A stretch of DNA of 64,000 bases from an uncultured virus (IMG/VR IMGVR_UViG_3300042406_002067) (taxonomy: Duplodnaviria > Heunggongvirae > Uroviricota > Caudoviricetes), in the IMG/VR virus record IMGVR_UViG_3300042406_002067; one strand, written 5' to 3'. Within the stretch, counting starts at the first letter, position 1; each line of letters opens with the position of its first letter. The notes under the pieces are model-generated. The model made no database searches. It was not told the DNA's origin and saw only the letters and a program-made list of their open reading frames with translations. Made by a program: the position numbers and the translations under genes. This document shows, piece after piece, positions 1-64,000 of the stretch.

Positions 1-2030
1 ACAACTGTTTTGTGGATTGGAATCCAACAGATGTAAAACAATTGGAAGGGCGTATTTGGAGGCAAGGAAACCTATACAATAGCGTGCGTATAGCTACTCC
101 ATTAATGGAGGATAGTATGGATATTTTTATCTTCCAAAAATTATCCGAAAAAACAGCACGTATTGCCGAAATTTGGGATAGCAATGGAGAAAGCAACACA
201 TTTAATTTGCAGGAATTTAACCCTTCCGAAATTAAATCGGCACTTATTTCCGATCCAATGGTATTGGCCGAATTGCAACTTATTGAGGACAAAGAAAAAA
301 TTGATGATGATATTCGTGGATTAAAAAACGAACAATCCAATATCGATAAAATAATTGAGGCAAAACAAACATTCGAAGCATATTTTAATGATTTTGATAA
401 ATATGTAGATGAATACCGACCTAAAAAAGAGGGCGAAACACGTAGTTTTGCTACTTTGCTTGGATTGGCAAATGGTGTAGTTAAAACACAATTGGATGCC
501 GAAGGCAAAAAAATGGAATACACATACAACCGTTCAAACAAAGAAGGCGTTGTTTATTCCGATAAATCACCTGCAGGAAAGCCTTATTATCAAGATAAAT
601 TGGTGCTTGCAAACAGAACTTTATTAAAAGCCGAAAAAGAATATTTAAAACCAAAAGGATTAACAATTGAAAAACTTCCTTTATACAAAGATTCTTTAAA
701 CGATAGAATTAAAGAGCTGGATGAATCAAAAGCAAAAATAACAAGCGAAGAAAACATTAAATTAAGAGCCGATTATATTGCTGCAGAGCGTGCTGCAAAT
801 AAAGTTGAATCTGTTGGAGCAATTGGGCGTGCAAAAGAATTTGAGCGATTAAATTATTTGCTTGACGATAAAGTTAAAAAATCCAAAAAACAAGAGCCAA
901 TTGCCATGGCTTGCCCACCATTGGACGAAAAAGGCGAACGCAGAATTGACAAAGAAGCAATAGAGCATTTAACCGTTTGTATTAACGCACAACCACAAAC
1001 AAAAGAACAAAATGTGGATAAGGATGGCGAATATACAGCCGAACGTAAAAAGCTACATGCAAAAATAAGAGAGGCATTCAAGCAAAATGCAACATGCATT
1101 AAGCAAGATAAACCAATTGCAATACTTACAGGTGGTGCACCAGGTTCGGGAAAATCACATTTCCTTAAAAATTATGCACCATACTTATTAAGCAAAAATA
1201 TTTTCCATATTGATGCCGATGAAGTTAGAGCACAATTGCCAGAGTACAAAGGATGGAATGCTTCCGCAACACATCACGAAACAAAAGATATTGTTGATGA
1301 ATTAATTGATGATATTGGAGGTAAATGCAAGTTCGATACCATTTACGATGGTACAATGAATAAAGCAAAAAAATACTACGAGCTTATTGATAAGTTAAAA
1401 TCAGTAGGATACGAAGTATTTATTATTTATATTGATGTTCCGCGCGAAGTAAGCGAAATGCGAGTTCTTGATCGCTACAAACGAAAAGGGCGTTTTGTTC
1501 CAATGGATGTAGTGCAGGAAGTATTTGATGCAGGCCATACCGCATTCGACCAAATTAAAAAAATGGTGAATGGATGGATACTTGTGGATGGCATGTCAGG
1601 ACAAGTAATGGAGCATGGTGGCGAAAAAATTCCACAAAACCGCGATTATGCAAAATTAACAGATACCATAAACTTTAAAAAGGAACAAAAACTAACGGAT
1701 GATAACCGCACCCGAAAAGTGAAAATTGCAAAAGCAAAAGCTGCAGCACAATCACAACGTATTCGTATTTTAGAATTGGATAAAATGGAGCAAGGCGGAT
1801 CTGTAAATGACTATAAATACAATTATAGAATGCTTGATAGGCTAAGGGCAGATAATGATTATTATTTAGGCAACGAAGGCAAAAGCAAGCATGTAAAGCA
1901 TTTGTGGGCAGGCAATGTAGAGGGACAAATAGCCGAAATGAAAAAATTGTGGAATCAGTTACCAGATAATAAAAAGCCCGAATGGTTAAGCATGGAGGAT
2001 ATTTTGGAATATGAACGTAAAATGAAATAG
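1..2030 (+). CDS. 5'-truncated polyvalent protein: SF2/SNF2 (DarB-like) helicase C-terminus + zeta-toxin-like P-loop kinase + C-terminal LPD11-like domain
   Basis: Frame open from the window start. DWNPTDVKQLEGRIWRQGN is helicase motif VI; GGAPGSGKS, IDADEVR and YDGTM fit the zeta family; YRMLDRLRADNDYYLG...LWAGNVEGQIAEMKKLWNQLP..KPEWLSMEDI resembles LPD11. Confidence 0.8.
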   Translation, partial: NCFVDWNPTDVKQLEGRIWRQGNLYNSVRIATPLMEDSMDIFIFQKLSEKTARIAEIWDSNGESNTFNLQEFNPSEIKSALISDPMVLAELQLIEDKEKIDDDIRGLKNEQSNIDKIIEAKQTFEAYFNDFDKYVDEYRPKKEGETRSFATLLGLANGVVKTQLDAEGKKMEYTYNRSNKEGVVYSDKSPAGKPYYQDKLVLANRTLLKAEKEYLKPKGLTIEKLPLYKDSLNDRIKELDESKAKITSEENIKLRADYIAAERAANKVESVGAIGRAKEFERLNYLLDDKVKKSKKQEPIAMACPPLDEKGERRIDKEAIEHLTVCINAQPQTKEQNVDKDGEYTAERKKLHAKIREAFKQNATCIKQDKPIAILTGGAPGSGKSHFLKNYAPYLLSKNIFHIDADEVRAQLPEYKGWNASATHHETKDIVDELIDDIGGKCKFDTIYDGTMNKAKKYYELIDKLKSVGYEVFIIYIDVPREVSEMRVLDRYKRKGRFVPMDVVQEVFDAGHTAFDQIKKMVNGWILVDGMSGQVMEHGGEKIPQNRDYAKLTDTINFKKEQKLTDDNRTRKVKIAKAKAAAQSQRIRILELDKMEQGGSVNDYKYNYRMLDRLRADNDYYLGNEGKSKHVKHLWAGNVEGQIAEMKKLWNQLPDNKKPEWLSMEDILEYERKMK

Positions 2031-2031
2031 C

Positions 2032-2307
2032 ATGACAACATCACAACGCATAGCAAAGCTGGAACCAAATACGCCTGTAAAATCATGGCGAAGCGATAAA
2101 AAGATGGTTGTGCTCGCTAAAAAGGGCAACAAAACCAAAGTAATACATTTTGGGCAAGTTGGCTATTCCGATTTCACCAAGCATAAAGATCCTTCGCGTA
2201 GAAAAAACTACTTAAAACGTAGTGCAGGAATCCGAAATGCAAAAGGGCAACTAACAAAAAACGATATTTTTTCGGCAAACTATTGGGCACGAAAAATATT
2301 ATGGTAA
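2032..2307 (+). CDS. small basic protein, DUF5754-like
   Basis: KK..V..IHFGQVGYSDFTKHKD..RRKNYLKR..SANYWARKILW pattern. Confidence 0.7.
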   Translation: MTTSQRIAKLEPNTPVKSWRSDKKMVVLAKKGNKTKVIHFGQVGYSDFTKHKDPSRRKNYLKRSAGIRNAKGQLTKNDIFSANYWARKILW

Positions 2308-2319
2308 ACAAAAATAATC

Positions 2320-2327
2320 TATATTTG
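2320..2327 (+). promoter_or_regulatory. Bacteroidota sigma70 -7 element
   Basis: TATATTTG in the intergenic gap upstream of ATG 2354. Confidence 0.55.
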
Positions 2328-2353
2328 CAAAACCAATAAAAAACAACAAAACA

Positions 2354-3487
2354 ATGTTAATAGACAAATACAACCGCATTTTAATTGATAAACTTCCTGC
2401 AAACATTGCTTCCGAAGTAAACCAAATAGCAGCCGATACCGATAATTTTTCCGATGAAGAATTGGTAGAAATTTATAAGGACAATTTTAACGATTTGTTC
2501 AAAATAATTGAATCAAAGCATCCAGAAGCATTAAAAGCTAAAAAAAAATTAGTTAAAAAGGCTTCCGAAAAAAAGAAAATTGTTAAAAAAGCCGAACCAA
2601 AGAAAAAATTGGTTAAAAAAGCAGGATTATACAATCCCAAAGAAGAAGAAACGCAAGACGAATCGGGAATTAAGCAATCTAAATTCAAATACAATGCAGA
2701 TGGATTAAGTGTTGAAGATGCTCGTTTTTTAATGGATGCATCCGAAGAAGATGATGCTGCAATACTTTTTGACGATGAACCACCGGCAAACGATGTGTAT
2801 TTTGATATAAATGAGTTTTCGCAAAAAAATAGAGGAAAAATTATACGAATAATTGGCTATAAAGCGTACGAAAGAATTATAAGGCCGGAAGATAAAAAAA
2901 AATTGATAAAAAAATCGGAACCAATTGGACCAACAGGCAAGGATATTGATTTATCAATGTTAGTTGGTAAAGAGTTGGAAGTTTATGAAGAAGGAGTAAA
3001 AGAGCCAAAAATAAAGAAAATTACACTCGCAAAAGTTGATGATGCTAAATTTTCCACACGTGCTGTTTATGTAAATGCATCTAAATCGCAATATGAATTT
3101 CCACTATCAAAATTAGAATCATTTTTGGAGGGCAAAGAAATTACACCCAAGCACGATGGTGATAAGTTAGTTATTGTTTTAAAAAACGCATCCGAAGTGG
3201 ATTGCGAAACAGCAATTGCCGAAGTAAAAGCAATACATGCAAAGCGCGAAGCTGCTGCTGCTAAACGTGCCGAAGCACCAAAAAAGAAAGTAACTACTGC
3301 AGCACGCGAAAAGCAAATCAAAACAATTGCATCCGTATTCAAAACAAAGGAATTTAAAGCCGACAAAACAAATGCACAAGGATTTGCAAAGGACCTTGTT
3401 GCCGTTTATAGCAAATACGGTTTAAAATCAATGGCCGAACAGCTCGAAAAAGATATTCAAGAGTTAATCGATACAAAATACAAATAA
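2354..3487 (+). CDS. hypothetical Lys-rich protein with repeated KKKL(V/I)KK motifs
   Basis: 377-aa ORF, A-rich start context. Confidence 0.75.
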   Translation: MLIDKYNRILIDKLPANIASEVNQIAADTDNFSDEELVEIYKDNFNDLFKIIESKHPEALKAKKKLVKKASEKKKIVKKAEPKKKLVKKAGLYNPKEEETQDESGIKQSKFKYNADGLSVEDARFLMDASEEDDAAILFDDEPPANDVYFDINEFSQKNRGKIIRIIGYKAYERIIRPEDKKKLIKKSEPIGPTGKDIDLSMLVGKELEVYEEGVKEPKIKKITLAKVDDAKFSTRAVYVNASKSQYEFPLSKLESFLEGKEITPKHDGDKLVIVLKNASEVDCETAIAEVKAIHAKREAAAAKRAEAPKKKVTTAAREKQIKTIASVFKTKEFKADKTNAQGFAKDLVAVYSKYGLKSMAEQLEKDIQELIDTKYK

Positions 3488-3505
3488 CAACTAAAACCCA
3501 AAAAA

Positions 3506-3940
3506 ATGGAACCAATTACAGCAATTCAAATATCATTAGGCGCAATAATAGTAATAGGATTATTGCTTTTTGTGGCTATTATTAAAATAGGCACAAATGA
3601 TAAAAAAATAATTGAGCAAGATCAATTAAATGCCATTAAGCACGAAATTGCATTTTATCCAATAAACGAACAAGTTCAATATTCCGATGTTGAAATTCGT
3701 TCTAAAATTGATGATTACACGCACATTAAAGCATATTTAGATGGTGCCGAATTGGATTGCTTGGAGGATTTTACAGTTACCACAATAGGTAATTTAGCTT
3801 ATATTGCATTGTTTTATGATGGCAAGGAATGCCGCGAAATAGCACATTCATATTTGCAAGGCTATAAAACATGGGTGCAACAGCACTTCCCTGCCGAATA
3901 CCAAAAATACATCGATACACATGGAGATAGCCGAAACTAA
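3506..3940 (+). CDS. hypothetical protein with N-terminal TM helix
   Basis: Hydrophobic N-terminus, operon context. Confidence 0.65.
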   Translation: MEPITAIQISLGAIIVIGLLLFVAIIKIGTNDKKIIEQDQLNAIKHEIAFYPINEQVQYSDVEIRSKIDDYTHIKAYLDGAELDCLEDFTVTTIGNLAYIALFYDGKECREIAHSYLQGYKTWVQQHFPAEYQKYIDTHGDSRN

Positions 3941-4154
3941 ACCCGAAACTATCCAGGAATACCAAAAAAGCCAAAATATTCGTGTATTGGATGTTTTGGT
4001 AATTGGTCCTGTAATGATTTATGCAGCATACAAAGCAAAGGAATTGCACCCAATTGTACGCATTGCATTAGCAATATTTGGCATATGCACCATTTACTAC
4101 AATGCTAAAAATTATGCAATAAACATTAAAAACAACCAAATTCTAAAAAATTAA
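3921..4154 (+). CDS. small two-TM membrane protein
   Basis: IRVLDVLVIGPVMIYAA and IALAIFGICTIYYN hydrophobic segments. Confidence 0.65.
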   Translation: MEIAETKPETIQEYQKSQNIRVLDVLVIGPVMIYAAYKAKELHPIVRIALAIFGICTIYYNAKNYAINIKNNQILKN

Positions 4155-4156
4155 AA

Positions 4157-5341
4157 ATGTACAACCAAAGCGGCATATATGGACCACCAAGCATTCCGCC
4201 ACCGCAACAATTTTTATTTATTGATAATGTGGATGATTTTCCGGTTGCTATCGCAGGAGTAATAACATTGCAAGATAATTACACTTACTTTATAACCAAA
4301 ACAGTTGATTTGAATGGAAGCCGTTTGGTTGCAGGTCAAAACACAACAATAATAGGCGGAAGTTCAGAAAATTGTAGGCTAAAAAGCACAGGGCTTTCTT
4401 CCGATGCATTGATAACATCAAATTATTCCTTGCCATTAAGAAACATTACTATTGAAGCACAAATAGCAATAGATTTAGATGCTACTTTATATTCAAACCA
4501 AGCATTAGATTGGTTGGGTGTTAATTTTACCGATTGCGCCACCGTTGGAACAGTTAAAGGATATACCAATTTTATAATGTCAGATTCGGCATTCTTAAAT
4601 AGCCAAGGAATCACATTCGATGGCACTATGGGAACAATAGGATTCTTTCAATGTTTGTTTGATTGTAGGGCATCTGGCACGGTAATTACAATACCTGCAA
4701 CAGCAATTATATCCAGAAGATTAAGGATTAATTATTCATCCTTTATTTGCTTATCGGGCGAAACCGCACTAAATGTAAGCACAAGTGCAACAATTCCGGT
4801 TGAAGGATATTTTTTAGATACAGTAAATTTTTCGGGAGGTGGAACATACACTACAGGGATTCAGTATTCCGACAATAAATCCGCATTTATTAATTGTAGA
4901 GGGATTTCAAATAGCGGATCAATTGCACAATACTATATGCAAGGAAACGCAACAGCAACTACCGTTTCGGCAACCAACACATTCTATAAAATTGCAGGAA
5001 CAACATCACCTGGTCAGTTTGTTGAAAAATTTACACTAACCAACAATAGAGCAACTTATGCAGGTGCGCTTGTTGGATTTTTTAAAATAACAGCAATTAT
5101 TACACTTACATCTGGTAGTAACAATGTTATTGCAGGGCGTGTAGCATTTAATGGAACCACTCTCAATTCATCACAAAGCAAAGCCACAGCAAACGGATCG
5201 GGTAGAGCAGAAAACATGGTGGTTAGCGATATTGTTCAATTACAAACTACAAATTACATAGAAATATTTTTATCAAACAATAGCGCAACTAACAACATAA
5301 CTGTTGAAGATATGAATGTAATTATTGAGCGATTGAATTAA
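4157..5341 (+). CDS. putative virion spike/fibre protein (beta-rich)
   Basis: Thr/Ser/Gly/Asn-rich; N-terminus MYNQSGIY resembles those of 22681 and 24214. Confidence 0.6.
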   Translation: MYNQSGIYGPPSIPPPQQFLFIDNVDDFPVAIAGVITLQDNYTYFITKTVDLNGSRLVAGQNTTIIGGSSENCRLKSTGLSSDALITSNYSLPLRNITIEAQIAIDLDATLYSNQALDWLGVNFTDCATVGTVKGYTNFIMSDSAFLNSQGITFDGTMGTIGFFQCLFDCRASGTVITIPATAIISRRLRINYSSFICLSGETALNVSTSATIPVEGYFLDTVNFSGGGTYTTGIQYSDNKSAFINCRGISNSGSIAQYYMQGNATATTVSATNTFYKIAGTTSPGQFVEKFTLTNNRATYAGALVGFFKITAIITLTSGSNNVIAGRVAFNGTTLNSSQSKATANGSGRAENMVVSDIVQLQTTNYIEIFLSNNSATNNITVEDMNVIIERLN

Positions 5342-5453
5342 AAAAATACTATATTCCCAAACAACACCCTAATATGTAATTTTGTAAAACACAAACAATA
5401 CTTTCCGAAAAAAACGGCCCAAAATAATTAAAATAAAAAAATATGCAAAAAAA

Positions 5454-5485
5454 TTTGCATTTCATAAAAAGACTTATTAATTTAG
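5454..5485 (+). promoter_or_regulatory. Bacteroidota-type promoter (variant)
   Basis: TTTG (5454-5457), 20-nt spacer, TAATTTAG (5478-5485). Confidence 0.45.
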
Positions 5486-5494
5486 CACCCATAA

Positions 5495-5755
5495 ATGACA
5501 GAGCAAGAGTTTAAAAATGCAGATGCTTATTTTGTTCAATCCAAAACAACACAGCATTATGTACATAATAATGGCGAATCGTTTTTTTATTTAAACTCAA
5601 ATATTGATGCACACGTGTTCCAGAGAGCACAAGCAATTGATTATATTAAACACAATTATACAAATGGCGATTACAAGGCTATTCATATTTCCGAAGCATT
5701 GCCATGCGATATAAATGTTAAAAATTTGCAATTTACAAACACACTAACTACATAA
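5495..5755 (+). CDS. hypothetical protein
   Basis: ORF directly after the promoter-like element. Confidence 0.6.
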   Translation: MTEQEFKNADAYFVQSKTTQHYVHNNGESFFYLNSNIDAHVFQRAQAIDYIKHNYTNGDYKAIHISEALPCDINVKNLQFTNTLTT

Positions 5756-5757
5756 TT

Positions 5758-6354
5758 ATGCTATTCGATTTCGAAAAAATATTAAAAGACAACGGTATTT
5801 CAGAAACAGATACCGATTTACCACGTGGAATTTTACGTAAAATTGAAAAGTTCCGTGCAATGCAATCTAAAATAACAGCCGATATTTCAATTGAGGATAA
5901 GCAAAAAATAGAGGCTGAATTGGATTCAATTGATGCCGATATTATGCAAACCCTTCCAGATTATTTTGAGATGGAGGACGAAGCCGAAACAATTGCAGCG
6001 CAAAAAAAGGCAGAACAGGATGCAGCACAAAAAAAGGCTGAAAAAGATGCAGCCAAAAAACATACAAAAGTAGCCGTTAAAAAAGTGGTTGCCGAAGATC
6101 AAACACAAAAAAAGGAAGCCGAAGCAAAGCAAGCACGTATTGCCGAATTAAGCAAGCCAGCATCCAACGATAAACAAGCCTTATCAAATTTATTTGAATT
6201 AGGCAAAACAACAGTTACAATAGCCGAACTTAAAAAAGCAGGCTTTAATACAGGATTTTTTGGCGAAATTGGACCAACAGGTTGCACCATTGGCGAATAT
6301 AAACTTTACCGTAAAGATGCAAGCGAAAGCGTATTTACATTGAGCAAAAAATAG
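5758..6354 (+). CDS. hypothetical protein with Ala/Lys/Glu-rich coiled-coil
   Basis: 198-aa ORF, AAQKKAE repeats. Confidence 0.7.
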   Translation: MLFDFEKILKDNGISETDTDLPRGILRKIEKFRAMQSKITADISIEDKQKIEAELDSIDADIMQTLPDYFEMEDEAETIAAQKKAEQDAAQKKAEKDAAKKHTKVAVKKVVAEDQTQKKEAEAKQARIAELSKPASNDKQALSNLFELGKTTVTIAELKKAGFNTGFFGEIGPTGCTIGEYKLYRKDASESVFTLSKK

Positions 6355-6384
6355 AATTATATTTTGAAAAAACCAAAATAAAGC

Positions 6385-6714
6385 ATGATTTTATACGTAA
6401 AAAATAACCAAGGCAAAGATATTCAAATAGCTATTAGTGGCGTTCAAACACGTAAAGATATGGCCGAAATGCATGGTGCTACTTTTTCAGCAGGTCCATC
6501 CGATACTACGTACCATGTATGTGATGTATATGCAAAAGAAAGCCCCGATACTACGTATGGAATGGGAGTGCTTGCAATTATTTTTAGCGCATTATTTACA
6601 AAAGATGCAATTATTGCAATTACATTTACATTTGCAATTATGGCTTTTACAAAATTATATTTTTGGTTGGATAAAAGAGCAGTACGCAAATTCAACGAAT
6701 CTACTTACATTTAA
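6385..6714 (+). CDS. hypothetical membrane protein
   Basis: Two C-terminal hydrophobic segments. Confidence 0.6.
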   Translation: MILYVKNNQGKDIQIAISGVQTRKDMAEMHGATFSAGPSDTTYHVCDVYAKESPDTTYGMGVLAIIFSALFTKDAIIAITFTFAIMAFTKLYFWLDKRAVRKFNESTYI

Positions 6715-6830
6715 TAAAATTACAACACGCATAAAAAAATAATGGGAACAGCATCAAGCTGATACTTGATAACTACTAAAAAATGGAAACCGGTAGGATA
6801 TAGCGCATATTAATATTCATTAATTTGCTT

Positions 6831-7271
6831 ATGTCAGAAAACAACCCACTATTGCGTATCAACAATGCAATTGATTCATTAATTGCTAAACATGGTAGCC
6901 AAAAATCGGCCGACCTTATTGAAGCACTTTCACTCGAAAGTAATCCACAGCTTCATTCAATCGATTTACAAAAATACATTATTGCACAAGTTGTTGAAAT
7001 TCATAAAATTCAACAAAAAAACCTTGCCGTTTCGCGTACCGAACCGTACAAAAAAGCACGTAAAACTTGTTTTTACCTGCTAAAAGTGCATTGCAACCTT
7101 TCTGCAGCAAAAATAAAAAGCAAATTTCCTAAATATCCATACACACGCAACCAAATAAGTGCGGATATTAAAAAAATGAAAAACATTGTTGATCTTCCTG
7201 CAATCGACAAAACCCACCATACCATTTACCAGCAAATAACAAACAATATTACCAAATTTAAACAACAATAA
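6831..7271 (+). CDS. putative DNA-binding protein with DnaA C-terminal-like HTH
   Basis: IIAQVVEIHKI...SRTEPYKKARKTCFYLLKVHCNLSAAKI resembles DnaA domain IV; ATG 6831 preferred over TTG 6825. Confidence 0.5.
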   Translation: MSENNPLLRINNAIDSLIAKHGSQKSADLIEALSLESNPQLHSIDLQKYIIAQVVEIHKIQQKNLAVSRTEPYKKARKTCFYLLKVHCNLSAAKIKSKFPKYPYTRNQISADIKKMKNIVDLPAIDKTHHTIYQQITNNITKFKQQ

Positions 7272-7272
7272 T

Positions 7273-8196
7273 ATGTCATATAAAAAACGTATCCCAAAAG
7301 CAAAGCAAACAGCAGAGCCACCAAAAACAGTAGAAGAAACACAAACAACAAAACAAACAGAAACAAGTCATAACGAATTCAGAAAAGGCATGGAAGAAGA
7401 ACTAAAAAAGAGCACACCTGTAGATAACCAAGTAGAATTGGAAGGTGGTGGAAAAATAAACATTTCAGAGGAACCATTTGCACGCCCAACCGTGGAGCGC
7501 GATTATACCGATGCAGGCGTAAATTCGCACAAAACAGCATCTACCGTAAATGATAAAGCCAAAGCAAATACAGCGCAGCCAAATCCAAATTCTCAAAACG
7601 TTAAAGATACAGCACCAGCAAATGATTTTGAGCCAACACCGCCTAACGATGAATTTGAACCAACACCACCAGGCGATGAAGATTATGCCCAAGAACACAT
7701 CGTAAACGAAGGTGGTGATGGAACAAGTCCATTTAACATTCCATCGGGTTCGGCAAACGATTTAATCGATTTTGGGCAAAAAGGATTAAACTACGCAATT
7801 GGTATTTTTGGTCCAATGCTCGTTGGAGTAAAATTGCACCGCGAATTTTATAATTTTAAAGGTGCCGTTGAACAAATTAAGGAGCAAAACGAAAAAAACA
7901 CCGAAAAAATAAAGTTTGATGATGAAGATATTGATATGATTCGCGAGCCATTGGTTGCCATGATGCAAGAAAAAGGCATCCGTGGATTAACAAATGGCGA
8001 AAAATTAGTAGTAGGATTATTAATGATCGGAGTTAAAAAAGCAAAAATAATTGTTGAAATCCGTAAAGAAAATAAAATTTTGGAAAACAATTTAATGGAT
8101 TTAATCCGTAGCCAAAGTCCTCAAAAAGCAGAACCAAAAGAAACTACCGAAGAAAAAGAAGAAAAAATTGAATTTGTAGAAGCAGAAGAAGCATAA
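7273..8196 (+). CDS. acidic low-complexity protein with C-terminal hydrophobic helices; possible packaging accessory
   Basis: Immediately upstream of the ATPase; FEPTPP tandem repeat. Confidence 0.55.
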   Translation: MSYKKRIPKAKQTAEPPKTVEETQTTKQTETSHNEFRKGMEEELKKSTPVDNQVELEGGGKINISEEPFARPTVERDYTDAGVNSHKTASTVNDKAKANTAQPNPNSQNVKDTAPANDFEPTPPNDEFEPTPPGDEDYAQEHIVNEGGDGTSPFNIPSGSANDLIDFGQKGLNYAIGIFGPMLVGVKLHREFYNFKGAVEQIKEQNEKNTEKIKFDDEDIDMIREPLVAMMQEKGIRGLTNGEKLVVGLLMIGVKKAKIIVEIRKENKILENNLMDLIRSQSPQKAEPKETTEEKEEKIEFVEAEEA

Positions 8197-8198
8197 AA

Positions 8199-9194
8199 AT
8201 GGAACAAAAGAAACCAACAAATAACCAAGCCCCAAAGGATAAAAATCCTGCAGCAAAAGTAGATGCAGCACCTAAATTCAAATTTGAATCAGAGGAATGT
8301 TTTTCTACTAGCGTAATTGGGCTTACAGGCGTTGGCAAAACGCATAAAAACATTGAGCAATGTAAATTGTACGCACAAACAATTCCAGGCGTTAAAAATG
8401 GTAGAAAAGTGCTTATTCTTAATTTCCAGAACGAAGATGGTTATGCAAAATTTAAAACATTGCCACCAACACCCGAAGCCATTCGAAAATTTGTTTCGCA
8501 AAAAACAATTGAGATACGCCAAATAACGCCAATTGATAGTGATGGTAGTGCCATGAATAGCAAGCGCAAAGTAGAAGTAATGAAGCATGTATTGGCCAAT
8601 TACCGAAACGGATTAGCCGTATTTGATGATATTGATGGATATGCTGCATTTGGAACATCCAGCGATAAAGATTTAGTAGGTAATTTGATGGGATTGCGCC
8701 ACCGTGGTTGTCATACCTTATTTGCTCACCAAGCATGGCGCAAAATGGGAGTAACCGAATGCGAAAACGTTCGTTTTATTCGCTTGCACAAAGGATTAGA
8801 TAGTCCGGAAAGTATGCCAGCCGATAAAAAGAATAATTTCGATATGAATTTGTTAATGATAGCACATTTTGCAGTAGAAGCGCAATATGCATTAGCAAAT
8901 GAATTGTACGAATCTCAAAAAATAACCAAGGAACAATGGTTAGGCGCAAAATCATATTGCATTTATATCGATCGTTGGAAACGAAAATTATTTCCAATAT
9001 CCGATAAAAACTTTGCTATTGCTTGCCGTAAATATATTTTGCATTATCCACGTGTAATACAAGATGAAATTACAGCAATGGTATTCGACCAAGAAATTAC
9101 ATCCTCACAACGCAAAAGCCCCGATGTACATTCAAAAGCAATACAACGATTAACCGAAAAATTTAAAAAAATGTATTTACCAAACAACAAATAA
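8199..9194 (+). CDS. A32/FtsK-HerA-type genome packaging ATPase
   Basis: Walker A VIGLTGVGKT, Walker B LAVFDDI, LRHRGCHTLFAHQ (arginine finger RH + Q sensor) as in A32/PRD1-P9-type ATPases. Confidence 0.75.
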   Translation: MEQKKPTNNQAPKDKNPAAKVDAAPKFKFESEECFSTSVIGLTGVGKTHKNIEQCKLYAQTIPGVKNGRKVLILNFQNEDGYAKFKTLPPTPEAIRKFVSQKTIEIRQITPIDSDGSAMNSKRKVEVMKHVLANYRNGLAVFDDIDGYAAFGTSSDKDLVGNLMGLRHRGCHTLFAHQAWRKMGVTECENVRFIRLHKGLDSPESMPADKKNNFDMNLLMIAHFAVEAQYALANELYESQKITKEQWLGAKSYCIYIDRWKRKLFPISDKNFAIACRKYILHYPRVIQDEITAMVFDQEITSSQRKSPDVHSKAIQRLTEKFKKMYLPNNK

Positions 9195-9206
9195 AAACCA
9201 TAAAAA

Positions 9207-9893
9207 ATGAAAAAAGGAACTTTAGTAAAATTTTTAGGATATGATCAATACAAACCATTGCAACGTACATATGTATATGGATTGCGTGGGGATATTGTTT
9301 TAATTGAGCATCCACAAGGATTATGTTCGGATGATGTAACTGTAAAAGCACATTTATTAAAACATTACAATTTAACAATTTCAAAAACACAATACTTTTT
9401 AGAAGTAAAGCCCGATGAATTAGTTCTATTGAATGCCGATGGAACCGAAGCTACAACACAATTACAAACAACATCACATGTTGAATTACCAAACTCCGAA
9501 ACGTTTGTGGATGAAGTAGTGAATATTCAAGTGCCCAAATCGTTTTTATTAAATGTAAAGCAGTATTTTGTTACTCAAAAGGAATCCATGGATCCAAATG
9601 CCGAAATGCCTGGAATACCAAAAATGTTTTCGAAAATGCTTAAATCGTTTATGTCCGAAAAACGAAACGAAGTGCTTGAATTATCCGATTACATGATAAG
9701 TTCAGTTGATTCCGCAATGCAAACAATTCAACAAGGCGAAGCAGAAACTACAGTACATGCCGAACCAATTGCAGATGCAAAAGCAATTGAACCTGCAGCA
9801 GTAATAGATAATACAATTGCACCAATTGAAACAGCACCCGAAACAGAAATAATTAAACCAGAACCCGAACCAATCCAACATCACCATGTTTAA
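9207..9893 (+). CDS. hypothetical protein
   Basis: 228-aa ORF in operon. Confidence 0.65.
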   Translation: MKKGTLVKFLGYDQYKPLQRTYVYGLRGDIVLIEHPQGLCSDDVTVKAHLLKHYNLTISKTQYFLEVKPDELVLLNADGTEATTQLQTTSHVELPNSETFVDEVVNIQVPKSFLLNVKQYFVTQKESMDPNAEMPGIPKMFSKMLKSFMSEKRNEVLELSDYMISSVDSAMQTIQQGEAETTVHAEPIADAKAIEPAAVIDNTIAPIETAPETEIIKPEPEPIQHHHV

Positions 9894-10395
9894 AAACGAC
9901 ACACTCACAATTACAATTGTAAATAATTCCAAAACAGCCCTTCCATGGGCTGCATTTGGCTATAACCAAGGTTTGCAAAGCGGTCCAGGAGTATCCGTAA
10001 ATGTAGCCGAAAGTTCACTTATGCAAGCAACACGCCAAAGCGCACAAGCCTATTTTGATGTAAAGGAAATTAAAATACGCACCAATAATAATGAGCAATT
10101 GAGCAATCCAATTACATTGCAGCATAGCGATGCAACAGGTAAATACGAACAAGTATCATTCAATCCGGTTGATTATGTAGATGTAATTAATTCAATCCCA
10201 AACTTTGTTGTAATTCGCAATCCCGAACTTACCATTACAGGCAAAGATGGCATTACAGGAGTAATTAATGCCAATAGCCGTATGGATGTGATTATTAAAG
10301 TAAAACAAGCACCTAAAAAGTCAAATTTTATTAAATCATTAATTGATTTGTTTACGCCAGGAACAAAACTAACACTTACACGTGTACCCAAGTAA
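9886..10395 (+). CDS. capsid-like protein, paralog 1
   Basis: Shares TITIxN..FG.N..GVxVxxxESS..Q..R motifs with 10759 and 11541. Confidence 0.55.
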   Translation: MFKNDTLTITIVNNSKTALPWAAFGYNQGLQSGPGVSVNVAESSLMQATRQSAQAYFDVKEIKIRTNNNEQLSNPITLQHSDATGKYEQVSFNPVDYVDVINSIPNFVVIRNPELTITGKDGITGVINANSRMDVIIKVKQAPKKSNFIKSLIDLFTPGTKLTLTRVPK

Positions 10396-10443
10396 AATCA
10401 AATTTGATAATTACAATACAATTTTTGTAAAAAATAAAATTAC

Positions 10444-10471
10444 AAGCCACATTGCAAAATGTGGCTTTTTT
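10444..10471 (+). terminator. intrinsic terminator
   Basis: AAGCCACATT-gcaa-AATGTGGCTT + T-run. Confidence 0.75.
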
Positions 10472-10605
10472 ATTGGCATTTAGCCTAATTATTTACAAAA
10501 AGCATAATTGTAAAACAAAAGCACTTTCCCTATTTATAATGTTTTCCCAATTTTGCATCACTTATTATAGTCAAAAATATTTAAAAACCAAAAAACACAC
10601 TCAAA

Positions 10606-10707
10606 ATGAATTTTAAAACAGCCCTTATGTATGCAGGTGTAATCGTAGTTGCGATTTTAGTTGCAGAATTAGTAAAACCTAGTGTAAACAAAATGTTAGG
10701 TCGCTAA
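10606..10707 (+). CDS. 33-aa single-TM protein co-transcribed with the putative major capsid gene (not in ORF track)
   Basis: MNFKTALMYAGVIVVAILVAELVKPSVNKMLGR; A-rich start. Confidence 0.65.
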   Translation: MNFKTALMYAGVIVVAILVAELVKPSVNKMLGR

Positions 10708-10758
10708 TTATTTTCAAAAGCAAAATAAACATCAATCAAAAAAAACACAAAGAAAACA

Positions 10759-11463
10759 ATGAACCCAAATTCTTACAAATCATTGGTAGCTAGATCTGCT
10801 TCACGTTTCTCCAATTTTGGAGGTAACGGAATGGCTCCTGCTAACCGTTTGCAACAATTAAACCGTACTTTCACGGTATTAATTACAAATGCAACAAATG
10901 CTGATGCAACTTATGTTGTATTTGGTAATAACATTTATGGTGATGCTGCTTCTGCAGGATCTTCTACAGGTGTTACTGTTACAATTTCCGAATCAAGTCA
11001 TGCGCAGGTAAAACGCGAAACAGCGAATTCACCTGTACAATTAGTAATGGCTAAGTACAAAACTAGCGATGCTGATAACTTGTCAAACACAATTACTTAT
11101 TACGAGAAAGATTCAACCGGTAAGGTTCAATCTATTCCTGTAACGCCATTAAACTACCAAGAACCAGAGAACAACCAATCTTTATTGGTTCGTATCAATG
11201 ACTTCGAAGGTATGGATATTTATGGTGGTAGTTACTTAACCGGAACCATCAAAACGAATACTACAATCACTTTAATCCTTTCAGTAGGTACAAAAGTAGA
11301 TTTACGTAACGCTGCTTCTGATGATTCAGTTATCGTAACAACTTCAAGACCTGCTCCAAATGGACAAGCTCCATTGCAATTGCAAGTTTCTGCACCTGTA
11401 GCTATGCCTGCAGCGGTAGCAACTCCTGATGTTGCAACAAAAAGCAAGTTTTTAGGTTTCTAA
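10759..11463 (+). CDS. putative major capsid protein (paralog 2)
   Basis: Beta-rich, codons typical of highly expressed genes (GCT/ACT/CGT/AAC), bracketed by terminators, near the packaging ATPase. Confidence 0.6.
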   Translation: MNPNSYKSLVARSASRFSNFGGNGMAPANRLQQLNRTFTVLITNATNADATYVVFGNNIYGDAASAGSSTGVTVTISESSHAQVKRETANSPVQLVMAKYKTSDADNLSNTITYYEKDSTGKVQSIPVTPLNYQEPENNQSLLVRINDFEGMDIYGGSYLTGTIKTNTTITLILSVGTKVDLRNAASDDSVIVTTSRPAPNGQAPLQLQVSAPVAMPAAVATPDVATKSKFLGF

Positions 11464-11491
11464 AATCCGAAAAACGAAGTAAATAATAAAG

Positions 11492-11523
11492 AAGCCAAAG
11501 AACTTGTTTCTTTGGCTTTTTTT
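11492..11523 (+). terminator. intrinsic terminator
   Basis: AAGCCAAAGAA-cttgt-TTCTTTGGCTT + T-run. Confidence 0.8.
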
Positions 11524-11540
11524 AAAACTAAAAAAATCGA

Positions 11541-12200
11541 ATGAATCAATTTGTAAATAATTTTATTGGTAAAATAAATGATTTTAGTGGCATTTCTCCT
11601 AAAAAAATTGAATCACTCAATAAAACAATTACAGTTATCATTACAGCAGGCGATTTAGCACCTGTTGGTAGTGGAACATTTGTTCTTTTTGGTAATGATA
11701 TTTACGGATCAACACAAAATGCAGGTTCTACATCTGGAATAACTATTACAGTTGCAGAAAGTTCACATTCGCAAGTAAAACGCGAAACATCAAATAATCC
11801 ATATTTTATTGAGCGAATGCTATGGAGCACAAGCGATAACGATAATCTTGATTATAATGTTATTTATGGAACAAGAGAGGGAACAGGTTATGTGGAAACA
11901 AATCAATTTCAACCATTAAATTATACCGAGCCAAATCAGTATTACACTAGAGGCCGAAACATTAGAGTAAATGATTTTGATGGACTTGTAATTGATGGAA
12001 TTCATGCAATAACAGGTACAATTAAAGGAAGCAGTACCATTACTATGATTTTTAACTTAAAAGCAAAAATCAATAGAACAAATATTTTAAATGGCCAAAA
12101 TGTAGTTGATTTATCAGCACCTTCAAAGCCAAATAGAATTCAAAAAGTTGAATTAATTAATTCGGATATTAATCCTAAATGCAATAAATACAATGTATAA
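11541..12200 (+). CDS. capsid-like protein, paralog 3
   Basis: FGNDIYG..AGSTSGITITVAESSHSQVKRET..PLNYTEP..RVNDFDG aligns clearly with 10759. Confidence 0.6.
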   Translation: MNQFVNNFIGKINDFSGISPKKIESLNKTITVIITAGDLAPVGSGTFVLFGNDIYGSTQNAGSTSGITITVAESSHSQVKRETSNNPYFIERMLWSTSDNDNLDYNVIYGTREGTGYVETNQFQPLNYTEPNQYYTRGRNIRVNDFDGLVIDGIHAITGTIKGSSTITMIFNLKAKINRTNILNGQNVVDLSAPSKPNRIQKVELINSDINPKCNKYNV

Positions 12201-12696
12201 CGCGCTTAATCCGATCCATTATATAGCATTACACAACGAAAACGAAGTGTTACCAATGCTCACCCAACAATACGCATTACCAATGCCAAAAAGCCATGCA
12301 GAATACTTTAGTATGGTTGATTATGCTACAGCACAATATGGTGATTCATTTATCGATTCAATGATTGCAGTTCATCCAGATAGAGAATTGTTTGTTCGAA
12401 AATCTGGATTCACTCCCGATAATTATGTGGTAAATGTAAAACAATACAATTTAAGCCAATTAAATGCTGAATTAGAATCACTTACGTTGCAGTTTAGTAA
12501 AGCAACCGATTCGGCATCAAAAATAGAATTGCTTGATACAATTGCCTTTGTTCAAAAACAAATAATCGAAAAACAAAAGCAAGCACCAGCAGCAGAATTA
12601 CCAGGAACTTCAATACACAAAACAAACCAATACCTATTATTAGCATTAACAGCAATTGTTTTAATGTTTGTAGGATCAAAAATATTTAAACAATGA
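12193..12696 (+). CDS. putative virion membrane protein (C-terminal TM)
   Basis: YLLLALTAIVLMFVGSKIFK C-terminus. Confidence 0.6.
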   Translation: MYNALNPIHYIALHNENEVLPMLTQQYALPMPKSHAEYFSMVDYATAQYGDSFIDSMIAVHPDRELFVRKSGFTPDNYVVNVKQYNLSQLNAELESLTLQFSKATDSASKIELLDTIAFVQKQIIEKQKQAPAAELPGTSIHKTNQYLLLALTAIVLMFVGSKIFKQ

Positions 12697-13202
12697 TAAT
12701 CATTACACGCGATACCGCTAAAATATTTGATGGAAAATCATATTTGGTTAGTCCCGAGCAGCAGCAAGGAATGGACCATATTGCCGATTCAGTTGTAAAC
12801 AAAAAACAAGAATTGGTTGATTTGTTGAATAAGTTTGGCGTTCCTGCATACGGAAAAATTAGTGCAAATGAATTAACGGTACTTACCGTTGATATGCTTA
12901 ATAAATCAAAAGAATTCCAAGCTGAATTTGCTCAAATGGTTGCAGGTAAATATTCAAACATGACAGATGGATATACCGCAGCCACAGTTGGTATTATGAA
13001 TAGCATTGCTAGTATTATTGGTTCATTTCAAACACCCGATAATTCAGCAGCCATTGCAGCTACAAATGCACAAATACTTGCATTAGCAGCCGAAAAAGAA
13101 AAGGCTAAAAAAAGAAATACAACAATTGCAATAGTAGTTATTAGCATACTTGTAATTGCTGCAGGTTTTATTATTTACAAACAAGCAAAATCAAATAAAT
13201 AA
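12693..13202 (+). CDS. putative virion membrane protein (C-terminal TM)
   Basis: IAIVVISILVIAAGFIIYK followed by a basic tail. Confidence 0.65.
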   Translation: MIIITRDTAKIFDGKSYLVSPEQQQGMDHIADSVVNKKQELVDLLNKFGVPAYGKISANELTVLTVDMLNKSKEFQAEFAQMVAGKYSNMTDGYTAATVGIMNSIASIIGSFQTPDNSAAIAATNAQILALAAEKEKAKKRNTTIAIVVISILVIAAGFIIYKQAKSNK

Positions 13203-13426
13203 TGGAATTAGGACTTTGTTTTGGAAATAAAGAATGTATTGCAAAGCGCGAAGCTCAAAAAGCCGCGAACCAGCAAGCATTATTGTTGCAACAACAAGCA
13301 TTGGAGCAAGCATTAAATAAACCAAGCGGAGGGCTATCAACAGGTGCAATTGTAGGGATTATTTTAGGAATTATTGCCATTACTACTGTAACAATTATTT
13401 TAATTAAAAAACGTAAAAATAAATAA
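13202..13426 (+). CDS. putative virion membrane protein (C-terminal TM)
   Basis: GLSTGAIVGIILGIIAITTVTIILIKKRK. Confidence 0.65.
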   Translation: MELGLCFGNKECIAKREAQKAANQQALLLQQQALEQALNKPSGGLSTGAIVGIILGIIAITTVTIILIKKRKNK

Positions 13427-13427
13427 A

Positions 13428-14000
13428 ATGTTAGACAAAATATTTTCAAAATCGAGCAAAATTTTTAGCAATGCTACCGGTGATATGGTTAAGCCACAAA
13501 GAGGTTCATTAAGTGCAACAGCTTATTTAAGTAAACTTAATGAATACAATGCATGGCTTATTGTTCAATACAACAATGCATTAAACACAGTTGCAGCAGA
13601 ACAAGCACGTTACAATGATTGGGCATCGGCACCAAATCCAGATTGGAATTTTATTCAAAGTTCGGTACAACCTCCATTAGTAGCAGCGCAATTTAAACGC
13701 GATGGATTAAAGGCTCAATTAGATAGCTTGAAGGCTGAAATTGATTTAATTACACGACAATCAAATGCCGAAATTGATGCACAACTTGCTGCAAATAAAT
13801 TAACATTGGCAAATGCCAATTTAACAGCCGATCAACGTTTGGCTATTGAACGCCAAAATGCTGAATTGGAATTGCAAAAATCAATTGCAAGTTCTCGTTC
13901 AAAAAACTTGCGAATATTGGTTATTGTAGGTGCCGTTGCACTTGTATTCGGAATTATTGGATTTGTAGTATATAAATTAAAAAGAACAAAAGCAGCCTAA
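13428..14000 (+). CDS. coiled-coil protein with C-terminal TM
   Basis: Heptad-rich middle, TM + basic tail. Confidence 0.65.
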   Translation: MLDKIFSKSSKIFSNATGDMVKPQRGSLSATAYLSKLNEYNAWLIVQYNNALNTVAAEQARYNDWASAPNPDWNFIQSSVQPPLVAAQFKRDGLKAQLDSLKAEIDLITRQSNAEIDAQLAANKLTLANANLTADQRLAIERQNAELELQKSIASSRSKNLRILVIVGAVALVFGIIGFVVYKLKRTKAA

Positions 14001-14402
14001 ATGAATAAACAGCAATCATACTTCTCACTCCCATCATGGGCGCAAGGTTTTGGTGGTGGATTGGTAGGTTCGAGTGCTGGATTAGGATTCGAAAGTTTAG
14101 GCTTTTTGGTAGGAATACCAGCCGCAGGAACAGGATTATGGACCTACATTGGAGCTTGTAAAGGAGATAAACGTTGCGAAACAAAAGTAACCGATTGGTT
14201 TAATAAATACAAGCCTAGCACTCAAAGTTCGGCACCAAATGGTACAGGATCACAAGTAAATCCATATGCAGCGCAAAACCAGGCACAAGCACAAGCATTG
14301 GCAAATGCAAAACCAATTGATTGGAAGCCTTTTTTAATAGCAGGTGGAAGCATTGCAGCAGTTTTAACAATAGGGATTATATTATATAAATTATCAAAAT
14401 AA
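14001..14402 (+). CDS. Gly-rich membrane protein with C-terminal TM
   Basis: Hydrophobic Gly-rich N-terminus and C-terminal TM. Confidence 0.6.
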   Translation: MNKQQSYFSLPSWAQGFGGGLVGSSAGLGFESLGFLVGIPAAGTGLWTYIGACKGDKRCETKVTDWFNKYKPSTQSSAPNGTGSQVNPYAAQNQAQAQALANAKPIDWKPFLIAGGSIAAVLTIGIILYKLSK

Positions 14403-15104
14403 ATGGAAGCAAATTCAAAAATTGGGATTAATACTACATCCGAAAAGAGTATTGAGGAATTAAAACGTAGAATTAATGGTGCGCAAATAGATTTAGATTT
14501 TTATTCAACACCAATTGAATTTACAAGTGTAGAACCACAAAGTGCAAACCATTTATTTGGTAATGGTAAATGGAAAAAAACAATTATTGATCATTTTGGT
14601 GAAGATACGTTTCAAAAGTATTCTGAAAAATACGGAAATAAGCCAATTGATTTTAAAATAACAAAGTTAATTACACCATTTGCAAAGTATTTCCAGCAAA
14701 ATGAATTAGTGCAAATAAAAGACAATAAAGGCACTTATTCGGGCGAAATAAAAGTATTAGCCATTGGCGATTGTTCTTTAATAATTATGAAGCCTTTTAC
14801 ATGCGATTCAACAGGCCAATTAATTAACCTTAATCGTAAAAAAGGTGCTGAAAATGCACTTAAAAGAATGAATCAAATGCTTACCGATTCGCAACCAACA
14901 AAAGTGGCTCAAAGTAAAGCAGTTGAAACAAATGTAATTGAAAGTGAAAAGCCTGCCGAAACAACCGTTTCATTAACAGAAACAGTTGCACCAGCAGCAG
15001 AAGCAAAAAAATCGAATACAACATTAAAAATCATAATTGGCTTATTAATAACAGTAGCAATTATATATGCCGGTTACAAAATAATTAACAGTCAAAAAAA
15101 ATAA
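14403..15104 (+). CDS. putative virion membrane protein (C-terminal TM)
   Basis: IIIGLLITVAIIYAGYK. Confidence 0.6.
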   Translation: MEANSKIGINTTSEKSIEELKRRINGAQIDLDFYSTPIEFTSVEPQSANHLFGNGKWKKTIIDHFGEDTFQKYSEKYGNKPIDFKITKLITPFAKYFQQNELVQIKDNKGTYSGEIKVLAIGDCSLIIMKPFTCDSTGQLINLNRKKGAENALKRMNQMLTDSQPTKVAQSKAVETNVIESEKPAETTVSLTETVAPAAEAKKSNTTLKIIIGLLITVAIIYAGYKIINSQKK

Positions 15105-15126
15105 AAACCTAAAAACAAATAAAAAC

Positions 15127-15588
15127 ATGTGTGGTACTTGTAGCAATTTTACAGAAAGTCAAATGGGATTAAAAACATGGAGCAACTTTAATAATAATAA
15201 AGTTGGTTTAAAAACATGGAGCAATTTTACGGATGCAGAATTGCGCCAACGTTGTTCCCAAGAGCTGAATACAACAGCAGGTTCATTAATTGATTCATGC
15301 GTTGCTCAAAAGAAAGCACAAATGACACCAACAACAGGTACAGATGGTACTCCGCAATGGGTAGGTTATGTACAAGGTGCAGGAACAATTTTGCAAAACG
15401 CAGGTCAAATATTCCAAGGATTATTTGGGCAACAAAATGTAGCACCATCAAATATTCCACCAGCACCAATGCCCGAAGAACCAAAAGGTTTAGGCGCAGG
15501 AGCTTGGATTGGAATTATAGCAGGCGTATTGCTTGTAGGTGGATTAGTTTGGTACGGAGTTAAACAATCTTCAAAAGCAGGCAAATAA
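15127..15588 (+). CDS. putative virion membrane protein with GLKTWSNF duplication and C-terminal TM
   Basis: Tandem peptide repeat; WIGIIAGVLLVGGLVWYGVK. Confidence 0.65.
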   Translation: MCGTCSNFTESQMGLKTWSNFNNNKVGLKTWSNFTDAELRQRCSQELNTTAGSLIDSCVAQKKAQMTPTTGTDGTPQWVGYVQGAGTILQNAGQIFQGLFGQQNVAPSNIPPAPMPEEPKGLGAGAWIGIIAGVLLVGGLVWYGVKQSSKAGK

Positions 15589-15590
15589 TC

Positions 15591-15797
15591 ATGGAAAATA
15601 AATACGTATGGGCAATTATTGCATTCTTAGTAGGATACTTTATTGCAAAAAAACGATTAGAAAAAACAATTGCTGATAAAGTACAAGCTGCCGAAGAAGC
15701 ATTAACAACCGAATTTGCTGCAGGAGTAGATAATGCACTTGCAATTGCAGAACAAAAAGGAATGACTATAACGCAAGTTCGTCAAAATTTTAAATAA
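15591..15797 (+). CDS. small N-terminal TM protein
   Basis: YVWAIIAFLVGYFIAKK. Confidence 0.6.
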   Translation: MENKYVWAIIAFLVGYFIAKKRLEKTIADKVQAAEEALTTEFAAGVDNALAIAEQKGMTITQVRQNFK

Positions 15798-15802
15798 AAC
15801 GT

Positions 15803-16531
15803 ATGTTACCTGTATTAAATACCGATAATCAAAAAATTGTAATTAACATGGATTTGTTTTACGCAAAGCCATGCGATATTAGAATTATTGGTACTGATGC
15901 AAGTGATGAAAATACAGTTTATTTTGATAGAATAGCAAATCCCGATCGTCCAGGTTTATTCAATTTAGACTTTCCATTGCCATTAAGTCCTAAAAAACTT
16001 AAAATTTCAATGTTTTCGGATGCCGAACGTGGTGATGCAGTTATCAAAACAATGGGTTCGGAATTTTTGAATCCTGTAGGAGTTGAATGTGATCAAGAAG
16101 ATATTGAATTTATTAAATTTCTTCAAAAGTTTGCTGAAAAAGCAAGCTATTTACCTACAGGCGAATATCGTGCACCAGGATTAACGCCATACATTGTGTA
16201 TAGCGATTATATTATTGATGCCGAACTTGGTAAATTAACAACACCAGCACGTGTGGACCACAATAGTGGCGAAATACAAATATCGCGCGAAATGTTGAAA
16301 AAATGTACCGTTCCACAACGAATGGTAATTGGAACACATGAGTATAGCCATTGGAAATACGACAATACAAACGAAACATTTTGCGATAGGAATGCATTGC
16401 GTATTTGTTTAGGACTTGGATATTCAAAATCGGAATGTATTTATACGTTCACCAACATTTTGAATGATGATCATGAAAGCAACAACCGTTTGCACGAAAT
16501 AGTAAATTACATAAACCAATTTAAACAATAA
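15803..16531 (+). CDS. putative zinc metallopeptidase (HExxH)
   Basis: VIGTHEYSH followed by E..CD..AL. Confidence 0.55.
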   Translation: MLPVLNTDNQKIVINMDLFYAKPCDIRIIGTDASDENTVYFDRIANPDRPGLFNLDFPLPLSPKKLKISMFSDAERGDAVIKTMGSEFLNPVGVECDQEDIEFIKFLQKFAEKASYLPTGEYRAPGLTPYIVYSDYIIDAELGKLTTPARVDHNSGEIQISREMLKKCTVPQRMVIGTHEYSHWKYDNTNETFCDRNALRICLGLGYSKSECIYTFTNILNDDHESNNRLHEIVNYINQFKQ

Positions 16532-16533
16532 AA

Positions 16534-17184
16534 ATGGCCGACTTTTTAGCAATAGCATCCAAAACATTTAATTTTGAAGGAGGGTTCCAACAATTTGCAA
16601 ACGATACCGCAAATTATTGTAATGGCGTTTTAATTGGTACAAACCATGGAATTTCTGCCGTAGCATACAAAGGTTACTATAATGAATGCCCAACGGTTGC
16701 TCAAATGAAAGCCTTAACAAAGGACCAAGCAAAAGCAATTTACAAAAAGAACTATTGGGATGTTATTAAAGGCGATTTAATAGCAAACCAAAGTGTAGCA
16801 CATATATTTTTCGATGCATTTATTGCTTCTGGATACGTAGGTTTAAAACGCGTAAAAGGTTATGTAAATAGTTATTATGGTTCAACCAAAATACCTGTTA
16901 ATTCAAGTGCATTAACAGCAGCCGATGCTACATTAATAAACCAGGCCGATGCAAAAAGATTGTTCGAAATTGCAAAAGCAGGCGAAATTGCAAACCGTAA
17001 CAGTTTAGTAAATAGCAATCCTGCTAAATACGGAATGTTTTTAAAAGGATGGTTAAACAGATTAAATGCAATCAATTTTGATGGAGCAACAAACTTTGTA
17101 AAGCGTAACCCAGCAATAGTAATACTATTCGCATTTATAGCAATGGCAACCACATTTGCAATTGTAAAAACAGTACAAGCATAA
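16534..17184 (+). CDS. glycoside hydrolase family 108 muramidase with C-terminal TM anchor
   Basis: FEGGF..D..TNHGIS..LTKDQAKAIYKKNYWD..FLKGWLNRL; C-terminal IVILFAFIAMATTFAIV. Confidence 0.85.
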   Translation: MADFLAIASKTFNFEGGFQQFANDTANYCNGVLIGTNHGISAVAYKGYYNECPTVAQMKALTKDQAKAIYKKNYWDVIKGDLIANQSVAHIFFDAFIASGYVGLKRVKGYVNSYYGSTKIPVNSSALTAADATLINQADAKRLFEIAKAGEIANRNSLVNSNPAKYGMFLKGWLNRLNAINFDGATNFVKRNPAIVILFAFIAMATTFAIVKTVQA

Positions 17185-17221
17185 TAAACCAAAACAATAA
17201 CCAACAACCAAACCAAACAAA

Positions 17222-17656
17222 ATGAACAAAAATTTAAAAATAGCCTTAATTATTGCAGGTATTATTGCATTAATTTATTTCTGGAAAAAAAACAAATCCG
17301 ATGAATCTCAAAAATCTGAATTCTTAGGATTTTTCTCTAAAAAAGGTTCACAAAAGTGGGCTGATAGATTAGCAAAAAGATATTGCCAATTAATTAGTCA
17401 ATTACAAAAAATAGTTGATTTAATGAATGCAGGTAAAGGCGATGGAATGACAGCTAAATTAAAGTTAAAAATAGAATCCGAATTGGAATCAATTTTATCG
17501 CAATTGGCTGCTTATGGATATGCAGTTAATAGTTCAACTTGCAAAGCAATAGTAACAGGAGGAAAAATTTATAAGCCAGGAGATCAAATTGGTGCTGATT
17601 GTTTATGCAAAGACAAAAGAACTTGGGGCCCAGAGTGCTGCAAGTCGTTTAAATAA
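17222..17656 (+). CDS. N-terminal TM protein, Cys-rich C-terminus
   Basis: IALIIAGIIALIYFWKK; contains KSEFLGF. Confidence 0.6.
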   Translation: MNKNLKIALIIAGIIALIYFWKKNKSDESQKSEFLGFFSKKGSQKWADRLAKRYCQLISQLQKIVDLMNAGKGDGMTAKLKLKIESELESILSQLAAYGYAVNSSTCKAIVTGGKIYKPGDQIGADCLCKDKRTWGPECCKSFK

Positions 17657-17814
17657 TGGATAAAAAAAGAGTTATAAAAAACGTGTTATTCGCAGTATTC
17701 GTGCCTACGGTGATAGTGCTCGCATACTACGGATACAAGTTTGGAAAACAAAAGTACTTAATTTACAAATCAAAAAAAGAGGGAACAAGCAATGAAAAAG
17801 ATTCTAATATATAG
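17656..17814 (+). CDS. 52-aa single-TM protein (not in ORF track)
   Basis: MDKKRVIKNVLFAVFVPTVIVLAYYGYKF...; start overlaps the upstream stop. Confidence 0.55.
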   Translation: MDKKRVIKNVLFAVFVPTVIVLAYYGYKFGKQKYLIYKSKKEGTSNEKDSNI

Positions 17815-18034
17815 TGGCATCGGAATAGCATTAATTACAATACTATACTTTGTATTTAAGCCAAAAGCTAAAAAAGATTGTGGTTGCCAAGGTGGTGATC
17901 CAATTGCTGCAATTAATGCAATGAATACCGATGAACTAAAGGAGCAAATTACTGCCCTTGGTGATAAACGTAGATTAGAAGGTTTGTCGGACGATGAACT
18001 AAAAGCAATTTTAATCGAGCTAGTACAAAAATAA
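17792..18034 (+). CDS. N-terminal TM protein
   Basis: ILIYSGIGIALITILYFVFK. Confidence 0.6.
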   Translation: MKKILIYSGIGIALITILYFVFKPKAKKDCGCQGGDPIAAINAMNTDELKEQITALGDKRRLEGLSDDELKAILIELVQK

Positions 18035-18036
18035 TT

Positions 18037-18525
18037 ATGGCAAACAAACGCATATTTTCAAACTTTACCATTAATGCCGATGTAACGCCCCTTTACGATA
18101 GTTGGGGAACAGCCGATTATTGGGGATGTACCGAGTGGGTTAATTGGCACAAAGCAATGGTGCAAAAATACGGCTTGCAAAAAGCAAACCAACGTTTTAC
18201 CGATGCATGGTTAGATGGTTTATCGGTTGTGGCAGGCGGACGAGGAAATGCACCAGGTTCAAATTATATTGTTGATAGCGTGCCATTGGATTGTAGATCA
18301 TTCAATTCATCATTCCGCGATTATATTTCAAAAAACCAAGCATTATACGATGTTGTTTATTCCGGAATAGCAGGAACAATTGTAAAGCCAATTGGTGCTG
18401 CAGTTGATGTAGTTGAAAATGTAGGTGGTGGAATATCAAATGTATCAAAAGTAATTAGATATGGTTTGCCAATAATCATCATTTTAATTGCAGGTATTTA
18501 TGCTTATAAAATGTACAAAAAATAA
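18037..18525 (+). CDS. putative virion membrane protein (C-terminal TM)
   Basis: Trp-rich domain + YGLPIIIILIAGIYAYK. Confidence 0.6.
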   Translation: MANKRIFSNFTINADVTPLYDSWGTADYWGCTEWVNWHKAMVQKYGLQKANQRFTDAWLDGLSVVAGGRGNAPGSNYIVDSVPLDCRSFNSSFRDYISKNQALYDVVYSGIAGTIVKPIGAAVDVVENVGGGISNVSKVIRYGLPIIIILIAGIYAYKMYKK

Positions 18526-18540
18526 ACAAAAAATAAAAAC

Positions 18541-18738
18541 ATGGCAAAGAAATCAGTATCAAAAGCAGAGGCAAAAGCAGCAGCTAAAAAATTAGCAGCA
18601 TACACCGCCCAAGAATCTAAAAAAGCAGCTAAAAAAGGTGCAGTATCAACAAAAAAATACGCAACAAAGGCAAAGAAAAAAACAGTAGCAGTAGCTAAAA
18701 ATGCGTTATCCTCTTTTAGAAAAAGATTTAAAATCTAA
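18541..18738 (+). CDS. small Lys/Ala-rich basic protein, possible DNA-condensing core protein
   Basis: Amino-acid composition. Confidence 0.6.
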   Translation: MAKKSVSKAEAKAAAKKLAAYTAQESKKAAKKGAVSTKKYATKAKKKTVAVAKNALSSFRKRFKI

Positions 18739-19136
18739 TGCAGTTACAAGGTAAAATAACCGACAAACAAACAGGCGAAACATTGCCAGGTGCTAATATT
18801 TATATTAGTGATGCAAATGGTAATGTATTAAATCCACCAACAGGATCGCAATCCGATGCAAATGGAATGTACGGCTTTTTTGTTCCAAACGGAAGTTATG
18901 TAACAGCATCATTTGTAGGCATGAAAAAGCAAGTAGTGCAGCCAATTGCACAACAATGCATTGCAAGCCCATGCAACACCGTTCAAAATTTTGAATTAGA
19001 ATCGGGAAGCCCATTAGAAGTAGTAGAAATACAAGCTAAAAAACCATTTCCATGGCTTATTGCAACAGCAGTATTAGTAACAGTAATTGGATTAGGATAT
19101 TTTATTTACGATATAGCAAAAAACACAAAAAAGTAA
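18738..19136 (+). CDS. carboxypeptidase-regulatory-like (SusC N-terminal extension type) domain protein with C-terminal TM
   Basis: GKITDKQTGETLPGANI..G..SDANGMY..VTASFVGMKKQ. Confidence 0.75.
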   Translation: MQLQGKITDKQTGETLPGANIYISDANGNVLNPPTGSQSDANGMYGFFVPNGSYVTASFVGMKKQVVQPIAQQCIASPCNTVQNFELESGSPLEVVEIQAKKPFPWLIATAVLVTVIGLGYFIYDIAKNTKK

Positions 19137-19137
19137 C

Positions 19138-19512
19138 ATGAAAAAAAACGCAAAAGTTGGATTAATTTTAGGAGTAGGTGCATTGGTTGCAGCTATTTCA
19201 TATTATTTTTTAATCTACAAACCATCAAAAGCATCTACTACAGGTGCAGCACCAGCAACAGGTGGTAATACAAGCAATGGCAATACAACAGGCGGAGCTG
19301 CAACAACAGCACCAGCAAGTTTAGTTGGTAAGCATGTTTATGCAAAAAAAGATGGAATCAAGGAAGTTTATTCAAATGGACAAATTAAAAGAATAATAAA
19401 CAAAGATGCATGGGTTGGGCTTGTGTATGAAGAAGTAACACTTTCTGCAAATCCATTTTACCGAGTTGGAACAAATACATACGTAGCAAAATCGCTTGTA
19501 TATGCAAAATAA
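19138..19512 (+). CDS. N-terminal TM protein with Thr/Gly linker and small beta domain
   Basis: Sequence architecture. Confidence 0.6.
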   Translation: MKKNAKVGLILGVGALVAAISYYFLIYKPSKASTTGAAPATGGNTSNGNTTGGAATTAPASLVGKHVYAKKDGIKEVYSNGQIKRIINKDAWVGLVYEEVTLSANPFYRVGTNTYVAKSLVYAK

Positions 19513-19545
19513 AAAAAGCCCGATACAAGTATCAGGCTATTTTTG
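19511..19545 (-). terminator. intrinsic terminator, best on the minus strand (possibly bidirectional)
   Basis: Minus strand AGCCUGAUAC-UU-GUAUCGGGCU followed by a U-run. Confidence 0.7.
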
Positions 19546-19594
19546 TTGATGCAATAAGCGTAAATTGCAAACAACTTCCGGTAGGAGATGAACG
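19511..19594 (-). ncRNA. putative ~80-nt antisense-oriented small RNA
   Basis: Lies between a consensus minus-strand promoter and a minus-strand terminator; internal TGCAAT/ATTGCA hairpin. Confidence 0.5.
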
Positions 19595-19599
19595 TGGTG

Positions 19600-19631
19600 C
19601 AAAGATACAAAAAAACAACTGTAACGCCAAA
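19600..19631 (-). promoter_or_regulatory. Bacteroidota sigma70 promoter, minus strand
   Basis: Minus strand TTTG (19631-19628), 20-nt spacer, TATCTTTG (19607-19600). Confidence 0.65.
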
Positions 19632-19654
19632 AACTTTTAAACAAAATACTAACA

Positions 19655-19858
19655 ATGAGCGATTCATATAATTTAGGCAAATATCAATACAATACGTGGA
19701 CCATTAAGTTGGCAGGCACATTGTTTTTGGCTGGATTAGTTTATGCAATAGCAACCAAAAAAAGCGTATTGGGCATTGTTGCTATTAGTTTTTTAGGATC
19801 AGCAGTAGGATACAGCATCGGAGCATTAATAAAAGCACCAAAAAGAATAGAAGAATAA
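19655..19858 (+). CDS. small two-TM protein
   Basis: Hydrophobicity; similar layout to 20728. Confidence 0.6.
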   Translation: MSDSYNLGKYQYNTWTIKLAGTLFLAGLVYAIATKKSVLGIVAISFLGSAVGYSIGALIKAPKRIEE

Positions 19859-19890
19859 ATATAAACCATAAAAACCCAAACAAAAAAGCC

Positions 19891-19995
19891 ATGAAAAAAG
19901 TAATTATCATCACATTAATTTTGGCCGTAGTAGGAACAGCATCTTACTTTGGTTACAAAGCCTACAAAAAATCACAAGAAACTCCAAAAGCCTAA
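19891..19995 (+). CDS. 34-aa single-TM protein, paralog of the next gene (not in ORF track)
   Basis: MKKVIIITLILAVVGTASYFGYKAYKK vs MKKVLIFGGIAIVLGAIAYFGYKAYKA. Confidence 0.6.
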   Translation: MKKVIIITLILAVVGTASYFGYKAYKKSQETPKA

Positions 19996-19999
19996 AAAC

Positions 20000-20218
20000 A
20001 TGAAAAAAGTATTAATATTCGGTGGAATTGCAATCGTATTAGGTGCAATTGCATACTTTGGTTACAAAGCATACAAAGCAAAACAAACACCAGGATTAAC
20101 AGCCGTAAAACCACCATTGGCTACGCCAACAGCAACATCAAACGGTAAACCTGTAGTAGTTGTTCCGGCACAAACATCAACCACAATTACACAAAGCACA
20201 GCACAAGCACGCGGATAA
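20000..20218 (+). CDS. N-terminal TM protein with Thr/Pro-rich tail
   Basis: ATG 20000 preferred; paralogy with 19891. Confidence 0.65.
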   Translation: MKKVLIFGGIAIVLGAIAYFGYKAYKAKQTPGLTAVKPPLATPTATSNGKPVVVVPAQTSTTITQSTAQARG

Positions 20219-20724
20219 TGAAACCAAAGTATATCTTAATTTCAGCACTTTTACTTGCGGCAACGTATGGCGGTTATTTATTATTTAACCAAATTACATT
20301 GCTTAAAAAAACATGCGTTAAAATGGTGAATCACCGTTTAACAGGCTTGTTAAGTAAAAATGCTCAATTAAGTATTACATTGCGTATTACCAACAAATCG
20401 GATATTGATTTGCTTGCTACAGGCGAAACATTTGATATTTATATCAATAATAACTTTGTAGCAAAGCTAAACCAATCCAATAAGCATGTAATTACACGTA
20501 ATTCATCAACCGATATTACACTTACCGCAAACTTTGATCCAAGCAATTTGGTGAAGCAAGGCTTTGCTGCAATTGCACAGGATTTTAACCAAGTGCGTAT
20601 TCGTATTAAAGGCAAATTTAATATTAAAACAAGCATTATTTCGGTAAACAATTTGAGTATAGATACATCAATGACTTTAGCCGAAATACTTGCACCAAGC
20701 AATCAACAAACAACAAGCTGTTAA
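20218..20724 (+). CDS. LEA_2/WHy-like domain protein with N-terminal TM
   Basis: LRITNKSDIDL....FDIYINNNFVA......I..NSSTDITL pattern. Confidence 0.65.
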   Translation: MKPKYILISALLLAATYGGYLLFNQITLLKKTCVKMVNHRLTGLLSKNAQLSITLRITNKSDIDLLATGETFDIYINNNFVAKLNQSNKHVITRNSSTDITLTANFDPSNLVKQGFAAIAQDFNQVRIRIKGKFNIKTSIISVNNLSIDTSMTLAEILAPSNQQTTSC

Positions 20725-20727
20725 ACC

Positions 20728-20976
20728 ATGGACGATTTAGAAAATTACACACCCGAACAACGTAAAAAGCTACGCACATTATATGCAATTGCATATGCAG
20801 GCGCAACAATTGGATTAATTGTAGGATTAATAGTTGCATACAAACGCAAAACAGGATTTTGGGGATATGTTGGTTTTGGAATACTCGGATCAATTGTAAT
20901 TGGTGGAGTTACCAAATTAGCACTATTGCCTGCAGCAAACAAATTAGATAATCAAGCCGATGAGAGCAATAAGTAA
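20728..20976 (+). CDS. small two-TM protein
   Basis: GLIVAYKRKTGFWGYVGFGILGSIV. Confidence 0.6.
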   Translation: MDDLENYTPEQRKKLRTLYAIAYAGATIGLIVGLIVAYKRKTGFWGYVGFGILGSIVIGGVTKLALLPAANKLDNQADESNK

Positions 20977-21117
20977 AAATCAAATAATGTTTTTGTGGGT
21001 TGTAACAATTGGTTCAACCATAGCAGTATTTAGCAAAAACAGCATTGTTAGAAAAGCTGGAATGGCCAGCCTTTTAACAGTTTTAATATATAGTTATTAT
21101 CAAGAAAATAAGTAAGT

Positions 21118-21351
21118 ATGACAAAAACAGTAAAACGCAAATTAGCCGATTGGTCCGCTACCGTAATTGGCGCAATAGTAGCCATTGCAAATGCCTGGAT
21201 TACTATTGATTGGGACAATTTTGAATTGAACGAAAAAAATTGTTTTAAATTAGCATTATCAGGTATTATTGCATTTGGAGGTTATTTAAGCCGTTTCAAA
21301 ACAAAAGAAAATTCAATACCAACAAATCAAACACCCGACATTGAAAAATAA
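21118..21351 (+). CDS. putative holin
   Basis: 77 aa, two TM helices, charged C-terminus. Confidence 0.45.
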   Translation: MTKTVKRKLADWSATVIGAIVAIANAWITIDWDNFELNEKNCFKLALSGIIAFGGYLSRFKTKENSIPTNQTPDIEK

Positions 21352-22024
21352 AATAATTATAGCACTTGCCTTAGCATTAATTGCGCTTATTCTCCTTAAT
21401 ATAAAAACGTGTGGTAAATTAACTGATGTTGATAACATAAATTCAGCAAAAAGTGATACCATAAGAAATCAAATAAACGAAAAAGGACAATATGAGAGCA
21501 CAATAGCAATTATGCAAGGCACGGTTGCCGAATTTAAAAAAATAGAGGCAGGAAAAGACAGCACTATTGCACACTTGCAAAGCATTGTTGATAAGCACAC
21601 TATTTCGGCAACCGTTCACGGAACAGTTACAGGAAATTCCATTAATACAGGAACATCCATCACAAAATACGATACCATTTCAAAAAATGATACAACGTAT
21701 TTGTATCCAACCTATGCTACAAAATTTAAAAACCGTTGGGAAGATTTTAGTATTACAGCCACAAAAGATTCGTTTCACTTGGATTACAAAGTATTTAACG
21801 AATTTGATTATGTTGTAAGATACAACAGGCCAAAATGGTACAAAGCTCGCGTTCCAGAAATCACAGTAACAAACCTAAATACGCATACACAAACCATTGA
21901 ATTAAAAAATTTTACTGTAAAACCACCAAAAAACCAAAAGATTTTAGTATTTTTGGGCGGTTGTATTGTAGGTGCAGCTTCATCAATTGGAACAGCCTAC
22001 GCAGTAAAAACTTTAATTCGATAA
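21341..22024 (+). CDS. membrane-anchored protein, possibly spanin-like
   Basis: N-terminal TM, periplasmic-type body, C-terminal hydrophobic segment; next to the holin-like gene. Confidence 0.4.
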   Translation: MKNKIIIALALALIALILLNIKTCGKLTDVDNINSAKSDTIRNQINEKGQYESTIAIMQGTVAEFKKIEAGKDSTIAHLQSIVDKHTISATVHGTVTGNSINTGTSITKYDTISKNDTTYLYPTYATKFKNRWEDFSITATKDSFHLDYKVFNEFDYVVRYNRPKWYKARVPEITVTNLNTHTQTIELKNFTVKPPKNQKILVFLGGCIVGAASSIGTAYAVKTLIR

Positions 22025-22027
22025 AAA

Positions 22028-22408
22028 ATGGATGTAAAAAAAACAGTAGAAATATTACTTTTTGAATATTTCACAAAAAAAGCAAAGGAATATTCATGCT
22101 CATTTAGTTCTTTATCAATATTGGCTTCAATTAGTGTTAAAGAAAAAACAGCTTTATTTGCTTTGTACAAAGATAGTGGATTTGCCGAATGGGTAAATTT
22201 AAAGCAGTTGGTAGATTCAGATGCGTTAGGTTTTGTTGAGAAGTTGGCAGCACCATCATTAATTAAAGGAGCTTTTTTTAAAAGCCTTATGAAATATGAA
22301 GCCGAATTTAAAACAACAGCAAGAATCGCAATTTATTCAAATTTAGATTGTTTTGCATTGGAAAACTATACAAAAAGAAAACAAATAACAATTAACGATA
22401 TAATTTAA
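22028..22408 (+). CDS. hypothetical protein
   Basis: ORF in operon. Confidence 0.6.
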   Translation: MDVKKTVEILLFEYFTKKAKEYSCSFSSLSILASISVKEKTALFALYKDSGFAEWVNLKQLVDSDALGFVEKLAAPSLIKGAFFKSLMKYEAEFKTTARIAIYSNLDCFALENYTKRKQITINDII

Positions 22409-22413
22409 AAATA

Positions 22414-22677
22414 ATGTCACAAATAACACGCACCACAAATCAACCTGTACCAGAAAAAGCGTACCGTAGTTCTGCAAGTGTTTCGGATGCTGGAACTGTA
22501 GATTCTGGATTTTTTTGTTTAGGAATTCTTAATACAGGTTCAGCCGATGCAATATTCGATGGACAAACAATTCCTGCAGGAACAGCCGAAACATATCCAT
22601 TTGTAGGAAAAGCATATGCCGAACCGTGCACGTATGATGCAACAGGCACAACGTTATTAATCAAAGTAATTTGGTAA
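22414..22677 (+). CDS. small beta-rich structural protein (possible vertex/fibre base)
   Basis: Directly precedes the fibre genes. Confidence 0.45.
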   Translation: MSQITRTTNQPVPEKAYRSSASVSDAGTVDSGFFCLGILNTGSADAIFDGQTIPAGTAETYPFVGKAYAEPCTYDATGTTLLIKVIW

Positions 22678-22680
22678 ACC

Positions 22681-23322
22681 ATGTTTAACCAAGGAATATA
22701 TCACCAAAGCACACAAATGGTTGGCGGATTCGTTGGTGGATCGGGCACAATTAATTATGTGCCAAAATGGACTCCAAACGGAGTTACCATTGGTAATAGC
22801 CAAATATTTGATAATGGAACAAATGTAGGAGTAGCAACAATAACACCTTCTACTAAGTTTCATGTAAATGGCGCATTTACATTGCAAGGTGGTCCTGCAT
22901 CCGATATTTATTTAGATAATGCTGGAACAGGAAAATTGTTAAGATTAATGGACCCAACAGGAACCGATATACTTTCAATTTCATTAAATGTAGGAACATT
23001 AACATCATTTGCAACAAATCAAGCAGCATTCACTTTTAATAAAGATGTAAGGTTTGATACATCAGGAGTATCAAACATTTATGTAAATAATGGAGGTAAT
23101 GGATTAAGATTAAATGGCAAAAACGATACAAGTGGAGATTTTGGTATTACAATAAATAATTCCGGATACGTAATATTTCAAGCAAACAATGCAGCAATTG
23201 CCGATGGTAGTTTACCTGCATCAAAATTTGCTTTTTACATTAATGAAGCAGGAAACACACTTACAGTAAAAGTTAAATATAGTGGCGGAACAGTTAAAAC
23301 AGGAACCGTTGCATTAATATAA
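22681..23322 (+). CDS. putative short fibre/spike protein
   Basis: GSGTINYVPKWT..IGNSQIFDNGTNVGVATITPSTKFHVNG is a fibre-type repeat. Confidence 0.7.
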   Translation: MFNQGIYHQSTQMVGGFVGGSGTINYVPKWTPNGVTIGNSQIFDNGTNVGVATITPSTKFHVNGAFTLQGGPASDIYLDNAGTGKLLRLMDPTGTDILSISLNVGTLTSFATNQAAFTFNKDVRFDTSGVSNIYVNNGGNGLRLNGKNDTSGDFGITINNSGYVIFQANNAAIADGSLPASKFAFYINEAGNTLTVKVKYSGGTVKTGTVALI

Positions 23323-23327
23323 TAAAC

Positions 23328-23633
23328 ATGGCACTAATAGTTCAAAGCACAACCAAAAAAAAGTTACTTATTTCGGGAACATCAATTAATGTAAAATCAA
23401 TTTATTGCCGAACCGAAATTAATTTTACGCATGATGGCAAAAAAGCAACAGCATGTTTGTATATTTATGAAAACAAAGATGCATTCAAAAAAAATGCAAA
23501 TGTTTTAAGCATTGAAGATTTCCAAAAGTCGGGTTATTTGTTTGATACAAAAGAACAAACAATTGAATTGGCCCATCAAGAACTTAAAAAAGCACTTGCA
23601 AAACAAGGATATAAAGTAGAAATTGAATTATAA
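23328..23633 (+). CDS. hypothetical fibre-associated protein
   Basis: Follows a fibre gene. Confidence 0.55.
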   Translation: MALIVQSTTKKKLLISGTSINVKSIYCRTEINFTHDGKKATACLYIYENKDAFKKNANVLSIEDFQKSGYLFDTKEQTIELAHQELKKALAKQGYKVEIEL

Positions 23634-23851
23634 TGAATAAATTTATGCTCCAACAAATATTTTGCACTAAAATAGGATGGTTATTTATTTGCTTATTCCT
23701 ATCACTTGTATTTGGTATATTGGCAAATTGGATTGATTGGTGCCAAACAGCAATGTTTGTTTCATTAATTTATCCAATAGGATTAACAATTGTAATGATT
23801 GTATTTGCTTGGATAATTAATCCATTAAGGAAACATTTTAATAATGATTAG
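23633..23851 (+). CDS. small two-TM protein
   Basis: Hydrophobicity. Confidence 0.55.
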   Translation: MNKFMLQQIFCTKIGWLFICLFLSLVFGILANWIDWCQTAMFVSLIYPIGLTIVMIVFAWIINPLRKHFNND

Positions 23852-24221
23852 TGTATTTTTATCGCTTTTATTTTTTTTATTAGCAGCAGCATGTAATGCA
23901 TGTATGGATAAACTGTCATTTCATTTTCACAAAAGCATTTTTAATAACTTGAATCCAAAATTTTGGGACCCATCAATAAGTTGGAAATATGCCAAAATTA
24001 TTCCATTAACAAAATACAAAATAGATGCATGGCATTTATTTAAAAGCGGAATGGTTATTTTTCTTTGTTTGTCAATAGTGTTTGCGTTTAAAGGTGGCGT
24101 ACATGTATATGTAGATCATACTTCAATAGTAAACAAATTAGTTGTATTTACAATAATGGGATTATTATGGAATGGTGGATTTAACCTATTTTTTAATACA
24201 ATTTTAAGTAGAAATGTTTAA
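23844..24221 (+). CDS. multi-TM membrane protein
   Basis: AACNACMD..FWDPSISWKY..DAWHLFK with hydrophobic segments. Confidence 0.6.
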   Translation: MISVFLSLLFFLLAAACNACMDKLSFHFHKSIFNNLNPKFWDPSISWKYAKIIPLTKYKIDAWHLFKSGMVIFLCLSIVFAFKGGVHVYVDHTSIVNKLVVFTIMGLLWNGGFNLFFNTILSRNV

Positions 24222-26169
24222 CCAAGGAATATATTCAAAATCATCGGGCGGTGGAGGAACAGGCCAAGGCATAACAGCAGTTGTTGCCAATTATTCCGCA
24301 TTACCATTAGCATCGGCCGCACCCGATGAATTCTATTTTGTAGAAAGTCCACAAGGTACAGCATGGTTGCCAGGTAGCCTTGGTGGTACATACTATCCTG
24401 CAGGTTTATATTATTCAAATGGTGTAACATGGTTTTATGCCGAAAGTCCATACCAAGCATCGCAACTTGTTGTAGATGCTGGTATTGTTACCGATCAATT
24501 TGTATCACCATATACATTGGCAAACGCAACCACAGTTGAGCGTCCATTAACATTTAGTACAGGATTAACACGTGTTGCAAATACTATTACCGCAAATATT
24601 AGTACGGGTATTGCAGGTGGACAAACAATTTATGGTGGAACAGCAGCCAATGAAAATTTAACAATTCAAAGTACAATAAATGCAACAAAAGGAAGTGTTA
24701 TTATAGGAACCGCAAATGGATTTATATTTGACGAAACAAATAGTAGATTAGCACTTGGTCGAAATTCTACCACAGTAACAATTGGTGGTTCATCTATTGG
24801 TGTTCGTTTTTCGGTACATAGTTCATCTACTAGCATAGCAAATTCTGAATTTCATTCAACAAGTAATACAGCTTCATGGGGAACTACCATTTATGGTACA
24901 AGGGCACGCGGAACGTTTGCAACTCCAGCGGTAATTCAAAGTGGAGATAATATATTAGATATATTTGCATTAGGTTACGATGGAACAGATTTTGCAATTT
25001 CATCATCAATTGAGCACGAAGCCGAAGGAACAATAGCGTCCGATCAAATTCCAGGTAGAATATTATTTAAAACAGCAAATAGTACTGGTACATTAACCGA
25101 AAGATGGAGGGTTAATAGCACAGGAGGTTCTATATTTAGCACTACTATTTCAGTTAGTCCAGCAGCAGTTACAACAGGGGTCCAGGTAGATTTTACATTT
25201 ACAGGAGCATTAAATACAAACCAAACAGCAAATGCAGAAGTAAACAGAGTTTTATTCACAACCAATTCTAGGCAATGGGCAACAGGCGCAATAACAACAC
25301 AACGCGAATTTTTAATTCAAGCTCCAACTTATAGTTTTGTAGGGGCAAGTGTTATTACAAATGCTGCAACATTGGCTATTTCGGCAGCCCCAATAGCAGG
25401 AACAAATGCAACTATTACTAATTCATATAGTATTTGGAGCCAAAGCGGAGCAGCAAGATTTGACGTTGGTACAGGAGCAGTAACCATTAGGGATCAAACA
25501 GTTTCACCAAGCAATTCTTGTATATATATGGTTACTTCTGCATTAAGTGGAACAAACTATACTATTTTATCTACCAATGTATCATCATTTTTTAATGCGC
25601 CTACTACATCTGGAACAGCAGAGATTAGAATTTTAAATAGTCAGCGTGCCGTATTTAGTAATACAACAACTACTTTTAGTTTAGGAGTAGCTACAACAGG
25701 TGCTGTAACGCCATTTACATTTACATCTTCTGCAAATACAGGTCAAACAGCAACAACTGAAATATTTGGATTTAATCTTAATCTATCAGCTACAAGAACA
25801 TGGGCAACAGGAGCAATAACAACACAGCGTGAATTTTTAATCCAAGCACCAACATATAGTTTTGTAGGGGCAAGTGTTATTACAAATGCTTATACCGCTT
25901 ATGTATCTGGTTCACCAATAGCAGGGGCAAATGCAACAATAACCAATTCTTATGCAATGGGAGTTGATGGGAAGTTAAATTTATTAAATGGCAATTTATT
26001 TAATACAGGAACACAAGTATTAGGGCCACGTGTAACAGGTTGGACTTCTCCTACAGGAACAGCATCAAGATCGGGATATGCTACAACAACAGCAACAGTA
26101 ACGCAATTGGCACAAACTTTAAAAGCTCTAATTGACGATTTAACAACACATGGAATAATAGGAACATAA
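24214..26169 (+). CDS. long fibre/spike protein with internal duplication
   Basis: Thr/Ala/Gly/Ser-rich; WATGAITTQREFLIQAPTYSFVGASVITNA occurs twice. Confidence 0.75.
   Translation: MFNQGIYSKSSGGGGTGQGITAVVANYSALPLASAAPDEFYFVESPQGTAWLPGSLGGTYYPAGLYYSNGVTWFYAESPYQASQLVVDAGIVTDQFVSPYTLANATTVERPLTFSTGLTRVANTITANISTGIAGGQTIYGGTAANENLTIQSTINATKGSVIIGTANGFIFDETNSRLALGRNSTTVTIGGSSIGVRFSVHSSSTSIANSEFHSTSNTASWGTTIYGTRARGTFATPAVIQSGDNILDIFALGYDGTDFAISSSIEHEAEGTIASDQIPGRILFKTANSTGTLTERWRVNSTGGSIFSTTISVSPAAVTTGVQVDFTFTGALNTNQTANAEVNRVLFTTNSRQWATGAITTQREFLIQAPTYSFVGASVITNAATLAISAAPIAGTNATITNSYSIWSQSGAARFDVGTGAVTIRDQTVSPSNSCIYMVTSALSGTNYTILSTNVSSFFNAPTTSGTAEIRILNSQRAVFSNTTTTFSLGVATTGAVTPFTFTSSANTGQTATTEIFGFNLNLSATRTWATGAITTQREFLIQAPTYSFVGASVITNAYTAYVSGSPIAGANATITNSYAMGVDGKLNLLNGNLFNTGTQVLGPRVTGWTSPTGTASRSGYATTTATVTQLAQTLKALIDDLTTHGIIGT
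25276..25890 (+). repeat. ~90-bp intragenic direct repeat (25276-25365 / 25801-25890)
   Basis: Same 30-aa peptide in both copies, with synonymous DNA differences. Confidence 0.9.
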
Positions 26170-26173
26170 TAAT

Positions 26174-28186
26174 ATGGCACTAATAGAATTTGGATCAATA
26201 CAAGCATCGCAAAGCATACAAAGCGTGCAAAGTATTTTGCTTACAGGAAACACAGCAGGTGGTACATCAATTACAGGTGGCGATATTTATATATCGGCTG
26301 CAGGTAATTTAACAGCATCTATTACAGGTTCTACAATTGTATTATCGGCAAACGCAGGAGGTGGAGCAGGTGATGGTGGTAATATATTAATTGCAGGTAC
26401 ACAAACGGCAGGAAGCACAAATTCAGTATTGTTTTCAAATCAAAATGGAATTACATTTGGAATGAGCAATAGTTCTGTTATTACAGCATCTCACAATGGT
26501 TTAACACAACAAAGTACACAACCTGCAGTTGGTTTAAATACAGCCCAAACAAATGTAACCTGGACTGTAAATAGTAGTGGAATATCTTTTAATGCAGCAG
26601 GTTATGCAGGCACAGGAACAAGTGCTACAAATGCAAGTGTTACATTAAATAGCAATGGATTAGCTATTTCGGTAGCTGCTCCTGTTACTACAAATGGATT
26701 ATTATCAGCAATAAAAGTAAGTGCCGGCACATTATCTTCCAACAGATCGGATGTAACGTTTTCTAATGCAAATGGTGTAACATTTGGATTAGAAACAAAC
26801 GGTATTTTAACGGCAAGTGTACAAACAAACTATTTAACAACAGCACGCGCATCAAATGATGGAGTTGGTTTAAATACAGCCCAAACAAATGTAACATGGA
26901 CTGTAAATAGTGGTGGAATATCTTTTAATGCAGCCGGTTATGCAGGCACAGGCACAAGTGCTACAAATGCAAGTGTTACATTAAATAGTAATGGACTTGC
27001 AATATCAGTTGCAGCAGGTGGAGGATTAACACAACTTACGGCATACGCAACAAGCAATACAACAAATAGTTCTTCTGGAACAATTGCATTAAGCAATCTT
27101 ATATTTAAAGGACAAGGTGCGGTATCAATTGGAGTAAGCAATGGAAGTGTTATTGTTGAAGCTCCAAATGCAGCAGCAGGAAATGTAACATTTAGTGCAG
27201 GAACAACAAATGCAGCACTTGCAAATGTATCTTTTGCCAATTCAAATAATTTATCCTTTGGATTAAGCGGATCAACAATTACGGCATCATTTAATGCTAT
27301 AAATGTTGGTATTTCTACATTTGGAAATACAGCAGGAACAACAGGAACGGTAGATGGTGCAGGTGGTCAAATCGTTTTTGTTGGAGAGGATGGGATAAGA
27401 ATGAGCCAATCTATAAATGGGAATAGTATTACTTTAACAGTAGATAAACAACCAATAAAAACTCATATCCCTTACTATCCTGCATCAACAGGGGCGCAAA
27501 CTTTAGGGGCGCAAGGTGTAACAAGTGCATCTGCATGGTATTTCCCTGTTTCATTATTGCAACCTATTCAATTTAATCAATTAGAACAATTAATGACAGC
27601 TTCGGTTGTTAGTTCATCGGTTGCATTTAGCCATACTGTTACACATCAATTTGGTCTATTTTCAAATAATGGAGGAACATTAAGCCTTATTAGTTCAAGT
27701 TCTTATTCGGTTGGTTTAACAGGTAGTTCTGTAAGTTTTACTATAAATTGCCCAGCGTCTTATGGAACAGCAGGAGGATACACATATTCTAACTTTAATG
27801 CCACCACAACAGCACAAGCACAATCTTTATTTGGTACAGCAGGTAATAGAATTATGAGCTTTGGTTTTGGCAACACTATGAGTATGAGTGAAGGGATTTA
27901 TTGGGTGGGTATTCATCAAAGACAAAGTTCATCAAGTGCCAACGGTGGAATGGCTTTTGCGTTAGGTGGTAATGTAATGGCGGCACCTGTAAATGCAGGG
28001 GGATTAGGTTCAAGTACCGCAGCTTACACAGGAACAGCAAACACTTTAGTTAAAATTCCTTGGGGCGTTGCAACATCAACAGGTTCGGCTGCTTATGGTG
28101 GTTCACAACTACCAAGTGCTGTAAACATAACAGCAATGGGTGTGACAGCAACAGTTATGCCTATGATGACATTTATATCAAGATAA
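26174..28186 (+). CDS. Ser/Thr/Gly/Asn-rich fibre or surface glycoprotein with internal duplication
   Basis: Composition; ~50-aa near-identical repeat; recurring F(S/A)N.NG(I/V)TFG units. Confidence 0.75.
   Translation: MALIEFGSIQASQSIQSVQSILLTGNTAGGTSITGGDIYISAAGNLTASITGSTIVLSANAGGGAGDGGNILIAGTQTAGSTNSVLFSNQNGITFGMSNSSVITASHNGLTQQSTQPAVGLNTAQTNVTWTVNSSGISFNAAGYAGTGTSATNASVTLNSNGLAISVAAPVTTNGLLSAIKVSAGTLSSNRSDVTFSNANGVTFGLETNGILTASVQTNYLTTARASNDGVGLNTAQTNVTWTVNSGGISFNAAGYAGTGTSATNASVTLNSNGLAISVAAGGGLTQLTAYATSNTTNSSSGTIALSNLIFKGQGAVSIGVSNGSVIVEAPNAAAGNVTFSAGTTNAALANVSFANSNNLSFGLSGSTITASFNAINVGISTFGNTAGTTGTVDGAGGQIVFVGEDGIRMSQSINGNSITLTVDKQPIKTHIPYYPASTGAQTLGAQGVTSASAWYFPVSLLQPIQFNQLEQLMTASVVSSSVAFSHTVTHQFGLFSNNGGTLSLISSSSYSVGLTGSSVSFTINCPASYGTAGGYTYSNFNATTTAQAQSLFGTAGNRIMSFGFGNTMSMSEGIYWVGIHQRQSSSSANGGMAFALGGNVMAAPVNAGGLGSSTAAYTGTANTLVKIPWGVATSTGSAAYGGSQLPSAVNITAMGVTATVMPMMTFISR
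26527..27015 (+). repeat. ~150-bp intragenic direct repeat (26527-26680 / 26863-27015)
   Basis: VGLNTAQTNVTWTVNS(S/G)GISFNAAGYAGTGTSATNASVTLNSNGLAISVAA twice. Confidence 0.9.
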
Positions 28187-28187
28187 T

Positions 28188-28219
28188 TTTGTTGGATAAA
28201 AAATAATACTATATATTTG
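28188..28219 (+). promoter_or_regulatory. Bacteroidota sigma70 promoter
   Basis: TTTG-N20-TATATTTG. Confidence 0.65.
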
Positions 28220-28239
28220 CGATTATAAAAAAATGAAAT

Positions 28240-28953
28240 ATGATAGTAGGAATAGAAAGTGGGATTCACAATCAAGATCTTGTTAATTCACAAAAAAGAA
28301 TAATTGAAGGCGGTTCATGGAAACAACAACGTGTTGTAATGATTATTCCAGCCGCAAAAACAATTCCAACAAAAGTTTATTTATCGCATTGCTCATTAAT
28401 GTTTCCACCAAACAATGGTTCATTTAAAATGGCTGCTATTGGATTGGAAGTAGGCGAGGCATTTTCATCTGCAATAGAGCAAGTATTATCACATCCAGAA
28501 TTATCACAATGGGAATACATACTAACAATTGAACATGATAATATTCCACCTGCAGATGGTTTACTTCGATTAATACAAGCAATGGAAAAAAATCCACATT
28601 TATCGTGTATTGGAGGATTGTATTGGACCAAAGGAGAAGGAGGCGTGCCACAAATATGGGGCGATGCAAAAGATCCAAACATAAATTTTAGACCACAACC
28701 ACCAGATATTAATGGCGGATTAGTTGAATGTTGCGGAACCGGAATGGGATTTAATTTATGGAGAATATCAATGTTTAAAGATTCAAACCTAAGAAGGCCA
28801 TGGTTTAAAACATTAACAGGAATTGAAGGGCAAGGAATAGGAACCCAAGATCTATATTTTTGGGCGGATGCTAGGAAGCATGGATACCGTTGCGCAATAG
28901 ATTGTTCCGTTAAAGTAGGTCATTATGACTTAAATTCAGATATAACTTGGTAA
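28240..28953 (+). CDS. GT-A fold glycosyltransferase-like protein
   Basis: YILTIEHDN, GTGMGFNL, TQDLYF..DCSVKVGH. Confidence 0.7.
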   Translation: MIVGIESGIHNQDLVNSQKRIIEGGSWKQQRVVMIIPAAKTIPTKVYLSHCSLMFPPNNGSFKMAAIGLEVGEAFSSAIEQVLSHPELSQWEYILTIEHDNIPPADGLLRLIQAMEKNPHLSCIGGLYWTKGEGGVPQIWGDAKDPNINFRPQPPDINGGLVECCGTGMGFNLWRISMFKDSNLRRPWFKTLTGIEGQGIGTQDLYFWADARKHGYRCAIDCSVKVGHYDLNSDITW

Positions 28954-28964
28954 AAATAAAAAAA

Positions 28965-29531
28965 ATGACAAAGAAAAAAATAATCAAAACAGTACAACCA
29001 GAAGGTCCATTAAAAGTTGATTTAGCATGTGGACAAAACAAGCAACCAGGATTTATTGGCGTTGATATAGCAGGAGATTGTGATATTAAACACGATTTGT
29101 TTAACAACTTTCCTTATCCATTCGAAGATAATACGGTAGATGAAATATTTTCATCACATTTTATTGAACATATTCCTATGGAGTTTATAAATGGAAAAGA
29201 TAAACTATTTGCATTTATTGATGAATGCTACCGAATTTTAAAGCCAGGAGGCAAAGTAACATTAATATTCCCAAACTGTACAAGTACAAGAGCATTTCAA
29301 GATCCAACACATCGTAGATTTATTCCGGCACAAACTGTATTGTATTTTAACAAAGCATGGAGAGAAGTAAATAAATTAGACCATTACAATGTTAAATGTG
29401 ATTTTGATTATGTTGTTGGCGAAGCCGTTAATGGAAATTGGGTTGCACGATCATTAGAGGCAAAACAATTTGCAGGTTCTCACTATTGGAATGTAGTTGA
29501 TGATTTACACTTTATTTTAACTAAAAAATAA
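28965..29531 (+). CDS. class I SAM-dependent methyltransferase
   Basis: VDLACG, PFEDNTVDEIFSSHFIEH, ECYRILKPGG, DPTH. Confidence 0.8.
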   Translation: MTKKKIIKTVQPEGPLKVDLACGQNKQPGFIGVDIAGDCDIKHDLFNNFPYPFEDNTVDEIFSSHFIEHIPMEFINGKDKLFAFIDECYRILKPGGKVTLIFPNCTSTRAFQDPTHRRFIPAQTVLYFNKAWREVNKLDHYNVKCDFDYVVGEAVNGNWVARSLEAKQFAGSHYWNVVDDLHFILTKK

Positions 29532-29541
29532 AACTAAAAGA

Positions 29542-29925
29542 ATGACGCAATTAGAACTTTTAACAACCGAAGGTGATATAGTAATATCTGATTGTCCTGT
29601 AACAAATTATGGACGAATTGCACGTGTTGTACAAGAATGGAATCCAATGACAAAGGAGGTTAAATTAAATTGTTGGGTGTGTTATATGCAAAATGGTGAA
29701 CGAATAAACTCAAAGCGTTTTACTCCATACAATGTAATATTAAAAGCAACAAAAGATACATTTGTAAATGCAAACACAGGTGAATTTGTCGATTCATCCG
29801 TTGCAGATGCAATACCAGAATATGATTTCTTCGTTGCAATGGCAAATAACAATATTAATATTTTCCAAGTAATTTTAAATACTGTATTGTTAAGGGATTC
29901 GCAAGGTCGATTTAATTTAGATTAA
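29542..29925 (+). CDS. hypothetical protein
   Basis: ORF in operon. Confidence 0.6.
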   Translation: MTQLELLTTEGDIVISDCPVTNYGRIARVVQEWNPMTKEVKLNCWVCYMQNGERINSKRFTPYNVILKATKDTFVNANTGEFVDSSVADAIPEYDFFVAMANNNINIFQVILNTVLLRDSQGRFNLD

Positions 29926-30269
29926 TGGGCGTATTATTGCACATAATAGCAAAAATATTATTATTGGCATTAACTCCAATAGGTATTATTTATTCATTAT
30001 TTAGAAATATCAATGTAAATTCATATTTTAAAAATACTGCAATAAGTATAGATATACTTGGCAATGTTGTTTTGCAGCATTTATTAAATGATATTTTGAT
30101 TAAAAAAGATGGATATTTGTTCGGAAATAAAAAACAAACAATTTCTTATGTAATTGCAATAAACCATAACTTAAAAAAACTTACATTTGTAGGAAATTCT
30201 TTAGCATATATTTTAGAATTATTTGATAAAGGGCATTTACAAAAATCAATTCAATTAAACACAAATTAA
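29925..30269 (+). CDS. phage membrane protein
   Basis: TM; AISIDILGNV..FGN..TIS pattern. Confidence 0.6.
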   Translation: MGVLLHIIAKILLLALTPIGIIYSLFRNINVNSYFKNTAISIDILGNVVLQHLLNDILIKKDGYLFGNKKQTISYVIAINHNLKKLTFVGNSLAYILELFDKGHLQKSIQLNTN

Positions 30270-30277
30270 AAAAAAAA

Positions 30278-30598
30278 ATGAGAAAAATTAAGCTAACATT
30301 ATTGGATCGATTAATGATTCCAAACATATTGAAAAAAGAGGGTAATTACTCTCAAATGATTATTAATAAGGACATTACACAAAAATGCCAATTAACCCAA
30401 AAAGAATTAAAAGAGTTTGAAATAATTGAATTTGGAAACCAACTAAGATGGAATGAAAAAGGTTCAAAAGCATCATTTTTAATAGAATTTAGCGAATTAG
30501 AATTAAACGAAATTCGCGAAGGATTAAAAAAGTTGAATGATGAAAATAAATTATCAGTTGATTTAGTGCCTATTTACGAAATATTTGTAAACAAATAA
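30278..30598 (+). CDS. hypothetical protein
   Basis: ORF in operon. Confidence 0.6.
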   Translation: MRKIKLTLLDRLMIPNILKKEGNYSQMIINKDITQKCQLTQKELKEFEIIEFGNQLRWNEKGSKASFLIEFSELELNEIREGLKKLNDENKLSVDLVPIYEIFVNK

Positions 30599-30615
30599 AA
30601 TAATACTTAACTTTG
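30584..30615 (+). promoter_or_regulatory. Bacteroidota sigma70 promoter
   Basis: TTTG-N20-TAACTTTG. Confidence 0.55.
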
Positions 30616-30636
30616 CAACAAACGCAAAACAAAAAT

Positions 30637-30894
30637 ATGATTTTTAAACAACTTGCCAATGCAATAATTGAGCATCCTGGAGTATCTGGATTGTTAAGTT
30701 CAATTACCACAGGATTAATTGCTATGATAAATATTCCACAATCAACCGAAATTGCCGAATTTATTGGCGTAGTAATAAAAGATGTAGGCTTATTGGCAGG
30801 TAGTAGTGTTGCTGTTGCATCATTTTTTAGCTATTTAAGCAAACGCAAAATAGAAAAGAAAAACCGCGATGGGAACAATAGCCAACATAGTTAA
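30637..30894 (+). CDS. small two-TM holin-like protein
   Basis: ATG 30637 downstream of the promoter; two hydrophobic segments, basic tail. Confidence 0.45.
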   Translation: MIFKQLANAIIEHPGVSGLLSSITTGLIAMINIPQSTEIAEFIGVVIKDVGLLAGSSVAVASFFSYLSKRKIEKKNRDGNNSQHS

Positions 30895-31108
30895 AGTATT
30901 TACTAATGATGAATTAGCAAGCCAATCCGTTATTAATTTTCGCAGAGCACAATGCAATACATGCCAATTTAAAAATGGCAAATGGTGCGGAAAACCAATA
31001 GTAGGAAATTTTGTAACACATAATAATAAAACAATAAAATTGTGTGGTTGCATTACAGACGAAAAAACAGAATTAAAAAAACAATATTGCCCAGCAAATA
31101 GATGGTAA
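30869..31108 (+). CDS. Cys-rich small protein
   Basis: R..C..C...C...CGC....K......CP..RW. Confidence 0.65.
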   Translation: MGTIANIVKVFTNDELASQSVINFRRAQCNTCQFKNGKWCGKPIVGNFVTHNNKTIKLCGCITDEKTELKKQYCPANRW

Positions 31109-31254
31109 ATTTACTCGAACATAAACGCATGCAAACCGCAATTACATTGCTAACAGTAGCATTTTTTGCATTAAGCATCTGGAATATATGGCAAGCCCAT
31201 AAATACCGCAGATTACAATATGAGCTTGATTTGAAAAAATCGAGCATGGCGTAA
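31102..31254 (+). CDS. 50-aa single-TM protein (not in ORF track)
   Basis: MVNLLEHKRMQTAITLLTVAFFALSIWNIWQAHK... Confidence 0.5.
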   Translation: MVNLLEHKRMQTAITLLTVAFFALSIWNIWQAHKYRRLQYELDLKKSSMA

Positions 31255-31280
31255 TTGTTAATAAAATAAATTTGCTGAAA

Positions 31281-31311
31281 TTTGCAAGTATAAAATAAAC
31301 CATTATATTTG
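31281..31311 (+). promoter_or_regulatory. Bacteroidota sigma70 promoter reading into the cassette array
   Basis: TTTG-N19-TATATTTG. Confidence 0.7.
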
Positions 31312-31315
31312 CCAC

Positions 31316-31448
31316 GGTTAAACATTCAAAAAATGGGAAATTTGAACTGTAACGAAATAAGAAGCATCCCGAAATTGGCGATGGTTTTCATGTGTGGTTT
31401 CCCATTTCCACTATTGTTTACCTAGCCGTTTCGGGATGCTTTGTTTTT
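31316..31448 (+). promoter_or_regulatory. structured leader / attenuator-like RNA
   Basis: 13-bp stem AAGCATCCCGAAA (31362-31374) / TTTCGGGATGCTT (31429-31441) + T-rich tail; loop TTTCCCATTT is complementary to upstream AAATGGGAAA. Confidence 0.55.
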
Positions 31449-31464
31449 ATATAAAAATTGGAAA

Positions 31465-31764
31465 ATGAGTAATGTTGTATTAATTAATGGCGTTCAGTAT
31501 CAAAAAAACGAACCAAAACAAAAGCAAAGTTCGTATGCAACCAGGCGCATGTTGGGGATAGCAGCAATTGCTGCAGCAGTTGATCCATACGGCCATAATG
31601 GTTATGGAGGAAGTTCATACTTTAGGCAACGCCCTGCAGTAGATATTGTTAAGGAATATGAATTAATACAGCAAAAAAAATCAAAATTATCACGTAGCGA
31701 CCGCGAATGGGTTATACGTACATTCGAAAGCAACTATACAAAAATGGAGGACCAATGTTCATAA
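31465..31764 (+). CDS. hypothetical phage protein
   Basis: DIVKEYELIQQKKSKLSRSDREWV; ATG 31465. Confidence 0.65.
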   Translation: MSNVVLINGVQYQKNEPKQKQSSYATRRMLGIAAIAAAVDPYGHNGYGGSSYFRQRPAVDIVKEYELIQQKKSKLSRSDREWVIRTFESNYTKMEDQCS

Positions 31765-31958
31765 TAAAATACAACGGAATATTCGAATACGGATCAGTAC
31801 GTTTTTGGTTGTTTTGTAAGCCAAAAAATCACAATCCAACAAAATTCAAGTTCAAATGGATTGCTCAATTTTGGTGCAACATAGCAAATTCAGTTGATAC
31901 CGATTTTAAAACATACTATGTATCTGAATTGCTAAAGGAACAAGAAAATCAAATATAA
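31755..31958 (+). CDS. hypothetical protein; stop codon lies in the distal recombination core site
   Basis: ATG 31755; TAA 31956-31958 overlaps AAC 31957-31959. Confidence 0.55.
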   Translation: MFIIKYNGIFEYGSVRFWLFCKPKNHNPTKFKFKWIAQFWCNIANSVDTDFKTYYVSELLKEQENQI

Positions 31959-32010
31959 CGATTTGCGTATAAGAGCCGTTTTTTCAATGGTTTCTTATAC
32001 GCTGTTAGCA
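31953..32010 (-). repeat. attC-like site 3 (distal, 58 bp)
   Basis: AAC 31957-59, stem GCGTATAAGA-GCCGTT / AATGGT-T-TCTTATACGC, GTT 32004-06. Confidence 0.8.
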
Positions 32011-32035
32011 GATGTAAAATTTAACTTTTAAAGCG

Positions 32036-32227
32036 ATGGCAAACGAAATTATATTAAGAGCATACAAGAAAAGAGCAAAGGCATTACAGCGTAGAATTAG
32101 TGCTGAACAAGATGTAAATAAACGACTAAAGAATTTACTTGCACAATGTGAACAGCAGATTCCTAAAGGATTATTGAAAGAGCTTGTTAAGCACGAATTA
32201 GAAATGTTGAAATATAAGTACTACTAA
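32036..32227 (+). CDS. cassette C ORF, small coiled-coil hypothetical protein
   Basis: Fills the space between attC3 and attC2. Confidence 0.65.
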   Translation: MANEIILRAYKKRAKALQRRISAEQDVNKRLKNLLAQCEQQIPKGLLKELVKHELEMLKYKYY

Positions 32228-32254
32228 GTGCGGTGGCAGTTAAATTTTATTTCA

Positions 32255-32309
32255 TATAAACGTTTTGCAGCTAATAAATCGGCTTGCTGTTTATTAGGTG
32301 CTGTTATAA
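32255..32309 (-). repeat. attC-like site 2 (55 bp)
   Basis: AAC-GTTTTGCAG-CTAATAAA..TTTATTAG-GTGCT-GTT. Confidence 0.85.
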
Positions 32310-32359
32310 GCTGACGGTTACGAATTTTACTATGGAAAATTAATTTAAAAAATAAAGAT

Positions 32360-32668
32360 ATGAAAACAGAAAAACTAAAACAAACTTGCGAAAATTGTAA
32401 ACATTGGAAAAACAACCAATCAGAATTAGAGTATTGCCAAAACTCAGGAATATGTACAAGTTACAAATTGAAGTTTACAACTACCAATTATCAATCTGCT
32501 TATTTACTAGATAGAAATAATAGACACGATGTTAAATATAAAGGAGTTCAAAGATTTGAAAACACATCTAATGAAGTGCCTTTTGGTAAAGTAGAAAGAA
32601 GCCAGTATTGTTTAGTTACTGATAGTGATTTTGGATGTATAAATTTTAGCAAAACTGTTTCAAAATAG
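32360..32668 (+). CDS. cassette B ORF, Cys-containing hypothetical protein
   Basis: CENCKHW..GIC..FGCINF. Confidence 0.7.
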   Translation: MKTEKLKQTCENCKHWKNNQSELEYCQNSGICTSYKLKFTTTNYQSAYLLDRNNRHDVKYKGVQRFENTSNEVPFGKVERSQYCLVTDSDFGCINFSKTVSK

Positions 32669-32679
32669 CTACCGTTTGC

Positions 32680-32811
32680 TTATAACGTTTTGCAGCTATA
32701 TTTAGTTGCGGACTTAAAAAAACAAAACTTTAAATTTAGAACAAATGAAAATAGAAAAACAAAACTTTAGTGAAGCAGAAAGTCCGCAATTGAATATAGG
32801 TGCTGTTAGGC
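32680..32811 (-). repeat. attC-like site 1 (132 bp, long loop)
   Basis: AAC-GTTTTGCAG-CTATATTTAGTTGCGGACTT...AAGTCCGCAATTGAATATAG-GTGCT-GTT; outer arms identical to site 2. Confidence 0.85.
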
Positions 32812-33272
32812 GTAGTTTTCCTTTCAAGTATGATTGGAGTGAAAAGCAGTTTTTTATTTATGCTTGTTTCGTAGATGATTTACAACAGTTCTACAATGAT
32901 TGGGTAGAACAAGGCAGAAAAGCAGGTAGAATACAATTTTTTGACATTGGAAGCGATGGGAAATTAACTCATAAATATTGGCAACCTTCAAGTATTTGTT
33001 GCGAAAGTGGCGAAGTATTAACAAAAGAAAATATTGATGTAAAAGTAGGTTATTGGTTGCCTTATTTATGGAAGCCAATACGAAAAGATTTAAAACAACA
33101 AGCAATGAAGTTTGAAGCGTTGGAATGCCAAAAAATTGATTGCAGTTGTAATGATTGTAAACACTTAGATAGGGCAAAAAGTTGGTGTAATAAGTTGAAT
33201 AAAAAAACAAGCATAAATGAAAACTTATGTCATCCACAAAATCAAAACTGCTTTGAACACAGGCGGTCTTAA
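32745..33272 (+). CDS. cassette A ORF, Cys-rich hypothetical protein; starts inside the attC1 loop
   Basis: ATG 32745 is in the loop; SPQLNIGAVRRSF is encoded by the attC arm. Confidence 0.7.
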   Translation: MKIEKQNFSEAESPQLNIGAVRRSFPFKYDWSEKQFFIYACFVDDLQQFYNDWVEQGRKAGRIQFFDIGSDGKLTHKYWQPSSICCESGEVLTKENIDVKVGYWLPYLWKPIRKDLKQQAMKFEALECQKIDCSCNDCKHLDRAKSWCNKLNKKTSINENLCHPQNQNCFEHRRS

Positions 33273-33278
33273 AATTAC

Positions 33279-33310
33279 GCCTAACTACTATATAGATAAA
33301 ACAGTCTAAA
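33279..33310 (-). other. attI-like primary recombination site
   Basis: Minus strand ...TTTATCTATATAGTA-GTTAGGC: a GTTRRRY core with no partner palindrome, ~50 bp upstream of the recombinase ATG. Confidence 0.6.
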
Positions 33311-33336
33311 ACAACAATAAAACAAGGAGGTTCAAA

Positions 33337-34218
33337 ATGGAATTTCGAAAATGGTATGATAAATATTCGACAGATTGCAAGTTAAAATATCCAAGTGAGC
33401 GAACACAAGAAAATTATTTGTGTTCGGTTGGAACATTCTTAAAATATTTTAGCAGCGAAACAGAGCCAAAAGCAATTTCAACGCAAAAAATTAAAGAATG
33501 GCTATTAACGTTTCCAACAATAAATACGCGTAACCATAAACTATGCGCAATAAAATCCTTTTATTCCATAACAGTTGGAATGCCCATTAAATTAGAAAAA
33601 ATCCCTTTTTCTAAAAAAGACAAAAAATTGCCAATCGTTTTGTCGGTCCAAGAAATACAAAAAATGTTTGATGTATGTGCAAACCTAAAGCACAAAGTAA
33701 TATTATCGCTACTTTACTCATGCAGCTTACGTGTTTCCGAATTAATAAACCTTAAATGGCAACACATTGATCGTAGTAGGATGATAATAAATATCATTCA
33801 AGCAAAAGGCAAAAAAGATAGGCAAGTTCCACTTGATCCAGATTTAATAAAATTGTTGGAAGCATATTATTATCAATACAAATCCCAAACGTATGTATTA
33901 AACGGACAATTTGATATTCAATATACCGAAAGCAGCGTAAATCAGGTTTTAAAACAATTGGCCGATAAAGCCGGAATTTGCAACAAGCGAATATATGCTC
34001 ACCTTATACGCCACACAAGTGCTACGCACATGGTAGAATATGGTACAGATATTAATTTAATACAACGATTATTAGGGCACAACAATGTAAAAACAACAAA
34101 TATTTACTTACATTTGAGCCACAATACAATTAGTAAAATCCAAACACCAATATCACATATAAATTTAAACTCAAATGGACCAACTACGCACCGAACCATG
34201 GCTTACCGAGGAAGCTAA
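33337..34218 (+). CDS. tyrosine recombinase/integrase (XerD-like with IntI-type N-terminal domain, lacking the IntI-specific insertion)
   Basis: SERTQENY, KLPIVLS, SLRVSE (R), KGKKDR (K), HLIRH, LLGH, TTNIY (Y). Confidence 0.92.
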   Translation: MEFRKWYDKYSTDCKLKYPSERTQENYLCSVGTFLKYFSSETEPKAISTQKIKEWLLTFPTINTRNHKLCAIKSFYSITVGMPIKLEKIPFSKKDKKLPIVLSVQEIQKMFDVCANLKHKVILSLLYSCSLRVSELINLKWQHIDRSRMIINIIQAKGKKDRQVPLDPDLIKLLEAYYYQYKSQTYVLNGQFDIQYTESSVNQVLKQLADKAGICNKRIYAHLIRHTSATHMVEYGTDINLIQRLLGHNNVKTTNIYLHLSHNTISKIQTPISHINLNSNGPTTHRTMAYRGS

Positions 34219-34705
34219 CATAATACTTCAAAAAATAATTGATAATGGCAAAGATTTGCGTATTTTCGAATACGGAATGGGAGCAAGCACCATTTGGTTT
34301 TTAAAACAAAAAAATGTAAAATTGCTGCATTCCGTGGAGCACGATCCCGAATGGTTTAATTATATTAAAGAAGAAGCTGCAGAACTTTCAAAAACAAAAG
34401 AAACTTCATTGATTTTAGCAGATCAACCATACCACAATTCAATTACAAATATCCAATTCGATATTATTTTGGTAGATGGACGTAATCGCAATTTATGCAT
34501 TCAATCAGCAACACGCCATTTAGCCCCAAATGGCTTTATAATATTGGATAATTCCGAACGCGAGCATTATGCACCAGGAAAGCAATTATTAGAAAGATGG
34601 TGGAAAAAATACACGCACCAGCCAAATCCCGACAAATACGGATTCACTTATCCAGGATGGGAAACAACAATATATGTAAAAGGAGAAATACCAAAATACC
34701 TTTAA
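34175..34705 (+). CDS. class I SAM methyltransferase (glycan O-methyltransferase-like)
   Basis: FEYGMGASTIWF, SVEHDPEW, DIILVDGRNR, LDNSER. Confidence 0.75.
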   Translation: MDQLRTEPWLTEEANIILQKIIDNGKDLRIFEYGMGASTIWFLKQKNVKLLHSVEHDPEWFNYIKEEAAELSKTKETSLILADQPYHNSITNIQFDIILVDGRNRNLCIQSATRHLAPNGFIILDNSEREHYAPGKQLLERWWKKYTHQPNPDKYGFTYPGWETTIYVKGEIPKYL

Positions 34706-34709
34706 TAAA

Positions 34710-35498
34710 ATGAAAATAGCATTATTTATTACAGCAACCGGTAAATACACCGAGTTTCTTCCAAAATTAATCCAATCGGCCGATCAATATTTTTTGCCAC
34801 AACAGGAAGTTGTTTACGTTATATTTGTTTCCGATATAGCAACACCACTTCCAGAAACAAAAAGAAGCATTGAATACATCGAAGTAGAGCATAAGCCATT
34901 CCCAGAAGCATCCATGTGGCGTTCGTATTTTTATTCAAAATACCTTTCCGATTTTAATCACTACGAAAAATTTACACATTGCTTTGCAATTGATGCCGAT
35001 GCTTATTTTGCTTCCGAAATCACTCCTTTAATATGTAAGCATCATATTGTTTGTGTTGCACATGGCGCATACATAAATAGAACAGCTGCAGCACCATTTG
35101 AAACAAACGCCAATTCATCATGCTTCGTTTACAAGCCAACAATGTATGTAGGAGGTGGATTTTATGGAGGACAAACGTATAATTTTAAAGTTATGTGCGG
35201 CTTAATGTTTTTATACATTCAAAACGATAAATTTGCAGGAATTACACCAATTTGGCACGATGAATCAGCAATCAATAAATTTGTGAGTAATAATGAATCT
35301 TTGGTGAAAATTCTCCCACCAACCTACCATTATTGCGAGCACGAACCAGGTAAACTAAACCCATACATGTACGAACTTTGGATGGAAAATAAAGAATACA
35401 TTCTGCAGCGTTGGGCAATAGAACCACCATTTACACCAAAAATTATATTCATAGATAAAGACAAAGCAGCAAAAGGAAGCAATTATTACCGTAATTAA
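34710..35498 (+). CDS. family 6 glycosyltransferase (ABO-type alpha-1,3-Gal/GalNAc transferase-like)
   Basis: ATGKY..F..SADQYFL, IDAD, GGGFYGG, WHDESAINKF. Confidence 0.8.
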   Translation: MKIALFITATGKYTEFLPKLIQSADQYFLPQQEVVYVIFVSDIATPLPETKRSIEYIEVEHKPFPEASMWRSYFYSKYLSDFNHYEKFTHCFAIDADAYFASEITPLICKHHIVCVAHGAYINRTAAAPFETNANSSCFVYKPTMYVGGGFYGGQTYNFKVMCGLMFLYIQNDKFAGITPIWHDESAINKFVSNNESLVKILPPTYHYCEHEPGKLNPYMYELWMENKEYILQRWAIEPPFTPKIIFIDKDKAAKGSNYYRN

Positions 35499-35583
35499 CA
35501 TTCAATTGTTAATAAGTAAATTAAAATAAAGTTTGCATATTACAAATAAAGGTTTAATATTGCCTAAAATTTACATACAAAAA

Positions 35584-36318
35584 ATGGGAAATAATCATGT
35601 ATATGTGCTTTTAGCCGTTCGTAATGGCGAACGCTACATTAGATACGCTATTGAAAGCGTTCTAAACCAAACCCACCAAAATTTTAATATTTTTATTCTT
35701 GTAAACGGATGCACCGACAATACTCAAAAAATTGTTAATGAATATTCTGTTCAATATCCTACTAAAATAAAGGATTTTACAATGCTAAACGATGCAAATA
35801 AATCAGGATCGTTAAATTATGGAATATCAATTGCATTAGATTATGCAAGTAAACTTTATGGATTTCCAAAATCAGAATGGTTTGCAATCCAGGATGCAGA
35901 TGATGTATGGCATCCAACAAAGCTGGAAGAACAATTAAAATATGCCAATGCATACGATGTTATTGGTACCGATTGTTATTATATTGATGCACAAAGCAAA
36001 GAAATAGAAATAAATCCACGCCCACGCCCATTTTTGCACGATAAAATAGTAGAAGATGCCTACAATGGGCACAATCCAATTGTAAATTGCAGCGCACTTA
36101 TTCGTGCCAATTTAATGCAGCAATTTCCATACAATCCCGAACTTGATGGAATAGAAGATTATGATTTATGGCTACGCATTATGCGTTATACCGATAGTAA
36201 ATTCATAAATATTCCACAAAAATTAGTGGACCACCGAATTCATGCAAATAGCCATTTTAATACAAAAAATTACACCGAAAAAATAAATCAATTAATTCAA
36301 ACCTATAAACAAAAATAA
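35584..36318 (+). CDS. family 2 glycosyltransferase
   Basis: AVRNGERYI..AIESVLNQT, QDADD, EDYDLWLR. Confidence 0.85.
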   Translation: MGNNHVYVLLAVRNGERYIRYAIESVLNQTHQNFNIFILVNGCTDNTQKIVNEYSVQYPTKIKDFTMLNDANKSGSLNYGISIALDYASKLYGFPKSEWFAIQDADDVWHPTKLEEQLKYANAYDVIGTDCYYIDAQSKEIEINPRPRPFLHDKIVEDAYNGHNPIVNCSALIRANLMQQFPYNPELDGIEDYDLWLRIMRYTDSKFINIPQKLVDHRIHANSHFNTKNYTEKINQLIQTYKQK

Positions 36319-36321
36319 AAA

Positions 36322-36819
36322 ATGGAAGAAAGCGCAATATTTTGGATGGTAGTATCAGCAATAATCACATTGATATACGTGCCAATAATCTACAAACAAA
36401 ATCAGTATAACAACAAATTAATAGAGGAAAACGAAGAACTTAAAAGTGAAGTACAATCACTACAAAAGCAGTTGGAAGAATCAACTGAAATTATAAATGA
36501 TCTTAAAAAAATTGAACAAAAATATAATTTTATTCGCAGTAATACACGCAAATTTAATATTGGTGATAAGGTAGGCGTATATACTATTGAAAATGTTGAT
36601 GTTAAAATACCAGGAATTGTAGATCACCTTATTGGAGTAGGACAAATTTTTATAAATTGGCTTACCGGAACAAAAATGAAGCCCGAAACAGATCCACATT
36701 TTGTTTATGAATGTAGCGATGGCAATCCAATTAATACTCGTTTTACCGAAAATTACTTGGTTAAAATGGCAAAAGAATCCAAAAAAGCACCCAAAAAAGC
36801 AAAAACAAAAACCAACTAA
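36322..36819 (+). CDS. N-terminal TM coiled-coil hypothetical protein
   Basis: Sequence architecture. Confidence 0.6.
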   Translation: MEESAIFWMVVSAIITLIYVPIIYKQNQYNNKLIEENEELKSEVQSLQKQLEESTEIINDLKKIEQKYNFIRSNTRKFNIGDKVGVYTIENVDVKIPGIVDHLIGVGQIFINWLTGTKMKPETDPHFVYECSDGNPINTRFTENYLVKMAKESKKAPKKAKTKTN

Positions 36820-36831
36820 ATAATTAAAATC

Positions 36832-37230
36832 ATGGCAAAAAAAGCAACCACAAAAAAAGCAGCACCAAAAAAGGCTGCAGGTAAATCAAAACGTGTTTCA
36901 GTAGTAAAAGAAATGAAAATATTGAAACCGAAAGCACCATCCGAAAACGATAAAAAAATTATTGGAGCATATTTGCACGGTAGAACTGCAGGTGCAGAAA
37001 ATGAAAAGTTGGAACAAAAAATTAGAGAAAGTCAAATGCAATCAGGTCCAAAAATTACCGCACGTGTATCATTTGAATTAAACGAAGCAAACAATTGCAA
37101 AATTAATGTTTCTGGCGATTTTAATGTTATCCTACAAAAAATGCACGAAATCCAAAATCAATCAATTACAATTGATAAAGGCGAATTTTTTGCTGTAGCA
37201 GCAAAAATGATGAAAGGAGAGCAAAAATAA
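36832..37230 (+). CDS. hypothetical protein with basic N-terminus
   Basis: ORF in operon. Confidence 0.6.
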   Translation: MAKKATTKKAAPKKAAGKSKRVSVVKEMKILKPKAPSENDKKIIGAYLHGRTAGAENEKLEQKIRESQMQSGPKITARVSFELNEANNCKINVSGDFNVILQKMHEIQNQSITIDKGEFFAVAAKMMKGEQK

Positions 37231-37874
37231 TGCTTATACCATTCGCAACACTTATAGATAAATACGGAATACGCCCCAAGGGTGTATTCCATATTGGTGC
37301 CAATACAGGGCAGGAGGCACAACAATACCTGGATAAAGGAGTTGAAAATCAAATTTGGATTGAACCAATCCCCGAAATTTTTGAGCAACTTCAAAAACAC
37401 ATCGAATCAAACCCACATGCATTTGCAATACAAGCATGTGTAAGTGATAAATCACTTCAATCAGTTACATTCAACATTACCAACAATAATGGCGAATCTT
37501 CATCCTTTTTGCCACTCGATAAGCATTTGGAATACCATCCTTCCGTTCAAAATGTGGAATCAATTGATATGATCACCATCACCGTTGATGATATAATTGA
37601 ACATGCATACATTGATATGGAGCATTATGATTTTTTGAATATAGATATTCAAGGAGCCGAATTGCTTGCATTAAAAGGCATGGAAAAGAACCTAAAGCAC
37701 ATAAACTACGTTTACACGGAAGTTAATGATCAGGAGCTTTACAAAGGTTGTGCATTGGTACATGAAATTGATGCTTTTTTATCCGAACATGGATTCGAAG
37801 CAGCCGAATGCAAAATGACCGAGTGCCATTGGGGAGATAAGTTCTATATTCGTAAAAACATAAATAAAGGTTAA
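37230..37874 (+). CDS. FkbM-family methyltransferase
   Basis: HIGANTGQE, IEP, NIDIQGAELLALKG, YTEVN. Confidence 0.85.
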   Translation: MLIPFATLIDKYGIRPKGVFHIGANTGQEAQQYLDKGVENQIWIEPIPEIFEQLQKHIESNPHAFAIQACVSDKSLQSVTFNITNNNGESSSFLPLDKHLEYHPSVQNVESIDMITITVDDIIEHAYIDMEHYDFLNIDIQGAELLALKGMEKNLKHINYVYTEVNDQELYKGCALVHEIDAFLSEHGFEAAECKMTECHWGDKFYIRKNINKG

Positions 37875-37879
37875 ACGTT

Positions 37880-38470
37880 ATGGTTGAATTTAAGATTTGC
37901 ACTAAATGCAATGATAAAAAAGAAATATCCGAATTCCAAATTAAAAAAGGGAAACACACAAGTAGTTGTAAATCATGTGTATATGCTAATCATAAAATTT
38001 GGCTCTTAAATAATCCAGAAAAGTTAAAAAGGTATCGTAACAATTCTCAAATATGGCATTCTAAAAAAGCAGAAGAAAATCGTGAAAAAAAGGAAAAAAT
38101 TGTTTTAGAAAAAAAAACTAAAAACCTATGCAGGAGATGCGGAACTTCATTGTTTGATAGGATATTGATTGCTAAATATTGCCCTACATGCAAAAAGAAA
38201 GAAAAAAACGAAGTATGGAATAAAAATGATTATATCAAAAACAAAAAAACATATCAAGATTATAATAAAAAAAATAGAGAAAAAATAAATTTAAGGGATA
38301 GCAAAAAAGAAAAGGCAAAAAGGGAGCAAATTGCGGATAGGTATGTAAGTAAATTATTAAGGGAAAAAAACGGATATACCGTGGCTCAATTAAAGGAGAA
38401 TCCAGAATTATTAGAAATTAAAAGAATATTAATCCAAACAAAAAGACTATGCAAAACATCGAAGAATTAA
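37880..38470 (+). CDS. basic protein with CxxC zinc-finger pairs
   Basis: CTKC, CKSC, CRRC, CPTC. Confidence 0.65.
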   Translation: MVEFKICTKCNDKKEISEFQIKKGKHTSSCKSCVYANHKIWLLNNPEKLKRYRNNSQIWHSKKAEENREKKEKIVLEKKTKNLCRRCGTSLFDRILIAKYCPTCKKKEKNEVWNKNDYIKNKKTYQDYNKKNREKINLRDSKKEKAKREQIADRYVSKLLREKNGYTVAQLKENPELLEIKRILIQTKRLCKTSKN

Positions 38471-38643
38471 GAGTTAGTTTGCTTGATAATTATGAGCAAA
38501 TGAAAACAAAAAAAATGGATTTGAAAATGGGCAAAGAACTTGCAAATACGGCAGGCAAGATAATTAATTCATTAAAAGTTGAATTAGACTATAATTCAAT
38601 GATTGGTGAAAAAAAGAAAATAAAATTTCTTCAAAAGTCATAA
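38449..38643 (+). CDS. small helical phage protein
   Basis: ELANTAGKIINSLKVELDY; overlaps the previous gene. Confidence 0.65.
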   Translation: MQNIEELRVSLLDNYEQMKTKKMDLKMGKELANTAGKIINSLKVELDYNSMIGEKKKIKFLQKS

Positions 38644-39841
38644 CATAAGTTCTATATTCGTAAAAACATAAACCAAAAATAAAAACAATTTATGAGCAAA
38701 AATTCAGTTCAGCAGCGTATTGCTTGCGCACAAGTAGCCGTGCCAATACTTCGTAAAGGATACGAAGATAACCACAAAGTAAACTATAAAGATGGTTATC
38801 AATGGGTTGGAAACAAATCCGACAAAGCAATTTTAACAGGTAATCAACCAATTTTAAAAAACCACTAATCATTTTATGAAAGGACGCGAATTAAATCCCG
38901 ACAAAGCAATAAGATCACTTGCTGCAAAAAAAGTAAACTTTACAAACAATGGTGCAATAGATTTAACCAAAGCCGAACCACTTGGTAACAAAAGTTGGGG
39001 CAAGTTAGATTATCTTACCAAAAAATGTGGTATGTCAATCGATACAAATGGCTTGCAATTGTACCGTAAACAATTTATTTAACCAATAAATCATAAAAAA
39101 TGGAAGCATCAACAGTACATCCTTTTCAGAAAAACCAATTGGATACAAACCATGCCTTTGCCGAACTAAAGGAAGGTGATATGTTTGCCGAAAACCGCGA
39201 TTTGCTTTTTGTTATAGCAATCATTAAAAAAAACTTAGTAGTTGTATATCAAGGCACACAATCCGAAATGCGGCCAATATGCTATACTTCATCCGATGAA
39301 GTTCGTAAAAAGTTTGCATTACAAGGTCAATCAGGATATTGGGTAAATTACCTTGGTAACGATAAAGCCTTTACCGATAAATTATTAAACGATTAAATTC
39401 AATAAAAATGGGAGCATTGAATGAATCAGTACCTTTTTTTACATTTGTAAAAAAGCATCACACAAAGCCAATATTCCAACAGGATTTGTTGGATATTGGC
39501 GATTATAAAAACCGATTGATGGATTATTTCCTTTATGGAAAAGATGATAAAGGAAATCCACCATCGGCATACAAAAAACAACGATTGTTGGAGGAAATAA
39601 GGCGAACAGATGCTTGGCTAAAAAAAGCAACCGAAAATTTTGTTCATTCTCCACATAGTAAAAACATTTTTGAATAAAAAACCATGAAAAAAGGACAAAG
39701 AACCGACTTCAAAAAAGAAGTATTTCAAACAGGATTAACCGAACGTTCGAGAGGCGGACAAGCATTAAGAAATTTCCTTGGAGGCGGACAAGCAAAACGC
39801 CAACGTTTAAATGTTGTACGAAAAAAGAAAAAGTAATTTCT

Positions 39842-39876
39842 ATCTAATATCTTACATCTAATATCTAAAATCTATT
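39842..39876 (+). repeat. degenerate 7-bp tandem repeat x5
   Basis: ATCTAAT ATCTTAC ATCTAAT ATCTAAA ATCTATT. Confidence 0.6.
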
Positions 39877-39878
39877 AC

Positions 39879-40802
39879 ATGAATTACTATTGCACCCATT
39901 CCGATATAAACTACCTTGCAAAAGGTATTGCATTGTACAACTCAATTGCTGCATTGGATCCCAATTTTAAATTGTTTTATCTTTGCACAGACGATGCAAC
40001 ATACACAACCTTGTGTAAACTTGGTTTACCATACCTTGCACCAATAAGTTTAGCAAACTTAGAGCAACAAAATAAAGAATTATCATTAGCACGCAACAAT
40101 CCACCAAGCCAATATGGCGATTCATACAGCCAATTTTGTTGGACCTTAACACCTTATTTCATAAATTGGTTACTACGTAACGAAATTCCACGCAAAGGCG
40201 AATTACTCTATTGCGATGCCGATTTGTATTTTTACCATCCACCGCAATTAATATTCGATGCATGTGCTGTTTATTCCGTAGGAATTCATACACATCAATT
40301 CGAATCCTACAATCCAGATACCAACAATGTAGGCGAATTTAATGTAGGTTGTGTATTTTTCCGTAACGATATAGATGGAGCAATCATAAGCGACCATTGG
40401 AAAAATTGGTTATTAAACCCTAAAAACAAGTATTACGAAAAATACGGCACTTGTGGCGATCAAAAGTATTTAGACCTGTTTATTCCGCTATTTGGAGCAA
40501 AAAACGTATGTGTATTTGATAGAGATACCGATATTTTGCATGGAGCACCATGGAATTTTACACGTTATCATTTTGATAATAACAATTGTGTACATAAATT
40601 TGGCGAAGCATCAAAAACATTAGTTTTTAATCATTTTAGCCATTTTGTAATAAATAATGATGGAACCTGGCGAAGCGATGATCATGGCGAATGGAACCAA
40701 GATGGTAAACCAATTGAGCAATATTGCTCCGCAATTGGCAATTATTACCAAAATTATGCAGCCGAATTACAAAAAGCATTAAATTTGATTAATCAATATT
40801 AA
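39879..40802 (+). CDS. GT-A fold glycosyltransferase
   Basis: YCDADLYFY, FNVG, GDQKYLD, APWN. Confidence 0.75.
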   Translation: MNYYCTHSDINYLAKGIALYNSIAALDPNFKLFYLCTDDATYTTLCKLGLPYLAPISLANLEQQNKELSLARNNPPSQYGDSYSQFCWTLTPYFINWLLRNEIPRKGELLYCDADLYFYHPPQLIFDACAVYSVGIHTHQFESYNPDTNNVGEFNVGCVFFRNDIDGAIISDHWKNWLLNPKNKYYEKYGTCGDQKYLDLFIPLFGAKNVCVFDRDTDILHGAPWNFTRYHFDNNNCVHKFGEASKTLVFNHFSHFVINNDGTWRSDDHGEWNQDGKPIEQYCSAIGNYYQNYAAELQKALNLINQY

Positions 40803-41384
40803 ATAAAATGCCAGAAAGAAGGGAAATATTAATAATTGGCGCAAGTGCTCCAATTTTTGCACAAACAACCGTTCCAGAAAAAACAACAACGGTAATTATA
40901 AAAAACGAACATGAACCGGAAGAAAAAAGCATCACCAACGTTTTTGGACCACCACCAATAATAATTCATAATTATAGTGCAACTTATTTGGTAGAAAATA
41001 AAATACAACCAACAGGAAGGCAATTACGTAACCAACGCAGAAAAAAACCTAAAAAAAATGGCAGGAATCGCAAATAAACCATACCAAAACATCCGTTCAG
41101 CACTTATTTCGCTTTATGGTCCAGCATCGCCCGAATACGAATTGGCAATGGAATGGTACAGCGTGTATTTAAAAAACACACCAACAAACTTGGATAATCG
41201 AAAAGTTAAATGTGCTTGTGGCAATGCAGGTTGCCGTATAGGATTAAACTTCGACCAAGGTTCCGAACCAAGCCAACAATACATGCTCCTTACCGATAAA
41301 AACGGAAACGAGCACAACATGCACATAAATCCCGAAAACAAAAAAGAGTTAATGGGCCATCTAAAACAAATTAAATTCAAATAA

Positions 41385-42035
41385 ATGCACATATTAGGCA
41401 ACATACACCTAAAATCAAAGGAGCGCGGATTGTTTTATGCAATATCAAGAGATTCAATTGATTTTATTAAAGCTCCATCTGAAATTATAATAAATTCAGA
41501 ACAAAGCCATGGCGAAAAAATGATTGAATTGATTAACAATAATTTAAAAGCCGATTCCGATTATTTTTTGAATTTTGAGGAAGATCATTTTTGCGTGCTG
41601 CAGGATAAAAATACATTTGATTACATTATGCAAAAAGCAACAGAGCATAGCGTAGATGTTGTTCGTACAAGTTTTCACCATGTAGAAATGGAATGTGCCA
41701 AACATGTACCAGCAATTTATGAAGATGAATTTGTTAAAATTATTCGATTTACAGCACCAAACTTCGAAAAGTTTTGCATACCTTTCAAACGATTTTATTT
41801 AGGAACAAATTGTATTTTTAAAGCCGAATATGCAAAAAAGTTTTTTAGGCGTATAGGCTATCGCCCACACGATTATGAGTTAAGGCACTATCAATCAGAT
41901 ATGGAATATACATGCTTAATACCAAAGGTAGAAATGCTTCGCCCTATTGACGATGATCATGGAGTAGAAAATTCATGTTGCTTAAAAAATCCAACACCAT
42001 TATTTACACAATTGTATAATAAATATAAAAACTAA
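41385..42035 (+). CDS. possible GT-A-like protein
   Basis: YFLNFEEDHF acidic motif in a GT-rich context; weak. Confidence 0.35.
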   Translation: MHILGNIHLKSKERGLFYAISRDSIDFIKAPSEIIINSEQSHGEKMIELINNNLKADSDYFLNFEEDHFCVLQDKNTFDYIMQKATEHSVDVVRTSFHHVEMECAKHVPAIYEDEFVKIIRFTAPNFEKFCIPFKRFYLGTNCIFKAEYAKKFFRRIGYRPHDYELRHYQSDMEYTCLIPKVEMLRPIDDDHGVENSCCLKNPTPLFTQLYNKYKN

Positions 42036-42040
42036 AAATC

Positions 42041-42454
42041 ATGGCAAAAAAATACAATATTAAAACAGTAGCCGATGCAGTAAATGCAGTAACAAAAGAT
42101 AATATCGATTTGTTTTTAACGGATTTTTCGGAATGCTTGAGTTTGGCTGTAACGTTGAAGGGAGCATACAAACAACAAACAGGCGAAGAACCTGCATTTG
42201 CAGTTATGGAAGAATTTACATGGACAGATGATGGTACTCCAGGATTAACAAGTATTACTATGAAAATGGAAACAGAAGAAAATTCGGTAAAAAAAAATGA
42301 AATGGAGGATTTTGCTGATTTTATTGATGCTGGATATTGGATAAAAGGAGCAAATGGTTTATGGTATCAAAAGTCAGATGGAAATGTTGATGAAGGAATA
42401 AAGTTTGAACAGCTATTAAGCAAATATAGAGAACAATCAAAAAATAACCCATGA
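42041..42454 (+). CDS. hypothetical protein
   Basis: ORF in operon. Confidence 0.6.
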   Translation: MAKKYNIKTVADAVNAVTKDNIDLFLTDFSECLSLAVTLKGAYKQQTGEEPAFAVMEEFTWTDDGTPGLTSITMKMETEENSVKKNEMEDFADFIDAGYWIKGANGLWYQKSDGNVDEGIKFEQLLSKYREQSKNNP

Positions 42455-43347
42455 AAATAGCAGCAGGTATAATCGTTTTTAATTCCGATTTTGTATTACA
42501 ACAAGTATTGGAAAGCATTTATCCATACATGAACCAAATCCTTATTTCCGAAGGTTGTGTTACATATTGGAAAGATAAAGGATTCACCACATCATTGGAC
42601 CGTACAAACCAAATACTCAAAAACTTTCCCGATCCACAAAACAAAATTAAAATTGTACATGGCACATACTTGGAAAAAACCGAGCAAGCCAATGCATACA
42701 TGAAGTTAGTGGACCGCGATACCGATTACATCTGGAACATTGATGCCGATGAAGTTTTTAAAGCCCAAGATATTGAATCAATAATTAAACTACTCGAAAC
42801 CGAAAAACCAACCAGCGTTGGATTTAAAGCATACAGTTTTTATGGTGGATTCGAGCATTATTTAACCGGCTTCGACCATGATCATGAATTTATTCGTATC
42901 CGCAAATATCCGTATTGGGGCGCACAATGGATAAACCATCGTCCGCCAACAATGGAATTACCTGCAGGAGTAGATAAAAAACACTTGTCGAGCGAGCAAT
43001 TGGCCGCACAAGGAATTTACATGTATCATTACAGTTACACCTTTCCGCGACAAGTATTCGAAAAAGTGCAATATTACGAAGGTGCAGTAATTTCACCAGG
43101 TAAATGCATCCCCGATTATTTCAATAGCGTATATTTACCATGGGTAACAGGCAATGCAGAGCAAAAGCAAGCAATAGAACAAAAATACCAAGGCGTACAT
43201 GAATTTACACCCGATGCACGTGGCGATTGTTATACAACACGTTTCACAGGTTGCCATCCATTCCCTATCACCAAAGCTATAAAACAGCTAAAAAAGGAAT
43301 TTGAAGCACAATTAACGCCATTTTTATTGGAAAGGGCGTTTCATTGA
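42451..43347 (+). CDS. GT2-like glycosyltransferase
   Basis: ILISEG..SLDRT, WNIDADEV, YHYSY. Confidence 0.7.
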   Translation: MKIAAGIIVFNSDFVLQQVLESIYPYMNQILISEGCVTYWKDKGFTTSLDRTNQILKNFPDPQNKIKIVHGTYLEKTEQANAYMKLVDRDTDYIWNIDADEVFKAQDIESIIKLLETEKPTSVGFKAYSFYGGFEHYLTGFDHDHEFIRIRKYPYWGAQWINHRPPTMELPAGVDKKHLSSEQLAAQGIYMYHYSYTFPRQVFEKVQYYEGAVISPGKCIPDYFNSVYLPWVTGNAEQKQAIEQKYQGVHEFTPDARGDCYTTRFTGCHPFPITKAIKQLKKEFEAQLTPFLLERAFH

Positions 43348-43402
43348 TTCTAATTTTATAAAAAATCATATATTTGCAAATAATATTTAAAATAAACAAA
43401 CC

Positions 43403-44008
43403 ATGAATTTCGAAAACATTTGTACCGAAGCCGAAGCAGCTTTTTTATTAAAAAACTTAAAACATACCGATCGTGTATTGGAATGGGGAAATGGTGATTT
43501 AGCACTTCAAATTGCCGACAAAGTAAAACACGTAACCGTTATTACACATGAGCTTAATGCATTAGGCAAAATTGTGGATTTGCAGCCACAAAATATGTCA
43601 TCCGTATATGTTCCACCAACCGAGCCAATGCAATCCGATGATGGTAACGAGCGCGAATTCCATGATTATATCCAGGAAGCCGAACAACAATTAAAACGTT
43701 TTGGCAAATTTTCGGTAGTAATTATACGTGGGCGTGCTCGCGTACATTGCGCACGCATGTGCGAAAACATTGGTACAGATACCACACGCGTATTTATGTT
43801 CGATTTTAATCATCCACAGGAACAATACCGCAGAAACGAATATTTCCAAGCCGAACAATACCTGCAGCACCAAAAAGGCGAATTTGCATTGCATTTATTT
43901 AAAATAAAAGCATTGCAAAACAAAAAAGTAGTAAAAGCTACCGATTTAATTGCTACTCCCGAACAACAAGCAACAGGATTAAAAATAGCAAAACAACGCA
44001 AAAAATAA
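43403..44008 (+). CDS. methyltransferase-fold protein (possibly degenerate)
   Basis: VLEWGNG, VIIRGRARVHCA; preceded by TATATTTG at 43369-43376. Confidence 0.5.
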   Translation: MNFENICTEAEAAFLLKNLKHTDRVLEWGNGDLALQIADKVKHVTVITHELNALGKIVDLQPQNMSSVYVPPTEPMQSDDGNEREFHDYIQEAEQQLKRFGKFSVVIIRGRARVHCARMCENIGTDTTRVFMFDFNHPQEQYRRNEYFQAEQYLQHQKGEFALHLFKIKALQNKKVVKATDLIATPEQQATGLKIAKQRKK

Positions 44009-44254
44009 TGGACCAACAAAGTTTTTGGGTACAAATAACAGGATATGCCAATGGAGCATATCCAATTGTGGAGTACAAAGGCGTTTTAACCGATAGAAAC
44101 AGCGTTTTATTATCGCAAAACATTGGTAAAAGCATTCCGGTAGTACGCCATGGCAAAAATTATTTTAAAACAACAAAAGATTGTAGCCATTTTTTTTTGA
44201 TACATGAAAAAGATTGCATATTATTGCCAAGTTGATTATAAAAAAAATGGGAAA

Positions 44255-44881
44255 ATGAAATCATTTATGTTCAAAGAGTTTTTATTAAAGCAAGTTGTTG
44301 CTAAAGTAAAAACACAAACACGCAGAACGCACGGACTTGAAAAAGTAAACCACAATCCAGGCCGTTACAAGTTTCAAGCATTATTACCACCAATTACTGA
44401 AAAGGACCAATTATATGCCCTTTTTGTTGATTTAGAAAATCCAAGTACATCCGCATTAGTATCATGTAAGCCAAAATACCAAATTGGTGATATTTGCTAT
44501 TTAAAGGAAAACTACGCCATTGCAGGAAATACAACACACCATCATATTTATCAAGCCGATTATGATCCCGAAGCACGCAAAAAAATAAAGTGGAAATCAA
44601 AATTAATGATGCCTGCAGTATCAGCACGTTTTAAAGTACAAGTTACCGGTATTCGTGTTGAACGATTGCAGGATATTTCCGAATACGATGCAATCCAGGA
44701 AGGAATAGTAAATCATTGGTTTTGCACCAAATATTATCAATGCTATCTTGATGTTGAAGGCTTTTACAAACAAGCAATAGATTCTTTCAAGTCTTTATGG
44801 TACTTTATTAATGGAAATGATTCATGGAACAAAAATCCATGGGTATTTGTATATGAATTTAAACTTATAGATAATGGCTAA
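44255..44881 (+). CDS. ASCH/PUA-like phage protein
   Basis: KTQTRR, MMP..SARF..VTGIRVERLQDISE.DA..EG, W..NPWVFVYEF. Confidence 0.7.
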   Translation: MKSFMFKEFLLKQVVAKVKTQTRRTHGLEKVNHNPGRYKFQALLPPITEKDQLYALFVDLENPSTSALVSCKPKYQIGDICYLKENYAIAGNTTHHHIYQADYDPEARKKIKWKSKLMMPAVSARFKVQVTGIRVERLQDISEYDAIQEGIVNHWFCTKYYQCYLDVEGFYKQAIDSFKSLWYFINGNDSWNKNPWVFVYEFKLIDNG

Positions 44882-46202
44882 AAAAAACATAGGCAACACT
44901 TTGCCTGCATTCGTTCAATATCGTAAATATTTACGTAAATTAAGTTACAAACAATTAAAAACAGAAACAGCCCTTTTGCTTGGCTATTTAATTGCATTTG
45001 AGCATTACACACCACGTAGTAAAAATAACTTGTATTACAGGCTTACATGCATGAAATTTGTATATGCATTAACATTGTTAAAGCCAAACGATAGAACAAA
45101 AATGGATGGATGGCTTGAAGAAGGCAAGCAAAACAAACCAAGCGCATTAATGTTAAACTATGAAGCAAAACTAAAATTATAATGAAAAAAAACGTATATT
45201 TTTTACTCGCATTAAGAATAATTATTCTATTTGCAATAGCAATGCTATTTACACTTGTTCCAGAATACCTTAACAAGTTAAATCCCAAAATATTGGGCGA
45301 TTATGTTGGTAAATATTACACAGAACCTCAATCTGGAATAAGGCACATCCTTTTAAACATTATGGGTGCTTTGCTTTTTATTTTATCAGCAATAGATGCA
45401 TTTATGTTTGCATATAACATAGTTAAAAAGAATTACGATAGTTAAAATAAAAGCCATGAAAGCACAAAAACCACAAAAAGAACGATTAGAAAAATCATTA
45501 ACCGAATACATTAATCAAAAAAAATCGCAGGATGAATGTGTTGGTTTTATTGATGGATATGAACAAGCAATTGAAGATACCAAAGCTCAAATTGATAATT
45601 CACGTGCATTAGCTATTCGTATTGTCGTTCGTTTCATTGTAGTAGCAACCACAATCACATTGGCTTACATAGGTTTAAAATTAATTGAAAAAATACTTTA
45701 AAATGGAACCATTAAACACAATAAAACACGATTTACGTACAGCAATAATTGAAGAACTCAATAAAATTATTTACAAGTGCGATGTAATTGATTCCGAAAC
45801 AAAAACAAAAATTAAAAATTACATACAATCCAATCTTTATAATTTTGATATACATGAAAATAAAATTGCATTTATAAGAGCTGCATTTGATCATGCTGCT
45901 AATATTTACAATTTAAAACAAAAAGAAAGCGAAGAATTATGGGAGAAAATTGTTGTACAAAATGCTGCAATTAATAACGAACCACATTTAGTTGCCGACA
46001 AAGTAATAAAACAGCACGAAGCCAATTTTAAAAACCATACATATCCAAATTTAATTAGTGCTACAAAGTGGGCGCACGATAATGGATACATAAAAATGAT
46101 TGGCGCAAATTATTATTCAAATGATAATTTTGTAACCCTGCTATCCGAAGAAAACATAATGCAATTATTCTATAATCAACAAAAAAATGATCCTACAAAG
46201 CC

Positions 46203-46760
46203 ATGAACATAATATTTTTAGATATTGATGGCGTTTTAGCCGTTGCAAGTCAGGAGCGCGATGATTATGGACAAATATTCCATTCGCATTTTGTAAACAA
46301 CTTAAAACGAATTATTGACGAAACACAAGCCAAAATTGTAATAAGTAGCAGTTGGCGCAAAAGTTCGTTAAAAATTATGAAGGAAATGTGGAAATACCGC
46401 AATTTACCTGGCGAAGTTATAGATACGACACCAAGTTTGTATGTATTTAAAGGAACAAACAACATTCAGTTTTGGAACGATAAGCTATCTGTAAAGAAAA
46501 CACCACGTATAAAAGGTTACACTATACCACGTGGTTGCGAAATCGAATATTGGATGGAAAACGAAGCCGAAGCATTTGGAAGCATCACAAACTACGTTAT
46601 TTTAGATGATGATACCGATTTTTTAATGAAACAATCCAACAATTATGTGCAATGCTCCAATGTACAAGAGCATCCAGATAGCATTGAAGGATACGGACTA
46701 ACCGAAATTAATGCAATAGAAGCAATACGAATTTTAAACGGAGCACTAACCAACAACTAA
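46203..46760 (+). CDS. HAD-superfamily protein (Swiss-army-knife RNA-repair type)
   Basis: IFLDIDGVL, IVISSSWR, RGCEI, YVILDDD. Confidence 0.8.
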   Translation: MNIIFLDIDGVLAVASQERDDYGQIFHSHFVNNLKRIIDETQAKIVISSSWRKSSLKIMKEMWKYRNLPGEVIDTTPSLYVFKGTNNIQFWNDKLSVKKTPRIKGYTIPRGCEIEYWMENEAEAFGSITNYVILDDDTDFLMKQSNNYVQCSNVQEHPDSIEGYGLTEINAIEAIRILNGALTNN

Positions 46761-46784
46761 CAACAAACAACCAACAACCAACAA

Positions 46785-47423
46785 ATGATAGAATGCTGGC
46801 ATACACCCGAAGTTGCAATTGAAATGAATCGCAACTATCCTGTTTATCTTAATTTGATGGACGAAACACAACACATTCAAGTGTTAAAAGAACAAATAAA
46901 AGCAATCCCATTCCGCCACAAACAACAACGTGTATTGGATATTGGTTGCGGAACAGCCCAAATATCCAAACTATTCAATGATTATCATTTCGAATACAAT
47001 GGTTCCGATTTGCCATACATAATTGAGCATTGTGCCCAAAAATGGCACCCAAACTACAAATACATTAAATCCGACAATATAAACGATCTGCCTATTGCCG
47101 ATTTTGATATAATTCTTATGAATGCATTTATTGATGTAATGGAGCATCCATTGGAACAATTGGAAAAAGTATTGGAAAATGCCAAAAATTATGTAATATT
47201 GCACAGGCAGGAGTTTGATAATGCAGGACCAACACGCACAACAATAAACGATAGTTACAATGCAAAAACATACCATTCAATTATAAACTCAACCGATTTT
47301 TTGGATTTGTTATACAAACATGAATTTGTAATAATACAGCAATTTACATGCGGATTCAACAATTGGATTGATGGAGGAAAAAGCATTCTATTGCAAAAAC
47401 ATAAAAAGTGGATTAATCGATAA
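46785..47423 (+). CDS. class I SAM methyltransferase
   Basis: VLDIGCGTA. Confidence 0.75.
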   Translation: MIECWHTPEVAIEMNRNYPVYLNLMDETQHIQVLKEQIKAIPFRHKQQRVLDIGCGTAQISKLFNDYHFEYNGSDLPYIIEHCAQKWHPNYKYIKSDNINDLPIADFDIILMNAFIDVMEHPLEQLEKVLENAKNYVILHRQEFDNAGPTRTTINDSYNAKTYHSIINSTDFLDLLYKHEFVIIQQFTCGFNNWIDGGKSILLQKHKKWINR

Positions 47424-47792
47424 AAAATGCAAAACTTTATAATAAAAAGAACTTGGCGGATTCATAATTATGGGCAAAAGTGCGACTTTGTTAATTATTT
47501 AACAGGCGCAATTTTTACTAATTGCTTTGGAACTGAATATTTTCAACCAGATATAGGGAGAGCACTTATTTGCGATAGCGAGCCACTTAAAAAGTATTTA
47601 GGAGAAGATTGCAATTTAACCATAAAGCATTTTTATCCAGAAGGCGATTTTGTGGATAAAAAACACATAACTCCCGACTATGCTTATAAGCAAGAATACA
47701 TTGAAGTTAAAACTGAAAGCGAACAAATAGTAAAATCATATATTGCAAAATATGAAATTAAAAAATATTACCAAAAAAAATAAATAATCAAT

Positions 47793-48410
47793 ATGTACCA
47801 CTCCATAAACAATATTGATAAATTACTCCGCCAAAAGTATTTTGATGGAATTAAAAAAGGCTTTTTTATCGAAGCAGGTGCAAACGATGGCTTAACACAA
47901 TCAAATACCGCATTTTTTGAACAACAAATGCAATGGACCGGTATTTTGGTAGAACCAATATTCGAACAGTTTCAAGCATGTGTACGCAATAGGCATCACA
48001 ACACAATTATTGTAAACAAAGCACTTGGTGAGCACGATAATCAAAAAATAGAATTGCTTTATACTCCAGAATCAAACGGATTAATGAGCACCGTTGCCGG
48101 AATAAATACCGAAGCCGACCATCTAAAAAAAGCAGGCGAACCAGGTATCAAGCAAATATGCTATTCCATTAAATTAGATACACTTATTTTCCATTATTTG
48201 CCAATTAATCAACAAATAGATTTATTGAGCTTGGATGTGGAAGGATATGAACCACAAGCATTAAAAGGATTTGAAACCATGCGACACCGTGTAAACCATA
48301 TTTGCATAGAGGAACAATACAACCAAGCCGAAATTGAACAATTGTTGAAAAAAACACATAAAAAAGTTGAACAATTAACCGAACATGATTATATTTGGAA
48401 AATTAAATAA
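47793..48410 (+). CDS. FkbM-family methyltransferase
   Basis: FIEAGANDGLTQSNT, GILVEP, LSLDVEGYE. Confidence 0.85.
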   Translation: MYHSINNIDKLLRQKYFDGIKKGFFIEAGANDGLTQSNTAFFEQQMQWTGILVEPIFEQFQACVRNRHHNTIIVNKALGEHDNQKIELLYTPESNGLMSTVAGINTEADHLKKAGEPGIKQICYSIKLDTLIFHYLPINQQIDLLSLDVEGYEPQALKGFETMRHRVNHICIEEQYNQAEIEQLLKKTHKKVEQLTEHDYIWKIK

Positions 48411-48974
48411 CAAAATTTAACATGGATTATAGTTATTATCCTGCAATAGCAATACATACCGTATGGTTTACCGACTTACAAACGGTACAACCATACATCG
48501 ATTCTGTTTTAAAACTTGGCTACTCAATACGAGAAATTCATAAACGCAAAAAATATCGGTTTTTTGGTCAAGTGCAATACCAAGTAGAAATGATAAACAC
48601 ATTGCATGGATTAATCCATAAAAGGCAAGAATTAATTTTTCAATCCGAACAATACGAGCTTGTGCCTACAGTTGATTCAATGATTAACATGATAAAACAA
48701 AGCCAACCAGCTATAATACCATTGCCATGAACAACAAAGTAACACGTTTTCGCAATCAAATGGAAAGGCTGTATAAACAATTAAAACTGCCCAATATTTC
48801 TACCTACGAATACGTAAAATTACTTGTTGAACTCGAAAAAGTAAGTTTTCAATACATTGGCGCACTTGTAATGGATGATACTATTGATCATCTTCAATTT
48901 TTTGATTTAATTGATATACTAAATGATAATATTTCCTTTCTGAAAGAAAAAATTAGAAAGTAAACAACAAAAAA

Positions 48975-49412
48975 ATGGGAATCTGCAAAAAAGTTATGTA
49001 TGCATCCGAGCAATTGGCCAACCAGGACATTGCCCGAATAAAACAAAAAAGCACACGTGCAAAGCAGCCTACACGTGCCTACCTTTGCAATATATGCAAT
49101 ACATGGCACCTAACATCCATCCCCGACTATAAAAAACTTTACAACGATTCTCTGCAGGAAATAACCCAATTAAAATCGGGCGGATACGCAAAATCCCTCG
49201 AAATAAAATTGTACAAGCTGCAACAAAAGATGCAATCCGTTGAAAAAACATCCCAATCCGATATTGATAAAAGTTTAGCAGCCGATGCACGCATCAAAAC
49301 GCTAAACGATACCATTTCAAAGCAAGTAAAAACAATAACAAGGCTACAAAAGGACAACAGCGACCTTATAAATAAAATAACAGTTTTAAACAAAAAAACA
49401 GAACAAAAATGA
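48975..49412 (+). CDS. hypothetical protein with CxxC-H zinc motif and coiled coil
   Basis: RAYLCNICNTWHLTS. Confidence 0.6.
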   Translation: MGICKKVMYASEQLANQDIARIKQKSTRAKQPTRAYLCNICNTWHLTSIPDYKKLYNDSLQEITQLKSGGYAKSLEIKLYKLQQKMQSVEKTSQSDIDKSLAADARIKTLNDTISKQVKTITRLQKDNSDLINKITVLNKKTEQK

Positions 49413-50482
49413 AATTCAACAACCTAAACCGAGAATACAATCACTTTAAAAATTTAATTGATCCAGCAGTACAAAAAGTAATGCAAAGCGGTAAATATTT
49501 ATTTGGCGAACAAACCGAACAATTAGAACAAAACTTCCGTGGATTAACCGGTAAAATGCACGCAATTAGTGTTAAAAATGCTACCGATGCAATTACAATG
49601 GTTACAAAGTACTATTTGAGAAAAACTAATCGAATAAATATTTCTAATGGTATTATTGTTCCTGCATTTGGTGCGTATCCTACTTCAATTGCAGTTAAAA
49701 ATGCTTTGCCAAACCAATTTTTTATTGGTGCTGTAGATGTAGATGATACACTAACTATTGATACATCTAAATTATTACAGCAAAACATTAACGACAAACT
49801 TAAAAAACTTATTGTAGCAGTTGATTTATTTGGCAACGAAGCCAACATCAAAAAAATAAAACAAGATATTCCAGAATCAATTGTAATACATGATTGCGCC
49901 CAAGCAACATGCTATTATCGCGATTATAGCCTTTCCGATGTAGTTATTTTTAGCTTTTATCCTACCAAGCCACTTGCCTCAATGGGTGATGGTGGAATGA
50001 TTTGTACCGATGATCATGAACTTTCCGAATGGCTTTACAAACATCGTTTTTATGGATATGAAAAAGATGGAACAATTGAAACCGTTGGCGTAAATAGCCG
50101 AATGGACGAAATACAAGCTGCCATTTTAAATGTAAAATTCAATCATTTACCATGGATGAATCAAAAGCGCGTAGAAATTGCAAATAAATACTTGCAAGTA
50201 TTGCCATTTGGAACAAAACCAATGAAAGCAACGCAAAATTGTATTTATCACCAATTCCCACTAATGTTTATGGATGCAGAGCAAAAAAATACATTTGTTG
50301 CAGCCATGAATAGGGCAAACATACCACACATGGTCCATTATCCAAAAATGGTAATTGAATTAACAGGTGCAATTAAAAATGCAAATAATATCAGCGAACG
50401 CATAATTAGTTTACCTTGCCATACTTTTATGACACCATCCGAAATTAAAAAAGTAGTTACATTCTTAAAAAACTTTAAATAA
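49409..50482 (+). CDS. DegT/DnrJ/EryC1/StrS sugar aminotransferase (FdtB/QdtB-like)
   Basis: DCAQA, FSFYPTKPL..GDGG, NSRMDEIQAA, SLP. Confidence 0.88.
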   Translation: MKFNNLNREYNHFKNLIDPAVQKVMQSGKYLFGEQTEQLEQNFRGLTGKMHAISVKNATDAITMVTKYYLRKTNRINISNGIIVPAFGAYPTSIAVKNALPNQFFIGAVDVDDTLTIDTSKLLQQNINDKLKKLIVAVDLFGNEANIKKIKQDIPESIVIHDCAQATCYYRDYSLSDVVIFSFYPTKPLASMGDGGMICTDDHELSEWLYKHRFYGYEKDGTIETVGVNSRMDEIQAAILNVKFNHLPWMNQKRVEIANKYLQVLPFGTKPMKATQNCIYHQFPLMFMDAEQKNTFVAAMNRANIPHMVHYPKMVIELTGAIKNANNISERIISLPCHTFMTPSEIKKVVTFLKNFK

Positions 50483-50892
50483 TGAAGGTAAGATATACGC
50501 AACGCATTCAATCAGGTAAGAATTCAAATACCATTATTCATGTTTATGAACAACTACCTGCTGAATTTCAAATAAAAAGAATATTTAACGTTTTTAATAT
50601 TGATTCTCAAAAAAGAGGAAATCATGCAAATAAAAAAACAAATCAATATCTTATTTGTACGCAGGGTTGCGTTGAAGTTACATTAAGGAACAAAGATGGT
50701 ATTTTTAGAACACATATAACACCTAATGATATTGTATTTATTCCAAAATTAACATGGGTTGAATATAATTCAATTGGAATTGTAAATAGCTGCGTTACCG
50801 TTATTTGCGATCAACCATACGATGCAAATGAATATTATACCAACTACCAAGAGTTTTGTGCCGAAAATAAAATTGAACAACATGAAAGATAA
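50482..50892 (+). CDS. FdtA/QdtA-type sugar 3,4-ketoisomerase (cupin)
   Basis: IKRIF, RGNHA, C..G, CDQPYDANEY; coupled to the aminotransferase gene. Confidence 0.75.
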   Translation: MKVRYTQRIQSGKNSNTIIHVYEQLPAEFQIKRIFNVFNIDSQKRGNHANKKTNQYLICTQGCVEVTLRNKDGIFRTHITPNDIVFIPKLTWVEYNSIGIVNSCVTVICDQPYDANEYYTNYQEFCAENKIEQHER

Positions 50893-51078
50893 TTTTCTTA
50901 TACCAATATTAATGGGGCTTATTGCAAGTTGGATTATATTATGGGTAAAAGCATTAATAAAAACTATTAAATTCATGCGAACTGTTGTAAACAAAGAGCC
51001 AAACGTTCCATTTAAAAAACATTTAATAACAGGAATAATTATGTTTATTTTACTTGCATCAGGAGCATTCATTAAAAA

Positions 51079-51837
51079 ATGAAAATAGAAGCATTTATAT
51101 TGTGTTACAACGAAGAAAAAATGATTCGTTACACATTGGCCCATTATCTAAACTTTTGCGATAAAGTTACTATAATCGATAATTATAGCACCGATAATAC
51201 CATTTCAATTATTGAAAAGGAATTCCCAAAACGTGTAAGCATCATTCAATACGATTCAAACAATCAATTAAACGATTCAGCCTATACATACATCAAAAAC
51301 AATTGCTGGAAACAATCCCAAGCCGATTGGGTAATTGTTTGTGATATGGATGAATTGCTGCATTATAACAGACCAGGCGTTTCTATAATTGAGTTTCTAA
51401 AAGCATTTAGCGATTGCCCTTTAATTATGCCATACGGCTATAATATGTTTTCAGAAACATTTCCAGAAGAATATTCGAAGCCCATTACATCAATTATTAA
51501 AAAAGGCGTATATGCTAAAAATTTCGAAAAGCAAATTCTATTTCAACCAAAAATGCTGGAAGAAATAAACTACGGACCAGGAGCACACTATTGCAATCCT
51601 TTGTTAAAGGATCAATCAAACGGTAATTTTTCCTTCCGTAGCGAACATTTAAAACTCCTGCATTACAAATACATTGGAATCGATTACCTTATTCAAAAAC
51701 ACGAACAATATGCCAACAGGTTAAGCGACTACAATAAAGTAAACCATTTTGGAGCTGAATACATAAAAGGCAAACAACATGTAATTGATTGCTTTAATGA
51801 AATTAAAAACAGTAATAAACTTATTGATGTAATATAA
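51079..51837 (+). CDS. family 2 glycosyltransferase
   Basis: CYNEE, IDNYSTDNT, VCDMDE, LLHYKY. Confidence 0.8.
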   Translation: MKIEAFILCYNEEKMIRYTLAHYLNFCDKVTIIDNYSTDNTISIIEKEFPKRVSIIQYDSNNQLNDSAYTYIKNNCWKQSQADWVIVCDMDELLHYNRPGVSIIEFLKAFSDCPLIMPYGYNMFSETFPEEYSKPITSIIKKGVYAKNFEKQILFQPKMLEEINYGPGAHYCNPLLKDQSNGNFSFRSEHLKLLHYKYIGIDYLIQKHEQYANRLSDYNKVNHFGAEYIKGKQHVIDCFNEIKNSNKLIDVI

Positions 51838-52320
51838 TGGATGTACAATTCGAACGCAATATAGTAAACTATAAAGAAGAATGGCTTACACCTCCTTCCT
51901 TAATCCATAAACTTGGAAAATTTGATTTAGATCCATGTGCACCAATTAATCGACCATGGGATACAGCAACCTCATATTTTACCATTAATGACGATGGATT
52001 GCAGCAAAATTGGGGGGGGGGGGCAGCGCGTTTGGTGCAATCCTCCATACGGTAAAAAAACGCATTTATGGCTTCGCAAATGTGCCGAACATGGCAACGC
52101 AATTGCACTCGTTTTTGCTCGAACAGAAACAAAAATGTTTTTTGATCATGTATGGAATAGTGCAAATGCTATCTGTTTTATTGAAAAAAGAATCCAATTT
52201 TATACCGTTGATGGAATAAAAAAAGGTTCTGCAGGAGCACCTAGCGTATTAATTGCTTACGGTAAAAACAACATACAACCATTAATAGATAGTAAACTAG
52301 GTAAGGTAATTTTATTATAA
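51837..52320 (+). pseudogene. phage Dam-like DNA N6-adenine methyltransferase, frameshifted at a G12 tract (52012-52023)
   Basis: EWLTP..FDLDPCA..DGLQQNW in one frame; RVWCNPPY..LVFARTET..RIQF in another; G11 restores the frame. Confidence 0.8.
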
Positions 52321-52975
52321 GCAATAGCATGTTAATAACTTAAATAAAATAAATTTTAAAAATATCTTGCACAACTAAAAAATTAATTCAATCTTTGCCA
52401 TCCAATTAAGTTTAAGCGTATGAACCTATATATAGACAAATCAAAAAACGAGCAAGGAGAGCAGGAGTTTTCTATCCATGGTTTATCACCAAGACAATTA
52501 GATGCAATTCAGTTTTTGTTAAAACGATCGATGCGCGTTGGTCCATATAGAAGAATGGTTAGAACAGGCATAGTGCATGAAAGTATAATCAAAGGTTTAA
52601 ACACAATCAAAGATTTTAATCCTAATGCTTAGTAAAATTAAAATCAAAAAGCTAACCGAAAGCGATATGCAAGCATTGTGTATCGTTTTTCAACCTGCAA
52701 TTGATTTTGTTCCTACTAATCAAACCGATCCACTAAATTGCGTATATGCAATTGTAGCTGGTTTATATAAATCAATCGAATCCAAAATACAATCATTTTA
52801 CCTCAATCCTGGTAAAAAATACTCATTAAAATTATCTACAGCGGATTGTTTCGCAGTACAAACATATTTATCACAACATAAAACATCCAATCCTCACACA
52901 ATGGCTGTTTTATCCAATTTTAATACAAGTATTAACCAACAACTAATCTCAATCACTCCCATGAAAAAATACTAA

Positions 52976-53395
52976 GCCAAAACCAAACCATTCGGCTTAG
53001 TTGTTCGCGACAAATAAGCAGTCTTAATTTTCATACCTTCGGCAAAAACAACCTTTTTGCACCGAGCCAAAAAACTATTGCCTAAATTTTATTTTTTACA
53101 AAATTCCATGTTAATCTGTTAGGGGTGTACCTCGAAAATTATTTTTGTAAAAAATGTTCTAATGTTCTATGTTCTAAAATACACAGTACTTAAATGTACT
53201 AAATGTTAGGAGAGCCGCCAAAAGGTCCAATTTATGTAATTAAACCATTGAAAATTAAACAATTAAGCCGACAAATTAAAACGCAAATCTTTAAAATATT
53301 GCCAAAAAATGCAGAATATTAAACAAAAAGGTACAAATTCATAACGAATTGTACAAAAACAAACAAAATTGTAAATAAATTAAACTACTCTAAAA
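52976..53395. other. longest non-coding gap; contains short ATGTTCTA-type repeats (possible origin/regulatory region)
   Basis: No credible ORF; ATGTTCTA x3 at 53154-53176 plus AAATGTACTA and AAATGTTA. Confidence 0.35.
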
Positions 53396-54031
53396 ATGGA
53401 AAAAAAACGAAAACAATTTCATGGACTTGCCGACAAGGTAAACTGTACTTTCTGGTGGATAATTTACTTGGATCCACAAAATCCACAAAACAATGCGCAG
53501 GAAATTCAAGGCTATTCAAAATTTCAAAACTATGACGAAGCCAAAGATAAAGAAGATGTATTAATGGCAAAGTGCGAAATGCTCTACAAAAATGGATATT
53601 TAAACCGAGCAACACACATCGAAATTTACCAACGCAAAGCACCAATTGCATCAAAGCAGGAAGATCCATTAATCATTACACTTTATCATAATGATTACCG
53701 GTTATCCGATTATTACCTAAAAAACATTAATTGGCGTATCCGTAAATTCCTCCAAAACTTTTACGATGCAATTAATGGCGGAAGGCCGGCACTTGGACTT
53801 CGCCCATTAAAAGATAAAGAAAAAGCTGCAATAGATGATTTTGATATAAACAATTACAATTTCAAAACCTACGGACAACTTTATACACAAGCCGACAAAT
53901 TAATAAGCCTTGGAAATCCTCCAGGTAGGGTACAAGCATTTATTGCAGAATACATTCGAAAAAAATTCGATAACAAATCACAGGAACAATTAGTGCAAAT
54001 GTTTGTTAATAGCAAAAAAAACACAAAATAA
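53396..54031 (+). CDS. hypothetical protein
   Basis: 211-aa ORF after the long gap. Confidence 0.7.
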   Translation: MEKKRKQFHGLADKVNCTFWWIIYLDPQNPQNNAQEIQGYSKFQNYDEAKDKEDVLMAKCEMLYKNGYLNRATHIEIYQRKAPIASKQEDPLIITLYHNDYRLSDYYLKNINWRIRKFLQNFYDAINGGRPALGLRPLKDKEKAAIDDFDINNYNFKTYGQLYTQADKLISLGNPPGRVQAFIAEYIRKKFDNKSQEQLVQMFVNSKKNTK

Positions 54032-54093
54032 ATTTGCACAATACAAACTTATTGTATAATATTGCCAATAAATTAACTAAAATTCAATAAAAA

Positions 54094-54915
54094 ATGAAAA
54101 TTACACTCGCTCAAAAAGCCGAAAAATTTGCTTACGATAAGCATAAAGGCTTGTATGGAACAAAACCATACACACATCACCTAAAAATGGTTATAGATGA
54201 ATTATTTGAAGTAATTCATTTAATCCCAATGCAACATCAAGATGCCGTTATTGCTGCAGCATGGTTGCACGATATTATGGAAGATGAAAAAATCAATAAT
54301 GCTGTTTTGGAGGACGAATTTGGAAAAGAAGTAGCAGAACTTGTTTGGTTGCTTACAAACCATACCGGTAAACGAGCTTCACCAGAATACTACGAAAAAT
54401 TAAAATCCGATCCATATGCAACCATCATTAAATTGTGCGACCGCATTGCAAATGTAAAATATTCACTTGAAGGTAAAGAAAGAATCCCTTTACGTGAATC
54501 TTTTGTGCCAAAGATAGAAGAACAAAAGCAATGCAAAGAAAAATTTGCTATGTACAAATCCGAAAACGATGTTTTTGTAGCGCAATTAAATAAAATCAAT
54601 TGGATTCAAAACTCTAAATTGGATTCCGAATCCGATTATGATGCTGTTTCTTTGGCAATATCAACACTTTCCTTAAAATTGGTCCACTTGTTTAATCAAC
54701 CACAATTAACAACCCAAAACGTTCGTAAATTAGATATTACAGTTAAATTTTTCGATCATGGAAGTTCTTCCGTGGCACCAAATCTTAACGAAAACGATTT
54801 TACTACAAATGAAATTATGGACGCATTAAAATTAATTGTTATTTCTTTTAGTGGCATTATTTCAGAACAAATATCAAAACAAAAAAATAAAGAAAATGAG
54901 CACACAGCCAATTAA
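54094..54915 (+). CDS. HD-domain protein, small alarmone hydrolase (Mesh1/SpoT-HD)-like
   Basis: H.G..YGTKPYTHHL, AAWLHDIMED, FG.EVA.LV..LT, IKLCDRIAN. Confidence 0.75.
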   Translation: MKITLAQKAEKFAYDKHKGLYGTKPYTHHLKMVIDELFEVIHLIPMQHQDAVIAAAWLHDIMEDEKINNAVLEDEFGKEVAELVWLLTNHTGKRASPEYYEKLKSDPYATIIKLCDRIANVKYSLEGKERIPLRESFVPKIEEQKQCKEKFAMYKSENDVFVAQLNKINWIQNSKLDSESDYDAVSLAISTLSLKLVHLFNQPQLTTQNVRKLDITVKFFDHGSSSVAPNLNENDFTTNEIMDALKLIVISFSGIISEQISKQKNKENEHTAN

Positions 54916-55205
54916 ACCCGAAGAAAAACTACCAATATTCAAGCAATTTGATATTCTAAAGTTTGTATCCGAATTTTTTATAAAAAACAAACCACGTGAG
55001 CCACATTTAAAAAAAATGCACCTTCGTGCCGACAAAATTTCATCCCTAATTAAAGGTTATGGTGGAATGAGCGCACGCGACTTTGCACGTTTTTGTGCAA
55101 TTGCAGGTTGGAAAATTATCGACCAGGAAGGAAACACCATTATCGGTAATCCCGAAAACATCCAAAAAGAAGTATCAGATAATACACCACCAAAAGCAGG
55201 CTACG

Positions 55206-56045
55206 ATGGTAATATTTAAAATTGATCCACCCAATACCGGTAGGTTAGGCAATCAATTGTTTCAAATTGCAGCTACATTATCACATGCAGCCAATGTAAA
55301 CGATGCAGCCCAATTTACCACATGGGAATACAATAAATACTTTATCAATCCAATTGATGATAATTTGGATACAACATACGATTGCAAATTTAATGGCATA
55401 ATGCATAATCCATTGCTTGCCCTGCAATTCGAATACAAACCATTACCATTGGAAAAAAATGTAATTTTACATGGATTTTTTCAGTCCGAAAAGTATTTTA
55501 TTGAAAACAAAGATTTGATTATCAGGCACTTTATGCCAAAAAACGAATTTTTGCGTGTGGTCCGCAATGCAGGATCGGAATTTTTGAATTTACAAAATAC
55601 CGTAGCAATTCATGTTCGCAGAGGCGATTATTTACAAAAGCCCGATTGCCATCCACCGCTATCCGAAACCGATTATTACAATAGAGCAATCATAAAGCTA
55701 TTAAGTTATAAAGATTTTGAATTTCCTGTAAAGTCAATAGTTAATTTTATTGTATTTTCAGATGATATTGAGTGGTGCAAACAAAACATAACCGTTCCGG
55801 ACGATATTTGCAAGCTCCATTTTGTATCTGGAAACTCCGATATTGTGGATTTGTTTTTAATGGCCCAATGCAAAAGCCACATAATTGCAAACAGTAGTTT
55901 TAGTTGGTGGGCTGCATGGTTTGCCAAAAACATGTTTTTTCATAACCAATACGGAATCACAATTGCACCAAACCAATGGTTCGGGCCACAACTAAACCAT
56001 TACAACACACAGGATTTAATTCCTGCAGATTGGATTAAAATTTAG
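55206..56045 (+). CDS. family 11 alpha-1,2-fucosyltransferase
   Basis: GRLGNQLFQ, GFFQSEKYF, IHVRRGDY, FSDDIEWC, IIANSSFSWWAAW. Confidence 0.9.
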   Translation: MVIFKIDPPNTGRLGNQLFQIAATLSHAANVNDAAQFTTWEYNKYFINPIDDNLDTTYDCKFNGIMHNPLLALQFEYKPLPLEKNVILHGFFQSEKYFIENKDLIIRHFMPKNEFLRVVRNAGSEFLNLQNTVAIHVRRGDYLQKPDCHPPLSETDYYNRAIIKLLSYKDFEFPVKSIVNFIVFSDDIEWCKQNITVPDDICKLHFVSGNSDIVDLFLMAQCKSHIIANSSFSWWAAWFAKNMFFHNQYGITIAPNQWFGPQLNHYNTQDLIPADWIKI

Positions 56046-56058
56046 AAATAACAAAAAA

Positions 56059-56229
56059 ATGGTAACAGATGAAACAATAATGCCTTGGGGTGCTCATAAA
56101 GGCAAAAAAATGGCAAACGTACCGGATCATTATTTAAAATGGTTGTACGAAAACAATAAATGCTCACCCGATATTAAAGCATATATCGAAGATAACGCAC
56201 AATTACTAAAAATACAAATCAAAAAATAA
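56059..56229 (+). CDS. DUF3820-like small protein (not in ORF track)
   Basis: MPWGAHKGKKMANVPDHYLKWLYE. Confidence 0.7.
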   Translation: MVTDETIMPWGAHKGKKMANVPDHYLKWLYENNKCSPDIKAYIEDNAQLLKIQIKK

Positions 56230-56230
56230 C

Positions 56231-57433
56231 ATGAACCAAATTTTCAACCTACAAAAAGCGGATTACGCAATCCGCTACGCACAAGTACTTAATCCCGATC
56301 CATCAAAAGTACACGTATTATTCATTGCATGTTATGCAAACGGAACAGGCTTGTATTCAAGCATTATTCCTGCCATGGAGTTAAATAAAACAAGCACCCA
56401 CCAAGCAATTGTAAACCAAATAGAGGAACCCACTCCGCAAAAGCAATCGAACGGATTCGATGTTCAAATAAACGATTCAATACTTATGTGGGCCGATTAC
56501 ATCATGTTCAACACATCATTCCATGATTTACAAGCCGATATTAAAAACATTAAAGAAACAAACAAAAAGCCAAACCTAAAGTTTGGAATGCATATAGATG
56601 ATAATTATCATATTTCAATGCATGGCGAAAATGCCCAAGCTGCCGAAAAAAGACGATCACAATTACTCATAAACCTAGCAGCAGTTGATATTGTTACCAG
56701 CCCAAGCGTGGAGCTTATCGATTATTATGCAAACCTTTTAACCCAAAATGGTTATGATTTGCCACAATTTCAATTCCTTCCAAACCTTATGAGCAACGAT
56801 TATTATGTTGCCGATGGCGTAACAATTACCGAACCCAAGCCACCAAAGCTACAAATAGGAATGCAACTTAACCCAACGCAGTTTTTGGACCTTGCTCCAA
56901 TGCGCAAAGTAATGTTGGAAATACTTAAAAAGTATTCCGACAAAGTAGAATTTGTGCTATTTGGTTGGGATGGAGTAAAAGCCAAAGTAAACGCACTCCA
57001 AGGCGTAAAATTTAAGCATGTAAAAACAGTAAGCATTCAGCAATATTTCAAAACATTGGCAAATTTGCGCCTGGATTTTGTATTAATGCCGTTGCTCGAT
57101 AATGAATTTAATCGATGCAAAAGCCATCACAAACTATTGCAATATGCACAATTGGGCATTCCTGCCATTGTAAGCAACGTAAAACCATATACCGATATTA
57201 TTGCAAAGCAAGGCGAAACAATTTACGCACCAGGCAAAATACCTGCAGTAAAATGCAACAACAATCCAGACGATTGGATTGCAAAAATAGAGTTTATGAT
57301 CAGCAATGAAGGAGCACGTAAAAAGATGGCGGAAGGAGCAAATTTAGCGGTCCAACAATTATATACTTGGCATACAAATACCGACTTGTTACTAGATATT
57401 TTTCCTAAAGTTTTGGAAAACCCAAAAAAATAA
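56231..57433 (+). CDS. GT-B fold glycosyltransferase (GT4-like)
   Basis: IDDNY, PLLDNEFNRCKS..KLLQYAQLGIPAIVSNVKPY. Confidence 0.75.
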   Translation: MNQIFNLQKADYAIRYAQVLNPDPSKVHVLFIACYANGTGLYSSIIPAMELNKTSTHQAIVNQIEEPTPQKQSNGFDVQINDSILMWADYIMFNTSFHDLQADIKNIKETNKKPNLKFGMHIDDNYHISMHGENAQAAEKRRSQLLINLAAVDIVTSPSVELIDYYANLLTQNGYDLPQFQFLPNLMSNDYYVADGVTITEPKPPKLQIGMQLNPTQFLDLAPMRKVMLEILKKYSDKVEFVLFGWDGVKAKVNALQGVKFKHVKTVSIQQYFKTLANLRLDFVLMPLLDNEFNRCKSHHKLLQYAQLGIPAIVSNVKPYTDIIAKQGETIYAPGKIPAVKCNNNPDDWIAKIEFMISNEGARKKMAEGANLAVQQLYTWHTNTDLLLDIFPKVLENPKK

Positions 57434-57688
57434 TAAGATTGAAAATCAACAAGTTAGCAAAATAATAAGAAAAAAAGCAAAAATAAATTTGCAAAACACA
57501 AAAAAGCAAAGTAGTTTAGCACCGTAATCAAAAATAAAAAAAAATGGAAGCATTCGGAAAACAAAAAGTATCAAAAGTATTGCCACTAATTAAATTAGTT
57601 GCAGCACAAAACAATTTACAAATAAACAGATTGCAGCAATTCAAAATTGCAGCAGCATTAGCAAAAAAACAATTCAAAAATTAATCTT

Positions 57689-57988
57689 ATGAAAATATAC
57701 ATATCAGGTAAAATTACAGGCCTAACACATCCACAAGCCGAAGGTTTATTCAAGTTGGCCGAAACACAATTAAAAGGAATGTATCCAGGTTGCGAAACAG
57801 TTAATCCAATGAAAATAAATCATGATCATGATAAATCATGGGAAAACTACATGCGTGCCGATTTAAAAGAAATGCTAAATTGCGATTCAATTTACATGCT
57901 CAATAATTGGCAACAATCAAAAGGTGCAATTGTAGAATATACACTTGCAAAAGGATTAAACTTCAAAATTATACACCAAGCAAAATAA
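57689..57988 (+). CDS. DUF4406 / nucleoside deoxyribosyltransferase-like protein
   Basis: KIYISGKITG, NP, CDSIYMLNNWQQSKGA..E. Confidence 0.8.
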   Translation: MKIYISGKITGLTHPQAEGLFKLAETQLKGMYPGCETVNPMKINHDHDKSWENYMRADLKEMLNCDSIYMLNNWQQSKGAIVEYTLAKGLNFKIIHQAK

Positions 57989-57996
57989 AAAGCACA

Positions 57997-58443
57997 ATGA
58001 ATATAGAAAACACATCCGAAATCCCAAAATTAAACATACCAACAGGTGAATTAAAAGAAGGCGTTACCGAAACCAACGGAATGCGCCAGGAAGTAAAAGT
58101 GGTGGAAGAAATCACATACGGAGTTACCGAGGAACGTATAAAAGTAGATTTATCACCATTCAAGCATGTAGCATGTTTATTTACAAAACAAGCAGTAGCC
58201 ATTGTAAACAAAATACAGGATTGCTACGAAGTAAAAAAAGGACTTTGGCACTATGTTCCACGTAATGTAAATAACCCAGAGCCACACGAAGCACCATTTT
58301 TTATGGAATTCTATTGCATAGACGATAAAAAAGAGTTAAAACGATTCACCAATGCCATTAAAAAGTACTTTCCCGATAGAATTGTAAATTGGGAACCTAT
58401 TGATGAAGAATACATTGCAGAGCAAAAAAAGTTAAACCAATAA
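57997..58443 (+). CDS. hypothetical protein
   Basis: ATG 57997 preferred. Confidence 0.6.
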   Translation: MNIENTSEIPKLNIPTGELKEGVTETNGMRQEVKVVEEITYGVTEERIKVDLSPFKHVACLFTKQAVAIVNKIQDCYEVKKGLWHYVPRNVNNPEPHEAPFFMEFYCIDDKKELKRFTNAIKKYFPDRIVNWEPIDEEYIAEQKKLNQ

Positions 58444-58455
58444 AACCCATTCAAT

Positions 58456-58860
58456 ATGAAAAAGCTATTCAGAAAATTCAGCCTATTTGCATTTTTTTTA
58501 ACAATTTTACTTGTTTCATGCAAAAAAGAAGAACCAAAGCCCGAACCTGTTCCACAATACCGTACTGTAAAGTACCAAATAATTTACCATGGCACAAACC
58601 ATTCGCGCCAATTAGATTATTTTGATGCAGCAGGCACCATGCAAACCGATTATCCTGGTTATGATACCATTATTAAAATGGAATATATGAAAGTAGGAAA
58701 ATTAGCAGCCATTACAGCAACCTGCAGCAGTAGTGTTCCAGCACCAGGAGCATCCACAAGTGTTGATTTAAAAATATTTGTCGAAAATCAATTGCAAGCA
58801 TCCGCCTACAATGTAGGAGTTAATTATGCATTTGAAACATGTAATGTAACGGTAAATTAA
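58456..58860 (+). CDS. lipoprotein
   Basis: Signal peptide II LLVS-C followed by KKEE. Confidence 0.75.
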   Translation: MKKLFRKFSLFAFFLTILLVSCKKEEPKPEPVPQYRTVKYQIIYHGTNHSRQLDYFDAAGTMQTDYPGYDTIIKMEYMKVGKLAAITATCSSSVPAPGASTSVDLKIFVENQLQASAYNVGVNYAFETCNVTVN

Positions 58861-58866
58861 AAAGAA

Positions 58867-59397
58867 ATGAGCAAATACATTGAATTAGCTAAAAAACTTA
58901 AAGCACTTGCCGAAAAAGGAGTTGGTGGCGAAAAAGTTAATGCCGAAAAAATGCTTAACGATTTACTTAAAAAGCACAATTTAAAAATTGAAGATATTGA
59001 GGGCGAGCAAACAATTGATTATTTTTTTACCTTAAAAAAAGAAGAAGAACGTTTGTGGGGGCAAGTTGTAGCGAGAGTAAACCACGAAATTAAAAAATAT
59101 GGGCCATTTTCTGCAAAAAAAGTAAAAGATTTGGGATTACAAGGTAATTATATGATTACGTGTACAGTTGCCGAATACGTAGAAATTGATTCAATGCTCA
59201 ATATTTACCAAAAACTGTATAAGCAGGAACTTAAAATTTTTTTTGTGGCATTTTGTAAAGCAAATGATTTGCTTGTATCACATGGAGCCAAAAGCACAAA
59301 TGAGCTAAGTAAAGAAGATCAAGAGTTGTGGTTAAGAGCCAACGCAATGGCATCAAAAATAAAAAGCGAAAGTTATAGAAAACAAATTACAAATTAA
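58867..59397 (+). CDS. DUF2786-like protein
   Basis: KKLKALAEKG.GGE..NA..ML..LLKKHNL. Confidence 0.55.
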   Translation: MSKYIELAKKLKALAEKGVGGEKVNAEKMLNDLLKKHNLKIEDIEGEQTIDYFFTLKKEEERLWGQVVARVNHEIKKYGPFSAKKVKDLGLQGNYMITCTVAEYVEIDSMLNIYQKLYKQELKIFFVAFCKANDLLVSHGAKSTNELSKEDQELWLRANAMASKIKSESYRKQITN

Positions 59398-59409
59398 AAC
59401 AACAAAAAA

Positions 59410-59751
59410 ATGGCATCAACAAAAAAACATTTGATACAAGTAAGAAGCAATTGCACAATGAGTGTTAATTATGAAAACCTATTATTAACACCACAAGTGG
59501 AAATAATATTGCTTACCCAAGAACCTGTTTATAAAATTAAAAAAGTAAAAACAGAATCTTTTATTGAGAAAGACAGAGAGTTAAGCGAATATAGATGCTT
59601 TGCAACTTTAGACGCAATCAATGAAATGATTTCAGACTTGCAAAAAGTTGCTTCCGAGCTTCAAATATTTGCTCAAATGAGTGGAAGTTTAAATAAGGTA
59701 ATTGAACAATATAAAAAACCAACAGACAACACACAGCCAGGTAGCGTTTAA
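59410..59751 (+). CDS. hypothetical protein
   Basis: ORF in operon. Confidence 0.6.
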   Translation: MASTKKHLIQVRSNCTMSVNYENLLLTPQVEIILLTQEPVYKIKKVKTESFIEKDRELSEYRCFATLDAINEMISDLQKVASELQIFAQMSGSLNKVIEQYKKPTDNTQPGSV

Positions 59752-59810
59752 ATCTTTATTATTAATAACTTTCATATTCAATAAATCATAAACCAAAAAA
59801 CAACAAAAAA

Positions 59811-60371
59811 ATGGGAACATTTCAATCACACCGCAATAAAAGCATAGATGCTGCATTTGCCGAATTTGACAAAAAAAATCCATTAGTATGGAAAAAATTT
59901 GAATCAGAAGTATTCAGAGCAATCCAGCTTGGGCGCACAAAAATTAGTGCAAAACAATTAATTGGCTACATCCGTTGGTATGTAAGCATCCAAACAACAG
60001 ATCCAAAATGGAAAATAAACGATGCATTTACCAGCCGTTATGCACGCAAATTTGCATCTAAAAACAAAAAATACCAACACATTTTTGAGTACCGCGAGCT
60101 TCGAAATGGAGCCGAAACACTTAAAAAACAATTCCTTTCACCACCCGAAATTACTGTTTTAAAACGTGCTCATGCAGGTTACATTGTAAAAGTTGGCAAG
60201 GCATTGCATATCAATTGGCAAAAAGATAAACAACAGCAATTGGATAATTATACGTTCAACCGTTTAGTTGCATTAGGTTTGCTGCAATGCACCACAGGCG
60301 AAAGCCGTATCCAAAAATGGAAACCAACAACAAAGGCTAAAAAGTATCTGAAATCAATTGCTAAAAAGTAA
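59811..60371 (+). CDS. phage hypothetical protein, probably DNA-binding
   Basis: F..NP.VW..F..IRW..KIND.FTSRYAR.F pattern; basic. Confidence 0.55.
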   Translation: MGTFQSHRNKSIDAAFAEFDKKNPLVWKKFESEVFRAIQLGRTKISAKQLIGYIRWYVSIQTTDPKWKINDAFTSRYARKFASKNKKYQHIFEYRELRNGAETLKKQFLSPPEITVLKRAHAGYIVKVGKALHINWQKDKQQQLDNYTFNRLVALGLLQCTTGESRIQKWKPTTKAKKYLKSIAKK

Positions 60372-61007
60372 TGAAAAAGCACTATAATAAATCCGTAAAG
60401 CACCACATGTCAATAAGTGTAGGTGGAGTGTTGGCACAATTCACACGCAAAAAAATACGTTTTTGTTCCGAAGATGATGGAACACCAATGGCACCCGAAA
60501 AAGCAAAGCAAATATTTTTAATGGCGCAATATGAAGGGAAAAGAGTATTGCCAATGAATGCCGATTGCAGTCGTTTTTGCTATCAAAAAGGTTGTCCAGG
60601 ACACGCATTATCATTAAAACCTACAGATGAAGTTTTAGAAGAAATAGATAAATCGTTTAACGAGTTAAAAAGCACCCCACAATGGCAAATATTCAAATAA
60701 TTGAAAATAATAACAGTAAATACGATGGACCTGTTTTGTATATAAATCCAAAAAAAACAATTGACAATGGTTGTTTTTCAACAGGCTTTTATATAGGATT
60801 ATTGTTTGTAAAAATAATAATACATCATGTAATTACGCCAAATGCTATAACAATTAACACAATTAATCCAAATACAAAAATAAAATACGAGCGAAATTTT
60901 CGGTTTAAAAAATGGCCAACAAATCACCAATTAAAACTAATTTGTGCCAAGTTTGTAAAAGATGTTTTATCCGACAAAACTACAAAATAAAAATTGTGCC
61001 TTAAAAA

Positions 61008-61039
61008 TTTGGTTATTAAACAATTAGTTCATAAATTTG
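61008..61039 (+). promoter_or_regulatory. Bacteroidota sigma70 promoter
   Basis: TTTG-N20-TAAATTTG. Confidence 0.65.
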
Positions 61040-61075
61040 CAATCTAATTATTTAATAACCAAAAATTTTAAACAC

Positions 61076-61261
61076 ATGGCCAAAAAAGTAGCAAAAAAAG
61101 CACCTGCAAATGTTGCTAAAAAAGCAGAAGCAAAAAAAGTAGCTCCAAAAAAAGTAGTGAAAAAAGTAGCTCCAAAAAAAGCTGTTAAAAAGGAAGTTGT
61201 AAAAGCAGCACCAAAAAAAGCAGCAAAAAAAGCACCAGCAAAGGTTGCTAAAAAAAAGTAA
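61076..61261 (+). CDS. histone H1-like Lys/Ala/Pro-rich protein
   Basis: Repeating (V/A)AKKAP / APKK; own promoter and terminator. Confidence 0.75.
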   Translation: MAKKVAKKAPANVAKKAEAKKVAPKKVVKKVAPKKAVKKEVVKAAPKKAAKKAPAKVAKKK

Positions 61262-61272
61262 AATAAAATTTT

Positions 61273-61311
61273 AAAAAAAGGGAAACACAAAATATTGTTT
61301 CCCTTTTTTTT
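61273..61311. terminator. bidirectional intrinsic terminator
   Basis: A7-GGGAAACA..TGTTTCCC-T8. Confidence 0.8.
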
Positions 61312-61328
61312 GCTATTTCACAAACACC

Positions 61329-63683
61329 ATGATTGACTACAAAAAACTTAATTCACTTCCTGCAGCATTGCGTAACAAAGTTATTTACGAAGAAAAATTA
61401 ATCACCAAAAAAGAAATGATTGATGATGTTATTCTCGTTAAAAAACTTATTGATGTAAAGCAATTGGATTCCTATAAACAAAAGCCATACGTTATTTACG
61501 ATCATTCTGGGCATCGATTTACATTTGTATCAAAAGCCGAAAAAAAATACATCGATTATTTAATCAAAAAAATAAATGAAGGTGGCCAAACCGAATTGGA
61601 GCACAAAGCCACAATCAAAAAAATACAAACCGAATTACCATCCACAAACAAAGCCGCAAAATACATTGCAGCCGATCATATTGAAGAAGATACTGATTAT
61701 TACAAAAAATTACTAGGTGCAAAATTAGAGCATGGCGGAAGCGTAAAAATTGGCGTAGACGAGATGTTTGAAAAAACAAAACAATATTTAGATACAAAGA
61801 AGGACTTGTTTTACACAATAGGAGCAAATAGCAAAACTGATTTCGGGCAAAGTAGATATATCTATGTTTTTGAAAAAGGAGGCGATTCATTTGAAAATAA
61901 AAAAATAAGAATATCAGATCACTCTGTTACAAACATAAACAGGCTAATGGACGAATATCATATTTTTGACGAAAATGAGATTAAAGACAAAGTGGATTTG
62001 ATTGAATATTATTTTTTTCCAGAAAAATTTACAAAGCAAGAAGTTTTTAATGACAACATCGTAAGTATGGAAATTCCTGCTTCTCAAAAAAAAGAAACAG
62101 ATATTGTTGTTTCAGAAAGATTGAGTTCTGCAAAACGAGGCGCAGGGAGATTGATTTATTCAATAAAAAGAAATAATCCACAAAAAACAATTAAAATAAT
62201 TAACCCTAACCGTAATGATGCAGTAATTGGTTCTTATAGGCCGCATTTAGAGCGTGGCGGAAAAGTTCAATCGTTAAAAGATGGAACCGTATTAAAAGGG
62301 CCAAGCCACGATAATGGCGGAATCGAAATTGTTGTAAATAATAAACCGGTAGCCGAAGCCGAAGGTGGTGAAGTGGTAATTAATGCCGAAAATAGCAAAG
62401 AATATTGCCATGAATTATCTGAAATTAACCAACGCGATGGTAATGGAAAACCATTAGATTGCGGTTGTGCAGGAGAACAAACCGATAAAATGGAGCATGG
62501 TGGAATGCTGAATACAGAAGATGAAACAACAGCAATAAAAGTAACCAATATTGAATCAAAAAGAATATTTTATGTATTGGCAATTAAAACAGCGTATGGA
62601 TACATTGCAAAAAAAGCAAGTGGAAACCCATGGAGCGTAAACCAATCGTATGGCAAAAAGGCTTTTAAAACAATAGGTGAAATTGTTTTAAAATTAAAGC
62701 AAGAGTACGGAATGGCTGAAATAGATGCCGATTATTTTAATAATTTAAACAAAATGGAGCATGGTGGCGAAATTAAACTTAACAATGTTGATTTGGAATT
62801 TGATGAAATGGCACGTGGCGGATTAATAAACAAACGCATGAAATTTCCTAAAAACGCCAAAGCGCAGGATGGTAAATATGGTTCAATTAAATCCGAACCA
62901 CAAAAAAGCGATTATCAAAAAAACAAAGAAATTGAGCAATTAATCGACCAAAAAGGCGATGATCCAAACAATTACCTGTTTTCAGAAAAACAATTTTTGC
63001 GCGAATACTCAGGTTACGGTGGTATTGATGTAGAAGAATTTGGCTCAATAGAAGAAGCTAAAAAAGCATTAACAGAATTTTACACACCAGATGCAATTAT
63101 TCGCAAAATGTGGGCATTGGCTTATAAGTTTGGATTTAAAGATGGGCAATCTGTTTTGGAGCCAAGCGTAGGAACAGGCGAGTTTTTAAAATATGTTCCA
63201 ACTCAAAGCATGGCTACAGGTTATGAAATAAACAAATACAGCTATACTATTTGTAAAATATTGTATCCTCAATTCAACTTTTATTTGCAGCCATTCGAAA
63301 ATATTTTTATTAAAAACCGCGATACCGTTAAAAATAAGTTGTCGGATATTCAAAAATTCGACCTTGTAATTGGAAACCCTCCTTATGGCGATGTTTCTGG
63401 ATTAGGAATGGGAATGGGCGAAAAACAATATACAAACGCAAAAAATTGGATAGAATATTTTATTTTACGCGGATTAGACTTAACTTTGCCAAACGGATTA
63501 TTAATTTATATTATTGGAACCGAAGTTGCAAATGGAGGCACACCATTTTTACAACAATCCAACAGCAAAATTAAGCAAATGATTGCCGATAAAGCCGATT
63601 TAGTAGATGCTTACCGATTACCAAATGGAGTTTTTGACCGTACCGATGTATTAAGTGATATTCTTGTATTTAAAAGAAAATAA
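61329..63683 (+). CDS. polyvalent protein: DUF5661-like domain, several GG-linked modules, C-terminal DNA N6-adenine methyltransferase (DarB-like)
   Basis: ELEH..AAKYIAADHIEE..DYYKKL; GPSHDNGGI..EAEGGE; EFYTP, VLEPSVGTG, VIGNPPY. Confidence 0.8.
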   Translation: MIDYKKLNSLPAALRNKVIYEEKLITKKEMIDDVILVKKLIDVKQLDSYKQKPYVIYDHSGHRFTFVSKAEKKYIDYLIKKINEGGQTELEHKATIKKIQTELPSTNKAAKYIAADHIEEDTDYYKKLLGAKLEHGGSVKIGVDEMFEKTKQYLDTKKDLFYTIGANSKTDFGQSRYIYVFEKGGDSFENKKIRISDHSVTNINRLMDEYHIFDENEIKDKVDLIEYYFFPEKFTKQEVFNDNIVSMEIPASQKKETDIVVSERLSSAKRGAGRLIYSIKRNNPQKTIKIINPNRNDAVIGSYRPHLERGGKVQSLKDGTVLKGPSHDNGGIEIVVNNKPVAEAEGGEVVINAENSKEYCHELSEINQRDGNGKPLDCGCAGEQTDKMEHGGMLNTEDETTAIKVTNIESKRIFYVLAIKTAYGYIAKKASGNPWSVNQSYGKKAFKTIGEIVLKLKQEYGMAEIDADYFNNLNKMEHGGEIKLNNVDLEFDEMARGGLINKRMKFPKNAKAQDGKYGSIKSEPQKSDYQKNKEIEQLIDQKGDDPNNYLFSEKQFLREYSGYGGIDVEEFGSIEEAKKALTEFYTPDAIIRKMWALAYKFGFKDGQSVLEPSVGTGEFLKYVPTQSMATGYEINKYSYTICKILYPQFNFYLQPFENIFIKNRDTVKNKLSDIQKFDLVIGNPPYGDVSGLGMGMGEKQYTNAKNWIEYFILRGLDLTLPNGLLIYIIGTEVANGGTPFLQQSNSKIKQMIADKADLVDAYRLPNGVFDRTDVLSDILVFKRK

Positions 63684-63686
63684 GCC

Positions 63687-63908
63687 ATGAGCGAAAAATT
63701 AAAAGAACTAAAGCAATTGATCCATTCACATTTGGAATCATGCGACAAAATACTTACTCCTACAATTTGCGAAATGAAGGATTCTAAAGAAGGAAAATCT
63801 GAATTAGAAGAAAAAGTATTAAAGCGAATTTTAGAACGCGGAATAACAGTAGGGCAAGCAATAAACGAAATTGAAAGAGAGTATAACTCAAACATGATTA
63901 ACGATTAA
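63687..63908 (+). CDS. hypothetical protein
   Basis: ORF in operon. Confidence 0.6.
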   Translation: MSEKLKELKQLIHSHLESCDKILTPTICEMKDSKEGKSELEEKVLKRILERGITVGQAINEIEREYNSNMIND

Positions 63909-64000
63909 TATGGAATATCCCGAAATTTATGAAATAATGTATGTGGATAAGTCCAGCAACGAACTTAAATCATTTGACAAAACACATGATAAGGAAATTG

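Follow-up and report, generated by a model that had tools for sequence, protein, structure and literature searches.

A phage-borne, integron-like array of gene cassettes next to a Xer-like tyrosine recombinase

The window analysed here is a stretch of 64,000 nt from an uncultured virus of the class Caudoviricetes (IMG/VR record IMGVR_UViG_3300042406_002067), a lake-water phage that keeps three small accessory genes in cassettes beside its own recombinase. The original prediction, made from the letters of this stretch, was of three AAC...GTT palindromes lying between three single-gene units. All three palindromes are present, and the locus has the following layout:

31707-31958, plus strand: conserved phage ORF of 83 aa, whose stop region adjoins the first core
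31957-32006, plus strand: hairpin 1 (AAC 31957-59, GTT 32004-06), the head of the distal cassette, with the architecture AAC-GATTT-GCGTATAAGAGCC...GGTTTCTTATACGC-T-GTT
32004-32261, plus strand: gene unit C, with gene C (32036-32227, 63 aa, no family match)
32259-32305, plus strand: hairpin 2 (AAC 32259-61, GTT 32303-05), with the architecture AAC-GTTTT-GCAGCTAATAAA...TTTATTAGGTGC-T-GTT
32303-32686, plus strand: gene unit B, GTTATAAGC...GCTTATAAC, which holds gene B
32360-32668, plus strand: gene B, 102 aa, Cys-rich, a viral hypothetical family
32684-32807, plus strand: hairpin 3 (AAC 32684-86, GTT 32805-07), stem of about 24 bp
32745-33272, plus strand: gene A, 175 aa, starting within hairpin 3, no family match
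32805-33285, plus strand: gene unit A, GTTAGGCGTAGTTTT...AAAATTACGCCTAAC
33279-33296, plus strand: last core and attI-like junction, GCCTAAC followed by TACTATATAGA, its left side variable and its right side conserved between phages
33337-34218, plus strand: Xer-like tyrosine recombinase, 293 aa

The cores of the three hairpins read TATAAC/GTTAGCA, ATAAAC/GTTATAA and TATAAC/GTTAGGC, and a fourth core ahead of the recombinase had been correctly recognized: GCCTAAC at 33279-85 lies 51 nt ahead of the ATG at 33337. The identical outer arms that had been ascribed to the first and second sites, AACGTTTTGCAGCTA and TAGGTGCTGTTA, belong in fact to hairpins 2 and 3, and exact matches to each arm occur only twice in the 64 kb. 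Hairpin 3 has an A-rich loop of 64 nt that contains the ATG of gene A (32745). The gene units share the end consensus GTTAnnnGCwG ... TTGCnnnTAAC. Complementarity between the two ends of a unit had been proposed for all three; it holds for unit A (32805-19 with 33271-85, 15 nt, 93%) and unit B (32303-27 with 32662-86, 25 nt, 76%) but not for unit C, in which the R-box ends are mismatched, the unit ends match weakly and the sole repeat is an internal one of 12 nt (32015-26 with 32238-49). A scanner for linked units with a hairpin at either end found two on the plus strand of the window, precisely B and A, and none on the minus strand; ten shuffled versions of the window gave 0, 0, 0, 1, 0, 0, 0, 0, 0 and 0 units.

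Genes A, B and C had no match in Pfam, NCBIfam or PHROGs, and a DNA search of the region against the INPHARED phage collection found none either. Relatives of gene A were absent from the viral contigs searched, and its best score in the ESM Atlas (0.81) was at chance level; gene B matched unnamed viral clusters alone in that resource (scores 0.91-0.94).

The catalytic residues of the recombinase (R132, K157, H222, R225, H248 and Y257) are invariant across its family. It aligns with the integron integrase VchIntIA (2a3v) in two parts, residues 16-174 with IntI 15-177 and residues 197-274 with IntI 243-319, and lacks the IntI-specific insertion (22 aa in place of the 65 aa of VchIntIA). The integron integrase model TIGR02249 scored 148.7 bits, in two stretches and below its cut-off of 265. 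The best model was XerA_Arch (184.8 bits, cut-off 220); XerD scored 156.2 bits (cut-off 329.6) and XerC 152.5 bits (cut-off 335). With scores below the cut-offs of the Xer equivalogs, a phage origin and a multi-site array adjoining it, the enzyme does not qualify as a Xer chromosome-dimer resolvase. The family is abundant: metagenomes hold over 120 of its clusters at 68-81% identity, and 137 relatives were confirmed in viral contigs.

The comparison covered 80 viral loci with recombinase homologues of 55-99% identity. Upstream of the recombinase (293 kb) there were 91 both-side flanked units in sense and 1 in antisense, against 4 and 6 downstream (413 kb); these locus counts are not independent events, since the scanner was devised after the window had been viewed and many of the loci are related contigs. 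At least one upstream sense-strand unit was found in 40 of the 80 loci, and the other 40, many of which have too little upstream sequence, contained no both-flanked unit. The docking sequence, AAC followed by TACTATATAG, is conserved at its position 51 nt ahead of the recombinase gene. A junction of this kind, in which variable sequence ending in TAAC meets a conserved TAYTATATGT-like sequence (AAC-N3-5-ATATGT-like), was present in 63 of 65 distinct upstream regions compared with 11 of 285 control windows. This site behaves as an attI-like docking site, and an insertion in a cultured phage, described below, falls at the same place.

Comparison with relatives located the borders of the variable region. 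In the 90-97% identical phage contigs L001/L002, homology is lost at 31952 and regained at the AAC of 33285; the left border lies 5-7 nt ahead of the first AAC, where L001 has no counterpart core. The L001 genes between these borders are a 139-aa ORF, an MT-A70 methylase, a 233-aa ORF and a C5 cytosine methylase, with hairpins of the window's design lying between them; the 48 nt of hairpin 2 recur in L001, at 96% identity, between different genes. Gene unit B is found in phage contig L007 at 92% identity over 32302-32686 only, flanked on both sides by different hairpins, with homology ending exactly at the GTT and the AAC. The backbones of two further, closely related phages, L021 and L020, are 98.4-98.8% identical, and the two have four cassettes in common (100, 98.8, 100 and 99.4% identity), which according to blastn maps are ordered A-B-C..D in one and C..D-B-A-x in the other (labels specific to this pair), with the joints at TAACG. 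Hairpin-only and gene-only sharing both occur (L001, L007, L021/L020), a pattern that a single crossover point per hairpin would not produce.

A difference of 4.94 kb separates the cultured Polaribacter phages Freya_1 and Freya_10, whose flanks on either side of it are 100% and 99.6% identical. The extra DNA of Freya_10, with 12 small annotated genes, lies exactly between ...TTGTTTACAAC and ACCCCTATAAC, and the insertion point is a single AAC, 47 nt ahead of the integrase ATG. The phage Leef_1 has the same array design ahead of its integrase. Assembled contigs from four other lake metagenomes end or diverge at 32259, 32306, 32676-32686 and 33285, and in run X3 the depth of hairpin 2 was 61 as against about 3.5 for the adjacent genes. 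One assembled contig joins 32683 to 32259 (it 'goes back 425', with 15 ambiguous nt), a joint that another array explains equally well.

An all-against-all blastn of the arrays gave 221 HSPs, of which 157 had neither end at a core. Where both ends lay no more than 4 nt from a core, 11 HSPs ran from AAC to AAC, 8 from AAC to GTT, 3 from GTT to AAC and none from GTT to GTT, and the units common at 100% identity run AAC-hairpin-gene-AAC. The recently mobile unit is accordingly a hairpin with its downstream gene, not a gene with a following attC. The fixed gene content and off-core breakpoints that the original prediction had named as evidence against itself are not what the relatives display: their content varies, the breakpoints lie on the cores and the moving units are discrete. 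At the level of sequence comparison, then, exact borders of the variable region, mobile cassettes bordered by AAC...AAC and an array whose position and strand are linked to the recombinase are demonstrated.

A variable region could also arise if the enzyme were an ordinary lysogeny integrase and its neighbourhood an unrelated 'moron' hotspot, reshaped when its repeated intergenic hairpins recombined homologously or illegitimately. Shuffling by such recombination has been proposed for the promoter-stem-loop cassettes of T4-type phages, and hairpin families with common 15-nt arms could drive homologous exchange. In its favour, Bartlau et al. (2021; PMC8776804) took such integrases to indicate temperate potential. 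We nevertheless consider this account very improbable. It leaves aside the placement of the arrays immediately ahead of the recombinase, on a single strand, in half of the loci, the excess of units there over the three control counts, junctions that lie at TAAC even between hairpins of different families, and the Freya_10 insert at a single AAC next to the integrase. Moreover, in the 10 of 64 collection parts scanned, recombinase homologues of at least 65% identity occurred on only two MAG contigs (12 and 81 kb, phage-sized or short) and on no bacterial chromosome, all others being at most 46% identical.

In DNA folding of the three sites, the plus strand, which had been predicted to be favoured, gave the lower energy in every case (-11.0, -8.7 and -17.7 kcal/mol for sites 1, 2 and 3, against -10.3, -5.1 and -13.4 kcal/mol for the minus strand); the corresponding z-scores were -2.8, -2.3 and -2.2 for the plus strand and -3.0, -0.6 and -1.0 for the minus strand. 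Across 98 distinct hairpins, the design is common and the sequence is not. The core consensus RYYYAAC ... GTTRRRY is seen (a T precedes AAC in 82% and an A follows GTT in 84%), the invariance of AAC and GTT themselves being a consequence of how sites were defined. Covariation in a fixed register gave 30% Watson-Crick pairs compared with 27% in a shuffled control, in intervals set by the flanking units alone and swamped by spurious ones. No extrahelical-base pattern of the attC type was established in the hairpins. The G.G mismatch of hairpins 2 and 3 and a T.G pair conserved at +-8 may serve to mark the strand.

The intergenic position of the hairpins on the coding strand, the long loops that enclose the following gene's start codon and the tolerance of G.U pairs in RNA would all suit elements that act at the RNA level, as terminators, mRNA stabilisers or translation controls, with a secondary link to gene turnover. 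No hairpin, however, has a terminator-like site with a T-run, terminator and promoter scans stayed at background level, and an Rfam search of the hairpins gave 0 hits (Rfam holds no attC covariance model). In Pedobacter and two other bacterial arrays, the strand on which G.T pairs outnumber A.C pairs (37 to 10) is the one antisense to the ORFs, and mRNA folding therefore does not explain the bias. As the exact AAC borders and the attI-like junction are also left unexplained, a purely RNA-level role is extremely improbable.

A more serious alternative, which we still judge unlikely, is the classical double-strand mechanism, in which a Xer-like enzyme would act on short duplex sites of the dif/lox kind (TTGCnnnTAAC with the spacer and the first stem bases) and the hairpins would be inverted binding arms that need no folding. 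An enzyme without the extra domain of IntI and with scores like those of XerA, XerC and XerD agrees with this mechanism, as do the conserved R-box arm of about 11 nt and the exchanges seen on both sides of a hairpin, which the two cleavage points of a duplex site permit. Four properties of the hairpins argue against it. The stems vary freely in sequence and in length (45-218 nt) while pairing is kept; G.T pairs exceed A.C pairs by 227 to 118 under strand-neutral hairpin detection, and the T.G pair at +-8 is confined to a single strand; the spacer is asymmetric (modes of 5 nt 5' of the stem and 1 nt 3' of it), which is impossible for two equal duplex arms; and the cassette-specific unit ends are complementary over 9-20 nt, a feature relevant only when they are paired.

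Taken together, the region 31957-34218 is likely a phage-borne, integron-like gene-capture platform. We infer that the adjacent recombinase is its catalyst, that the folded plus strand is the substrate and that circular intermediates exist. On the plus (coding) strand, three cassettes are followed by the docking site and then by the small Xer-like recombinase. In each cassette one gene follows an imperfect hairpin, which reads TAAC, spacer (about 5 nt), stem, loop, stem, a further nucleotide or so, and GTTA. The recombinase would exchange strands at the 5' AAC of each hairpin, and the use of two such sites would free a hairpin with its gene as a circle, in which pairing of the gene-unit ends would complete the base of the hairpin. 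Re-entry of the circle, either at the docking site or through a different hairpin, would then account for the gain, loss and reordering of cassettes. The orphan DNA methyltransferases among the cassettes of relatives make it probable that the array serves as a store of counter-defence and other accessory genes.

The proposal that the layout is that of an integron and that the virus carries its own capture platform is borne out by the variable content, the core breakpoints and the attI-like site; it does not extend to a classical integron, as the IntI-specific domain is absent. Like integrons, the phage system has a recombinase gene beside a docking site, single-gene cassettes between imperfect palindromes with AAC/GTT cores, cassette ends that are complementary as after circular excision and a putative crossover at the AAC of one strand; if the hairpin strand is taken as the 'bottom strand', the order cassettes-attI-recombinase is the classical one. 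Unlike integrons, it has a recombinase below the integron-integrase cut-off, an R box lengthened to about 11 nt, a spacer of about 5 and about 1 nt in place of the central 5/6 nt of attC (aadA7 control; Qi et al., 2023, Table S3) and a viral carrier. The cassette polarity also differs: integron cassettes have the ORF before attC, with Pc at the attI end, whereas the phage hairpin precedes its gene, many gene starts lie inside the loops and the genes point toward attI and the recombinase. Single-strand recombination in integrons has been tied to the I2-containing insertion, as stated in accessible parts of the IntegronFinder 2.0 preprint and of a 2020 eLife paper (PMC7790495). The lack of this insertion is a point against reading the system as a folded-strand integron.

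That a Xer-like recombinase without I2 performs integron-type recombination of a folded strand, as part of a second integron lineage whose reversed phage cassettes are a store of counter-defence genes, is a tentative proposal to which we give slightly less than an even chance. If true, phages own a gene-capture device, I2 is dispensable for the hairpin chemistry, and a second lineage, ancestral or convergent, spans Bacteroidota and their phages. The phage cassettes would have been turned round, with promoter and start codon in the hairpin loop ahead of the gene, to form a rapidly reshuffled store of counter-defence genes; the methylase cassettes of the relatives suggest that phages adapt rapidly to the restriction systems of their hosts. 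Exchange at both flanks of a hairpin would offer new genes a direct route to gaining a recombination site and would address cassette genesis, that is, the unsolved question of how genes acquire such sites. The habit of equating the presence of an integrase with a temperate phage is also called into question for flavobacterial phages. Integron tools define integrons through the extra domain of IntI, and such systems are therefore invisible to them or classed as orphan attC clusters. Cultured Polaribacter phage-host pairs (Freya, Leef) exist, so the mechanism and the need for I2 in hairpin recombination are directly testable.

A counterpart on a Bacteroidota chromosome occurs in Pedobacter glucosidilyticus DSM 23534, whose hairpins follow the same design and have near-identical arms (AACGTTTTGCAGCTAC...GTAGGTGCTGTTA). 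The unit ends there are complementary, and the recombinase, 42% identical, likewise lacks the IntI insertion. Its ORFs and recombinase are antisense to the hairpin strand, with the gene before the hairpin as in classical cassettes, whereas in the phage both are sense. Xer/dif systems and the pdif modules of Acinetobacter plasmids rely on the XerC/D of the host and on a single conserved duplex site of 28 bp for every module. These modules resemble the phage array in having a Xer-type enzyme and genes between inverted recombination sites; the phage differs in its sequence-variable structured hairpins, cassette-specific unit ends, and own enzyme and docking site.

Clusters of attC sites without an integron integrase are known as CALINs. 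A literature search, with subscription journals outside its coverage, returned no title or abstract that describes an integron-like system of phages or Bacteroidota whose recombinase is not an IntI, and the nearest published precedent, as far as the accessible sections of that paper go, is the report of CALINs in phages by Qi et al. (2023; PMC9892861). In Polaribacter phage P12002L, attC1 as called by HattCI (TGCTAAC-GGCTA-stem...stem-ATT-GTTAGGC) shares the design of the window and lies in an array of the same type between methylase genes, and methylase cassettes were noted by these authors as well. The same sections report neither a phage recombinase nor an attI, and the word 'Xer' has 0 occurrences in them; the P12002L genome has no annotated integrase, whereas the array in the window has both a Xer-like enzyme and a docking site linked to it. 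P12002L_attC1 was not recombined by IntI1, and attC2, which was active with IntI1, is a different repeat on the strand opposite to attC1 (Qi et al., 2023).

The window's integron-like cassette platform is phage-borne and has a Xer-like recombinase; it is real and statistically strong. The viral nature of the DNA is evident from a tail-fibre match, close IMG/VR relatives and a DarB-like giant protein across the window ends. As in the original prediction, three imperfect AAC...GTT palindromes lie between three single-gene units (A next to the recombinase, B in the middle and C distal). These hairpins and units are interleaved at 31957–33285 on the + strand, the coding strand across the entire window; the hairpin plan is AAC, ∼ 5 nt, stem ... 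stem, T, GTT, with AAC and GTT as the bounding cores.

31957–32006, + strand: hairpin 1
32259–32305, + strand: hairpin 2
32684–32807, + strand: hairpin 3, with the ATG of gene A inside its loop
33279–33285: last core, GCCTAAC, 51 nt before the recombinase gene
33337–34218: tyrosine recombinase (293 aa)

Identical outer arms had been assigned to sites 1 and 2; it is hairpins 2 and 3 that have the arms AACGTTTTGCAGCTA and TAGGTGCTGTTA in common, each in exactly two copies in the 64 kb. Complementary ends, claimed for all units but weaker for C, were found in unit A (15 nt, 93%) and unit B (25 nt, 76%), whereas the ends of unit C are poorly matched, with only an internal 12-nt match. The expected preference for folding of the + over the − strand was seen at each of the sites and is clear at hairpins 2 and 3, and the fourth core expected ∼ 50 bp ahead of the recombinase is in place. 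A scanner that counts units running from GTT to AAC with terminal inverted repeats of at least 9 nt and a hairpin of this design on both sides, written after the window had been seen and therefore not blind, found units B and A in the window and nothing else, and one unit in total in 10 shuffles of it.

Elsewhere in the window, the DarB-like antirestriction/DNA methyltransferase giant protein (12–2030 and 61329–63683) is apparently split over the ends, consistent with a circular genome of ∼ 70 kb. Immediately 3′ of the recombinase (34175–37874) are modification genes: a Methyltransf_24-like gene, glycosyltransferases of families 6 and 2 and another methyltransferase-like ORF.

Comparison of related viral genomes, the check suggested with the original prediction, showed entirely different genes in the array region of the phage contigs L001 and L002. 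Both flanks are 90–97% identical to the window, and homology is lost at 31952, which does not coincide with a core, and regained at the AAC of 33285. Between these borders L001 carries a 139-aa ORF, an MT-A70 methylase, a 233-aa ORF and a C5 methylase, with hairpins of the window design between them and complementary unit ends there too. The sole piece of the variable region common to L001 and the window is hairpin 2 (48 nt, 96% identity), which has different genes on either side. Unit B is found again in another phage contig, L007, where it is 92% identical over exactly 32302–32686 and has different hairpins on either side. The same architecture is found right upstream of the recombinase in the viral locus L003 and in Leef_1, a cultured phage of Polaribacter, whose recombinases are 71% and 33% identical, respectively, to that of the window.

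Several further features were seen in these genomes. An additional gene of ∼ 100 aa (31465–31764) is missing from the 90% identical L001, an indel without cassette-design hairpins at its borders; a second indel spans 29539–30241. A long-range hairpin at 31362–31445 (GCATCCCGAAA ... TTTCGGGATGC, loop ∼ 60 nt), just ahead of the promoter-like TATATAAAAATTG, is kept in L001 at 2678–2752 and could be a small RNA or regulatory element preceding the variable genes. In L003 (3985–4236), one hairpin encloses a complete small ORF (∼ 45 aa) in its loop and is followed by a geneless 41-nt unit, GTTATAAGTAA...TTACTTATAAC.

Cultured phages provide a second case. Freya_10 (48,920 bp) differs from Freya_1 (43,978 bp), isolated on the same Polaribacter strain, by a 4.94-kb block with 12 small annotated genes, flanked by sequences that are 100% and 99.6% identical. 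The block includes design hairpins, lies 47 nt ahead of the integrase ATG and is bordered exactly at one AAC, directly after TTGTTTACAAC and directly before ACCCCTATAAC. The lengths of the ten Freya records, all cultured on one host, extend from 43,978 to 48,920 bp and include intermediate values.

What moves was assessed by all-against-all blastn of the arrays, which gave 221 HSPs, scored for both ends at cores. Eleven of them comprise a hairpin and its downstream gene (AAC to AAC), eight a hairpin only (AAC to GTT, 81–96% identity) and three, one apparently spurious, a gene only (GTT to AAC, ∼ 92% identity); no HSP covers a gene and its downstream hairpin (GTT to GTT), and 157 have neither end at a core. 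Nine of the 10 listed AAC-to-AAC pairs (11 in all) represent three distinct cassettes (339, 287 and 331 nt), with 100% identity for each between two types of array from closely related phages. The phage contigs L021 and L020, with backbones 98.4–98.8% identical, have four common cassettes, ordered A-B-C..D in L021 and C..D-B-A-x in L020 (labels local to this pair). Thus, the recent mobile unit is a hairpin plus the gene after it, and crossover is placed at some point in the TAACG on the hairpin's 5′ side. The sharing of hairpins alone and of genes alone implies exchanges on the GTT side too, possibly because the 3′ arm has another cleavage point, because the other strand is sometimes used, or because hairpin families become joined to new genes as cassettes are made.

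Assembled contigs from four other lake-water runs stop or diverge at 31945/31954, 32009, 32259, 32306, 32676–32686, 32819 and 33285. Depth in run X3 is 61 at hairpin 2 and ∼ 3.5 at its neighbours, and run X6 contains a 79-nt contig with exactly 32259–32306 between different flanks. One contig has a joint that goes back from 32683 to 32259, which could be a circle junction; because the interior of unit B is replaced in the same contig, another array accounts for it equally well.

Application of the scanner to 80 viral loci, retrieved from the alignment of the recombinase family, revealed 91 sense and 1 antisense units in the 293 kb upstream of the recombinase, vs 4 sense and 6 antisense in the 413 kb downstream. 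At least one both-flanked unit is present upstream on the sense strand in 40 of the 80 loci, many of the remaining 40 being short of upstream sequence. Fourteen of the 80 contigs have an end 600 nt or less upstream of the recombinase gene; a repeated, variable region would be expected to break assemblies there. At the attI-like docking site, the 65 distinct upstream regions are variable up to (T)AAC and then conserved (TAYTATATGT...), ∼ 50 nt ahead of the start codon; a loose junction pattern matched 63 of them vs 11 of 285 control windows.

The 98 distinct hairpins with units on both sides (45–218 nt, median 122) yielded the consensus T T G C n n n T A A C G K T T n-stem ... stem-T G T T A n n n G c w G, with spacers of 3–6 nt (mode 5) on the 5′ side and 0–2 nt (mode 1) on the 3′ side. 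Pairing of the conserved T (−8) with the conserved G (+8) is possible on the hairpin strand only, and the stems contain 227 G.T vs 118 A.C pairs, with detection treating the two alike. Arrays of the same design are present in the bacteria Pedobacter glucosidilyticus DSM 23534, a Parvicellaceae MAG and an Ohtaekwangia MAG, with a bias in the same sense (G.T 37 vs A.C 10). The chromosomal Pedobacter array (7830–12008 of locus L102, at least four cassettes) has hairpin arms, AACGTTTTGCAGCTAC...GTAGGTGCTGTTA, near-identical to those of the window and adjoins a Xer-like recombinase, 42% identical and also without the IntI insertion; its ORFs and recombinase are both antisense to the hairpin strand. 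An mRNA explanation is therefore disfavoured, as the G.T bias persists in bacteria although the Pedobacter hairpin strand is antisense to the ORFs. A terminator scan found no terminator-like site at the hairpins, nor was any Rfam family found there.

The recombinase matches Pfam Phage_integrase and SAM_4, and every ranked NCBIfam model scores under its cut-off: XerA_Arch, the best (184.8 bits vs 220), XerD (156.2 vs 329.6), XerC (152.5 vs 335) and the integron integrase TIGR02249 (148.7 vs 265, in two stretches). Among solved structures, XerA, a XerC-like protein and VchIntIA are near-equal matches (∼ 100 bits each). The VchIntIA alignment has 22 residues in place of the 65 of IntI, which means that the enzyme lacks the IntI-specific domain. 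In a 25-member family alignment the catalytic R, K, H, R, H and Y show no variation. The family includes 4910 proteins at E ≤ 1e-30, Xer relatives among them, its best 120 clusters being 68–81% identical, ∼ 277 aa long and on contigs of up to 74 kb. We infer catalysis by the Xer-like recombinase, single-strand folding and circles.

The integron layout originally proposed is supported, with corrections: the order cassettes–attI–recombinase is identical to that of classical integrons with the + strand taken as the 'bottom strand', but the genes of the phage cassettes are turned round and the recombinase lacks the domain which, according to the available text of the IntegronFinder 2.0 preprint, defines IntI; the same text describes integrons as few in Bacteroidetes. 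Flavophage integrases are taken as a sign of temperate potential in the available part of Bartlau et al. (2021, PMC8776804). A search by title and abstract found no published description of this system. The available text of Qi et al. (2023, PMC9892861) reports 3 complete integrons and 17 CALINs (attC clusters without an integron integrase) in phages, including Polaribacter phage P12002L with methylase cassettes, and contains no discussion of a phage-own non-IntI recombinase or attI. P12002L is without an annotated integrase. Its attC1, as given there, has the present hairpin design and sits in an array of the same type; of six sites, it is the sole one without IntI1 recombination. The IntI1-active 'attC2' in that text is a repeat with two copies on the + strand of P12002L (29193 and 37219), separate from the − strand hairpin array at 32280–30009 to which the inactive attC1 belongs.
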